Part shown: piece after piece, positions 1 to 64,000 of the stretch
How positions within the stretch are numbered: position 1 is the first letter of the stretch
Layout: the number at the start of each line of letters is the position of its first letter
Origin: Lepidodermella squamata
Taxonomy: Eukaryota > Animalia > Gastrotricha
Assembly (NCBI GenBank): GCA_047495785.1
Contig: JBLDXI010000011.1
Span: forward strand, 1,426,001-1,490,000
Direction of reading: 5' to 3'
Length of the DNA stretch: 64,000 bases
Program-made: the position numbers and the translations under genes
The notes under the pieces: generated by a model
The model's database searches: none
What the model saw: only the letters and a program-made list of their open reading frames with translations
What the model was told of the DNA's origin: nothing

Positions 1-48
1 AGTTGGGACCTTGAATTTCAAGTTTTTGCTGAATTTTATTGCTTTAAG

Positions 49-651
49 GTCCACCTGGTGCGATGGGGCCGCCGGGTCAAAATGGCCAACAGGGTCAAAC
101 AGGTCAAACAGGTGCGTGATAATATTCGACCTAATTATCACCCCACCGATTTGATTTTTTTCAGGGCCGATCGGACCACCTGGACAGAACGGACAGCCAG
201 GCAACACAGGTAAAAAAATCCAGTTTAAATTCTGAAATAAATTAAGATTTTTTCCTATTTTACAGGGCCATCTGGACCTTCGGGTAAGATTTATCCATGC
301 GTGACCTTTGACCTTATATGATTTTTTAAAGGACCTGCTGGGCCTCCTGGACCACCTGGTAAGTGCTAAAATTTAATTAGAAAATTTTGATCTTGAATTG
401 CAATCTCTCAAGGTCCACCGGGTCCTCCTGGGCCCCCTGCTAGGCGCCAGGGTGGTGGGGCGAACCTTCTGAAAACGCAGACAATGGCGCCCACAACGAC
501 ACCTACAACAACACGCCCGACTACAACAACAACGACCCGGCGCCGTGATCGCGGCACGCCGGCACCGAACAGCGCGCTCAAGCAGTTCGGCTCTGGATCA
601 AGCAATAATAATGGCAGCAGCAACAGCAATAAAATTAACAGCAAAAATTGA
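49..651 (+). CDS. 3' part of a small collagen-like gene (microexons; Thr-rich then Asn/Ser-rich C-terminal tail); 5' end lies outside the window
   Basis: Phase-1 GT-AG exons at about 49-111, 165-209, 265-282, 332-358 and 413-651 encode GPPGAMGPPGQNGQQGQTGQT...GPPGPPGPPARRQ...TTTPTTTRPTTTTTTRRRDR...NKINSKN*. TGA at 649-651; AATAAA at 701. Confidence 0.8.
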
Positions 652-992
652 ACCCGTGTGTGTGCTGTGTTCATTATAGCAATAACTGTGCCATTTTTTC
701 AATAAAATACTTGACCTGAAATTTTTCTCGGGAATTAAAAAATTGTTGGCCAACAGCCAAAACTATTTTTTCATTATTTTAATTTTAATTTTTATTGAAA
801 ACGAAATTTTTCAAAATTTTCGAAAAATTGGAGAATAAACTCTCAGCAGATTTATTGATAATTTTCGAAAAAAAATATATGTACTCTATCATATAATATC
901 ACGAAATAATTTAATGCATTTCGATGTCATTCAACGTTTTTTTCCGTAAAATAATTATTGATATACATAGACACTAGTTCATCATTCGATGT

Positions 993-3900
993 TTATCGGC
1001 GTAGCTTTTTTCGTTTCTTCTTATCTTCTAAGTCTTGATCGGGGTCGATAAGTTCTTCACTGCTGCTGCTGCGCCGGCGCGGGAAGCGGCCTCTCTCGAA
1101 TTCGCGGAACAAAGCGGCGACGTAGTCGCGAATTTGAACCAGGTTCAGCCTACCCGGCGCGCCAGGCGGGCCCTGATCGCCCTTTTTGCCCTTTTTGCCG
1201 CGTGAGCCTTAATAAAAAATATAAAAATCGATATTATATTTTCTAGAAAAATAATTTAAACCGCAAATAAAAATTTCAATTTTTAAAAATTATTTTGTTC
1301 AAATCGGAATAGACAAATTTAGATATAATACAAAAATGACTCACCTTTGGGTCCTGGCGGGCCGAAGAAAATTGCCAAGGAAAAACGAAAAATTAGGAAA
1401 TTGCGAAAAATGAAATTTTGAAATCATACCCGGCAAGCCGACTCCTTTAGTGCAGAAAAAAGAGACACCGTATTTAACGACTGGAACATTTTCAGCTTTT
1501 AAATTCTTTACCTCTATCACCTTTGGGACCTTTGGTTTAAAAAAATATATTTTACTTTCCATTTCAGGGTGAAATTTTTGAAAAAATTACCTGGCGCGCC
1601 AACACCTTTGAAAATTGAAAAAAATTTAATTAATAGTTTTAATTTCAATTTTTTCAATTTATTTTACCTCTATCGCCTTTTTCGCCCTTAGTGCCTGGGA
1701 GGAAATACAAACTTGTGAAAAGAGCTTTGAAACGAGGGGCGTAAATTTACCTGGACCTGTGCCGACTATTTAGAAAAAAATTGAAAATTGAACAATCAAT
1801 TTTAAAAAATTGATCCCTTCAGTTTTACTCACCTATTGGGGTACCTAAATAAAAATGGGAGAAACTCATAATAATTAAAATAGTTAAAATTAAAGTTTAC
1901 CTGGCTCTCCTTTCACTCCTATCGACAAGAATTGAAAAATATAATTTTATGACTAGGGGTTTTTGCAGAATCTCTTACCGTCCTTGCCTAAAATAAAAAA
2001 TAAGGGTGAAAATGTGGGAAATTTTTTTTTAAATTTCACCTACCTGCCTCTCCTTTCAGACCTGTAATCGCACGGTTGACGGATAATATCGAATTACAAA
2101 TGTTCATCAATATTTTCAAAACAGACCTCGCTCTCCCTTGGAACCTATAAAAGTCAGTTTTTTTTATTTTTTCTAAAATTCCCAAAAAATTATCAAAGTC
2201 AAACCTTGAATTGAAACTCCGGTGCCTGATCGGGAAAAATAATAAGATTCAGTACTGGAAATTTCGACTGGAAAGTTGAGCTCACCTGGAGTACCCGGCT
2301 CACCCTTAGGACCTGCAACGAGATTAAAAATAATTGAAGTGAAATGGTCTAATTTTCTATCAAACCAGCAGCTCCGACGCCTTGAGAGCCCTGCAAACCT
2401 GAAAAAGTTTCCAAGTTTATTTCAATTTTAGGACAAAATGAAAATTTATCGAACCTCGTTCGCCCTTCGAGCCGATAGGGCCTGTTATGCCGGGTGATCC
2501 GTCCTCTCCCTTGAAGCCTCTAGATCCTTGAGGACCGGGTGATCCCTGGGATCCATGGTCACCTTTAGATCCGGGTAAACCACGAGAGCCCTGAAAACCT
2601 CGTGAGCCTTGAGGACCCCTGCTACCCTGAGCACCATGGCTGCCAAGGCCGCCCCTGCTACCCTGAGGTCCATGAGCACCGGATTCTCCCTTGCTACCCG
2701 GAGCACCGTGATCACCCTTTTCACCCTTGCTACCTGGGGTACCAACTCCCGGAGCACCCTTAGAGCCTTGCGGGCCTTGGGGACCCTGTGAGCCCCTGCT
2801 GCCCTGAGCGCCCTGAGCACCGTGCTCACCCTTGCTACCTGGTAAGCCTTGGCTACCTGGGTTTCCGCGGCTACCATGAGGACCCGGAGTGCCAGCTTCA
2901 CCCTTGCTACCCGGAAGACCTTGAGAGCCTCGACTGCCTTGGAAACCTCGGCTACCCTGAGGGCCATTAGGTCCCTTTGAGCCTTGCGGACCCTGCAGTC
3001 CATCGTGACCCTTGCTGCCTTGAGCACCCATATCTCCCTTGGCACCCTTTTCACCAGAGTCACCGGTTTCACCTTAAAAAGAACGAAAGTAAAAAAAACC
3101 ATGATTACTCGGGATGAGACAACATTACCGTCGAATCCCTGAGGTCCTGGAGAATAAAAATATATATTATGAGCGCGTCAATTTAGTTATTATCAAACCT
3201 CGCGGGCCTACAGGACCCGGTCTTCCCATTTGGCCTTTGTTGCCCTTGTCGCCATTAACACCGGATTGACCTTTGCTGCCCTGGGCTCCTTGGATACCAG
3301 CAGCGCCCTTGCTTCCTTGAGCACCATTGGCGCCAGCTTGGCCCTTGCTACCCAAATCACCATGATCACCCTTTTCACCCTTGCTGCCTTGGATGCTTGC
3401 GCCAGCCTCACCCTTGGAACCTTGGGCGCCGTTGCTACCAGAGGCACCCTTGGAACCTTGGGGACCCGTTGCGCCATCGGTGCCGCTGCTGCCTTGGAGA
3501 CCCCGAGAGCCTTGGACTCCCTGAGAACCCTGAGTACCATGATCGCCCTTTTCACCCTTAGAGCCTTGCGTACCAACACCAGGGTCACCCTTCGAGCCTT
3601 GGGCGCCATTTACACCGGCATCACCTTTGGAACCATGGGGACCTACGCCACCCTCAGCGCCCTTGCTACCTTGTGGCCCAGTTGCGCCATCGCCTCCTCG
3701 ACTTCCCTGGATGCCATGATCGCCTTTTTCTCCCTTGCTGCCTTGGGTGCCCAAGCCCTGTTCACCCTTAGACCCTTGGGCTCCATTTACACCAGCATCA
3801 CCCTTCGAGCCATGTGGACCGGGCATTCCTTCGGCACCCTTACTGCCTTGTGGACCAGTTGCACCGGCTCCTCCAGCACTACCTTGAGCTCCCAGGTCAC

Positions 3901-6900
3901 CTTTCTCACCTTTGCTGCCTTGAGAGCCCTGTCCTGGATGACCTTTCGAGCCTTGAGGACCAGTTGCGCCGGGGTCACCCTTGGAACCCTGCTGACCTGG
4001 GGTTCCGTCTGTGCCTTTGCTGCCTTGGATGCCACGCGAGCCTTGGTCTCCCCGGCTTCCTTGGACACCCTGGTCTCCTTGTTGGCCCTTGGATCCCTGA
4101 GATCCGTCGCCCTTTTCACCCTTTGAGCCTTGGGTACCGTCAACACCGGCGTGACCTTTCGAGCCTTGTGGGCCTGCTCCGCCGTCGTTGCCCCGACTTC
4201 CTTGCGGACCTGTCGCGCCAGCGTCTCCTTTGCTGCCTTGAACACCGTGATCACCAGCTTGACCCTTGCTTCCCTGAGCACCTTGGCCGGGGTCGCCCTT
4301 GGAGCCTGGAGTACCATGGGTACCAGCCTCGCCTTTAGATCCTTGGGTGCCTTGGCTGCCGGCGTCACCCTTGCCGCCTTTCGAACCTTGCGGACCAGCT
4401 CCTCCGGGGGTTCCATCGAGTCCCTTTTCGCCATCGTGTCCCTTCGACCCTAAATAAAGAAATAATGTTAGATAGCTTCAGAAATTTAAAAAGTATCTAT
4501 ATAAACATGAATGAGGCTTGGCATTTGTTTCCAGGCACTGGTTTTCAAAAAGGGAAAGGACCCGGATCACTTGCCAATTCTCAAAGTTCAGAGTCAGAAC
4601 TAACCTTGAGGGCCAGCAGAACCCGTTAGACCTCTGCTTCCCTGTGGGCCGGTTAGACCAGGTTGACCCTTGCTGCCCTGGTTGCCATCGACGCCTGATG
4701 AACCCTTGCTGCCTTGGGGTCCTGCTCCGCCAGTTTCACCTTTGCTGCCCTGAGCGCCTTGATCGCCAGACTGTCCCTTGCTTCCTTGAGCGCCTTGACC
4801 AGGATCACCCTTTGAGCCTTGAGCACCATTCAACCCGGGATCACCCTTCGAACCTTGAGCACCAGGGTTTCCGTTGGTGCCGCTGCTGCCTTGGAGACCC
4901 CGGGAGCCTTGGACTCCCTGAGAACCCTGAGCACCATGGTCACCCTTTTCACCCTTAGAGCCTTGCGTACCAACACCAGCATCACCCTTTGATCCTTGGG
5001 CGCCATTTACACCGGCATCACCTTTGGAACCATGGGGACCTACGCCACCTTCAGCGCCCTTGCTTCCTTGAGGCCCAGTTGCTCCACCGTCTCCCTTGCT
5101 TCCCAGAGAACCTGAGTCACCCTGATGGCCCTTGCTACCCTGAGCGCCCTGTCCTGCATCACCCTTGGAACCTGGATGGCCGATGGGACCTTGATCACCC
5201 TTCGAACCCTGAGCACCATTGAAGCCGTCGGTACCCTTGCTGCCCTGAGGTCCAGTGGCTCCGGAATCTCCCTTGCTGCCTGGAGTGCCGTGATCACCCT
5301 GTTGTCCTTTGCTGCCTTGCAGGCCCTCGTCGCCCTGGTGGCCTTTGCTGCCTTGATCGCCGTGGTCACCCTTGTCACCTTTGCTGCCAGGGCTACCATT
5401 TTCACCTGGAAATATTTGAATAAATCATCAAATAGGCAATTGCAAAAATTATTGAACGAACCTGCAACGCCCTTTGACCCTGAAGTAAAAACAGTCATCA
5501 ATAAAAAACACGGAAATAATATGCAATACAATCAAACCTTGGGAGCCAGCAGGACCGGCAGTTCCCGATTGGCCTTTACTGCCTTGAGCGCCATCGCTAC
5601 CAGATTGACCTTTGCTGCCTTGGGCTCCCTGAAGACCCTCAGAACCTTTGCTTCCTTGAGCACCATTGTCACCAGCGTGGCCTTTGCTACCAGGAGCGCC
5701 CTGATCACCCCTTTCACCTTTGCTGCCTTGGATGCTTGCGCCAGCGTCACCTTTGGAACCTTGGGCGCCGTTGCTACCAGGGTCACCCTTGGAACCTTGA
5801 GGGCCAGGGGATCCGTTGGTACCGCTGCTGCCTTGAAGACCTCGTGAACCTTGGACTCCCTGGCTTCCCGGGGCACCATGATCGCCTTTCTCCCCCTTGC
5901 TGCCTTGGGTTCCAACTCCCGCTACACCCTTGGAGCCTTGCGCACCGTTTGAACCAGCATCGCCTTTTGAACCGTGAGGCCCAGGTGAACCTTCAGCACC
6001 TTTGCTGCCCTGAAGACCACGTGAGCCGTCAGTTCCGCGGCTTCCTTGGGCACCATGATCGCCCTTTTCACCTTTGCTGCCTTGGGTACCAACACCAGGA
6101 TCACCCTTGGAGCCTTGAGCACCGTTGCTGCCAGGATCACCTTTCGAGCCATGTAGACCAGGCAAGCCTTCAGCGCCCTTACTGCCTTGCGGACCTGTGG
6201 CGCCTGCAGCTCCAGCGCTACCTTGAGCTCCCAGATCACCCTTCCCACCTTTGCTGCCCTGTGCACCTTGGCCAAGATCTCCTTTCGAACCCGGAGCGCC
6301 GGTTGCGCCATGCTCACCCTTTGAGCCTTGAGTGCCTTGCAATCCATCGGAACCTTTGCTGCCTTGAGGCCCAGTTGCCCCAGTGCCTCCCTGGGATCCC
6401 TGGACACCCTGGCCTCCTTGCTGGCCTTTTGATCCCTGAGCGCCCTCTCCCTTTTCACCCTTTGAGCCTTGGGTACCGTCAACACCGGCGTGACCCTTCG
6501 AGCCTTGCGGACCTGCTCCGCCGTCATTACCACGGCTTCCCTGCGGACCGGTAGCACCAGCGTCTCCTTTGCTGCCATGGGCTCCTTGATCACCAGATTG
6601 ACCTTTGCTTCCCTGAGCACCTTGGCCAGGATCACCCTTTGAGCCTGGAGTACCATGGGTACCAGCTTCGCCTTTAGATCCTTGGATGCCTTGGCTGCCA
6701 GCGTCACCCTTGCCGCCTTTCGAACCTTGCGGGCCTGCACCTCCCGGTGTCCCATCAAGTCCTTTTTCACCATCGTGTCCTTTCGATCCTATTCAAAAGA
6801 AAAAAGGAAATCAAACACGTTTTTAATTTAAATAATAGCAGATCGAACCTTGAGGGCCAGCAGAACCCATTAAGCCTCTGCTTCCTTGGGGACCAGCTTG

Positions 6901-8014
6901 ACCATGATCACCCTTGCTGCCCTGGACTCCTTCAACGCCGGCAGCACCCTTGCTTCCTTGAGCTCCACTGTCTCCAGCGTGACCCTTGCTACCAATAGCA
7001 CCGAGATCGCCTTTATCGCCCTTGCTTCCTTGAGCACCTTGACCAGGATCACCCTTTGAGCCTGGGGCTCCGTGCAACCCAGGGTCACCCTTGGAACCTT
7101 GAGTGCCAGGGGATCCGTTGGTACCGCTGCTGCCTTGGAGGCCCCTTGAACCTTGAGCGCCCCGAGAACCCTGAGCACCATGGTCACCCTTTTCACCCTT
7201 AGAGCCTTGGGTACCAACACCAGGGTCACCTTTGGAGCCTTGAGCTCCGTTTGAACCAGAAGAACCCTTGGAACCATGGGGACCTACGCCACCCTCAGCG
7301 CCCTTGCTTCCTTGAGGTCCAGTTGCTCCAGTGTCTCCCTTGCCTCCGTTGGCACCTGCGTCACCCTGGTGACCCTTGCTGCCCTGAGCCCCCTGTCCTG
7401 CATCACCCTTGGACCCTGGATGGCCGATAGGACCTTGATCACCCTTCGAACCCTGAGCACCATTGAGCCCATTGCTGCCCTTGCTGCCTTGAGGTCCTGT
7501 GGTTCCGGAATCTCCCTTGCTACCCGGAGCACCTTGATCACCATGTTGTCCCTTGCTGCCTTGAACACCCTGGTCACCCTGGTGACCTTTGCTGCCTTGT
7601 GGGCCAGTAGAGCCATGATCGCCTTTGCTACCTACAGGTCCTACGTCGCCTATGTCAATAATTCAATAAATCAATAATTAGCATTCAGTTCGAGCTATTA
7701 AATTTTACCTTTAGAACCGTGTGGCCCTGTTCAATATAAAATCGGAATTAAATCACAATTAATTTGTAAAATACAAATCTAACCTTGAGAACCAATGGGA
7801 CCAGCTGCGCCTTTCGAACCTAGGAGACCCATCGCACCCTTCAATCCATCATCACCCTTTTCGCCCTTGGATCCTTGAACTGTTTGGCTGTCAGCTAGGC
7901 CGAAAACAGCCAGTAAAACTTTAATAGAAAAATTAAAATTAAAATTAAAATTAAAATAGCATGGAGATATATTTTTTTACCGATTGATAAGAGCAGAAAT
8001 GTGCTCTTAGGCAT
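993..8014 (-). CDS. Large secreted interrupted collagen-like protein (about 1,804 aa, 25 exons) with a repeated QGSKG motif
   Basis: ATG at 8014; signal peptide MPKSTFLLLSIVLLAVFGLADS. Exons: 7981-8014, 7784-7918, 7709-7726, 6849-7649, 5538-6788, 5462-5479, 4605-5405, 3199-4449, 3129-3146, 2455-3072, 14 microexons between 2398 and 1345, and 993-1207. They sum to 5,415 nt in frame and encode Gly-X-Y throughout. The short tail reads RLNLVQIRDYVAALFREFERGRFPRRRSSSSEE...KKKRKKLRR*. Confidence 0.9.
3199..7726 (-). repeat. Internal tandem duplication (about 2.3 kb unit) within the collagen gene
   Basis: The unit [18-nt microexon + 801-nt exon + 1,251-nt exon] occurs twice with identical exon lengths and visibly similar sequence (7726-5538 versus 5479-3199). 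Confidence 0.9.
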
Positions 8015-9811
8015 TGGAAATGTATTTCAAGGCTGTATTCAGTATAAATAATTTCTCTTTTAAAATAATAGCCCTATAAGCATTTGGTAGATGAGCGATT
8101 AAAAATCTAGTTTTTGAAAAGTTGTTTTGAAAAATGAAACCGTGATTAGATTCAACAATTTTTTTCCGCGCTCAGAAGCGTGCAAAAATCGCTATAAGGT
8201 TCGGCACGCGATTCGATAAGCGCGAGCAAAAGTAACACGGGAAAAATAACAAATAACCACTGTGTAAGTTGCGTTTTAGAAGTAAACAGCAATCACGAGG
8301 ACATCATGTGATTCATAGTAAAATTGTCCGATTTGCAAAAAAAATTTAGACCTGGCCAAACTAGCGAGCCTGGAAAATAACCAACTTTTCCCAAGGTAAA
8401 AAAATTGTAATTCAAGAAAAATCCGTCAAGTACAAATTTATCACCTGAGATTTGAATAAAAATTGAATAAATATTTAAAAAGCCAAAAATCTGAATTTCC
8501 AAGTTAATTGAAACCTCAAGTTTACTCAAATAAAATTCACGGACCAAATGATATAAACTTGGAAAAAAGTTCTGCTATCTGGATGTAATCATAAACAATT
8601 TCCTGGGAAAAATCCATACAAAACTAAAAAGTAGTATTTTTTCATGAAGGCGTGATGATCTGAGCTATTCCAGAGAATAAGACCTTATGTAACCTTGTAT
8701 AAGTAAAAAGCTGAACCTATTCAAAACTGGCTCTGCGGCGGCGCAAGTGCGCCGCAAGATCACAAGTAGTCGCGCGATTGCTGCGCCCGAAAATTCCCAC
8801 CGACATTTTCAAATTTATCAACAGTTTTTTGTCCTGAACCTGTGGGACAAAACACCTTGGTAGAGTTAATGGCTAGCCAAGAAAAACGAACGAGGTGATG
8901 TCAAACCGTGGAATAAAATATATCTATTTGGGTACTCGGTTTTCCGAGATACACTGGTGGAATTCAGAGGAAACGAATTTTGATGAAAATTGCGATATTT
9001 TTGGCTACAGGAAAATCGGGAACCGAAAAATCGCCGCGACCCATTTAATTGTTTGCCAATAAAATTTGAATCGCGCGATTGCTTCTCCAGAAAGGATAAC
9101 GCGCACGCGCTTCAGCGCTACTTGACCTGCTGTTACTAATCGATCAATAAAAAAAATGAAAACAAATCAAACTTCACCAATCAATTTTATTCTGAATTAA
9201 AAAAAAAATTTAATAATTTCAAATTTTTGCCACGTATTGTTTTATTATCCTGTCCAAGCGATCGATTTTCCTATATTTTTGCTGTCGACGGTTCTGCGCA
9301 AAAATGCTTGAATCTAGGTCTGGAACCTCAAGTTTAGCGGAGTAACCATTAGACCTCTATAACTTTCCAGTCTTTTCCGACGTGAATCTGATTTTTTTCT
9401 TATTTCATCCTCTTTTTTTCATTCTAATCTCTGTATTTTCCCAAGTGTTGAACGTTGAACGCTGGCTGACCTCTACGCTGCGGTTGTCTTCCTGGAACCA
9501 CAATTTTCGAAATTGTTTAATTGCGTCCAAGTCATTTTTCTAACACGAGAAAACACAACAGAAACAAATATCGCAGAAAATATCAATAAGTTTATTTTCA
9601 AGCTCACATAACTTGATGGATTAAAAATCGTCTCAAGGCTATTACAGCGAGGTAAGAAAAAATGACGCGCTTCAATTACAGTCATTCAGCAACAATAAAA
9701 TAGGCATAAACGGATTTTTGTTAAAATACTGGGACATATTATTCTCTGTAATAAATGTATAAAAAAATAGCTGAATAAAATATATTTCGAAGCTTTTTCA
9801 GAAATTCGCGC

Positions 9812-12800
9812 TCATTCTTCGGCTAGATACTGGCGCGTGGCGAGCAGGCGGCGGCGCGAGTCCAAGAACAGCATCGATTCGCCGTAAGAATCCGGCACAA
9901 TTCGCGGCAAGTGCGGCCGGTCGTCCGGCAGCGGAGTTCGGAACGTGAAATGGAAGACATTCGCCAGTTCGCGCCGCATCGGATCGTTGACATCTGTCAC
10001 CTCGGCCGTAACACGCGCTTGCAGCAAATCACCCTCAGTGTACCTAAAAAATGCAAAATATTTAATTAAATTTTCAGAAAATAAATTCACGAATAATTCA
10101 GATTTTTGTTTGAAATTAGAGTTTCGGCATAATATTATGAAAAAGTCAATTCAGACCAATTAGATTGAATTATAAAAAAATTGAATTTGAAATGAGAATT
10201 AAAAGGGAATTCTTTGAAATATTCACATGTGAAATAGAAAAATCCAGCTTAAAAAATGTCAATTTTTCTTAGAATCAGTGAATTTTAGCCGTTCTTCTAT
10301 AAATATTTTTTCAGATATTTCCTAAAAAATTCCACAAATTTTCAAAATATCTCAAAATTCAATTGGCCGCGTAATCGAAAATACTACGAATCGGAGGTTT
10401 TGGAAATTGCCAAAACTTTTGCCGAAACTAGGACCGTAAGAGGTGGATCCCAAGTCCCAAGGCCGCTTCGGCACTTGGCAAGCATTTTCACGTCGATAAA
10501 AATGACTTCTAACCAAAGCAAAAACAAACTTCGAAAACCCAAAAGATGATTCCAGACCTTTGGAACAACCTTTGGAACAACCTTTGGAACAAACAAGCTA
10601 ATCCTGTTCTGTTTCGCCAACACTGAAAAATGGGAAAAGTAGCTGATTTCCCAGTTTTAGCTCTTCGTTTCGTTCAAAATTCCCCGTTTCTTTCCGCAGA
10701 CTGATCGTGTTTCATTGCCTTGCACATCGCCTCGAGCTGAGCATTGCTGATACTATAAAAAGCTCACTCACAATACAAATATTTTCAGATTTTGTGGGAA
10801 AAAAATTATGCCTTCAAGTGTTCGATGTTCGTTGGGCGTATAGCTCATACACAGATACCAGATACCAGAGCTTTGTAATGCAAATGGCTGACCAGTTTAT
10901 CGTTGAGGTCGAGGTCGAACTGCCCGAGGGCGTCTTTTGGATGCCGGTCGTCGCTGACCCTGTCATCCCTGGTGTTTACTGGGTAATTGGCTACAATATC
11001 AGAGTGATAATTCCCGTGCTCGACCGAACCGAACCGGCCGAAGAAGCGTGAACGCAAAGCCACTCTATTAGCAGATTTGTTCTCTCACTGCTTGAATAAC
11101 AAGTTACTGCTGTACTGTTGGTTTTATAGAAGAACGTCTCAATTATTTCTGTGCTTATCTATGTTTATAATGGATATAAAGCAGTTGGTACTGGAGCAGG
11201 CCAAGCAGGCTGTAGGGCTGTCAGGATGCCGCTGCTTCCAGATTCGACGAATCCATTCGGCAAAATCGATAAAAGGTCTCCTATTTCGTTGGAAACTGTC
11301 GTCATGGATCGACTTCTTCACAAAGAATTGAGCAACTATCAGCTATTTAGTAAAGCAAACACCATTGAGCGTGATCCGCCAAACAATTCTTTGACGAATG
11401 TTGTTATTTAAGGGAAAGGAAATCTGTTATATCTATTGCTACTACTACGGCATTGAAGTGACTGCGGCAGAAAGACGTACTCAGCTGGGATGTGACGCCT
11501 ACATGTCATTCGGGCTGATGCGGATGGGGCAGCACACAGCTGTTGTCATTCGCAGGGGTGATAACCACAGTGGGTGTTTTTGGACGCCGGCCATCACCGG
11601 CATTTCTGAGTTATTGGAGAAAATATTCGCGTGATTTATCCCGAGACGATCTTCGATTCTTTGTTTTCCTATTAGCAAAAATTGCCACCCAATTTTTGTA
11701 ATTCTCTCTTTCTCTAATGATGGCAAGTCTTCGCATTTAGGCCCAACGCGAAGCGGCAAACTTCCATATCTAAATACTGTGTAACGAGCAGCACGCCAAT
11801 GCGTCTGGAGTGATTTCTGAACCACCACAAAGACATGTTTTGCGAAAAAAATTGATCAAGGGCTTCTTCGAAACCTTCGTTTATCGAATAAAAGCCCATA
11901 AATAAAAGTAAATTGATATTTTACTTCAACTCAACGACCTTTACTGTCAAAATTGTCCAGCATTTTCAAGCCTTATGGAACGTTTTTAGACCTCAAAATC
12001 GGAAAGCTTTGAAATTTCCAAATTTACCCGAAAGCTCCAAACAAGGAAATTTTAGATGAGGGAAATGATATTTCAAAAATTGGCTTCGAATATTACTTCA
12101 AACTAGTTCCAAGGCCGGAGCCAGGATGATTCCCAATGATATTGGGCCAATAACAGGCTGTTTCCGAATTATTGGGCAGTCTCAAAAATCTTTAAATCGT
12201 CCACCTTAAAACGTGATATAATATTTTTGAATATTTTTGGACGTTTGTAATATTTACGGCTAGTAATTTTTAACCAAATCAACCATTTCATTTCGACTCA
12301 CCCAATCGATTGATGTAAGTAGAGGAGAGAGCCGACTTCGACAGATTTGCGAAAGATGATATCGTCCACAGCAACACAGATAGGCCTTGTTCGCGAGAAC
12401 TTCCACGCCTCAGCCCATGCCATTTCGTAAGCTGTCCGCATCAGGAAACCACCAAAAATTTTGCCGTAGATGTTACGATTTTCTGGCTGACAAATTATCA
12501 GCCCCTTCATCGAAGTATCTCGCATCCACGCATCATCCGACGGCTTTGCTCGGTCCTAAAAAATTGGAAAAAATTTGATTAAGAAGAAAGAGCGAGAAAT
12601 TATAGGATCAAAAGCACACTTTTCCTTACTCAAAACTTTCAGGATTCCCTCTAGTTTCTAATAAGCTTCGCAAAGCAGCAGCCCTTACATTGGCGCCGAG
12701 ACCCGTAGTTCCATTTTTCGAAACCTTCAATTTAGAACAATATGCCTACATTTCGCTATATCGGGGCCGGGAACCAATGCGAGCAAAATATCCATGACGA

Positions 12801-15800
12801 TATCACGTTTGATGTGTGTCTTTTTTCTTCGAGACTGGGCCCTTTCAGTTACGAGGGCGAACCACCTCGTGCCTAACGGTCCCGCTTGAATATCACGGTC
12901 GAGAAAACAGTTGATCTGATCGGGTGGATTATCGACGGAGCGCATCCTCGTCAGCTTTGCTCTTGGCTTACCTTGTGTGATAACGTTGCCTGAAAATCGG
13001 GCGGCTTATGATTGCTGCAAATATAATATAAGCAGACTGCTTTGCGCACATTGAAACGCTGAAACGTCGAGATATATCCGACTCCGAGCGATCAAGGCAA
13101 TGGTTGCTGTCTTCAAAGAAGCTCTGCTATCGGCCGAAAACTACGATCCTATGATGCTGCTACTTGTCTGACTTCTAACTGGTCCTTTTGCTCTACGACA
13201 CTGTAGGACAAGTACTTAACGGTGACTTGCCACTTTGCTCGGTGGGTTCGATGGCATTCTGAAACTTAGATCCATCGTCGTAACGTTCGAATATTTTCCG
13301 TAACGGGCATCAATTCCGAATTTTTCTCTGGTCATCAATACGGCCTTAGCCACGCGGCTGCGAAATTCACTTTAATTCCATCATTAAATTCCTCGAAACT
13401 AATTTTTCGTTCGAATTTTAGCCTCAGCAGGCGTTCTGAATGTCATAATGGAAACGAAGATACGGCGCGACTGGTTCTTCAATAGCTTTGTTCCAGAAGT
13501 AGAAGAAAGATGATTGCAACAGAACAGACCTGCACGGGCTTTGCTGATCATAGACAACTTCTCTGGCCACGAGCAACTTTCAAGACCAAATGGTGGCATA
13601 CGTTTGTATTATCAAAATTTTATGATAAATTCTGAACAGGACCGAATGATCATGACTTGTTGTTACCTTTCTTTCTCACTGACAATTTTTATAACCGAGC
13701 TCTCAACTGTGGGATAAATGCTCTTAAATAAATAAATAAATAAATCAACTCATTCAAGTCTAAATCGCTTAGTTTGAGAGCTTATAAATGCTTTGTTTTT
13801 CCTATTTTTTCTTGTAGCAGTTCATAATTTTCATAATTATTATGTGATCTGAAGTCCAATTTTCAGCTTTAATCTCTCGACTCAGCGACTTTCACCTGAT
13901 TAGACTGTTCAGAAGAACATCGGAATAAATACTTTGAGGGCCCTGAAGGACTAGACAGTCATTTTGCACACAATTTTTCTGAATTATTCTATTTCAGCGC
14001 TGGACAAGTTTCTATTTCAGCGCGGTCAGAGGTTCTCCCATCGATCCCTGGCTCCGCCACTTGATTTTTCAGTGGTTTCGCTAGTCTTTCTTTAGCTGAG
14101 TTTCTTTTTCTCATGTTTCTTCATTTTCGCCATTTCATCATCCGTCTGCTTTAGGGGAACCCACAATATGCACATTCGGACTATAGAAACTACTCAGAAG
14201 AAAAAACCGAGAGCTTTTCAGCCTACCTTGAAAGAATGCCGGCTCGCGTCTAGCGTCGACAGATACAGTTCATGGATGACAGCCGATTCGTCAGCATCGG
14301 GTGGTTTCTTGAACAAAGAAGCTTCCCCGGTCGCTAACCGCCGTTTGTGAGAGGCAACACCGTCTTGGAGAACCGCTTTTTCCTCGGGCATGGAGGGCGA
14401 TGCGAGCGGGGTGACTGGAACCGATGTTCGGCGGAGAGCATCAATGCCGACCATGACAAATCGAGCTTTCAGCAGCTGCTGCGTTGGCTCGTTTTTCGGT
14501 GTCTGAAAATGAAAAATGAAATAAAAGTTGAAATCATTTCATGAGAGTCTTATGAGACCTCGAGGTGAAAATTTTATGTTTTCTTCAATGCTAATAGCCT
14601 ACCGTATTTCATCGATTAATAGCCCGAAATTTTCGGCTGTTTTCAGCATTTAAAACTAAATAATAGCCCGCCTCGAATAATAGCCACGCCTTGCCCTGTC
14701 CTGGGCAGGTGGCGCGCTGGAGGTGGGACGAAGCTGTCCTAATTTCGTCGCCTACAACTGCTTAGCGGATTAGAGGTGGTGGACGTAAGCCGCTGTTTGC
14801 GGATGTCGAGGAGAGATTAGCATCGTGGGTCAGACAACAGAGAAGTCAACCGCGGAAATGACTTGCGGTGATGAAATTTGAACTTCACCGGACAATAATC
14901 AGATTTTTAAGATGATCTCATTGAAACCGTTTTGAGATCGATCCCTCTGCAATCCGACTGGAAATTCGAACCCCTCGTATCATCAAATCTACCACTGAAT
15001 CTGATGGATTCCCATCAACTGCTCTTTGATCCTATGTGATTCACAATGAAGGTTCAAACAAAGCCAAGCAGCAGCTCTGCTTCAACGGCGACCATTTTCA
15101 TCCAAAAAAATCCCTACTACGCTTGGAAATTTCAGCGCAAACATAAATGCCCGGTGAAAGTTTATATGAATGAGGACGGCTCGCTTGACATCGGGGGGCT
15201 GAAAGATCCGACTAAATACTCGCATGTGCATGGTCGTGTGACCCTTGCTCTCGCTGAACTTTTTGTGGTAATTCTGTCCCCTTTGCTGGTAAAAATATAA
15301 TTTTGAACAAATTTGATAGAACCTTTGTAATTACTGGCTGGTATAATAAAGTTTGGTGTAATTTTAATAGAAATATGAACTTTCCAGTTACTTCTGGACC
15401 TTTAGCCGATTTCACCCGACTCAGTACTACCGATCTCAATAAGTATTGTAAAATCTCTCGAAAAACTATTGCACTGAATAACTCACTTCGTGAATCATAC
15501 GAAACTCAATTAGCTAATAATAAAACATGAAAAAACTGGAACAAATTGCCGGTAAATATTATCGATATCAGTGACAGACCCATGTTTAAAATATGAAAAA
15601 TTCTATCTCACTGCTATGATGCGGATTTTCCGAACCCATAAGCAATGTGATTAATTGTAATTACTTGAGCAACCAACCTGTTCAACTTGCATGGTGATCT
15701 CCATTGAAGACCGGCCAACCCAAGACACGTGGCCAGACATAATAAGATCAGTCGATGGGTGAGGCACTTGGCGCACAATAATTCGATCAACAAGGGCGGT

Positions 15801-17828
15801 CACAATCGAAAAATTCGCTCGTTTAGGTTGAAGATTTCCGCCGGAGTCAGCTATCATTCCTGTATGCTTGTAGCCCAAGCTAAAAATAATGAACATATTT
15901 AGCATTCGGTAACATATTTCGTCACGCTAATGAGAATAATGGATGTGAGAGTAGTATTTGATGGTCCGCGTAAAATCTACGCAGTGATATTCGGCGAAGA
16001 ATATGATTCCTTCGCACCGCTGTACGATGAATCAGGTTTCTTCGCTTCCGTCGATGCTGATGATGACCCCGATGTCTACTATGACTTTCTTATACTACTG
16101 ATTTCTCACCTCCTTATTTTTTCGCGTCTCGCCCTTTTCCATTGCTCGCTGACTATCACCCTCGTTCGCTTTCGAAACTTGTCGTTATTTGATCGTGAAA
16201 ATGGCAGAAGTACCTCACCGTCTTCATCTGCAATTCTAGACGTATCAATTTTTCATGAGCGATTCCGATGCGTGCTATTCCAACATTGGTTACGAACCGC
16301 ATTCCTGTGGTCCTGAACGACGTTACCGGCCTGGTTGATGAACTCACGAAGTTCGATTGCCGAAAAGAAGGCGACGCCCTACCGCATTTTACGCATCCAT
16401 ACACGCTGCTGGGAAACTGGCCTATCGCCGGAAATTCGAGTAAATTGCTTTCAGTCAATGATTGGTTAGTTGCGATCGTGACGGTGACACGGTCAGCAAC
16501 TACACGGCTAGCAGCGACTCGTCCGGCTGTGATTTTTCTACTGCTCGTTTCTTCACTGTGTAAACACATTACTATCCTCAATACGTACCTAGCTCCCCGA
16601 ATTTATTATATTTTGTGCGTCGCGCTTCTCCTGAAGATTTCATCACATCGATGATTTAGTTCTTGTAAAGCCGTCTTCTCTTGAATATTACAGATCGCTT
16701 CTGGACAACACCTGTTTAAATTTTGATTCTCTCTTCGATTCGGTCACTGCTGCCAAAAGTTAGTCATCAGCCAAAAACTCGTTCAAGCCAAAAGGTATGT
16801 TGAACATGCATTATATCCCAGATATTTCAGCCTTGCTAACAAGCTCTTCAATATCAAACGTTTACATCACATGCGAATGCAATCTACCAACACGTTAAAA
16901 TTTGATTTCGTTATTGGTTTGCCAATTTAAAAAGAACTATAACATCCAATCAAAAACTGTAAAAGGCGAGGCGGCTGACACTGATCTTGCACCAGCTGAT
17001 GCACTTCGACGAGAATAGAAGGCGTTCATTTATTCGTGATGGTTACGAGAAATCAGAAATCTACAGCGCGGATGCACTGGCCTTGTAGTGGTGTTCTGTA
17101 CCGACTCGAACAATGGTTATGCCTTCTAACGAAAAAGAGCTGTAGTGCAGGGTTACGCTTCTATTCTGCACAAATTGGTCAAGTGATCACAGAGCGTTAA
17201 TGACTACTCATCTATATTACTGGCATGATCTTGTAAAATTTCGGGGACACGCTCACAGCCCACAGTATTGAGAAATACAAATACCTATTAGCAGATAAAT
17301 TGCATTCTATCCTAACTATTTTTTGCGTAATTTTTCATAAATATTATGAAAATGTAGAAGTCCATCTCCATTCTCTATGTTGCCATCAACACCCTTAATC
17401 CACGTAATCCACACCCTTCGAGTCGTGGTACCCTCGGGCTGGCATACACCAGCACCTTAGAATAAAACATGATACTTGAATTGAAATTAAAAACAATTTC
17501 AAAATTTTCAATTTTTCCAAATTCTTCATGTTGATGAATCAATAGAATATGTACCGTTTAAAAAATACTTACTATACAGCAAATGAGTCGAGGTCTTCGA
17601 GGATACGACCGAATCGAATTTGTTTCAAGTAGTTAACATAGGACTCTCGCGAGGCCGGATTTGATAATGGGACAACGCAGCGTGAATAGGAGTCACGCAT
17701 CGCTCGAGGCTGCGTTTCTGGTCCGTGAGATTTGGGCTGTTTTGGGTCGGCTGCCAGCTGCTTATCATCCAACGGCATGTGCTGCCATAGCCTTGTAGCT
17801 CCGGCTATCTTCTGAATCGCCGCTTTTA
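9812..17828 (-). CDS. ACOT9: Acyl-CoA thioesterase 9-like, copy A (double hotdog fold; large introns with transposon remnants); first exon uncertain
   Basis: Exons 17573-17828, 15678-15879, 14227-14502, 12302-12555 and 9812-10043. Motifs RFGRILEDLDSFAVY, IVTALVDRI, GHVSWVGRSSME, NIYGKIFGGFLMR, NVFHFTF and PDSYGESMLFLDSRR. Candidate first exon 19373-19400 (MTVYQRAMT) is phase-compatible. Confidence 0.88.
10707..10900 (+). mobile_element. Degenerate hAT/ZNF862-type transposase fragment in an ACOT9-A intron
   Basis: HCLAHRLEL matches the CxxH motif typical of hAT-family transposases and is followed by DVRW. The surrounding frame is broken. Confidence 0.45.
13440..13600 (+). mobile_element. Pogo/Tigger DDE transposase remnant in an ACOT9-A intron
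   Basis: WFFNSFVPEVEER*LQQNRPARALLIIDNFSGH resembles the pogo/CENP-B DDE_1 motif (LLxxDNxxxH) and contains an in-frame stop. Confidence 0.6.
15046..15400 (+). mobile_element. Possible Mutator (MULE)/FLYWCH remnant in an ACOT9-A intron
   Basis: YAWKFQRKHKCPVKV...HVH resembles a FLYWCH finger, and ITGWYNKVW resembles the MULE EGWHNK segment. Fragmentary. Confidence 0.3.
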
Positions 17829-19925
17829 CTAGAATGAGAAAAGAAAACATATTCATTTCTCCTCAATGTTACATTATAGGGTACAAGAGCGTAAAATTTT
17901 CGCGGTTAGGCGATCGACTGATCTGCTTCAACTCATTGCAATATATCTCTCCGGGCTCCACTCCACTAATTGAACTGTTGATAGCCCTTTAAATCATTGA
18001 AATCGCTTCATCGTGTACAGAACTCAGAAACATGTGTCTTTTTAAGATGCTTTGGGCAGCCACCCTGGCCACATATGCTATCTTTTTCGGGACGCCAAAT
18101 GAAATTCTGGCTCGGATTCTGGCCGAGCTCAAGGTTATGCATGTTGTGGTTCATCCGAGAATTTCAAACCTCCAGCGGCAAAACTGAAACTTTGCTTTTA
18201 CGCAATTTTACGTCAGCACTTGATCGACCTCGACTTCACTGAAAAATTGGGCTACATCAACTAACTCAAGCTACAAAGGCAGCAAACAGTTAGCACCTCC
18301 CCGAAATCTAGCCTCCGAAGCAACGTGGTGTATGCAGTGACGACTCTGATCGACCAGTAGGAGTCGATTATGCTCAGGGGTCATGGAAAGTCGCGAAGCA
18401 GATGATGACCAAGGATCATCGGCAAGTTGCAAGCGGACGAGTTCTCAAGCCGAAACATGCGAGGCCCACTCCGAGCCGGAGATGATCTCTTGAATCAAAA
18501 TGGTACATTTGATTCTGTCGACTACATTCGCCACAGACGCCTTGATTCTGTTGTTTTCCAGGATACCCGATTTGCCGAATTATGCTTAATTCAAAACTCC
18601 AATTTAATCCTGAAACGATTTGGCGTATATGACTGCAGAGAATCGGATGTCTGATGTGCTAGCAATGAATATGATAGAATGTCACCGTCACCTACGTTAC
18701 GTTATAATAGCGTCATTATTCCTACGTTGCAGGACAGCCTTGAATTAAAATAGTATCATTGAATTCTGTCGACTACATTTTCCACTGAAGCATGTTGTTT
18801 TCCAGGATGCAGGGTTCCTGATATCACTTCGAAGCCCCCAGAGGAGGATTGTCAATCGGTTACCAACCAAACACCACTTCGCAACGAAGCAATCTTGGGA
18901 CCGCGATGCCGCTCTGTCAAAGCTCTTTACTACCATGAGTCAGCGTTTAATCGAAGAATGACGTTCTAAACATCTACGGTTTCTGGCTACGATCTTATTC
19001 ACACTGTAGAATAAGCTAAACTGTCTGAGAATTGCATAGGTATTCACCACCAAGATCATTCGAATGAGCGATTTATACGAGAACTGATCAAACAGTAGCA
19101 GAAAAATGACTTACGATCAGAAAAAACGACGATAGGAGTAGCAAGCTTCTCGAACAGCATGTCTGCGAAATCGCTTTAGATAAAATCCTAAAAAAAGTAA
19201 TGGCATTTTAGCGAAAGACGGCCAGGCTTAGATTCATCCCAGCTCAAGTATTTATTAAAATTCTAGCCTCTGTAGCATTCTACTGGTTAGTCTTTTTGCA
19301 AAGCGAAGGCGAGGATGATAACACGCGAGTTGTACCGAACTTATCGCTAGGCGATCGTTGATGAGATCTCACCTGTCATCGCCCTTTGATAAACAGTCAT
19401 GCTTAAAACAATTACCCATGTCATCGCTAATTTCAAAATGAGATGTGCCCATTCAAATTTTCTTTTTAACTGGTTGCAAATGGCAGAAAAATTAAGCGAA
19501 TAAATCAACAAACCAAGAGATCGAAATTTATCGGAAAGTCATTGCTGCCAGATTTATAATCTCAATCATCCGAATAAATAACAATTAGAAAACCTAAATA
19601 AACAAAAGCGCATTTAATTTCAATGTTAATCGTTTGTTCCCGTTGCATATTTTCGAGTTCTTCCGAATCACAACGTAAATAAATGATAGCAAGGTGTAAT
19701 AATACTACAATATAGCAATTATGTATAATCAGTATTTCACTCTAGTGACCACTATATTGCTAGGGCAGTGAGATACCCAAAATGACAAAGCAACAATTGG
19801 TAAAAGAAAGCACAACAAGGCACAAGGTATCATTTCAATAAATTTTCAATAGGCATACAAATTTTCATTTTTTTACCAACAAGCAACAAATCATGGTCTA
19901 ATATTCTGCACAAGGTTCAAAATAT

Positions 19926-22900
19926 TCATTCTTCGGGGTTAAGAAGCGCCTCCTTAGTGGCTAGAAGTCGCCGTCTCGAGTCGACGAAAAGCATCGCCTC
20001 GCCATACGAGTCGGGTATGATGCGTGGGAGCGGGGGCCGATTGGCTTGCAGGGGCGCGCGGAAAGTGAAGTGGAAAATGTTGGCCAGTTCACGACGAGAC
20101 GGATCTTCAACGTCTGTTACTTCAGCCGTAACGCGGGCTTGCAATAACTCGCCCTCAGTATAGCTAAATAAATCGAAAAATCCAAATTGAACACAGGAAA
20201 TAGCAAATTTGAGAGACCCGGGGCTTTTTCCAATTTAATTTGTCCCAGAAAAGTTCAACTCACCCAATGGATTGATGTAAGTAGAGGAGAGAGCCGACTT
20301 CGACAGGTTTTCGAAACACAATATCGTCAATAGCCATGCAAGTAGGACGCGATCGAGAGAACGTCCAAGCTTCTGCCCAAGCCAATTCGTACGCAGTTCG
20401 CATTAGGAATCCGCCGAAAATTTTGCCATAAATATTGCGATTCTCCGGCATGCAGATGATTAGGCTCTTCATCGAGGTTTCGCGCATCCACACGTCATCA
20501 GACGGCTTGGCTCGATCCTAAAAGCATTACATTTGTAAGAATGGTATGTAAAAAGCTAAGAAATTTTTCAGCGGCTCTATTAAATTTCGCGCTTTCTGTC
20601 TATCGTGCGTTGGGACTGATGTTCGCCGCCTGTAGTTTATATTCTCGAGCTATCTAGAAAGAATCACTTGGTGTTTAAAGCGGAGCAGCTTGCGAGCATC
20701 ACTTTGAACCCGATTCGTTCAATCATTCACTGATAAAGGTTCCTGCGAAGCACAAGGTGAAGTGCTGCATCCGCCTCACGGGTTCTCGCAACCAGCGTTG
20801 CATACCTGCAACTTGGCGATGTCCGCATGGGATTGACAACGGCAACTTGTCGGCGTTTGCCTCCGGTGCTTCAAGCATTTGGCCGATAATGCGGTCACGA
20901 AAGTTGACAAGACGAGACTTCGCTCTAATTTTGGGTGTTTGGGCCGCTACACTACTATTACCTATTACGACGAGGTCCTACTACGCCAGCTGAATCACAG
21001 CAGCTCGCTTACGTATTTTCGTCGTGTGCCCGAATTTTTCGTAGGAAAAGGCGCTGTTGCACACCCGCATTCCGGATCAGCTCTTGAATACGACGAATTC
21101 GATTCGGAGACTCAAATAAAAGAACCGACTGCTCATATAAAGATTCGAAGTTGGGATTATTTCGCCGCAGTCACCTGCAATGATACAGGTAGCTCATTTG
21201 CTATATAATACTGACTTAGCAATGATGATATCTTAAACAAATCAAGAAGTAAGATAGTTCGGCCTTCATCAGCCTCACCGAAGGTGCTGCTGATGGCCAA
21301 ACGGCAAGCCTGTCACGTCGGGACGCCTTGCGAATATCTACGAAGGCCTGTTTGAGAAGGAGTTTGGAAAAGCGTTTACGGTTACGAAGTTCCGCCAATA
21401 CATGCAAACTGTCTTCGTTCAAACCTCGAAGCCCAAAGACTCAACGATGTTAACTATAGGGCAACCCTGTTAGAGCTTGAGGTCTGCCCAACCTCAAAGC
21501 CAGAAAAGCCATTCAAGACTATCTGCTATTTGCTAACTGTTGAAAAACAATTTGCAATAAAAATGTGTATGAAGACAATGTAACTTGACCAAACCAAGTT
21601 CGGTCTGTTCTCAGTCGGTATTTATCAACTTGCGTTAACTCATTTTCGACAGCAAAAAAGACAATAAATTGACAATCATGGAGGTGTCTAATTCATAGGC
21701 ATCTAATTTATGGAGATTTCACTGTACTAAAATTTTGACTCATTTTGACCAGTTCAAGTATTATTCATTGACTTACTTTAAACGAATGGCGGTTAGGATC
21801 GAGAGTTGATAAATACAAGTCGTGAATCAACGCGCTTTCACTAGCATCCGGCGGTACGCGAAATAGTGACTGGCTGCTGGTTGCCATTCGTCGCTTCTGA
21901 TTTTCGACCCCGCGTTTGACCAGTGCCTGTTCATACGGAGTCGTTGGTTCGGCCATCTGGGTCACTTGAACCGATTTTCGCTTCGCAGCATCAATTGCAA
22001 CCATGACGAAATTTGCCGAACAAATCTCTTTAGTTTCATCTCCAACAGTTTGCTCAACCTAAAACACAACGAATAAAGTTGGAAAAACTTCCTTCAAGTT
22101 AAGGAGGTCGCTTCTAGAGCTCCAGGGTGGTGAATGTCGAAAATTTTAATGATAAAAAATGACGGTGATGCTATAGTGATCAAAACAACGCTTCTCGTGC
22201 CTTGTTTTTTTGTTTCTACACGCGATCTACTCCCAAACAAATTACGCAACATTTCGGTGAAAAAACGTTGTCAGCGATTACACGCGATTACACGCTTACA
22301 ACGACAAAAATTATTATTTCTTTGGTAGCTGACACTCAAATCTACTGAGAATCGAAATATTATTCATGCCATGAGTTTTGTTTACGAGTAAATGACAAAA
22401 AATAAAAAATCGAAAAATCATCAAAAACAGATCTTTATTGGCAATCGGCAATTTTTCCCGATAAAAATCCCCGGTGTCATAAAAATCTAAAAAATCGCAT
22501 TGATAATTTTAGATTTGACGATCATTAATGGCTATAGTAGCTGCAGTCTTTGAAGTCTCAAACACATGTTCCCAAATGTCCCCGGTATGGCGAAATACTA
22601 TGTTCGATTGACATAAGAACAGAGAAAAAAAAGAAATTGTGAGCTGATTAATTTTTTAAATTAGACAATCTCTATAAATTCAAAATAAATTCAATTACTG
22701 GCAATTTTCATAATACAATTTAAAGCTCTCTTATAAATATAAGGCAGGAAATTGCTTCGATTCTAAGGCTATTTTTCTTATTAAGACTCACCTGCATTGT
22801 AATTTCCATCGATGATCGACCGACCCATGACACGTGACCAGCAAAATGAAGATCGACGTTCGGATTCGGCACATTTCGAACAATTATACGATCGACGAGG

Positions 22901-23906
22901 GCCGTTACTATCGAAAAATTGGCTCTTTTCGGCGTTTGCCCATCGCCCAACATATTGTTGTGCTTATAACTGAGACTGAAAAAGAAAAATGGGAAAAAAT
23001 AAAACTAAAAACCCAAGAATTTGAAAAAATTAAACAGATTTTAAAAAATAATCGCATTAAATAAAAAATCGAATTTTCATCCCATTTTTTATTCCGGGCG
23101 ATTCGGGAGAAAAATTATCCACAAGGACATGAATTTTCAAATTCCATACAATATGTACAATATGTATGTAAATTTGTCAAAAAATTTTGATATTTCAAAA
23201 AAATGTTAGAATCAACATACTAAACAGCGAACGAGTCGAGGTCTTCGAGAATGCGGCCGAATCGAAATTGCTTCAGCCAGTTGATATAGCGTTCGCGGTG
23301 TTCGAGAGACGATAGCGGGATAACGCCGCGAGTGAACGAGTCACGCATTGCCCTCGGCTTCGACGCCGGGCCGTGAAGATGGGACATCTCCGGATGCAAA
23401 GATTCATCACTCAGCGGTATGTGTTGAAACAACTTCGAAGCACCTGCTACTTTTTGAATCGCAGCCCGAACTGTAAAAATATATGAAAAAATAAAGTCAA
23501 GTATGATTCATGACATACAATGCCATAAAATTGGAAAGAAATTTCGAAAAAATTGCCAACCGCCAAATAAATAAAAATTTCCGTGATAAGTTTAAAAAAA
23601 ATCCAAAATTTTATGAAAAAAATCTCGAAAATATCGATAATGCACCGAGCATCTCATCAATTTTAGGAATTCAGTTAGGCAAATTAGCTCCGCAAGAGTA
23701 ACTGGCGCGGACCTAATGGTTTTTAAAACGAAAATCCAATTTTTTCAGAAATTATGAAATTTTCTGATTTTACTTCTATTCGAAATATTATCCGCCAAAA
23801 TGAACAAAATAAATGAAATACTTAGCTTTAAATAAAATATTAAAAACTCACTTTCACTGAGGGTGAGGACGGGCGTCACAATTTTCTCAAATATCCGTAT
23901 AGACAT
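19926..23906 (-). CDS. ACOT9: Acyl-CoA thioesterase 9-like, copy B
   Basis: Exons 23852-23906 (MSIRIFEKIVTPVLTLSE), 23221-23470, 22792-22975, 21777-22058, 20264-20517 and 19926-20163. Same ACOT9 motifs as copy A. Confidence 0.9.
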
Positions 23907-24169
23907 GATTGCGTAACGCCCTAAAAAATTAGGAAACAAAAATTAGAGAAAACAGGTTTTTCGGTCATTTTATTTAATGAATGGTTGAACGCAGCGATTT
24001 AACAAATGAGCAGAAAAAAGCGGAGACAAAAAACTTGGTCATGCAAGGCGGCACCAAAGGAAAGCACTGGATATCAAATCGGACAAAATTCCAAAAAAGA
24101 AAGCCATTGAAATGAAGATCAATGAAGATCAACAAATGTTTCAGCTCAATTTGCAGGACTAGGAAGACT

Positions 24170-25532
24170 TTACGCTTCCGAATACGGAAAAGCGGTCTGC
24201 TTCAGGTCGAGATGCGACTTGATAGCAGCCAAACGACGTCTCGAGTCCAAAAACAGCATCGATTCGCCGTAGGAATCGGGGAAAATGCGAGGTAAAGCAT
24301 TGCGATTCGAGGTAAGAGGTGCCCTAAATGTGAAATGGAAAATATTCGCCAATTCACGGCGCGTAGGGTCGTTCGGATCGCCAACTTCGGCCGTCACACG
24401 TGACTGCAACAAATCGCCATCGGTATAGCTAAAAAATTGATAAAAAATTATTCAAAAAATTCTATAAAATTAATAAATTCCAACTCACCCTATTGATTGA
24501 TGAAGCCACAACAAAGCGCCAATTTCAATCGGTTTTCGGAAAATTATATCATCCGAAGCGACGAGATAGGGACGTGAATGGGAAAAGGCCCAAGCCTCAG
24601 CCCAGGCCAACTCAAGGGCGGTTCGAATGAGAAAACCGCCGAAAACGTGGCCGTGAATATTACGATTTTGCGGGTGGCAAATCACGAGGCCTTTCATCGA
24701 CGTCTCTCGCATCCAGACGTCATCGGACGGCTTGAAGCGACCCTGGAACGAGTGTTGCTGCGGGTCGAGGGTTTGTAGGTACAAATCGTGGATCATCGCA
24801 CTTTCCTCCTCGTCAGGCGGGTGGCGAAACAGCGATTGCTCAGTCACTTTTTCCCGCCTAGCTCTGTGCTTATCCCCGTTTTGTTTGATAGCCTTCTCCT
24901 CCGGGGTGTCGACAGCTAGCGGCGAAACAGGAGTGGGTAGACGGACCTCAGGGTCGAGAGCTACCATGACGAAACGAGCTTTCAACAATCGTTTCTGCTG
25001 GCCCTTCACATTCTGGTCTATATAGACGGTGGTCTCCATAGAAGACCGACCAACCCACGAAACGTGGCCAGTCATCTCAACATCTGTTGTAGGATTCGGA
25101 TGTTCATGCACCAGAATACGGTCAATCGAAGCAGTTACCACCGAAAAATTCGCCCTTTGAACTGACAGGTCATTCTTAATGACGTTATTGTGCTTATAGG
25201 CGACGAATCCAGCGAAAATATCGAGATCTTCCAACAGGCGACCAACGCGAATTTGATTCAGGGAATTCACGTAACGTTCACGAATTTCTGGGTTCGAGAA
25301 TGGGATGACGACTTTGGAAAACGAGTCCGCCATTTTGCGAGGTTTCGGGTCGGGTGGGTGAGTCTTTGTTTGAAGGTCAGGGACCAACCTGCGACTCCAG
25401 AACTTGTGAGTACCCGCAACTTTCATCATCGCATTTTTCACTAAAATACAAACAAATTACTTGAAACCGGACAAAAGCTTTAAATTTACCGTCTTGAATC
25501 GCCAAGACAGGTACGACTAGTTTCTCGAACAT
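24170..25532 (-). CDS. ACOT9: Acyl-CoA thioesterase 9-like, copy C (only 2 introns)
   Basis: Exons 25490-25532 (MFEKLVVPVLAIQD), about 24489-25440 and 24170-24428. Motifs GRLLEDLD, GHVSWVGRSSME, NIHGHVFGGFLIR and NIFHFTF. Confidence 0.9.
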
Positions 25533-25682
25533 TGTAAATTACCCTAATATAAAAAACACAATGGGGTTCAACAATCGAGGTCCAAATTTACTGTATAAAA
25601 CATCATCACAATATAAAAAATCAAAATCTAGCAGGAAATGACAAGCGTTAAACAAGAAAGAATTGAGAGTTCGTTCATGCAT

Positions 25683-26165
25683 TCAAAGCTGCGTATTGTG
25701 AAAACGCATGGCTTGTTCTTTGACACGTCGGTCGTAGTCTTCTCGATTTTGGACGTATATCGTGTATGCTTCAGCTTGAGCGGGGTCGCGAGGGTTGGGC
25801 TCGGAGAGTAGTTCTTGGATTCCCAGAAGGACTTGTTTAATGGTTATTGCTGGTCGCCAGTCTTTCTCTTCGTCTAATATCGACAAACACACAGTGCCTG
25901 ATGGGTAAATATTGGGGTGGAAAATAGGAGGTTCAAATCGAGCTTTGGGCGGAGTGCTTGGGTAATCGTCCTTAAAAGTTAGCCGCAGTTTGAATTGGCC
26001 ACCTTCCCAGTTGGTTCCTTTTCGTCCAGGAATAATGCACTCCCAATTCAACAGATTCAGTGTTCCGTCTCCATTCTTGGTAGGCTTTGCGACGAATCCA
26101 AAGGGGTGGTCCTGCCGCCATGCTTTCCTTTCCTCCATCAGACGAGCAACAGCTATTCCCGCCAT
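25683..26165 (-). CDS. UBE2I: SUMO-conjugating enzyme UBC9 (intronless CDS, 160 aa)
   Basis: [28 protein letters not shown]...[29 protein letters not shown] is near-identical to the known Ubc9 consensus, with the catalytic Cys intact. Confidence 0.97.
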
Positions 26166-26805
26166 CGAATAACAACGAAGCTATGCAAATTAACACTAAG
26201 ACCTAGTCCCTATGAAGGAATAAAGTCTGATCATTAGAAAGGGTTGATAAGTATGACCTGCGTGTAGAATTCTATGACAAACGTCAACACACTGATCAAA
26301 GTCGTTAAGCTCCTCGGCGCATCTGATACAAGGATAAGGGCAAAGTGCAACAAGTAACAACGTAACAGTAAAGATGAGAAATTAAGAACTACTTGGCTTA
26401 GGAAAGCTTGGTATTGACTCGCGCATAAAAATGCACAGCGCGAAGTTTCTTCTACAGTTTTCTGCACTGAAGCTTCTGGAACACCTAGGTGATAGGATTT
26501 TGGCGATCAAGTTTAAAAGCACAACGCCTCAGACCTCAGTCATCGCACGGGCATGAGACTTGACTTGGCGGTCCTGAGATTCCGGTGTCGAACCCAAAAC
26601 GATGCAGCCAGGCGGGCAGCGGTTCTCGGTTCTCGAGATTTAAAAATGATTGGCGGGAAAAAAATACAGCGTTGGATTTTTCATAAGCTATATATTGCAA
26701 AGCATTTGATGCCATAAAAATTCACGAGAAGTTCAAGACTTCACGCGGGAAACTTGACCGCCTCAGCTGATTTTTTTCAAGCGAGAGCTGTTTTTTCTGC
26801 GCGCA

Positions 26806-26990
26806 GTCGAGAGATTCGGACTTTACAAATTATAGATTCTGAAATCTATAATTTGTAAAGTCCGAATCTAAGCCGATAGACGGGCTATTAGTTTTTACCT
26901 GCTATTTTTGAGTAGCATACCTTAGATAAGTGCCCGTTTTGTACACAATAAAACAAGAAAATGTGCAAAAAAAAAAAAAAAAGTCGAGAG
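26806..26990 (+). mobile_element. Short poly(A)-tailed retroinsertion with a 5' palindrome and target-site duplication
   Basis: GTCGAGAG at 26806-26813 and again at 26983-26990. Perfect 27-bp inverted repeat at 26812-26838 and 26843-26869. AATAAA at about 26947; A16 tail at 26967-26982. Confidence 0.75.
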
Positions 26991-27214
26991 CCTGCTGCGA
27001 CAGCAGCCCACCCGTTGTTGTCCCTACCTTACAACAGCATCGACTGGTTTTGCTCTTGGTGCTGTTCGAAAAACACAGCTTCTAATTTCAAACAGCCACC
27101 TGATGTCCTTATGTCCAAGGATTAGGTGTTAGGTAGTAGGGCTCTATTTATACCCGATGATTGAATTTGTTTGAGGTTCCCGATGAGGTATGAGGGCAGT
27201 TGGCGCTGTTCAGC

Positions 27215-27900
27215 TCAAGGTCTGGCTGATGTGATGCAACTTGGATTTTGAGCTTCCTCTGACAGAATGCCTCTGCTCATAAGGTTTTGGAGAATTCCCG
27301 ATCGAGATTTCGTTTTCGGGGAGATTGTGGTTATGCGTGTCTCCCACGAAAGAAGGGGCGACAGGGTGACACCGAGATATTTGAGTTGTCGCAAAATCGG
27401 GACTTTTTGACCGTTGAGAAACAGAGAGAATGACGTGGGTGAATGTCCGGAAGCCATGGCCTCGCATTTCGAGGCGTTTAGTACCAATCGCCTCGAACAG
27501 CACCACGCTTCGACTTGAACCAGGCTGCGCTGGATGCGAGCGGCACATGCAGGAAGGCTGTCGCCGTTGGCCCAGTTCAGCGCATCGTCCGCATACGTTC
27601 CTTTGGCGCCATCTTTCTCGGCGTCTTCGGGTCGGCAGGCTTTCTGCTGCATATCCGCTGTGTATAGAGCAACTTATAGATTTTATTTATACCGACCAAC
27701 AATACAAACGACCGCGCCCCTTCCGGCCGAGGCCGCTCTCGGGGCCAGATGCACTAATATCAGCACGTGAGGCATCATATATAATCATGGTGAAGGAAAC
27801 TAAGTAATTGAATTGGTGATAATAAAATAACCAGTGAAAGTTCTTTCATGGAATGAAAAGAATAGGACTAAGAGGTGACCCCTGGGGAACCCCACATTCT
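27215..27900 (-). mobile_element. Degenerate non-LTR (LINE) reverse transcriptase fragment
   Basis: VPQGSPLSPILF at about 27850-27890, then YADD...LVLNASKCEAM...LKYLGVTLSPLLSWE in ORF 27215-27652. About 190 extra bp separate the two motifs. Confidence 0.85.
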
Positions 27901-28543
27901 ACTGGACGAGAAGCGCTCACTTCACAGCCTACCTTCACGCAGAAGGATCGGTCTCAGGAAGTCCGATATCCACCGAATAAACACGCGCTCGACCAAGATA
28001 TTTCTTTTGACCAGATTTTACGTAGTTCGACATCGCCAACTGGACAGGGGCGTGCCGTGGCTTTTGAATCGCGTGGCCGATGTATCGCCATAGCATTTTC
28101 CTGACTGCATCTGACAGCCTCGATGTATTGGTTTTATCATACAGGGCTTCGCTATTGATTGTGTCAGGGTATCTTATACCTAGTAGCCGTCTAAGCTGTT
28201 TTCGATTTTCAATGATGAGAATCGAAGGGAGTTAAATGGCAAATTAGGCAACACCTTTCCTTTGGACAGAAATGTAATTCGAACTTAGCTAGAAAGCTTA
28301 TATTCCGGTGAAGGCGATGACCGAAATTCTTATCCGATTCTGAAGGTCTTCATTGACTCCGGGAGGCTTCCAAGCTTTACATTCAGATTTCAGTTAAAAG
28401 TAAGCTGTGCAAGCAGTGCAGTTGCGATTAGTCATAAAGCATAAATCTACCACAGGGAATATGGCCGAACTATGTTTATCTGCTACGGAATTGTTGAAAT
28501 TGTACTATTTTAAATTTAGATACTTAAGCAGTTAGCTCAAGTT

Positions 28544-30466
28544 ATGTCAAACGTTGTTGACCTCACGTCTTCAAACTCCGACGATAACTCGGATTCAAAT
28601 TCTACGGTTTCCTACGAAATATCATCTGATGACGATGCTGCAGTTGAACAGAGCCGTAAGCGAAAGGACTCATCACCTGGACCGGATAGTAAGCGATTAA
28701 GCGATGCCAATCGTCCAGTCATCACGCCAACCCAAGGTGACGGTCTTGGCTATCGTTTAACCACTGTGTCTGGAATAAGCAAGTCCTTCAACGACCCAGC
28801 GATGGCTGTCTCCCTGCGATCAGTGCTTGCCGGCTCGCCGAAAATGGGCCCTCTTCTCAGCTCAGTGCAGTTTAATTATCTGTTCGACGTTCATTGGCTA
28901 ATCGAACAATACCCAGCAGAGAGTCAAACATCACCCATATTGATGATCCACGGATTTCGAGGCAACGACGAGGCTAATATGAAAGTCATCGCCTCGCCCT
29001 ACCCCCAAATCACGTTAGCCCAAGCTCGGCTCGAATCTCCCTACGGAACTCATCACACCAAGATGATGTTACTTGAACACGAGCGTGGTTTACGTGTTGT
29101 CATTCATACTGCTAATTTAATCCACGAAGATTGGCACCAGAAAACGCAACTTGTTTGGCAATCACCTTTCCTAACCCGTCGACCCAGCGATCGCACCGCA
29201 TCGCCAGCCCCATCAGCTTTCCACACATCGCTCGCTCAGTATTTAAACGCGTATAACCTACCAGCGTTGAAAGACTGGGCTGAAAAGTTGAAACAGTTCG
29301 ATTTCTCGCCGATCGACGATGACTTGGTCGCGTTTGTCGGGTCGGTGCCTGGCCGCCATGCCGGGCCTCACATCAACGCATTCGGCCACATGCGATTGCG
29401 GGCGCTGCTATCAAAACGGCCGTTCAATCAACCGGCTGATGCGACTCGGGTCATGTGCCAATTTTCTAGCATTGGCTCGTTAGGCGAGTCGGCTGATAAA
29501 TGGCTCATCCCTGAATTGATCGGGTCTTGCCTCGCCGGGTTCTCGACCGGGAATGACGGGGCTGTTTTGAAGGCTGTTGCTAAGCCGAGGCCGATTTTGG
29601 TCTACCCGTCAGTTGCTGATGTTCGAGGGTCGTTGGAAGGCTATGCGGCCGGCGGGTCGCTGCCGTATCGCAAGGATGTGGCGGCTAAGCAGAAGTGGCT
29701 GTCGAGCTATTTGCACTGTTGGCGGGCGAATATGACCGGCCGAACGAGGGCTATGCCGCATGCGAAGACATTTTCGGCGGTTTCGAGCGATTTTGAACGC
29801 ATTTTCTGGCTGCTGATTACATCGGCAAATTTATCGAAAGCTGCCTGGGGTAAACTGGAGAAAAACGATAGCCAGGTAACATTTTTTGAAAATCTCCGAA
29901 ATTCTAAAAAATTCGGAATTTTCGATAATTTTTCAAATAAATTTCAAAAATTCACGAATAATCAAAAAAATGATTTTACAATTTGTTACTAAAATTTGCT
30001 AAATTATTGGATACTTAGCGATATAAAAACGATCGTCAGGTTAATTTTCCAAAAAATCTCAAAAACTTCCGAATTTGCATAATTGATAATTTGAATATTT
30101 TAAAAATTTGTAAAAATTCATAAATAATATAAAAAAATGTAAAAAATTCTAAATTATTGGAATCTCTGCGGATATTATTTTCGGAATTTTGCAAATTTTT
30201 TGAATATTTCAGCCAAATTTTTCAAATTTTTCTGCAATTTTCTTGATTTTACTGATTTTTTCGCTCATATTTTTTAGTTGAATATCTTGTCATATGAAGC
30301 CGGCGTGTTGTTGTTACCGCCTCGTGATTCGCCGAGTTGGAAAGCCGCCGACCTTCTGCTGCCTTTCGACTTGCCGCCGCAGCCTTACGGCCGAGCCGAC
30401 GAGCCGTGGATTGCCGACCAGCCGCAACAGCAGCGCGACACGCACAACCGCTCGTGGCTTGTCTGA
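28544..30466 (+). CDS. TDP1: Tyrosyl-DNA phosphodiesterase 1
   Basis: Exons 28544-29875 and 30278-30466. Catalytic HKN motifs GTHHTKMM...TANL and RAMPHAKT...TSANLSKAAWG; also QFSSIGSLG, SLEGYAAGGSLPY and SYEAGVL. Confidence 0.95.
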
Positions 30467-30770
30467 TGAAAAAAATCTCGATTTATTATACACAATCACT
30501 TATCATAATCTTTCAGCTGTGATAAGCTTGTTAGAATCAACATAAGACGATGGCTTTCATAATTTTCACAAGCGTGTAATATCGTTTAATTTGACAAAAT
30601 AAAGGTGTTTTTTGTCATGAGAAGAAGAGTTTTATTCGTCGAGTTTTATTCGTGAATCAATTATTCGTGAGCACAGGCAGAGATTTTGATAAATTGAGTT
30701 CCAAGGCAAATTCCAAGTGGCTGTTCAGAGTTTGTCAGTCGACCATATCGGTGATCCAGTGATTTCAGCT

Positions 30771-31771
30771 TCATTTTTCAGAAAAATCTTTCGACGGTCG
30801 GGTGAAAGCAATGAGCTGGTAGAATAAAATATTACGCATTAAATAAATTATGGCTAAAGGGACCAGCCAAATTTGAGAATTCGACTAACATCCGCCAAAA
30901 AAACCGTCATAATTATTTTTATCAACATTTGTAGGTATTTCAAAACGAATTGAAACTATAAAAAAAACAAAAGCTGAAATTCATCGTATTTCCTAGAATT
31001 TTTTAAATTTTTTAAATTTTTTTGATTTCTTGACTTGTGTGGGCGCGGGAGGAAACAGCGAAAAATCCTCCCCAAAATGCTGTGTAATGTGCTATATTAA
31101 AATCGCTGTTATGTCGCAAATTAGATTTTTCGCTGTTTTGTCGCGTTCGCTGTTTCGGGTATTCGCTGTTATGGCGGTCTGCCGTGGGGTGACAAAAACT
31201 TGAAAAGTGCTCCACAAATTCGCTTCCTCGTCTAAATTTCAATTTTTTTTACTTTCAAAAACATTCAAATTTCCGTTATTTCCAGACAAGTTGAAATACC
31301 TTGGATGCCGTATTTGAAAAGAAAATGAGGATGCTTAGCCATTTTTGCTCTCGCTCAGCTGCACAAATGAGCTTCTCAGAGACGTTATGGCACTTGGTTA
31401 TGCGGTTGTGCTCGTCCATGAGCGCCTCCAATTCTTCCAGAGTCATCTCTTCAATTTTCGAGTTCGCGAGCCTTCGCCGATAATCAGCACACAGAGTTGC
31501 AGTTTTCTCAGCTGCCTCTCTAGCAGCCTTGGTTTTTCTTAGCAAGCGACGGACACTGAAAAAATAATCAAAATTTGAGACGGAAAAATTAAGGCCAAAA
31601 ATCATTTGAAATGGTTGAATTTTCGGCTTAGAGCTTTTTTATAAATAAGCGGTTAAACCAACCTAGCTCTCTTCCATCCTTGGTCATTATTTCTGAAAAA
31701 AATTGCCTTGAGTTATCTTTTCTCATTTAGAAGTTTGAATCGCACCCGTTTTTGTCCTCTGGATTCTCCAT
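30771..31771 (-). CDS. Orphan small helical protein, subfamily A, copy A1 (about 118 aa, 4 exons)
   Basis: Exons 31746-31771, 31663-31692, 31300-31555 and 30771-30815 splice in frame to MENPEDKNGNNDQGWKRASVRRLLRKTK...KWLSILIFFSNTASKLIAFTRPSKDFSEK*. Exon-by-exon paralogy with A2-A4. Confidence 0.7.
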
Positions 31772-32303
31772 GATCAAGCGGCAAGCTTTGAACTCGACTG
31801 GCGAAAATAATTATTAAAAATCTGGCTATCAGTAAATTTCAACTGCCGAGTTTGAATGATTTTCTATTACTTAGTAATTATCGAGGAAAAATGACTTGGC
31901 AAGAAAATAGACCAGATAAAACTGATCTGAGATTAACGACTTTAATCGCGCAAAAATTGCTCAATTTCCCGCGAGCTAATAGAAAACTGGCGGCAAAAAA
32001 TGCAGCGTGTTCGCGAAGCGTGGTTGCCGCGTTTATTCATCTCCAGACTTTTGCGCTCTGATCGCGTGGCATCAGCCTACTGAGCGAGAAAACTCCCGTC
32101 GCCAAAATTCACCAATTTTACAACAAAATTCACTTGATTTTTTAATTCAAGAGAAGAACGCTTTAAAAGTTTGGGATCGACGCAGCTTTTTGTTTCTCAA
32201 ATAACAGCAATTTTACTCGATGTTTCTTAATTACAATCAAAATGGCAACAGCACAAATCAAATTTCAGTTTTCGAATTGAGCGAATTTAATAAATTAGCC
32301 GCT

Positions 32304-32843
32304 TCAGTTTTTGCTCGACTGTTTTAGCTGGTTCGCCATCGCCGAAAGCTGAGAAAAAAATTTATTAAAAAATGTGATAGATTTTTCAAATAATGTGACA
32401 GAATGTCGAACTTGATAAAAAGTTGAAACCATCAATGCCCGCGTCACGGCCGAACGAACTTTCACTTCGAAAATGCGCTGTTTAATTTCTTGACCTCGCG
32501 CCTGAATGAGCTTGAATTCGGCGATGAAAGCTCGACCTTCGTCAGTATTGAGACTCAACAGCTGCTGGTTTGCAAAGCGCTGATGCAGATCATTCGTATC
32601 GAGCTCAAGTTTATTAACGTCAGCTTCTAGTGATTCAGCCTCAAGAAGGCTTGGCAACTGTAAATGAACAAAATTTTTATTCCGCAAAATCCTCGCTATC
32701 ACTCGCTATCACTCACATTCCAACTAGCCATTCTGAAGCTGCTGGAGCACGGCTACAAAAAAATTGAGCAGATCGACGAGATGTTGGAGCAGAAAGTAAA
32801 CTAACATTTCGTCACAAGTGCCGCTCTTTACCAACTTGACCAT
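32304..32843 (-). CDS. Orphan small helical protein, subfamily B, copy B1 (stays in frame only with a shifted AAG acceptor)
   Basis: MVKLVKSGTCDEI / RAPAASEWLVG / ...LLEAESLEADVNKLELD...RSAVTRALM / LSAMANQLKQSSKN*. It has a 4-nt deletion relative to B2 at the start of exon 3, so it could be a pseudogene. Confidence 0.55.
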
Positions 32844-33967
32844 TTCGCGAGGGGATGATGAACCGATGAAATGAAAAAACTACAGAAAAGCGTTCAAAAA
32901 CGTGAAATTTCGCGTTACAAAAATTGCGAAGTAAAACTGTAAAAACTAGCAGAAACGTTTTTTAAGGTGGATTTTTTTTTACTGAAAATTACGATATTTT
33001 TAGTGATTAACGTACCTTGGTTTTTTGATTGGGTCGAAACTCGAGTCCTACGTATTTGGCGAATTATTTCCAAAGAAAATATTTTTCACGATCGCTTCGA
33101 AGACCCCAAACTTAGTAGGAATTTTCTCATCAATTTTTTTCGCTACATGATTCGGCTTTCTTTCCGAAATTACGTCTACGGCATCTCATTTTAGCCTTCT
33201 ATTTCACTGCGGGGATTAAAAAAAGCTAGCAGATGCCCTCCGAAACTGTGTAGACCAAGTGTCAATATCGTTCGAATATTTTCTGAAATCGTGACCGAGC
33301 CAGGTTTTCAAGGTACCTACTGATGAGCCCTTGAGTACAGAAACAGTTAGACAATCGACTGTGCATCAATCGCATGGAAAACTCTGGAAAATTTTTGGAA
33401 TCTCATTTTCAAGCTCATTCGAACTCTTTCGAAAAGTGTGTTTTTGTCATAAAAATGAGATTTTAAACGACTTCTCCCGATGAAATCCAAAGGCGAATAA
33501 TTGAAAAAAATGGGACGATTATGGACAGAGAAAGCGGATTCGAAAACAACTGATATTCGGCTTGATGTTATGAGGCATGAAAGTTGCGAAAATCTCCATT
33601 CTGAAATTCCACAGTGCGAAACTTACATCGTCGAGAATCTTGCCTATTTTTCTGCTCGTTTTTACAGGTTTTACTTTGTTATTTTCGACACTCGGTTCGT
33701 CTAGCGTGGGGATAAAAATAAAGACTGCGCTAGGCGGGCTGGGTACACCGGGGTGAATTTTATTTTATAGTTTTTCCTTCCTATTCGCTATTTCCTTATA
33801 GTTAATCTTTGTTCTGTATTATATCGGTAAAAGAAGGAAAATATAAAATAAAGATAATGTTATGTTATGTTATGTTTACTTTGTTATTTTTATCGCGCGA
33901 AGTTGCTTGTTTTTGCACGCTTTTCTGTAGTTCTTTCCGTTTCATCGGCTTGTCATCTCCTTGCGAA

Positions 33968-36200
33968 ATGGTCAAGTTGGAAAAGAGCGGCACTTGTGAC
34001 GAAATGTTAGTTTACTTTCTGCTCCAACATCTCGTCGATCTGCTCAATTTTTTTGTAGCCCTGTTCCAGCAGCTTCAGAATGGCTAGTTGGAATGTAGTA
34101 AATTGAACTGCCTTGAAGTCAGCAGCGAAATTTAGCAGCTGAAAAAACTGTCACTGTTATAGAGTTGCCGCTTTGTAACAAAGTTGTTATGGACCTCCGC
34201 AATCGATTGACATCAAATTTGCCCATATAACACTCACCTGTCGCTCACCTGCGAATTTCGCTGCTGAATTCACGTTTCAGGGTGTCCACAATGTGTTTTT
34301 CTTAGCAGCTGTGCTTGACATGCACTATTCGAGTGTCCTGATGAGTGTTATGGGTGTTTTCGACCCTGCTGAGTCTGATTTTGACTTCAATTTTTTGATC
34401 AGACTCATCCCTGACCTAGTTTCGGACAATTATCTGCTAAAAAGGGTGTCTAAATTGCTTTGAACGTCGCAGCTGAGCTCGATTTGGGTGTTATGGTCTT
34501 CGGAATACCGTGGGATACCGTAATCGACCCCGCTGAACATTGTTATGACATTTTTTCACGATGGGATTCATCCTTGACCTAGTTTCAGACACTTATCAGT
34601 TGATGATCTCGGAATTTCGCGTCAAACTCGCCTTGACAATTGCAGGAGAGCAATTGCAGGTGTTATGGCGGTCGCAATATTTCTTATATTAGTTGCGACC
34701 TGCGATTTTTCATGGCGCACTTGTTCGGCCGCGCATCTAATAAAAATAGCGCCAATGATTTCCAACCTTGAGCTCGACACTGCTTGGAAAAAAATTACCA
34801 TGCAATATACCTGTTAACTGTTTTAAATTTATAATTTTCGTTTTCCACATTTCTGCAAGAGATGCTGATTTATCACGAAATTCAATATGCGTTTCAGTAA
34901 AGCGTGAATATGTCAAACCCTGCTTTAAAATGTCCCAAAGAAAACTTAAAATGTTATTAAATTTAAAATGTAATTTTGACATATTGAGACCCATTCACGG
35001 CGACAAAGACAATTAATGCACGCTGTACTGATCATGAAAACATTATTCAACGCAAATTGTTCATCAAGTAACGCTTACTCCGCCTTTATTAGTCGAAATT
35101 TTTATCATGTCATTTTGGCGTTGTCCGGAACTAGGTCAAGGATGAATCCAATCGTGAATAGAATGTCATAACAATTTTCAACGGGGTCGATTACGATAGT
35201 TCAAGGTATTGCGAAGGCCATAACACTTGAAATGACCGTAGCTGCGATCGTCAAGGTGAGTTTGACGCCAGATTCCCAACCTACCAACAGGTAATTGTCC
35301 GAAACCAGGTTAGGGATGACTCCAATCATGGAATAAATGTCATAACAATGTCCAGCAGGGCCGATTACGGTAGTTTAAGATATACCGACGGCCATAACAC
35401 CTAAATTGAGCTCAACTGCCATCGTCAAGGTGAGTTTGCGCGAAATTCCGAGATCATCAACTGATAAGTGTCTGAAACTAGGTCAAGGATGAATCCCATC
35501 GTGAAAAAATGTCATAACAATGTTCAGCGGGGTCGATTACGGTATCCCACGGTATTCCGAAGACCATAACACCCAAATCGAGCTCAGCTGCGACGTTCAA
35601 AGCAATTTAGACACCCTTTTTAGCAGATAATTGTCCGAAACTAGGTCAGGGATGAGTCTGATCAAAAAATTGAAGTCAAAATCAGACTCAGCAGGGTCGA
35701 AAACACCCATAACACTCATCAGGACACTCGAATAGTGCATGTCAAGCACAGCTGCTAAGAAAAACACATTGTGGACACCCTGAAACGTGAATTCAGCAGC
35801 GAAATTCGCAGGTGAGCGACAGGTGAGTGTTATATGGGCAAATTTGATGTCAATCGATTGCGGAGGTCCATAACAACTTTGTTACAAAGCGGCAACTCTA
35901 TAACAGTGACAGTTTTTTCAGCTGCTAAATTTCGCTGTTGACTTCAAGGCAGTTAAATTGACGAGTGATAGCGAGGATTTTGTGGAATAAAATGCTTGTT
36001 CATTTACAGTTGCCAAGCCCTAGATCTTGAGGCTGAGATACTACAAGCTAAACAGCGCATTTTCGAAGTGAAATTCCGCTCGGCCGTGACACGGACATTG
36101 ATGCTATTAATTTTTTTATCATCAAGTTTTAGACATTCTGTTACATGGTAATATTTTTTGTTATCAGCTTTTGGTGATGGCGAACCAATAGATTCAAAAA
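33968..36200 (+). pseudogene. Subfamily B copy B2 (inverted duplicate of B1), disrupted
   Basis: Near-identical to B1 over exons 1-2. A foldback element sits just inside the intron-2 donor, a large part of exon 3 is deleted, and the exon-3 donor GT is lost (ttgatgctatt versus ttgatggtttc). Confidence 0.7.
34098..35962. mobile_element. Foldback-type non-autonomous DNA transposon with long modular terminal inverted repeats
   Basis: 34098-34645 is the nearly perfect reverse complement of about 35415-35962. A roughly 170-bp subrepeat (ttgtccgaaactaggtcaaggatga...ccataacac) starts at about 35120, 35295, 35468 and 35631. Absent from paralogous B1; no transposase ORF. Confidence 0.88.
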
Positions 36201-36272
36201 GACAAATTTCGCTAAATTCGACTACTGAAATCCGATTTTTGCTGTTGCCATTTTAATTAATAATTTGTTTTT

Positions 36273-36776
36273 GGTTGTACGACATTTCAGCAGTGACATT
36301 TCAGCAAATGAGGGTCAAATGAGCAGTGACTTTTCATCAGTGACAAATGAGCAGTGACATTTGAGCTGCGACAATTGCGCAGTGACTAATCATCAGTGAC
36401 AAGTCAGCAGAGATTTTTGATGATTTATATAAAATTTTTTCCAAATTTATTACCTATATCTCGGTGACATTTGCGCAGTGACATTTCAGCGGAGAAATTC
36501 CAGCAGGAGATTTTAGCCATATTCAGAAGGGGACTATTCGCTATATTGAAGTTGAGCTTGAAAAGTGCCCAGGATTAATAAATAAAATTTGATGAAGTGT
36601 CACTTGCTCATTTGTCACTGCTGAGAAGTCACTGCTCACTTGTCTACAAGAATTAATTAAATTAATACTAAAATTTGATTTTATGGATTTTTTACTCACA
36701 AGGTGTCACTGATGAAAAGTCACTGCTGATTTGACCCTCATTTGCTGAAGTGTCACTGCTGAAAAGTCTGACCACG
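36273..36776. mobile_element. MITE-like element with about 15-bp subterminal CAGTGAC repeats
   Basis: The left end (tttcagcagtgacatttcagcaaatgagggtcaaat...) is the inverse of the right end (atttgaccctcatttgctgaagtgtcactgctgaaa). Absent from the paralogous spacer near 32220. Confidence 0.75.
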
Positions 36777-37192
36777 TTTTTTGTTATTCTAATAAAATGC
36801 TGCGATGAAATGGTAGTATCAGGGAGCAATTTTCGCTAAATTTTCAAATCAGCGACCAATGTAGTAAAATTGCTGTATTTTGGCCAGGAGAGTTAGTTCG
36901 CTCACAAAGGTTGATGCCACGCGATCAGAGAGCAGAAGTCTTGTGATGAATCAACGCGGCGTGGCTTCACGAACACGCCGCATTTTTTGCTGCCAGTTTT
37001 CTCTTTTACAAGAAAAGCTCGCGGGAAATAGAGCAATTTTTGGGCGATTTTCCATAATTTCAGATTGGTTTTCTCTGGTCTATCATATCTCCTCGATACT
37101 AATTGACAATCATTCGATTTTAAAAGCTCGGCGGTCGAAATTTACTGATTTTTAGTCATTTTTTCTCAAGTCGATTTTTAAATTTTAAAATC

Positions 37193-37848
37193 ATGGAAGA
37201 CAAAAACGGGTGTGATTCGAACTTTTTAAAAGAGCACAGATTTCTGAAAACATTTATTTTTAGAGAAACTGGCAAAGGCATGATTGGACTGATCAGAGCT
37301 AGGTTTAACCCTTTACTTTTAATAATTTATTTGAAAAATTCTTGAAAAATTCCGAAAATTTCAAATTGAATTAGGACTGAATTTCGGTCTCAAGCTTGGA
37401 ATTTTTTCCAGGGTCCATCGGATACAAAGAAAAACCAGCGATGCTAAAAGAGCTTCTGACGAGGTTAAACGTATGTGGGCTGATTATCAGCGAAGGTTTG
37501 CCAACTCGCCAGAAAAGAAGTCTGCGGAAGAATTGCGTGCGTTCCTGGACGAGTGCGACCGCATAATGGAGTGCTCCAAGGCCGCTGAAAAGCTTGCTTG
37601 TGAAGCTGAAGCTGAAGCTGAGCGAGAACTAAAATGGCTAAGCATCATTGCTTTCTTTTTGGACTTGGCAACTAAGGTACGTCAAGAATTTTCAAATTCT
37701 TTCGGAATTCGGAAAATTAAAAAACTGATTGGGAAAGGTTCACAAAGATTTCTAAACCTTAAAATCCCAAAAAATTTGAAAAATTAAAGTCTTCATAATT
37801 TATAAAATGTGTAATTATTTATTTTACCAGGTGTTTTCTTGCATCTGA
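37193..37848 (+). CDS. Orphan subfamily A copy A2 (inverted paralog of A1)
   Basis: Exons 37193-37209, 37264-37302, 37412-37676 and 37831-37848 give MEDKNGETGKGMIGLIRARVHRIQRKT...ELKWLSIIAFFLDLATKVFSCI*. Confidence 0.7.
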
Positions 37849-38588
37849 CAGTCGAAAGATTTTGATAAAAAATGAAGCTGAAATCAAAGGCTTGGCTGGC
37901 ATCATTGACTAACTATGTAGAGCCACTTGGAATTAACCTTGGAACTCAAGTATCAATACCGGCCTGTGCTTCACGACTTGAGAAGCTTTGATTTTCGCAG
38001 ATATATAAGATTCACGAATAAAACTCGACAGCGCTATATCGGCATTTTCTTGCTGGAATCTCCATCCGAAAGTAGAAATTCGTCCAGGCAACTACAATTA
38101 GTTGAGACATCAGGAGGCTCAACTCGTGGACTTTCCTGTACACTTTTTTCCGTAATTCGTTTAGGCAAATGCAATCAGTGATTCGTTCGTCAGTGATTCT
38201 CGAACTCAAACGATTGGCACGCTTTTTGAGAGCCACTTGGCGAGCCTTGATAACTGACCACGTCTGGTGAGGTTTGAAATGTGCCACGACCTGCACGTAT
38301 TTTTAGGTCAGCGGTTCGCATTATTAGGGATAATAAAACAAGGCACGGCGCGCACACTGGCAAGCCACATCAATTAATCTAATCGGTTTCTTTCAATTTT
38401 CAGGCTCGTTTCTTCCTCAATCGGATTCAGAGTGCTAATAAGCTGTTCCAGGTTTAAAAAGCAACAGTTTTTTTTTTAAAATTCCACCTTAAAAAATGTG
38501 CGATTTTTTTTCTCGTTGAATTTTTCTTTGCAATTGTCAGCTCGCAATTTTCAGCGCTTTCCTCTGATTAACCTCCTCTTTGGCAAAA

Positions 38589-39100
38589 ATGGTCAAGTTG
38601 GAAAAAAGCGGCACCGCTGATGAAATGTTAGTTTCAAGTTCCATTTTTTTAACATTCTCAAATTTTGCTTGTTTTATTTTTACAGCCCATCAATTTTTGT
38701 CCCTGAATGGTTTAAATCGTAGTAAGTAAATTTATTTGAATTTCGCAAACAAAATCCCCCATTTTTTTCCAAGTTTGCAAGTGGTAGCCATCGATACTAA
38801 GGCTATCAAGGCCGAAATGGACCAGTTCAAGTTCGAATGGAATAACCTGCAACAGCGCTTTAGCAGCTATAACAGCCGCGAGCCGTCGCTACTAACTGTT
38901 GAAGGCGAAGCTTTACTCGACGAATTCTGTCTCATGAACGACCGCTGGAAAGACATCGACAAGCGCGCTTCTGAAGCGAAAAGTCGTTTCGACTTGGTAG
39001 TAGCGTTGATGGTATGATTAATTGCAAGTATTATTTGGAATATAACTTTTTTTTGAAATTTTTTCAGAAGTTGGAAATTACGAATCAAATAAGCCAATGA
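38589..39100 (+). CDS. Orphan subfamily B copy B3 (intact)
   Basis: Four exons with intron phases 2,2,0 give MVKLEKSGTADEIPSIFVPEWFKSYLQVVAIDTKAIKAEMDQFKFEW...FDLVVALMKLEITNQISQ*. Confidence 0.7.
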
Positions 39101-39698
39101 AGCATCTTCAAATAAGCCTGCTAAAATTCGAAAAAATGCGATGTAATGACTAGTGATGCATGTTGTTTTTTCACTGTTATTGTAATTTCAGTAATAAAAA
39201 TCTCGAGTTCACCTATTTTTGTTATGTTTTATTTCCATCTCAAAGCTAGGCGAGATCCCTGAAATGGTTTTATTTTGATCATTTTTAGAGACATTTATTT
39301 TAGAATTTTCGGTTTTCGAAATTTAGCGGCAAAATCAAGGTAGGTGCATTTAAATAATGGATTGAAATTTCGCATTTAATATTTTCAATATTTTTTTTAA
39401 GCCACACTATCAGTCCTGATAATGAATCAGCATGGCATCGGCCAATTATTTTCGGTAACTTTTCCTAAGGATGAGAGAGAAATAGCGATTTTCGAAGCGA
39501 TCAGCTTGTTCCTTCTTGCCCAATAATTCGAATAACTGAAAATTTGCCTTGTCTTTGGATTATTTTTTCAGCTGGACCAACTTTTCGGTGAAATAATCAT
39601 GTCATGGATTTTGAACAAATAAAAAGTCTAAATTGATGGAAAAATTGTAATAATTTTTTTTTAGTAATTTTGTGGAACGTTTTATACGGCTTGAGCAT

Positions 39699-41213
39699 AT
39701 GCCGAATCCGGATGACAACGGCGGGTTTGTTCCTCGTATTGTTCCTCGCGGAAAATTATAATGAGGTTGTTGTACAATTTCAGGGATGCTGCTAATTTCG
39801 ACACTTTAGACTGGCTCACAAATTGGTTTGACGATTCTCTTATTGTTACCTAGAGCGTGTCCCATGAATTGCGCAACTTTTGTAATTATGCAATTTTTTT
39901 TAACTAATTTTCTCAAATTATGATCACTGCTAGGGAATCTTCCATCCTTTATGCACGATTTTAACGATGAAATTGAAAATTTACCGGAGAAAACCATGAT
40001 GGTATCTGGTTCGGTAATTTTCGGTTTTCACCTGGTTGGGTCAAATTTCTTCGGATTCTTTTAATCCCATTCCTAAGAAACTTACTTGGTTACTATGCTT
40101 TTGGAGTTTTAGATTTTTCCACGATTTTTCTCCTCTCATTGTAGAGTTTCTGATTCCTATTCAGTGCCATTTCTTTGATTGCGTTACTTATAGGACACGC
40201 TGTACTTCAGGTGTACCTAGTAAAAAATCCGATAAAAAAGGAAAAAAATCGAAATCGCGACAAATTAGAAAACTTTAGGGCTATATCGGTGATTGATTTC
40301 TTCGATTCCGGTGATGATTGGCCTAATTTCGTCGTGATTTCTAAGTTCATCGCATAATAATATTCATATATCGCTGAAATCAGCAAAAAATCGCAAAATA
40401 TTGCTTATTATCGATTACCGATCGATAACCGATCAATCAAAATCAATATCACCTGATCATCACAAAAAATGTATCGATGGAAAGTACTGATCAAGGGTAT
40501 CTCGAAAATCACTTGAGGCCATTCCAATTTTGAACCCGATTTCACCTCTTTGTTCACCAATCCTCGTGCCTGTTTTTGTTTCAGGATACGAAGCGTGGGC
40601 AGAAAATCCAGAAGAGCCGATAGAGCGAACGCGAACGCAGAACGCATGTTGGCTTGCTTTGATCGACGCATTGCAAACTTTGAAGCGACGTCTACTCGAG
40701 AAGACTTAGAAGCGCTTCGCAGCTACTTGAATCGCTTAAAGGAGTGCAATGCTCGCGTCTGTAAACTACAAAAAGAAGTTAAGCGAGAGCTTAAAATGCT
40801 GCGGATCGCCGTTTTCTTAGTCGGCATGGCCTATAGGGTATGTTTTACTTGATTTGCTTGATTTGCGTCGAAAAATAGAACAAATTATGTACAATTAAGC
40901 CATCTGGTTTGGCTATTTCGAGAACCCCGAATTTGGGGCTTGGGACATCGCGACCGGGTAAAACAGGATGTTTTCCGATTTCGCTCCGATCGAAAAAAGT
41001 CCTCCTGTAACTTGGATTTCTTATCCTAACTAACTGGTACTTGGGGTGCCAGAACGATACTTGAAACCAAATGATCTTTCCTAAAATTTCTCAGTTTTAA
41101 GATGTTTCAAGTTCATTGCCAACGATTTTAATATAATATGTTATGCCTATTTTATACGCCAGCTTCTTCCTTTTCTGCTGATGATACTTTCTGGGCTGGC
41201 GCAAGCTGTATGA
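39699..41213 (+). CDS. Orphan subfamily A copy A3 (hydrophobic C-terminus, possibly tail-anchored)
   Basis: MPNPDDNG / GDAANFDTLDWLTN / WIRSVGRKSRR...ELKMLRIAVFLVGMAYR / LLPFLLMILSGLAQAV*. Last exon 41163-41213. Confidence 0.65.
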
Positions 41214-41515
41214 GATTGGCACGCCGAGGGCTGAAACCAATGGACTACTGACGTCTGACTGATATTAATCTCGAACTCGCTGACATTGTCAATGTAACTT
41301 ATGATCTTGTATCTTATTTTCATGCCACGATTTTATTTAGTATTTCGGCGCTTGATTAGATAGCTGTAAGAATGTTATTTCTTTTATTTTTTATCTTGGT
41401 GAACATGATCAGCGACGATACCATCATGTAAGTCTTCGTTTATTTTCTTCATTTTGTTTCATACAAACATTATTTTTTTAGTATTTTTTTCGAACGTTTC
41501 AAGGCTACGGGGAGT

Positions 41516-42658
41516 ATGCCGCATCCGGATGGCAACGACGGGTTTGTTCCGTCAATTGAATACAGGGAAAAGTGTAATGAGGTTGTTGTACATTTTCAGG
41601 GATGCTCGCGTTGGCTACATTACTGGCTTGATAATAGCTTGGTTTGATGAATTGATTGTTGTTACCTATTACTTATTATTTAGCTTCGTTTAATATCGGA
41701 AAAATCGCTGATTTGCGAAATCGATACCGCCTCTGGGCTCTGGAGTCCAAATTATAACTCGGGAACTGGCTGCTATCATAGCGGACTTCGAAAATGAAAA
41801 TTCTAATGAAAAATCGATGAACAGGCTGGAGCTCCAATTTTAGCGCTCGATTTAACAAATCATTAATTTTTCCTATTCAATAAATCTCAACCCGCAATGG
41901 ACTTTTCCAGGATACGAAGGGTGGAAAGAAAAGCAAGATGTGCGTGTGATAGAGCGCTTGAAGAAATTCAACAAGTGAACGATTGCCTTGCGCGAAAGAT
42001 TGCAGACTGGCCAGCGGAGCCTACTCAAGAAGAATTGCAGGCGCTTTGTGACGACTTGCATCGCATAATCGAGTGATGGGCCCGCCTCGATAAAATAGAA
42101 GAAGAAACCCGGCGAAAAATAAAAATGTTGCAGAAAACTTCGCATACTTACTTGGAGTGGCTTGGCAGGTATGCTATACTGATATAGTTAACAGCCTTAA
42201 CCTTAATCCTTTACATAATTTGAAAAAGTCGACCAATAAGGTACAAATAAAAGCAATCTAGCTTCTGAATTCGGTTTCTGTGACATCCATTTTAAGGCTC
42301 GGGGACATCGGGACCGAGGAATACCCTCCTCTATGTTACTTGCCGGAAAAACGGAGTAGAGATTTTCGTCGAATTTTCTTTATTTTCCAATTTCAAATTG
42401 GTGGGTAGTGGGCCAAGTCCTTCCCCGAATTTCTATTTTAACGAGCTGCGGTACTTCGCCGGGGTAGGCGATGTTGACGAGATCGTAACCCAACTCATCT
42501 AATTTTGTGCAATGTCCCACTTTTAAGATGCCTTCATTATACCTATGATTATTTGTTGCGCCTATTTTTTACAACAGGTGCTGTTTCCCTGTGTGCTGAT
42601 GATGTTATTTGATGGGATGGCAATCATCCCTTGGAAATTTTTTGGATACGAAAATTAG
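41516..42658 (+). pseudogene. Orphan subfamily A copy A4 (tandem duplicate of A3) with a nonsense codon and frameshift
   Basis: Same exon layout as A3. TGA at 42074-42076 replaces the conserved Cys, and a 2-nt excess near 42134 shifts the frame before the exon-3 donor. Confidence 0.7.
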
Positions 42659-42840
42659 CATGCCGAGGGCTGAAACCAATGGATCACCTGACTTTTAGTA
42701 ATCTCAAACTCGCTGACTTTGTTCCTAGTATCATATTTGCATGCGGCTCAAAACTCTGCTCAGAATCATGAATATGAAAATTTGTTGCTTTATTATCTAG
42801 GTGGATGCAATAGCGTTATTTAGTAGTCAACTTGGTGAAC

Positions 42841-43419
42841 ATGAACAGCGACGGTACCAGGTGATTCCAAGTCCCAACCACTTGAATTTTGCAACAATGT
42901 TTCCTTTTTTCCAGCAAATCTTCCTTAGACCCTGCAATGGTTGAATGCCTGTACCATTGGTGAGTTTGAATCTAAAAGATGGCCTGATTTCCATTGAAAC
43001 TACCTACATTACATAACAGGCTGGTAGCTTATTTGGGTCGCTTGAAGGTGTATCTTGAAGAAATGGATGGTATTAAGCGCGGAATGAAGCGTTTGGAACA
43101 ACGCCGAATAACTGTAGAGAAAAGCGAGAGGTTGATTGCCTTGTTGAACCGCATTTACGATCACTGTCAAGCCGCTAGCCAGGCGTTGCACCATTTACAA
43201 GAAGATTTCAGAATTATTGCTCAGGTAAAATGGGCAAAATCAGACTATGTGCCAAATTAATAGCTTTGCACATCCTTTCAGTGGGGTCTTTTATTTTTAC
43301 GAAAAAACCTCGACTTTCAAAATTAAATTTTCTAATACCATCGTCTGAACCTTTTTTATTGATTTTAGATTGTTGACGTTTCCGAGTTGCAGTATCTGAT
43401 TGATCCTAAAAACTGGTGA
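42841..43419 (+). CDS. Orphan subfamily B-like copy B5
   Basis: MNSDGTS / KSSLDPAMVECLYHW / LVAYLGRLKVYLEEMDGIKRGMKRLEQ...FRIIAQ / IVDVSELQYLIDPKNW*, with intron phases 2,2,0. A paralogous first exon alone (B4) sits at 41405. Confidence 0.65.
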
Positions 43420-43854
43420 CTAAATAAGGTCTGAAGTTGTTGTGGTTCCTCGAATATTTAATCGATGAAAATCTTCGTGCATTAAGTGACGAATAAAGTA
43501 GAAAGGAGCAATACAGAATTATTGTTCATGGCAATAGAAAAAATTAAAATGAGACTGATGATCTAACGCTGCAATATGCCTGGAAACACGGTTATTTTGT
43601 GGGTATGAGTATCATATGCTAGTAGTACCATCCTGTTGCAGCCTCGAGGCCTTGGTGTGGCCATTGTTAAGCCATGGCCAAGCGAAGTTCGAGGAGGAGA
43701 GGGGAAGGGGAGGGTCATTTCTCTGTTCCGAATATGGAGTTTTTCCAGTGATTTACTAAAGAGTTAATGCAGATTTCTTTCGGAGCTTTTATTTCATATA
43801 TACTCAACTGCGTTCTTGAATTTTTCTTGAAAAAGTTGAAAAGCTAAATGTTCA

Positions 43855-45447
43855 TCAGATTTCTAACAAAGCAAGGATATCGTCCTGTATGGCTCGTATG
43901 CAATTTTCCCCGGAGCAATGTTTCAGGGATTCCAATTCGTTATGCAGATGTCTAGCAAGAACTCGCGGTAAAAATTCACACTTATTCTTCAGCTGGTGCG
44001 GATCCCACGTCAAATCGTAGAACTCGCAATCCGAAGCCGAGAACTCGCAATAGAGCCAATTTCGATGCTTATCAAACACCCTTAAACAATCGTAAGAGTT
44101 ATTCCTAGCGTCCTGGCAGTAGCAAAATTCATCCCCGTCCCATTTCGGCGGAGTCGGGAAAAAATTCGCGGTAACATTCGTGCACAACATGTTGGTCTGG
44201 AAGCAGCCATCGGGCGCTATCACCTTATCCCCATCGCCCAGCTCAAAATCTGCCTCGCCACGGTATTGAACCAACAAAGTGTTCCGAGTTTTACGATGAC
44301 TATCGAAGAATCTCAAAAGTGACTGGCCATCGAATTGCCCCTCGGCTACATCAGCTCTTGCAATCTCGGCAAAAGTTGGCGTTAGGTCGAATAGGGCTAC
44401 CGGAGTGCTCACGAACATTTTCGGCAGGGTGTGAGGGTAAAATGCCCCTGCAGGTAACCACATAACAGGGACTCGAATATCGCAGTCATAGGGCAGGCGT
44501 TTATCCGAAACAGACCGATATTCCCCATTATGATACCCGTTATCCGAGGCGTAGAACAAATGCGTTGAATCTAGCAATTCAAGCTCCTGCAAACGGTCGA
44601 CAACATTCAGCACTATATCGTCAACAGTTTTCAAGCTCTGCAGGCGTTTTCGATACTCGACATCGGTGAAATGAATCAAATTCTCATCCATTTCCTCCGC
44701 CCGGCTAACCAGCCATTGCTTACCCTCTTGCCCGTGGTTGAAAGATGGCGGTCGAGGCGATTTGATCCCCTCGAAATCGTTTTGGTACTGCGGCTCAGCG
44801 TCGTTAGGTAGATGGCATGCTGTTACTGCTAGGATCATCATAAAAGGCCTGTCGCTTTGTTTACGACCTTCAAGGAAGTTGAGCGCGTGATTCTCGACAA
44901 CCCTTGGCAAATAATCGTCCGGGTAAGTTGTGCCATGGTCTTTCCTAACTCCGTTGTTCGAAATGCTGTAGTCGTACTGAACACTCGACCCAGTTCCGTG
45001 CCAATCAGTCCAGCCTGCTGGGATCCGTTCATAGCCACCATTTTGGTTTGACCCGTAGTTGTTAAGGTACTTCCCAGCGTAGAATGTGTCATACCCAGCG
45101 GCTTGCATTACTACAGGTAGAGAAAACGGCTCGTTACGTTTTTGCCAGTTGACTGAATCGCAATCGCCTAGTAATGAGTTGTTCACGGCTCCGTTCCTGC
45201 CGATGTGACGGCCGGATATGAATGTAGCCCGGCTGACGCAGCATACAGGGGTGGTTGTGTACGTGTTTTCGAAGTGGATTGGGCTTTTGTTGAAGAGACG
45301 CCGAATGCCGGGGACGAACTCGAGTGTCGACATGTCCTGGTCGTCTGTGAGGAACATGACGATATTAGGCCGCTTATTCTGATCGCCATCAGACTTAACA
45401 AAGGCCATCATACAGGCCGAAAGTAGAAAAATCAGTTGTAAATTCAT
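43855..45447 (-). CDS. N-acetylglucosamine-6-sulfatase (GNS/Sulf family)-like sulfatase, intronless, with signal peptide
   Basis: RPNIVMFLTDDQD, CCVSRATFISG, GYDTFYAGKYLN, SDNGYH, DKRLPYDCDIRVP, DARNNSYDCLR and YDLTWDPHQL. TATA-like ATATAAA about 45 nt upstream of the ATG. Confidence 0.9.
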   Translation of the reverse strand: MNLQLIFLLSACMMAFVKSDGDQNKRPNIVMFLTDDQDMSTLEFVPGIRRLFNKSPIHFENTYTTTPVCCVSRATFISGRHIGRNGAVNNSLLGDCDSVNWQKRNEPFSLPVVMQAAGYDTFYAGKYLNNYGSNQNGGYERIPAGWTDWHGTGSSVQYDYSISNNGVRKDHGTTYPDDYLPRVVENHALNFLEGRKQSDRPFMMILAVTACHLPNDAEPQYQNDFEGIKSPRPPSFNHGQEGKQWLVSRAEEMDENLIHFTDVEYRKRLQSLKTVDDIVLNVVDRLQELELLDSTHLFYASDNGYHNGEYRSVSDKRLPYDCDIRVPVMWLPAGAFYPHTLPKMFVSTPVALFDLTPTFAEIARADVAEGQFDGQSLLRFFDSHRKTRNTLLVQYRGEADFELGDGDKVIAPDGCFQTNMLCTNVTANFFPTPPKWDGDEFCYCQDARNNSYDCLRVFDKHRNWLYCEFSASDCEFYDLTWDPHQLKNKCEFLPRVLARHLHNELESLKHCSGENCIRAIQDDILALLEI

Positions 45448-46259
45448 GGTGAAACGGGAATGATGTTAGGTTTATTTTTCCGCTTGAGGTTTATATATCT
45501 GGTTGATTTGACCTTGGACATGTTTTGTGATAGTTCAAGGACATGGACAATGAGATATCGGAAGAGTCGGGGCGGTGTGAGGGCACTTTTTACAAGACTT
45601 TTAAAGATAAGACTGCCCTTAATAAAAGCTGACTGTTTACTGTTTACTAGAGGAAATCAATGGTAAGCGTAACAGTTTTAGTTTCAAAACTGATATAATG
45701 TCTAGAGCGGGCGCTCATGCTGAATCATACGAGGAACCATCGTGGAACCATCGCAACGCTGCATGTTTTTGACCGTTATTTTTGCTTTGTGAATTGTCCA
45801 TAGCCAAGAGTCAATTTAAACACCGTTAAATAAGGCCTAGAGTGTTAAAAAGCGAACCTGATGAGGGGAATGGTTTGTTATTCACGCTCACAAGCTTATC
45901 TCAACTTATCTCGGTCAGGCGTAAACTTTGACCTCGTTTGGTTACTGGGACGTCTGAAAGTACCCGATAATTGTGCGAAATTTTATAAACAGCAGCTTTT
46001 CAGGTAAATGGTACTTTTCAATTGCCAATTGCCATGACTGATACCGGACTGATGAAAACTGGTGAAAACCTGAGCCCATGCAGAACGAAAAATTTCTTAT
46101 TTTCAGGTTTTAATTTGGTCAAGTTACCGTTTCATGATATGTCGTCACCGATTACCTTAAAGCTCGGGATGAACCAACAAAATTCGATCAAAAATTGTAG
46201 TATTTATTACAACCGTTTCTTTCAGAGAATAGAATGACATTTTTTTGCAAATTTGAGTA

Positions 46260-46980
46260 TGGAAGTCCGGGGGTTGCTCCGGAGGGTTTTTAGGTGCCTT
46301 GGTTCTAATTAGGGTGCTCCAAGGTTCAGGGTGATAAAGAATCTGCTGGTCTTAGGGTGCTTCTTGTGGTCCGGATGATTCAGAATCACATAGCCCTGAG
46401 CCCTGAGGTGCACCAAGGGTTCGGGTGCTCCGATGCCCCGGGTGTTGGTGTGCTCTGATCAGCTTGGCGCTCGGGGTGCTGCCTTAATTCTCTGTATTTG
46501 GCGATGATATCAACTCAATTATTGAACTGAGCTCGCGACTGAAGATATAATACGAAAAAATCTCATTAATCACAACAGCTAACGTTTTAATTAAAAGTAA
46601 ACATTGAATTTTCAATTTTTCTACAATTTTTGGTAACCTTGAAAAAAAGACAGCGACCGCTGTTAAGCGCGGCAACGTCAGGTGTTTAACGTGAAGATGG
46701 CTCAAATATTTTGTTGTTCCGATAATGGCGTCAATAAGCTCTGGATACCAGGGTGCTCCGGCTCCTAGGATGCTCCGGGTTTGGGGGGCTCTAGGTCCTA
46801 GGGTGATCTGGGTCCTGAGGTGCTCCGGGTCCTAGGGTGCTCTGGGTCTTAGGTTCCTCTGGGTTCTAGGAGGCTCTAGCTCCAAGGGTGCTCTGGCTCC
46901 CAGGGTGCTCCAGGTGCTAGGGTGCTCCGGGTCCCATGGTGCTCTGGGTCCCGGGGTGCTCCGAGTGCTCCTGATGATCC
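46260..46980 (+). repeat. Degenerate GGGTGCTC(C/T)G minisatellite blocks
   Basis: Repeated gggtgctccg / gggtcctag units at 46260-46480 and 46740-46980. The same family recurs in the ceramide synthase intron. Confidence 0.7.
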
Positions 46981-47777
46981 TGAATCTACAGGGGTTCAAA
47001 TGCACCTGTTCTGCTATGATTATGATGCTCCTCGCTCGCAGATTTCAATTTAGTTTTAATTCAAATCGTTTTGTTCAAATTCTAATATCGAAAAAAAGAC
47101 AGCGATCCCCAGCACACGAGGAGCGCGACGTCAGGTGTTCAGCAGCCACGCCGGATTATTTAACCACATATTCGTGTTATAGCATTTCCAACGCGTTGAC
47201 TCGCGCGCGATGAGAGACGCGCGTCAACTAATAATAGTAATACTTTTACAACAGCAATAAATCGATGCGTCGATGCGCCACATTGAGGCGGTCGGGCGCG
47301 CGCGCGCGCGCGGCTTGCTTTATTTCGCCGCGCGTGCCTGCGCCCGCCGCGCACGCTCGCTCGCTCGGCCTAAAACTGTGAAGAATCGTTTCTCGCGGCA
47401 TTAAAATTTCATCAAACAACTAAAACTGCCCTGTGCAATGATGATTATTCTAAAGAGATGTACATACGTTCTATTGAGTGCCTATAGGTACTCGTTTCAT
47501 AATACAGTGTATTCAATATACATGAATGAATGGCCCCACCGATGAATGTTGCGATTCATTTATTGTGGGCGAAAGTAGTTCAAACACCGCTTTTATTTCA
47601 CCCAGCTCAAAACTAAAATTATTATTTATAGAAAATTTTATTCACCCTATGATTAAAATTTACACACCCCGAGTTTTTTGCTATTTATTATAGAAAAATA
47701 TTTATCTCATTGTTCTGATTTTTTAGCGAATTTCCAATAATTTAATTTCTTCATTTTTTTTTTATTTTGTATAGATA

Positions 47778-49893
47778 ATGGATATAGTGACAGGAATTTT
47801 TAGGCGTGACGAAGGTATGCCGGCGCCTTACGGCGGGTGTGAGCACCTTCGCATGAACCTGAGCGCCTATGCCGAGTCGGGTGAGGAGATTTACAACCCG
47901 ATCCAGGCGACGCGGGACATTTTCACCAGTTTTCGCACGTATCTCAAATGCTGGCGGCAGTTGAATGAAACGAGCGATGGCATGACGGATTTGATGGCCC
48001 TCGGCCAGTTGCCCGCCTATGATGTCGCTATTGTGGTGCTAATGACTATCGCGTGGACGGTGGCTCGTTTTGGTCTAACCAAGGTAAAAATCATCGAAAT
48101 TTTAGAATTTCATAATTTCCATTTTAAAATTCCAGCTTAATTTTAAAATTGAATTTTTAACCATTTTTCCAATTTTTCATGTCCAAAATTTGATAATATT
48201 TTAAATTTTCAAATGACCTGAAAAATTCTAAAAATATTACAATTAATTTTATGAATTTTTCAAAATTTTCGAAAATCTCTAAAATAATATTTTTTGAAAT
48301 TCAAAAATATTTTAGAGAATTCTGTAAAATAATTATTTTTTCTTTAGGTTATTTTCGAGCCGTTTTGCCGAGCCTGGCGCATGCACCCGGTAAATGCGGC
48401 AAAGTTCCCAGAATCAGCCTTCAAAACCTTGTCATACCTCCTACTATGGTCAGCCGCTATGTGGGTCACCTTCGCCCGTGACCACGATTTCTTCTTCAAA
48501 TCTCTCTCGCTATGGTCCGACTGCCGGTACCGGTTTGGAACCGCGGCCTGGGACCTGCGTTTCGTTTACGGCCTAGAGACGTCCTACTACCTCCACTCGG
48601 TCTACACGACGATATACGTCGATAAATGGCGCCGTGATTCGCCGGTGATGCTGCTGCACCATTTGGTCACCCTGATCTTGGTCGGCTTCTCTTACTCGGT
48701 CAGCCATTTGAAGATTGGCATTTTGATATTCGTGCTCAACGACTGCAGTGACGTTATGCTTGAAGCGGCTAAATGCTTCGTCTACCTCAAGGTCAAAGGT
48801 GCGAGGTTCGAAAATCTGTGGAACACCCTGTCTGAAGTTTGCTCAACGATTTTTGCTGTTACCTGGTAAGTATACCGGGAAAGTCATTTCAAAACGGGTG
48901 ACTGGGTGCTAAAAAGGTTCATGATGTCATCTATTAGAAAATTCAAAAATAATTTCAACTTCCTTTCCTATCGAGCCACAATGGCGAAGGAAGCTCAGAA
49001 AGTTGGATTTAGTTGGCAATGGATGCCGCTGGGTGCTCCGTGGGTTCCTCGGGTGCTTGGGAACCCTGAACTCATTTCACTTGGGTTTTTGCTCGGGCGT
49101 TTAGGATAATAAAGTGGGCCCTAAGTACCCTGTGCTCTACGATGATAGGGGCTCCGGTAGCTCCCGGAGCTCCCGGAGCTCCCAGAGCTCTGGGTGATCT
49201 GGGTGCTCTGGGTGCTAGGGTTCTCCGGGTTACCCAGATGCTTCTGAAGCTCAGGGTGCTGGGATGCTCCCGGTGTGTCAGATTGTACTGGGCTTCTCGG
49301 GTGCTCTGGGCGCTAGGGTGCTTGGGTGCTCCTGGTGCTCCGGGTGCCAGGGACCTCTTTGTGTTACGTTTGGGCCTAGGGGCCTCCAGGTGCTAGGGCG
49401 CCCGGGTGTTAGGGTGCTCTTTTTATTCTAGATGAATTTCTCTTTTTCTCTTTATCTCAGGTTTTTCTTGCGCAACTTGCTACACCTGACCAAGATCTGG
49501 CGCTCATCAGCTTTCGGCTCGTTCCACTCAATGCCTTACCTGCCGCCGCCCCTGTGGCTGTTCTTCAACATCCTCGTCGGCTCACTCTACTTTTTCTACA
49601 CCTACTGGTCCTACTTCATCGCGCTGTTCATCTTCCGCGTGTGGCGCGGCACCATGAAAGAGCCGGAGGATCCGCGCGATGACGACGACAAGGAGCTGAT
49701 CGTCGAATCGCAGTCGCAGCAAGAAAAACGGCGCCAACACTCGGCTTCGATCACGCAACAGCGAAACAACCACCACCACGATCTGAAATCACCCCCAGCC
49801 AGCCCGGCGAAAACATCCGACGGCGAGCAGTCACCCTCGCGAAACTGGTCCCTCTTCACCCCGGGCGCTACGAAAGGCCGAAAGTCTGACTGA
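47778..49893 (+). CDS. Ceramide synthase (TLC/Lag1 domain), CERS1-like, no homeodomain
   Basis: Exons 47778-48083, 48348-48865 and 49461-49893. KFPESAFK, Lag1 motif RRDSPVMLLHHLVTLILVGFSY...NDCSDVMLEAAK, and C-terminal EDPRDDD. Confidence 0.9.
49020..49420 (+). repeat. GGGTGCTC minisatellite in ceramide synthase intron 2
   Basis: Same unit as 46260-46980, lying between the donor at 48866 and the acceptor at 49460. Confidence 0.7.
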
Positions 49894-50436
49894 AAAATCG
49901 CCGAAATACTGACTCGAACCCCATTTTACTTCCATCTCAATTCCATTGTAGTCGTTACTTTTTCCAAATTTCGATAATCAAAAATTAAATGTGCTGAAGG
50001 TTAAATCACCCTGAGAGCGATAAAATCAAATATTTTGAATTTTAATTTGAGGCGATCTCCAAATTATTTGGCTGAAAAATTCCGATTTTACCGCTCTTTT
50101 TGGCATGATGCAAAATTTGAAATTTATTCGATATGTCTCACTCGCCTTGCCATATTTTTGCCTCACCATTTTTCTATTATTATTATTCTAATTTTTGCCG
50201 TGAACAATTGCCGTCAGAGCTTTGAGAAAGCGTAAAATATTCATGCGTGTGAATTCTATACTGTACTCATTCAAATATTATTCGGAATTTTTTTGGCGAA
50301 ATTATATTTTTGGCTAATAAAACTGAAATTACGAAAAAGCGTTGAAATCGACCTTCAAAATTTTATTCAATCAAAAAAATATTAAAAATAGCAATAAATT
50401 GCAGAAATCATTTTTCAATGAGTAAATTTCAGCCGG

Positions 50437-52860
50437 TTAATTAACGTATTGCGGTGTGACCGTGTGAACGGTGGGTGCCGATAGCAGGTCGATTTTGACG
50501 ACACTCGAGTGCGGAATTGTGAAGTTGAGCCGTCGCTGGTGCCGCAGGTAGTGAACCACGGCCGGGCGCAGTTTCGCTCTACCATCTTCGCTGTGCTTAC
50601 CAGTCCCAGTTATCGCATACAAAAATCGGGATCGACATGGCACTACAAGAAAAATACGGAAAAAAATTAAAAGAAAATATTCAAAAAAATGTGAAATTAA
50701 ATTTTGAAAAAATTACCAAATAATTATCTAAAATTCTCAAAATTAATTTGCATATTCATGAACTCGAGATTAGTAAAAAATACCCGATGATATCAACGAT
50801 TTTCAATTTTTAGAATCAAATTCGGAGCATTTTTTCATTTTAAAAATTCAACAGATTGAGAGCTGGCGTTAAACCTCGAAATTATCGAAAAATTAATAAA
50901 ATATTGATTTAATTCTATAATTAATAAATGTGTGACTCACTTGACATTTTCTTCTCGATCAGTAAATCCAAAGCTTTCAAAGCCTCTCGAACCTTCAACC
51001 CATGCAAATCAATGAAATTTTGAAGTGACAAATTGATATTTCGCTGTTGCATAATCTCAGTCGCCGCCGCTTGCTCACTCTCAGCTAATTTCGGCTGCAA
51101 TTCCCGAACCTGGGCCGAATAGTAAGACGCAGCTTCGTGTAAGCCCCGCTCGTGAAGCCGCCTAGCCATCGAAACCAACTCTCGTTTTCTGCGCCACAAC
51201 TCAACAGCCTCAGATCTCGCACTAGCCTCGTCGCTTTTCACGCGATACCGGTCCGTAGATTGAGGTAGTGATGTGTAAAACCGTGATTCGTCATATTTAA
51301 GCCGAGGCCTGTCGTCAAAGTTAGGATTACTCGCGTTTTTTCTCACAACAATCACCGGATCGATCGGTTTGTATTTCGGAGGAGAAATAACTGCAGGTGA
51401 CTGCTTCCTCTCCGGGCTTGAATTCGAAGCTTTCGCGGCTGAAGCAGCGGCAAACGCGAAGGTAGGCCGAGCTTCATCGGCGACTATCGACTCTTGCTCA
51501 GGGGTCAACCTAGCCGGCTGTTCTGCGGTCAAATGGCACAAAGTTGCGTAGGCATTGTTGAAATTACAGTCGTTATCCATAAAAATTTCTTCCACCGATA
51601 TATTTCCCATCGCTGAGAATTTTTCACTCAATAACTGAAGTGATAACCGGTATTTTTCGCGAAATGTTACCTCAGTCAAGCCAAGCTGAGCTAATTTGCG
51701 ATTGAACAGCCACTGATGGGTCATTTGCTCCTCCATGATATCCTTCAAAGTACCCTTGGGCGTTTTCTCCTCCTTCGAAGAGAATTCGTAAATTTTGCAG
51801 TCGAATTCATTACTATACGTATTTTCAATCACTTCGCTAGTTTTAACCGGCTTCTGAACCACAGTGCCTTGACTCAAACAACAATACAGCTGCCATGCTA
51901 ATTCCAACGGAACTTCGCAGTTGATTTCTTCGCTGTTATCATCTTGATTCAAGTCGTAAAGAGGCGTTATTCCGTTGAAGAAGTTTGTCAGCTGAGAGTG
52001 AAGCTTGAGCGGGACGTTCAATACCACCATGGGACTCGGCTCATTGGCGAGATCCCCAGACGCTTCTTCATTCGACGGCTGAGAATCTGTGTTGGTAAGC
52101 AGATTAGACCAAAGAAATTCGACATCTTCAGCGTTGAAGTGATTAACAGCTGCTATATAAGCCAGATCAAACAAGGATGGAACGCATGGGGTCCCTTGCA
52201 CGGGAGATTCACAGTCAACAGCAACTTCGGGCGACTTAGACATTGCCCCTTCTCTCGGTTCAGGCTCCGGGCTTGTCGTAAGTTGTTCAACTTTTTTGAC
52301 CTCTACCTTATTAGAGACTTGCAAATGAGGATTTGCCAACAAGATCAGCTCTTCAGCTGTCAATACTGAGTGATCCCATCTAGCAGCCATTTCTATCACC
52401 TGTTCTTCCGTAAACATTCTAGGCGGTTTAGTTTTTTCGTAGCACCACTGCCCGTTTAGAGCCCAGGCAGTCTGAGGTTGATTGATTTCCACGTCGAATG
52501 AGTATTTTGCAGCAAGCCGTACGTAAGGTAGCATTTCCCAACTTTGTGCATGAATATCATCAACGATTATTGTTTGAATGTCACCTTGCTTCATAGAACT
52601 CTCCACTGTAAGTAAAAGGAGTGCGAGGGTTGAAAAAAACCGATCTTTGTAATCACGATTTCTTTACCTCTTTTAAGATTCCATCTTTGAGCTTTATCGA
52701 GATTCGTTGATAAGAAAACCGCCTTAGACTCAGAAAAGTAATCGTTCACGCCAAGTAAGGTGGCGGAACCTTTTGGGCATTTGGCAAGAAGTTCTTTACC
52801 GAGAGTAGTTTTTCCACTGCCGGGAAGACCTCTCAATAGCACAATGCGTTTATTTGGCAT
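50437..52860 (-). CDS. N4BP2: NEDD4-binding protein 2-like (P-loop polynucleotide kinase + DUF1771 + Smr domain)
   Basis: Exons 52668-52860, 50941-52605 and 50437-50642. LLRGLPGSGKTT, IIVDD...WEMLPYV, AASYY...AATEI, IDLHGLKVREA and ITGTGKHS...KLRPAV. Confidence 0.85.
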
Positions 52861-53676
52861 AAATCAATAAAGCGAACTGAACGAGAAAGTTGAGAGCTAA
52901 GGTGAACAACGTGAACCAGGAAGAGTCTCTCATTCGTTCAACCTCAAAAACCCCGACGCGATGACAGGTGAAAAAAATTGCGCGGCTTTTCATTCTTCAA
53001 GGTCATTGCAATATCATGCTAATAAAAATATATTATATAATTTTTTTATAATGTCTGGATTATTATCATGTGTTTTTAAACGCTGCATTTCGCACAAACT
53101 GAGTTTCAAAATAATTTTTAGCTCGATCGAAAAGGCTTTTCTGTTCCTTTTTGTTTGCATGTCGAATCTTCGAAAGCACTGGCCGGTATTTCATTTTGTA
53201 CCTTAAAATTAGAATCGTGTGGTTGAAGCATCACACCGTAGCATGGTAATCGAAACCGCCATCCATTGTGTACAGCTGAGATGACATCGTTAGAATTTTC
53301 AAGAAAAAAGGAAAGGTTTTCACTCTAATTAATAACAAGAGAAATTTCTAGCTAAACGTTTTTTTGCTCGAGCTTGGCCGCTCTTATGGCATGTAGTAAC
53401 TTGACCGTAATACTGGTATATTGAATTGAATGGGAAAACATGGTCAGCGGTAATGATGAGATTCCAGAAAGGTGTTGCTGAGTGGGCACCGGACGTTGTA
53501 AACACCGCAGGTGTCAGTGCTTGTTTGTGCTTGCGACCATTGTTCACAGGGCAGATACAAGAGCAGCCGACTTGTGTTTTGCAGTAATTAACCAACCGAG
53601 CTTCTAGAATATTTTCACGGGTACGATAACTCTGCGGAATTCGCATGGGCCTTACATAGCGATTCTCGCGGTAGAT

Positions 53677-55734
53677 ATGAAGAAGGACATTCGCTGGCTG
53701 CCAATATTTCTAATATTGACAACAATTTTCTCGCAAAAATGCGCCTATCAATGGCGCCGTCAACTTACATCTCCAGCAAGGAAAAATCTCACATCAGCAA
53801 ACAGTGAGTTGAATTCGCGTTATATTGATACTCTCAAACCTTTAAACTTGAGTAGAGCAACTTTCATTGACGAAAAACCAGTTTTTAACGACGAGGCATC
53901 CTCTGTTACCCCATGCAGCAGTGTTACACAAAAATCTATCAATCGCACCCCCATCTGGTCCACCATCAAATATCAGCAATCTGACGAAAGGCTGGCTAGA
54001 TGCGATGACCCTAACAATGGGAATGCCGAACTCGATGGGTAGGCCGGTTATGTCGTCGCCTGTTTTCGGAAACTCGCAGTTCTACCCTGGCTCTTCATCC
54101 ATGTTTCAATCAGGCGCTTCATTGCCGTCTTACTCCCCTTACATGTCACCGTCGTCTTACATGGGGCAATCAAATCAGTTCTATCCGCCGTCGTCTAGTT
54201 CATTCTTACCCTCGTCATCCAATTCGTTCTTCCCCTCGTCGTCCAACTCATTCTTCCCTTCATCATCCTTACTATCATCAATGCTACCTGCCGCATCTCC
54301 ATCAGCGATGTCTTCCTACCTGCCGTCATCTTCGTCTTCAGTTTTATCTCCATCATCTCTTCCAAGCTCCTTCGGATCTTCTTCATCCTTACTTTCATCA
54401 TATCCATCGATGTCAGCGCCAACTTTACATGCAACGTCACTTGCTTCGTCCGGATCATCGTTGCTGGGGTCGTCATTCTCTGGCTCGAGTCCTCTACTTG
54501 GATCCTCGCTTTCTGGCTCATCGCTATCTTCACTGCCTTCGTACTTACCAGCTCAAGTTCAGCAACCGATTTATTCCCCGTCCTACAGCAACTCGTTTCC
54601 TCAAGCGCAACAATACGCCTCAGCACCAGCTATGTTCGGGCCGCCCGCATCTCAGCCATTCGCATTTCCGCAAGCGTCATGGTCACCTATGGTAATTGGA
54701 CCCCCTTCTGCGTCAATTATAGGCCCTCCAGCGCCAGCAGGTAAAATTTTCTGTTGAAGAATTAGATTGAAACTTTTATGATATCCAATTTTCAAAGGTT
54801 TTGGCAGCTTAGGAAATTTCGGCAGTCTTGGCGCTGGCTATCCGGTAAAACTTGCGATTATCCCCGACCGTATAATTTTACGACGTCTTTTTTACAGGGA
54901 ATACCTGGTTACCCAGGCCTAATAGGTGTGTTGAGCTCAAATGATGATGAGAATCCAGTGTTAATCTTGTTCTGAAATAGGAATACCCGGACCACCGGGA
55001 CCTCCAGGTGTACCAGGCGTCCCTGGGGTGCCTGGTCAATCGGGTAAGTTGATGATTCGAGCCGAAAGCCACTCTAAACCTGTCATACTATTTAGGGCCA
55101 GCGGGTACTCCAGGAAGCAATGGAACTCCTGGATCTAACGGCACTCCTGGTAGGCTAGGGAGAATCTATAGCAAAAATGTTATATTCTTGTTTTTCAAGG
55201 TTCGGCTGGGACTCCTGGAGCTGCGGGTGCCGCGGGAGCAGCTGGCACACCAGGGGCAGCAGGAGCTGCTGGTGGAGCGGGTAAGTATTTGGCTTTCTGC
55301 ATTATGTTTTAATCAATGTTTTTTACCTTATATAGGTACTCCGGGAGCGGCTGGAGCTGCTGGAGCGGCAGGCGCAGCTGGAACACCAGGTAGGCTTAGG
55401 CTGTTACCTACCTTGACAAATTCAACTGAAATATTCTTTTCAAATTTAAGGAGCGGCTGGGGGTGCAGGTACGCCAGGCGCCGCTGGTGCTGCTGGAGGA
55501 GCAGGGACCCCAGGAGCGGCCGGAGCCGCTGGGGCAGCTGGTGAGTTTAAAGTCAGCAATACATGTCTAACATTTTCTAATTAAATACCGTTTCCAGGCG
55601 CTGCTGGATCTGCTGGTAACGTTTTTTAATTTACGACAAATTTTGCGAGATCTAATTATCTTTTCCCACGTTAAGGTGCCCCTGCAGCTGCTGGTGTACC
55701 AGGCGTTCCGGGTGTTCCAGGCGTTGGAAAATAG
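53677..55734 (+). CDS. Secreted short collagen-like protein X (Ser/Pro-rich N-domain + Gly-Ala-Ala triplets)
   Basis: Hydrophobic leader exon 53677-53803, large exon 53856-54741, then small exons encoding GIPGPPGPPGVP and GAAGAAGTP. Ends GVPGVPGVPGVGK* (TAG at 55732-55734). Confidence 0.8.
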
Positions 55735-56078
55735 GTGCAAAATAAAAAATATCAGTTCCATGAAATTCTAGTTCTTCAAGAAATGCTTCAAAATTGGCCG
55801 CTTATAAGCATATTTTGAAATATGATTGAATACACGTAAAAGTATCAGCCCTAGCTTTATACTAATTTTTTCGTTGAAAATAAAGTTATCTATGATAGGT
55901 ATGTGTGCCATTGTACAGATGGCAAAAAGTAACGCTGCGATCTCGAACAGCCGTCTAATTGGCAAAAAATGGTTTATTGTATGCCTTGATACCTCTTCAA
56001 CTCTGGAGAGATCGCGCTGGGTTGAAAAACGAAGCAATTTATGCACCGGATAAACCATTACCAAAATGACGTGATGAT

Positions 56079-57732
56079 ATGAATTTCCTTATATCACTTT
56101 TTCTAGTTTCACTGACGCTGCAATCAAATGCGTCACTGAATTCAACTACGAAGCGCCCTGCGGCGACAACAAAATTCAACAGTTTGAAAACGATCACGCT
56201 CTTCTTGATTTATTTTTGAATTTTCCAGAACAAGCGAAGCCTGTAACGATCCGGCCTCCGCCCAACAAAAGCCCTGTAACTTTGAGCCCACCATCCGGGC
56301 CTCCAGCCCCACCTAGCGGCCCTGATCAACATCAGGATACCCGCCAATTTTTCAGTGGAATGCAGCTTCAACCCCAGCAGATGCAAGCCAACGGACTGTT
56401 TGGCCCAATTATTGGTGCCTCCCCAATAGGTTCATCCTTCGGATCCCAATTTGGCTCTCCTTTCGGTTCCCAAATGGGCTCATCCTTTGGATCCCCCTTT
56501 GGCTCTTCCTTTGGATCACCCTTCGGCTCATCTTTCGGGTTCCCTTCGTTTCTACCTGCTTATCCAAGCTATATGCCAGCCGCACCCCCGATGATTCAAA
56601 TGCCACCAGCAGCTCAGCAGTACATTCTCCAGCAACCCCAAGCTCCAAATCCAGGTCAAGGTTCTGGGTGCCTCTGAACCCACGATTCGTCTAATATTTT
56701 GTAATTTCAGGATACGGTTACGGATACCCATGGGGCTACGTAAGATAATTTCATTTTGAAAGAGAACTATGAAGCTTTGATTTTTTCAAGGGCATGCCCG
56801 GAACGCCTGGCATGTATGGTAAGAAATCCCTTCGTTGGAAATAATATTTCTCTTACGGCCTTATTCTGTAGGTGTTCCTGGGCCCCCAGGTCCTCCTGGA
56901 GTTCCAGGCACTAATGGAGCCAGCGGTAAACATGACGCGGGTTCCATGTGATAGCCATTGTTGAATTTAAAAACTTAATAGGACCGAGCGGCGTACCCGG
57001 TACTAACGGGGTGGCTGGCACAGCGGGCGCTGCTGGAGGAGCTGGAGCACCAGGTGTTGCCGGTAGTTATTTGAATCGTTGATTTTCGGTCTTGCAATTG
57101 TTTGCCATTTTTAGGAGGTGCCGGTGGGGCAGGTGCTCCTGGTGTTGCAGGTAAGTCCTCGACATCCTGAAAGACATGACTTCTGCTTTATCATTTTAAC
57201 TTGCAAAAGCTGAGATTTCCTTTTCTCTTGGGATGAATATTTTCTTTCCACGATTTTTCAGGTGCGGCAGGTGGAGCGGGGGCTCCTGGTGTTGCTGGAG
57301 CAGCGGGGGGAGCCGGCACAGCTGGAACGGCAGGTAAAAATTCCGTAATATCCCCCATTTTCCTATGTGGCATCCTGGGTATTTAAACTTGAGTTTCTGG
57401 GACCCATCAAAGGAATAACCTCATCAAAAATAGTTGAAACATTGCTTCTTACCAAGGTGGTGCTGGCGGAGCTGGAGCCCCTGGAGCAGCGGGAGCGGCT
57501 GGTGGCGCCGGAACAGCGGGTGCCTCTGGCGCTGGCGGAGCTTCAGGTGCATCGGGAGCCTCAGGTAATTTTTATTAAAATATATTGAAAATAAAGTTCA
57601 ATACACATTCCATTATTTCCTCTCTAGGTGCTTCAGGTAAGTAAACTACCCTTGTAATAGTAATATTCCTTGATTGATAATTGATTTACAGGTGCTTCTG
57701 GTGTACCGGGAGTTCCTGGTGTCCCTGGTTGA
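56079..57732 (+). CDS. Secreted short collagen-like protein Y
   Basis: MNFLISLFLVSLTLQSNA signal peptide (exon 56079-56181). Exon from 56229 has PPSGPP...DTRQFF and GSPF/GSSF repeats, followed by GAAGGAGAPGVA exons and a 9-nt microexon at 57628-57636. Ends GVPGVPGVPG*. Confidence 0.8.
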
Positions 57733-58198
57733 GTTATCCTGGAGGAGGACAAACACCATACCATTTTATCGCTTATCCGTGATTCCCTTCACTATAATTT
57801 TTATTGATGTCCTTGAATAAACAGAGCATGAATCATTTCGCATCGGATGACGCAAAACAGGTGCCAAAGCTAGTTCTTTGAAAGGGTTACCACGCGAAAT
57901 CTTGGGTTTCGCAGCGCAGTGTACTCATTTCCCGATCATTTTTTCCGCGTGTCAAGCAGGCGCGCGCAGTCGAGTAGGTGGTAGGTTGCTTTTGTCCTCG
58001 TAATGAGCAAACACGCACATGTTCACGCCGAAACCTCTCATCCGTCTTTTGTACGTCGATGGCCACTCACCCTGCCAAGAGCATGACTCGCACTCTTTAT
58101 TGCTAGGCGGTAGATTCAACCGAGAAAGTTCCACGACATTGAAGGCGGTACGCGGCGACAGTCGAAACGGTCGACATGCGACCATAGCCGATAAAACT

Positions 58199-59616
58199 AT
58201 GAGTCTGCATTCCGTCTGTATAACCCTAATAGTAACACTCACTCTCGTTTCACAAGTCAGCGTCCAGTCGCCGAAGCGGGCGCCCGCTTCGCATCGCATC
58301 ACCACCGCAGTAACCCGTAAGTCTTACTAGAGACTCTATACCCTATACATCCTTAATCATACCCCTACTCCAGACGCTCCACCGACAACCAAAGTTCCGC
58401 CACCACCGGTACACGGGGCAAAAAATAACACCCGCCACCCCCCAGGTCCACCAGGCCTACCAACTGGCCCGCCTGGTTTACCAACAGGCCCGCCTAGCCC
58501 ACCATCCGGACCGCCTATCAATGGCTCGTCGAATGTGACTAGGCAATTCATCAGTGGGTTTGGTGGTCTTGGTGGTCTTAGTGGTCTTGGTGGCGGGTTT
58601 GGCCGGTCACCAATTGTTGCTCCGCCAATCTATGCGGGCGGTTCTTCTTTTGGTGGCCTCGGCGGCCTCGGAGGCTTCGGCGGCTCGTCGTTCTATCCAT
58701 CATACCTTCCATCGTACTCGTTGCCAGCAGCTCAACCTATCTATCAACCGATGGCGCCCCCTGCTCAACAGCCCATTGTAATCCAAGCAGCTCCACAAGC
58801 CGCCTGGACACAGTGGACAGTAGGGCCGGGAACTGGTTTCGGGTATGGTGGTTACGGATGGGTAAGTTTTTCGATATTTTTACTGAAAATTATATTTTTT
58901 CAATTGAAGGGCATGCCTGGTGTACCCGGAATGTGGGGTTTGTTTATAATTATTGTCAAAATTCAATAAATATGGCTGTGATATGTAGGCATGCCTGGTC
59001 CACCGGGTCCTCCTGGTGTCCCCGGGACACCCGGCCAAACAGGCCCGGCTGGGGTCAACGGTACCCCTGGCTCAGCTGGAACTCCTGGCGCTGCGGGAGC
59101 CGCTGGTGCTGCTGGTGCTGCAGGTGTGTTCTTGAAAAAACCTGAGCGTTGAAGAAAAGATCCTTTATTTCTTTTCCAACAGGTGCTGCAGGAGGTGCCG
59201 GCACTCCGGGTGCTGCTGGAGCCGCTGGAGCTGCTGGAGCAGCCGGCACTGCAGGAGCAGCAGGTGCCGCTGGAGCTCCAGGAGCTGCAGGTAAGTTCGA
59301 CCATATTTTTGAGACCTTTTTGTTTGAACATCGAGATCGATCGCCCAACATTATGAAAATCGAGACATCAATTTTGCTGAGCTTTACAACTGTTTATTAG
59401 GTGCTGCCGGTGGAGCTGGCGCCCCGGGTGCCGCAGGTGCAGCCGGTGGTGCGGGTGCTCCGGGTGCTGCAGGCGCTGCTGGAGCGGCAGGTGCGAGTGG
59501 AGCCTCAGGAGCTTCAGGTAAGAAAGTTATAGCTGACTTCAACACAGTCATCATAATGTTTTCCAGGTGCTTCCGGTGTACCTGGTGTTCCCGGTGTTCC
59601 TGGCGTTGGCAAGTAA
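58199..59616 (+). CDS. Secreted short collagen-like protein Z
   Basis: MSLHSVCITLIVTLTLVS leader (exon 58199-58316). Exon from 58374 has PPSGPP...VTRQFI and GGLGG repeats, followed by GMPGPPGPPGVP and GAAGAAG exons. Ends GVPGVPGVPGVGK*. Confidence 0.82.
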
Positions 59617-59760
59617 AACGATTGCAGCGTTTCTACATTTTACATTATCGAAATATATTACAAACCCGCGAACTTTTCCTCGTAACTACAAGACACCGAG
59701 ATGTTTTAGGCTCTCTCACCTTTATTCACATAAATAATAAAACATTTAAAACAATCAAAT

Positions 59761-61495
<1,735 letters not shown>

Positions 61496-63157
61496 TCAAG
61501 AAGAGCTTTCCATTGAGGTATTAATTATTCAAGTAATACGAATAAGTAAGTCTCTGATTTACTATTTACTAGACAAAATAAAATAGAGAGCTATACAACT
61601 GATGTGCATCTGGAGGGCATTTGATCGACTGAAAGAAGAAAAGTAAAAGAATATTGCTAAATGGAAAAGAAGGGAAATGCATTCAAGCCTATACAATTAC
61701 AATTACAAGCATATTACAAGCCACTTGAGCTCAACAGTATCACACCTTAGTGGAAGCGCCTAATACCTATTATGATATGACAATACTGCCCATCACGAAA
61801 AAGCTCATCTTAACTAGTTGACTGGGCGTGAGCAGCGTGAGTAGCGGATGCCATTTACTTACAGTTTCCAAGACAGGCTTTTCCAAGAGTGTTTCTCGCA
61901 GCAGCGATCAGCAAAGCCTAGCGAGTGTTTAGCAACTCATTGCAGTAGCTGAGTCTCAAGGTTATAAGACGTGTGTAGATATCAGATGGCTTTGCATTCA
62001 TCTGATTCCAGCAGACGAAGGACTCTAGACGAGAATCCCGGGAAAAAGAGTTTGCCGCCTATCGTCCGCCCGCAAACCGAGACGCGTTGCTGAGCAACAA
62101 AAAATGTAAAATTACACGCATTGCATTTTGCTTTAATAATATCATAAGACTTTAACAGCCTAAATAATATAAGTAGAAACCATTTTTCAAATGCCGCGCC
62201 AAATTCCACGCCGCGAGACCGTTCGAAAAGCTGCGCTCCACGCTGCTCCATACTCCACGCGGTGACAGGCCTCACTTTTCAATCCAATCCCTGTTAAATC
62301 ACCCGAATTGGTGTCAGGGTCCAACATCCATCCATCCATCCACACTGTACCAACCTTGGAAGCTCGAAGCTCGTCAAGTTTCGCGCTTCGTGCTGCTAGC
62401 AGTGGAATGATTTATCACGGGTTACAAATGTTCTGGAAAACCAAAGACCCTCAACTTCTGAAGTTCACAAGTACTAAGTACTATTGACATCAGAATAATT
62501 ATGTTGCTTTCCTCGGTGCGCTCGGTGCTTTCCTCGGTCAGAATCTAACAAAAAATGCTACTCTGCTGTCATTCGGTCTATATTAGCGCAAGAGATAGCC
62601 GAAATAGAAAATATGCTTTAGTAGATCCAAGCACCATTTGCGAGGTGTGTTTCTGGCTTAGCTTTTACATATATTCTGAATGGAGCCTTTTAGGAGCTAA
62701 CCCACCTTCTTTGTGCCCTCACGTTTATTGTATTTCGATCATATTACCGGATCGGGGATCAGCACTGAGATCCGACTGAGCTAGATTTGCGTCATTACCG
62801 TCATAGCTGATTTAATACTGAGCGATTTCGTTGAGTATTGTCATGTTTCCCTCTACCATATCTGCTGGGATGTTATCGAATGCTACACGTCTCTCAAGAC
62901 CAGTACCATCGCTTTCTTTGGCGAATACTGTGTTCTCTTTAATATGTTTTTATTTCTATCATTTCATTCGGTAATTGCTGATGCATGACACCCGTATGGG
63001 CGATCTTCCTCTGACCCCTGAATACGATTGGACTATTGAATATGCATGATATATACATATTATTGGCTGCAATAGTTATTGATATTTCTTTATTGTTTCC
63101 GATTCTCGATAGGTATAAATGTTTTCATCTCATTTACCATCCTGATAGCTACTTGAA

Positions 63158-63280
63158 ATGCCTGGAGAAAGCAATTTACTGCGGCCATGGATAATGAAAA
63201 TCATCATCGAGTCAAAGTCAGCCATTTCTCCAAATCCACCTGCGGATAACTATCTGGGCATCACTTTCAGACGTCATGAG
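63158..63280 (+). CDS. Candidate first coding exon of an unidentified gene
   Basis: Acceptor-like AG 9 nt before the ATG, an open frame MPGESNLLRPWIMKIIIESKS...RRHE, and a strong GAG|GTGAGT donor. Downstream exons were not resolved. Confidence 0.3.
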
Positions 63281-64000
63281 GTGAGTTCGTTTTTTTAATG
63301 TCAAATTTAGTTTTTATCATTCGTGAAACCCCGCCATTTTCAGTACTTATCAGTAATCAGTATTTTATTTCGTGTTAAAAATTCGAAATATAAAAATACT
63401 TGGATTCGTTTTGTTTGGTGTAGTTTGTAGTTTCGAGTATAATATGTAGTATGTCTTGCTACAAGTTGAAGGTTAGACCGAGGTCCCAGAGTGCAATAGG
63501 CCGAATGCCTGTTGCCTTTTCATACACGTTTTATATGGGAAGTGAAAAGTCAGATGGGTTAGTTGTTAGATAGTAACAATAAATAAGCAAATGAGGATGG
63601 CATTAGCCGAGCGAAAAGAATAGAAAAACGAGCGAAAACAAACGAAATCGAGCATTTTTAGCATCGTATCAGCCCCAATATGCTCGTATAAAAGTCAAAG
63701 TAAACGAGATAACTTGCAATTCAGCCTTCTCGATTTCAGCACTGATCATAGAGGAAAATGAAATTTCCCCGAAGTCTGATGTTCACAAATATATATTTCT
63801 GAATTTCTAAAAGAGAAAAATATTGATATAATTATCATATATATTTTTCAACTGGACCCCCAGATATGCGACATAAACCCACATGAAGTATACAAATCAA
63901 TAAATCATTATGTTTTATCATCGTTGAGTTGTCGTTTCACTTACATTATACACAACATTATAACCGAGCAATTATACTGCTAAAGCGAAACTGAGTAGAG

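Follow-up and report, generated by a model that had tools for sequence, protein, structure and literature searches.

Near one end of the window, the whole 64,000-nt stretch of Lepidodermella squamata DNA that was analysed, lies an intact, real animal gene that encodes a collagen. Its features are as follows.

993..8014, minus: whole collagen gene, predicted model; 25 exons, CDS of 5,415 nt, 1,804 aa
7981..8014, minus: exon 1; ATG and the first 11 signal-peptide codons
7784..7918, minus: exon 2; remaining signal peptide, DSQTVQ and the first Gly-X-Y triplets; Pfam Collagen, E 9e-6
5538..7726, minus: repeat block 1; exons 3-5 (18 + 801 + 1,251 nt), 690 aa, built of 59-residue units
3199..5479, minus: repeat block 2; exons 6-8 (18 + 801 + 1,251 nt), 690 aa
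2455..3146, minus: exons 9-10 (18 + 618 nt); divergent GSR/GSK-rich collagen segment, 9.9% Pro
1345..2398, minus: 14 micro-exons of 9-33 nt, predicted splicing; 85 collagen residues with several short breaks
1152..1207, minus: last exon, collagen end; basic triplets GSR GKK GKK GDQ and a GPPGAPG cap, where the helix is richest in Pro
1092..1151, minus: last exon, amphipathic heptad helix adjoining the last Gly-X-Y; a/d positions L, I, V, L, F; kept in paralogs
1071..1088, minus: last exon, RFPRRR, candidate proprotein-convertase site (R-x-x-R plus a tribasic run), putatively cleaved
996..1070, minus: last exon, tail; SSSSEE, then an acidic stretch, then KKKRKKLRR; stop codon at 993-995

The frame is bounded by an ATG at 8014-8012 and a TAA at 995-993 on the minus strand, with an in-frame TGA 15 nt upstream of exon 1, and the 25-exon model contains no internal stop. 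All 24 introns (52-155 nt) are GT-AG and in phase 1, splitting a Gly codon. Every micro-exon is flanked by an AG acceptor and a GT donor, and exon 19 can be drawn in two ways, as 15 nt (1751-1765, the version in the model) or as 6 nt (1751-1756). About 9 of the 24 donors begin with GTT (GTTYGAT-like) and resemble GSK codons; at paralog collagen loci GTT donors account for ~20% in a crude survey that includes false positives. All database searches were run exon by exon, and the joined spliced protein was used for local counts only. Word-index protein searches with exons 5 and 10 returned no transcript-derived or near-identical protein; the matches were generic collagen-like ones (phage tail fibres, MARCO and C1q/TNF proteins) at 50% identity or less.

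Repeat blocks 1 and 2 are 80-82% identical at the nucleotide level, have equal exon lengths and carry their break types in the same order, and their introns cannot be aligned with each other. Comparison of exon 5 with exon 8 gives a dS of 0.80 and a dN of 0.11 (dN/dS 0.14), and between the blocks GS[KR] is kept at 29 of 31 sites, compared with 68% identity at other non-Gly positions. Given this identity, the dS, the low dN/dS and the preserved exon lengths, block 2 arose from block 1 by an old duplication, and purifying selection acts on both copies.

Repeat hierarchy and salt-bridge clamps

The predicted protein consists of a signal peptide, putatively cleaved after ...FGLA (read by eye), six further residues, a Gly-X-Y domain of 1,726 residues (553 clean triplets and 25 interruptions) and a short non-collagen tail. 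The mature chain would be ~164 kDa with a pI of ~9.6, and the rod ~0.49 micrometre long. The first-pass annotation had described a Cys-free collagen of about 1,800 residues, about 1,700 of them in Gly-X-Y, with scarce GPP, frequent His and KGE/KGD pairs, and recurring short interruptions. The counts bear this out: the 1,804 residues include no Cys and 45 His, KG[DE] occurs 85 times, GPP once in the whole protein, and breaks of the GQG, GVG and GASIQ kinds are present. Trp is absent and Tyr occurs once, GSK and GSR occur 106 and 24 times, respectively, and imino acids make up ~9% of the helix. Lys and Gln are equally frequent at the Y position, with 141 of each, and the QGS[KR] motif is counted 98 times.

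The 9-residue period with GSK at every third triplet, proposed at the same time, has to be replaced by a period of 12 residues with GSK at every fourth triplet. Successive GS[KR] motifs lie 12 residues apart in 75 cases, 11 residues apart in 19 (all spanning a break) and 9 residues apart in only three, and the 12-mer pattern is found 76 times compared with twice for the 9-mer. When the triplets were shuffled 2,000 times, no shuffle gave more than 26 spacings of 12 residues. The spacing counts and the shuffles together rule out the 9-residue period. A super-repeat of 59 residues (177 nt), which the first-pass annotation had missed along with the exon structure, the internal duplication and the paralogs, lies above this period: each unit consists of five 12-residue GS[KR] sub-units and one Gly-X-Gly break (5 x 12 - 1), and Tandem Repeats Finder also detects the 177-nt and 36-nt periods. 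Hence, the QGSKG motif, with Lys at Y, recurs every 12 residues or ~3.4 nm, and a one-residue Gly-X-Gly break occurs once per 59 residues or ~17 nm.

KG[DE] makes up 15.2% of all Yaa-Gly-Xaa triplets, with 85 observed and 26.6 expected if X and Y were independent, a 3.2-fold excess that confirms the prominence of KGE/KGD pairs. In collagens generally, KGE/KGD act as clamps that are enriched beside interruptions, and their usual abundance is 3-6%, with 13% KGD in viruses (Malcor et al. 2025, PMC11923368). Here KG[DE] lies within two triplets of the break in all 22 short breaks examined, and 85 of the 141 Y-position Lys are positioned for such salt bridges. A helix with ~9% imino acids would thus depend for its stability on Lys(Y)-Gly-Asp/Glu(X) salt bridges between chains, and the clamp-flanked Gly-X-Gly breaks every 59 residues would turn a stiff rod into one with regularly spaced hinges. 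Alternatively, the breaks could recur regularly just because they were fixed in the unit that was amplified, and not serve as hinges.

Low imino acid content and very high KGD/KGE are shared with bacterial and viral collagen-like proteins such as streptococcal Scl2, and the 15.2% in this gene compares with 13% KGD in viruses (Malcor et al., PMC11923368). This combination suggests that stability would rest on electrostatic clamps. Generic matches to bacterial and viral collagen-like proteins reach 36-50% identity. However, the present protein is encoded by an intron-rich animal gene, has a signal peptide and lacks a globular V or tail-fibre domain, and, unlike the bacterial and viral setting, this genome contains prolyl and lysyl hydroxylase-type genes. 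The likeness is one of composition and does not argue for common descent. Closer to animal collagens, the many short breaks (Gly-X-Gly and four-residue) with charged triplets beside them resemble those of collagen IV and of collagen XXVIII, the latter described as having many imperfections in the title of Veit et al. 2006 (cited in PMC13138384); charge-flanked short breaks are expected to confer flexibility (PMC11923368). The differences are that this protein has no C4/NC1, 7S Cys or VWA, and that its breaks are strictly periodic, one every 59 residues, because they are part of the amplified repeat unit.

Collagen class, C-terminal module and paralogs

Pfam searches of the exons return only the collagen family PF01391 (E 1e-36 to 1e-60 on five large exons), which places the protein in the collagen superfamily; as the first-pass annotation had it, no COLFI, C4 or C1q domain is found on any exon of the gene. 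COLFI (PF01410) was not detected anywhere in the genome, in a search whose control genomes were silent. The known classes do not fit. A fibrillar collagen would have a COLFI C-propeptide and an uninterrupted helix of ~1,000 residues, whereas this one has no such propeptide and 25 interruptions. As for type IV and other network collagens, there is no C4 on any exon and, with zero Cys, no Cys-rich 7S. Nematode-type cuticle collagens are set apart by the absence of Cys from all 1,804 residues and of Col_cuticle_N. Collagen XXVIII is set apart by the lack of VWA on any exon and by an N-terminal non-collagen part of only six residues, and the MACIT class by a short N-terminus with a small-residue cleavage motif and collagen beginning six residues later (by eye). 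Splicing onto a canonical NC domain has no space on the 3' side: a convergent gene terminates near window position 648, leaving no room for additional 3' exons of the collagen gene.

The C-terminal helix, the RRRSSSSEE run and the basic tail noted in the first pass are all present in the last exon. AlphaFold2, run on the monomer, predicts a helix at last-exon residues 23-39 (pLDDT ~80-87), and Pro rises towards the C-end, from 5 through 9.9 and 11.8 to 15.8%. The sole GPP-type cap and a 19-residue heptad helix stand where this rise from 5% to 16% ends, which suggests that chains would associate at the C-terminus and that folding would then zip towards the N-terminus. The heptad helix, conserved in paralogs, fits a minimal trimerisation element as judged from its sequence, although, at 19 residues, it would make a short coiled coil. 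A convertase may remove the acidic and basic tail that follows RFPRRR; an RRR run is also present in paralog L002, but not aligned to the same column, and in paralog L005 only downstream of an in-frame stop.

This C-terminus matches no known collagen class. Searches of the ESM Atlas, PDB sequences and Pfam (E up to 10) returned nothing specific, and the last exon has no Pfam match except a weak one to Collagen. A profile of the C-terminal module, compared with 1.84 billion representatives, gave a best match of 57.7 bits among heterogeneous matches, so no family outside the Lepidodermella squamata genome can be claimed. The same layout, a collagen end with a GPPGPPG cap followed by an amphipathic helix with an I-R/K-D-[IY] core, is found in CCBE1, adipolin/CTRP12 and the collectin neck, and a CCBE1-like protein (P0167) and an adipolin-like one (P0137) match the family profile at 37-42 bits. 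However, these matches are weak and come partly from Gly-X-Y, and those proteins have EGF or C1q domains and short helices, so we regard this as a weak likeness of layout, short of homology. Giant annelid and nematode cuticle collagens are lineage-expanded structural collagens of invertebrates without COLFI, the annelid ones being very long rods. The present collagen is likewise lineage-expanded and lacks COLFI; it differs from nematode cuticle collagens, which are short chains characterised by clusters of Cys, in having no Cys at all.

Within the genome, the C-terminal module is common to at least eight loci, namely the gene at 993-8014 and at least seven others, with profile scores of 81 bits for this gene and 24-86 bits for the seven other loci. 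At the loci with an identified gene end (C31, C34 and C10) it consists of basic triplets, a GPPGPPG cap and a heptad helix, and two paralogs on C31 have candidate small 3' exons. Where stretches were examined (C31, C34 and C48), the paralogs are GSK-rich, Cys-free and low in Pro (1-3%), and this gene belongs with them to a Pro-poor, Cys-free, GSK-rich family of Ser/Gln/Lys collagens with a C-terminal helix module. The periods differ: paralogs have 9 (GSKGAQGSQ), 21 or 144 residues, in contrast to 12 and 59 in this gene, which alone in comparison with the C31, C34 and C48 paralogs has the regular one-residue break. No other locus in the genome shows the 59-residue break pattern, and the best non-self matches are at most 56% identical and have other periods, which favours a homotrimer. 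The lineage-specific structural fibre proposed in the first-pass annotation thus stands in so far as the protein is lineage-expanded, of secreted type and without a canonical NC domain, but it is one of at least eight genes in a family, not a one-off. Because of this membership among collagens expanded in the genome, the protein is an unusual form of a known type, not a new protein type.

Lysine chemistry and the assembled form

The reading that we favour, and consider reasonably probable, is a secreted, probably homotrimeric, non-fibrillar structural collagen that nucleates from its C-end, is held by salt-bridge clamps and has hinges at regular intervals, with its Lys likely modified. The genome contains two strong tandem PLOD-type loci, four GT25 loci, four transglutaminase-core loci and P4H alpha N-domain loci; lysyl oxidase was not detected in the genome, and the control genomes of that search were silent. 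The Y-position Lys of QGSKG may undergo hydroxylation by lysyl hydroxylase and Gal/Glc glycosylation; alternatively, together with the equally abundant Y-position Gln, it could form transglutaminase cross-links. Judged from sequence, Lys of this collagen is likely to be either hydroxylated and glycosylated or cross-linked, and, like the first-pass annotation, we infer regularly spaced sites for one or the other.

Glycosylation could by itself define the material: it is possible, though on balance doubtful, that this is a heavily glycosylated, hydrated coat collagen, a flexible rod and not a cross-linked fibre, in which the spaced Y-position Lys are hydroxylated and carry Gal-Glc. Gal-Glc on hydroxylated Lys is found in collagen IV, adiponectin and collectins, and known Hyl glycosylation sites have the context X-Lys-Gly followed by Asp/Glu. 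The PLOD-type and GT25 loci also speak for a coat of this kind, as does the invariance of Ser-Lys (GS[KR] kept at those 29 of 31 sites), given that GSK is not intrinsically stabilising.

We regard as unlikely a covalent transglutaminase network, in which Y-position Gln and Lys of QGSKG would form isopeptide bonds between helices offset from one another by a multiple of 12 or 59 residues, in place of the cross-links that other collagens make through lysyl oxidase and disulfides. The abundance of Gln and Lys at Y (141 each, with 98 QGS[KR]), the lack of Cys, the single Tyr, the four transglutaminase-core loci and the undetected lysyl oxidase (silent controls included) are all consistent with such a network. 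However, Gln at Y also favours helix stability in host-guest data, and of the 141 Lys at Y, 85 already stand where they can form KG[DE] salt bridges. Furthermore, the transglutaminase loci are core-domain matches that may not encode secreted enzymes, and the lysyl oxidase result comes with silent controls. More speculative, and in our view improbable, is a 12/59-residue code by which homotrimeric rods would stack in ~17 nm registers, locked by Gln-Lys isopeptide or sugar-mediated contacts. If true, it would build a para-crystalline cuticle or scale material without NC domains, Cys, Tyr or lysyl oxidase, a mode of collagen assembly undescribed in any animal.

It is very unlikely that the protein is anchored in the membrane as a type II, MACIT-like collagen, or that it forms heterotrimers with a paralog. 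The N-terminal hydrophobic stretch could in principle be a signal anchor, but four residues followed by a ~16-residue hydrophobic core ending in G-L-A are typical of a cleaved signal peptide (by eye); the C-terminal module is common to many paralogs, but none has breaks at matching positions or equal length, so a mixed helix would misalign the interruptions. Slightly less probable still is a silent or decaying gene copy, or an internal duplication that is an artefact of assembly or amplification: word searches retrieved no transcript-derived protein, and the published assembly was made from multiple-displacement-amplified DNA, for which the genome paper warns of amplification chimeras (PMC11660948), but the frame is open over 25 exons with 24 canonical introns, and the two copies keep their exon lengths exactly at 80-82% identity and a dN/dS of 0.14, with introns too diverged to align. 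For the duplication, 80% identity and a dS of 0.80 rule out an assembly artefact.

The secreted, clamped and hinged collagen that we favour would be a natural animal case of a long triple helix that has to fold and persist at ~9% imino acids, and with clamps at every break it would put to an extreme test the electrostatic 'folding code' that was recently proposed for collagens (PMC11923368). The strict period of the one-residue breaks and the 3.4-nm spacing of Lys make clear predictions for electron microscopy and mass spectrometry. The design, with no Cys, minimal end domains and a short candidate trimeriser helix, may interest engineers of recombinant collagens. Together, the gene and its paralogs point to a large and diverse collagen repertoire in a little-studied phylum, generated through amplification of repeat units.

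Exon structure and composition of the collagen gene

The window is G+C-rich and C-skewed from about 2,000 to 8,000, where a Gly-X-Y reading frame runs on the minus strand, divided into blocks by short AT-rich spacers. Reading of the exon junctions gave a model of 25 exons with a coding sequence of 5,415 nt and a product of 1,804 aa, from the ATG at 8014-8012 to the TAA at 995-993 (minus strand), which is exactly the span, 993-8014, assigned in the first-pass annotation. The ATG is preceded, 15 nt upstream, by an in-frame TGA. The 24 introns, 52-155 nt in length, all have GT-AG ends and interrupt a Gly codon in phase 1.

Exons and GTT donor sites of the collagen gene (minus strand)
Exons 1-10, in order: 34, 135, 18, 801, 1,251, 18, 801, 1,251, 18 and 618 nt
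After exon 10: 14 micro-exons of 9-33 nt each (for the one at 1751-1765, an alternative version of 6 nt)
After the micro-exons: last exon, 215 nt
2455-7784: GTT donor sites of exons 2, 4-8, 10, 11 and 13

These GTT intron starts (GTTCGAT or GTTTGAT type, as against the usual GTA/GTG) occur in 9 of the 24 introns and, read in frame, resemble the codons for Gly-Ser in GSK; at paralog loci they make up about 20% in a crude survey, false positives included. Three further genes of the window are of ordinary animal type and contain few introns or none over the stretches listed.

Long single open frames elsewhere in the window
28544-29992, plus strand: tyrosyl-DNA phosphodiesterase (E 3.5e-106)
43855-45447, minus strand: sulfatase
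59761-61456, minus strand: tubulin-tyrosine-ligase-like protein

At its N-terminus the collagen has what looks like a classical signal peptide, in which a single Lys precedes a hydrophobic core of about 16 residues that is followed by G-L-A; the helix starts six residues after the predicted end of this peptide. The protein has no Cys or Trp and a single Tyr; it contains 1 GPP, 106 GSK, 24 GSR, 45 His and 85 KG[DE] (KGD or KGE), so that the Cys-free, GPP-poor composition with abundant GSK, KGE/KGD and His described earlier is borne out by count. Pro makes up 6.0% of the whole protein, or 9.3% when only non-Gly positions in the helix are counted. Its share rises towards the C-terminus, with 5% for the repeat blocks, 9.9% for exons 9-10, 11.8% across the micro-exons and 15.8% for the final collagen triplets.

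Repeat hierarchy and internal duplication

The features noted in the first-pass annotation are real, with the exception of the 9-residue period: GS[KR] does recur periodically, but at spacings of 12 (75 times), 11 (19 times) and 9 (3 times). No triplet shuffle has more than 26 spacings of 12, and there are 76 instances of the 12-mer GS[KR]-Gxx-Gxx-Gx[Q/P/H] with GS[KR] next to it, compared with 2 of the 9-mer. The 25 interruptions of the helix are also non-randomly placed. In both repeat blocks (exons 3-5 and 6-8) they lie 59 residues apart, except for one 119-residue gap per block that corresponds to one unit without a break. Given this spacing, non-Gly autocorrelation maxima at lags 59, 12 and 118, and the 177-nt and 36-nt periods found independently by Tandem Repeats Finder, each unit consists of five sub-units of 12 residues with one residue missing. 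The break consensus is GSKGDP-G[Q/V]G-[A/T]Q-GSKGEKGDH, with GASIQ replacing the usual break in two units; both kinds of short interruption had been picked out before.

A 690-residue block of three exons (18 + 801 + 1,251 nt), present twice, is taken up almost completely by eleven units of 59 residues and one of 60. Exon lengths are identical between the copies and their break types come in the same order; DNA identity is 80-82%, and the introns are beyond alignment. Between exons 5 and 8, dS is 0.80, dN 0.11 and dN/dS 0.14 (Nei-Gojobori), and GS[KR] is retained at 29 of 31 sites, with 68% identity elsewhere among non-Gly positions. Divergence, dN/dS and kept exon lengths therefore indicate an old duplication with both halves under purifying selection, and the register and length of the blocks are conserved. 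An amplification artefact had to be considered, since multiple displacement amplification was used for the published L. squamata assembly (PMC11660948); the age, selection and conserved register and length of the duplication all disfavour it. A pseudogene is likewise disfavoured by purifying selection on both halves and by their conserved register and length.

C-terminal end, proposed assembly and possible modification

The last exon begins with basic triplets and a GPPGAPG cap, followed by a 19-residue stretch with hydrophobics (L, I, V, L, F) at heptad a/d positions and then by RFPRRR, SSSSEE, an acidic run and KKKRKKLRR, which accounts for the short amphipathic helix, RRRSSSSEE and basic tail seen previously. 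In an AlphaFold2 monomer model (five-row alignment), last-exon residues 23-39 are predicted to be helical, with pLDDT 80-87, and the remainder is of low confidence. Pfam returned PF01391 alone for the large exons (E 1e-36 to 1e-60), and the C-terminal part of the last exon had no match in Pfam or PDB sequence searches, in keeping with the reported absence of COLFI, C4 or C1q domains. A convergent gene ends near window 648, its stop about 345 nt from that of the collagen gene, which leaves no room for further 3' exons; splicing on to a canonical NC domain, the outcome said to speak against the first reading, is not seen in the genomic sequence. This small neighbour (window 1-648, plus strand, extending upstream of the window; retrieved locus L029:987-2233) encodes a secreted product that has a signal peptide, a repeat rich in Ser, Gly and Tyr (GYSGYSGY type) and a tail rich in Thr and Pro; short exons of this gene code for collagen-like GPPGPPGPP.

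In collagens, nucleation takes place at the C-terminus and the helix then zips N-ward (PMC11923368). Given that the C-terminal end has the only triplets rich in imino acids, together with a heptad helix that is conserved, this end is the likely site of trimerisation and registration, from which folding would proceed N-ward. KGE and KGD together account for 15.2% of Yaa-Gly-Xaa triplets (85 counted against 26.6 expected under independent X and Y use), compared with a usual 3-6% and with 13% KGD in viruses (Malcor et al., PMC11923368). Such pairs were shown to act as kinetic clamps and to be enriched beside interruptions (Malcor et al., PMC11923368), and KG[DE] lies within two triplets of the break in all 22 short breaks examined. 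The excess and its placement therefore make an electrostatically clamped, regularly hinged helix the best description; hinges would lie about 16.9 nm apart along a rod of about 494 nm.

Four GT25, four transglutaminase-core and two strong, tandem PLOD-type loci are present in the genome, as are P4H alpha loci; thus the chemistry is available both for hydroxylysine glycosylation and for Gln-Lys isopeptide cross-linking, and either could occur at Lys, with neither preferred. Helix propensity from host-guest data does not explain the invariant Ser-Lys of QGSKG, which suggests that an enzyme recognises it. The PLOD-type glycosyltransferase-domain loci (G000:C12:360066-365633 of the genome assembly; 280 and 187 bits), one of them within a 729-aa open frame, suggest lysyl hydroxylase genes that have been duplicated and contain few introns or none. 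Despite dozens of collagen loci, six-frame searches of the genome detected neither lysyl oxidase (PF01186) nor COLFI (PF01410); control genomes were silent too for both, so neither negative demonstrates absence. As leads only, RFPRRR would fit a minimal convertase site and SSSSEE a secretory-kinase S-x-E motif.

Relatives within and outside the genome

All searches took the exons one at a time. Word searches yielded nothing but compositional matches, of no more than 50% identity, to collagen-like proteins of phages, bacteria and vertebrates. A profile of the C-terminal module (basic triplets, cap and heptad helix) against 1.84 billion representatives scored 57.7 bits at best, with mixed matches (bacterial or phage proteins in which collagen-helix units are repeated, a CCBE1-like fragment, an adipolin-like C1q protein and unnamed eukaryotic exon ORFs), and no homologous family could be named from this search. 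A GPPGPPG cap with a short amphipathic helix after it is a recurrent layout among collagen-like proteins. In one paralog (L026, G000:C34:325844-325966) the C-terminal helix has the core K-D-I-C-S-E-L, very similar to a D-I-R-D-I-C motif located after collagen triplets in eukaryotic Logan contigs, drawn from public sequencing runs (those behind profile matches P0129, P0138 and P0164), so the helix module may be present in other animals.

Within the genome, a six-frame search with one exon gave more than 150 collagen matches on many contigs, and the last exon and then its profile located the C-terminal module at seven further loci. Paralog stretches adjoining two of these, and further GSK-rich paralogs, are Cys-free with 1-3% Pro; unlike the collagen gene, paralogs show periods of 9, 21 and 144 residues. 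No paralog has matching breaks, which makes a homotrimer the simplest reading. Matches at G000:C31:1-10400 and G000:C48:648200-656000 have pairwise-identical scores in mirrored order, suggesting one region assembled twice, as a haplotig or contig-end overlap.

The earlier interpretation, a lineage-specific structural fibre with regularly spaced cross-linking or glycosylation sites, seems reasonable on sequence grounds. Among collagens the gene is an unusual variant of the superfamily; it is a member of the genome's own family, within which the previously unmentioned 12/59 hierarchy is its distinctive trait.
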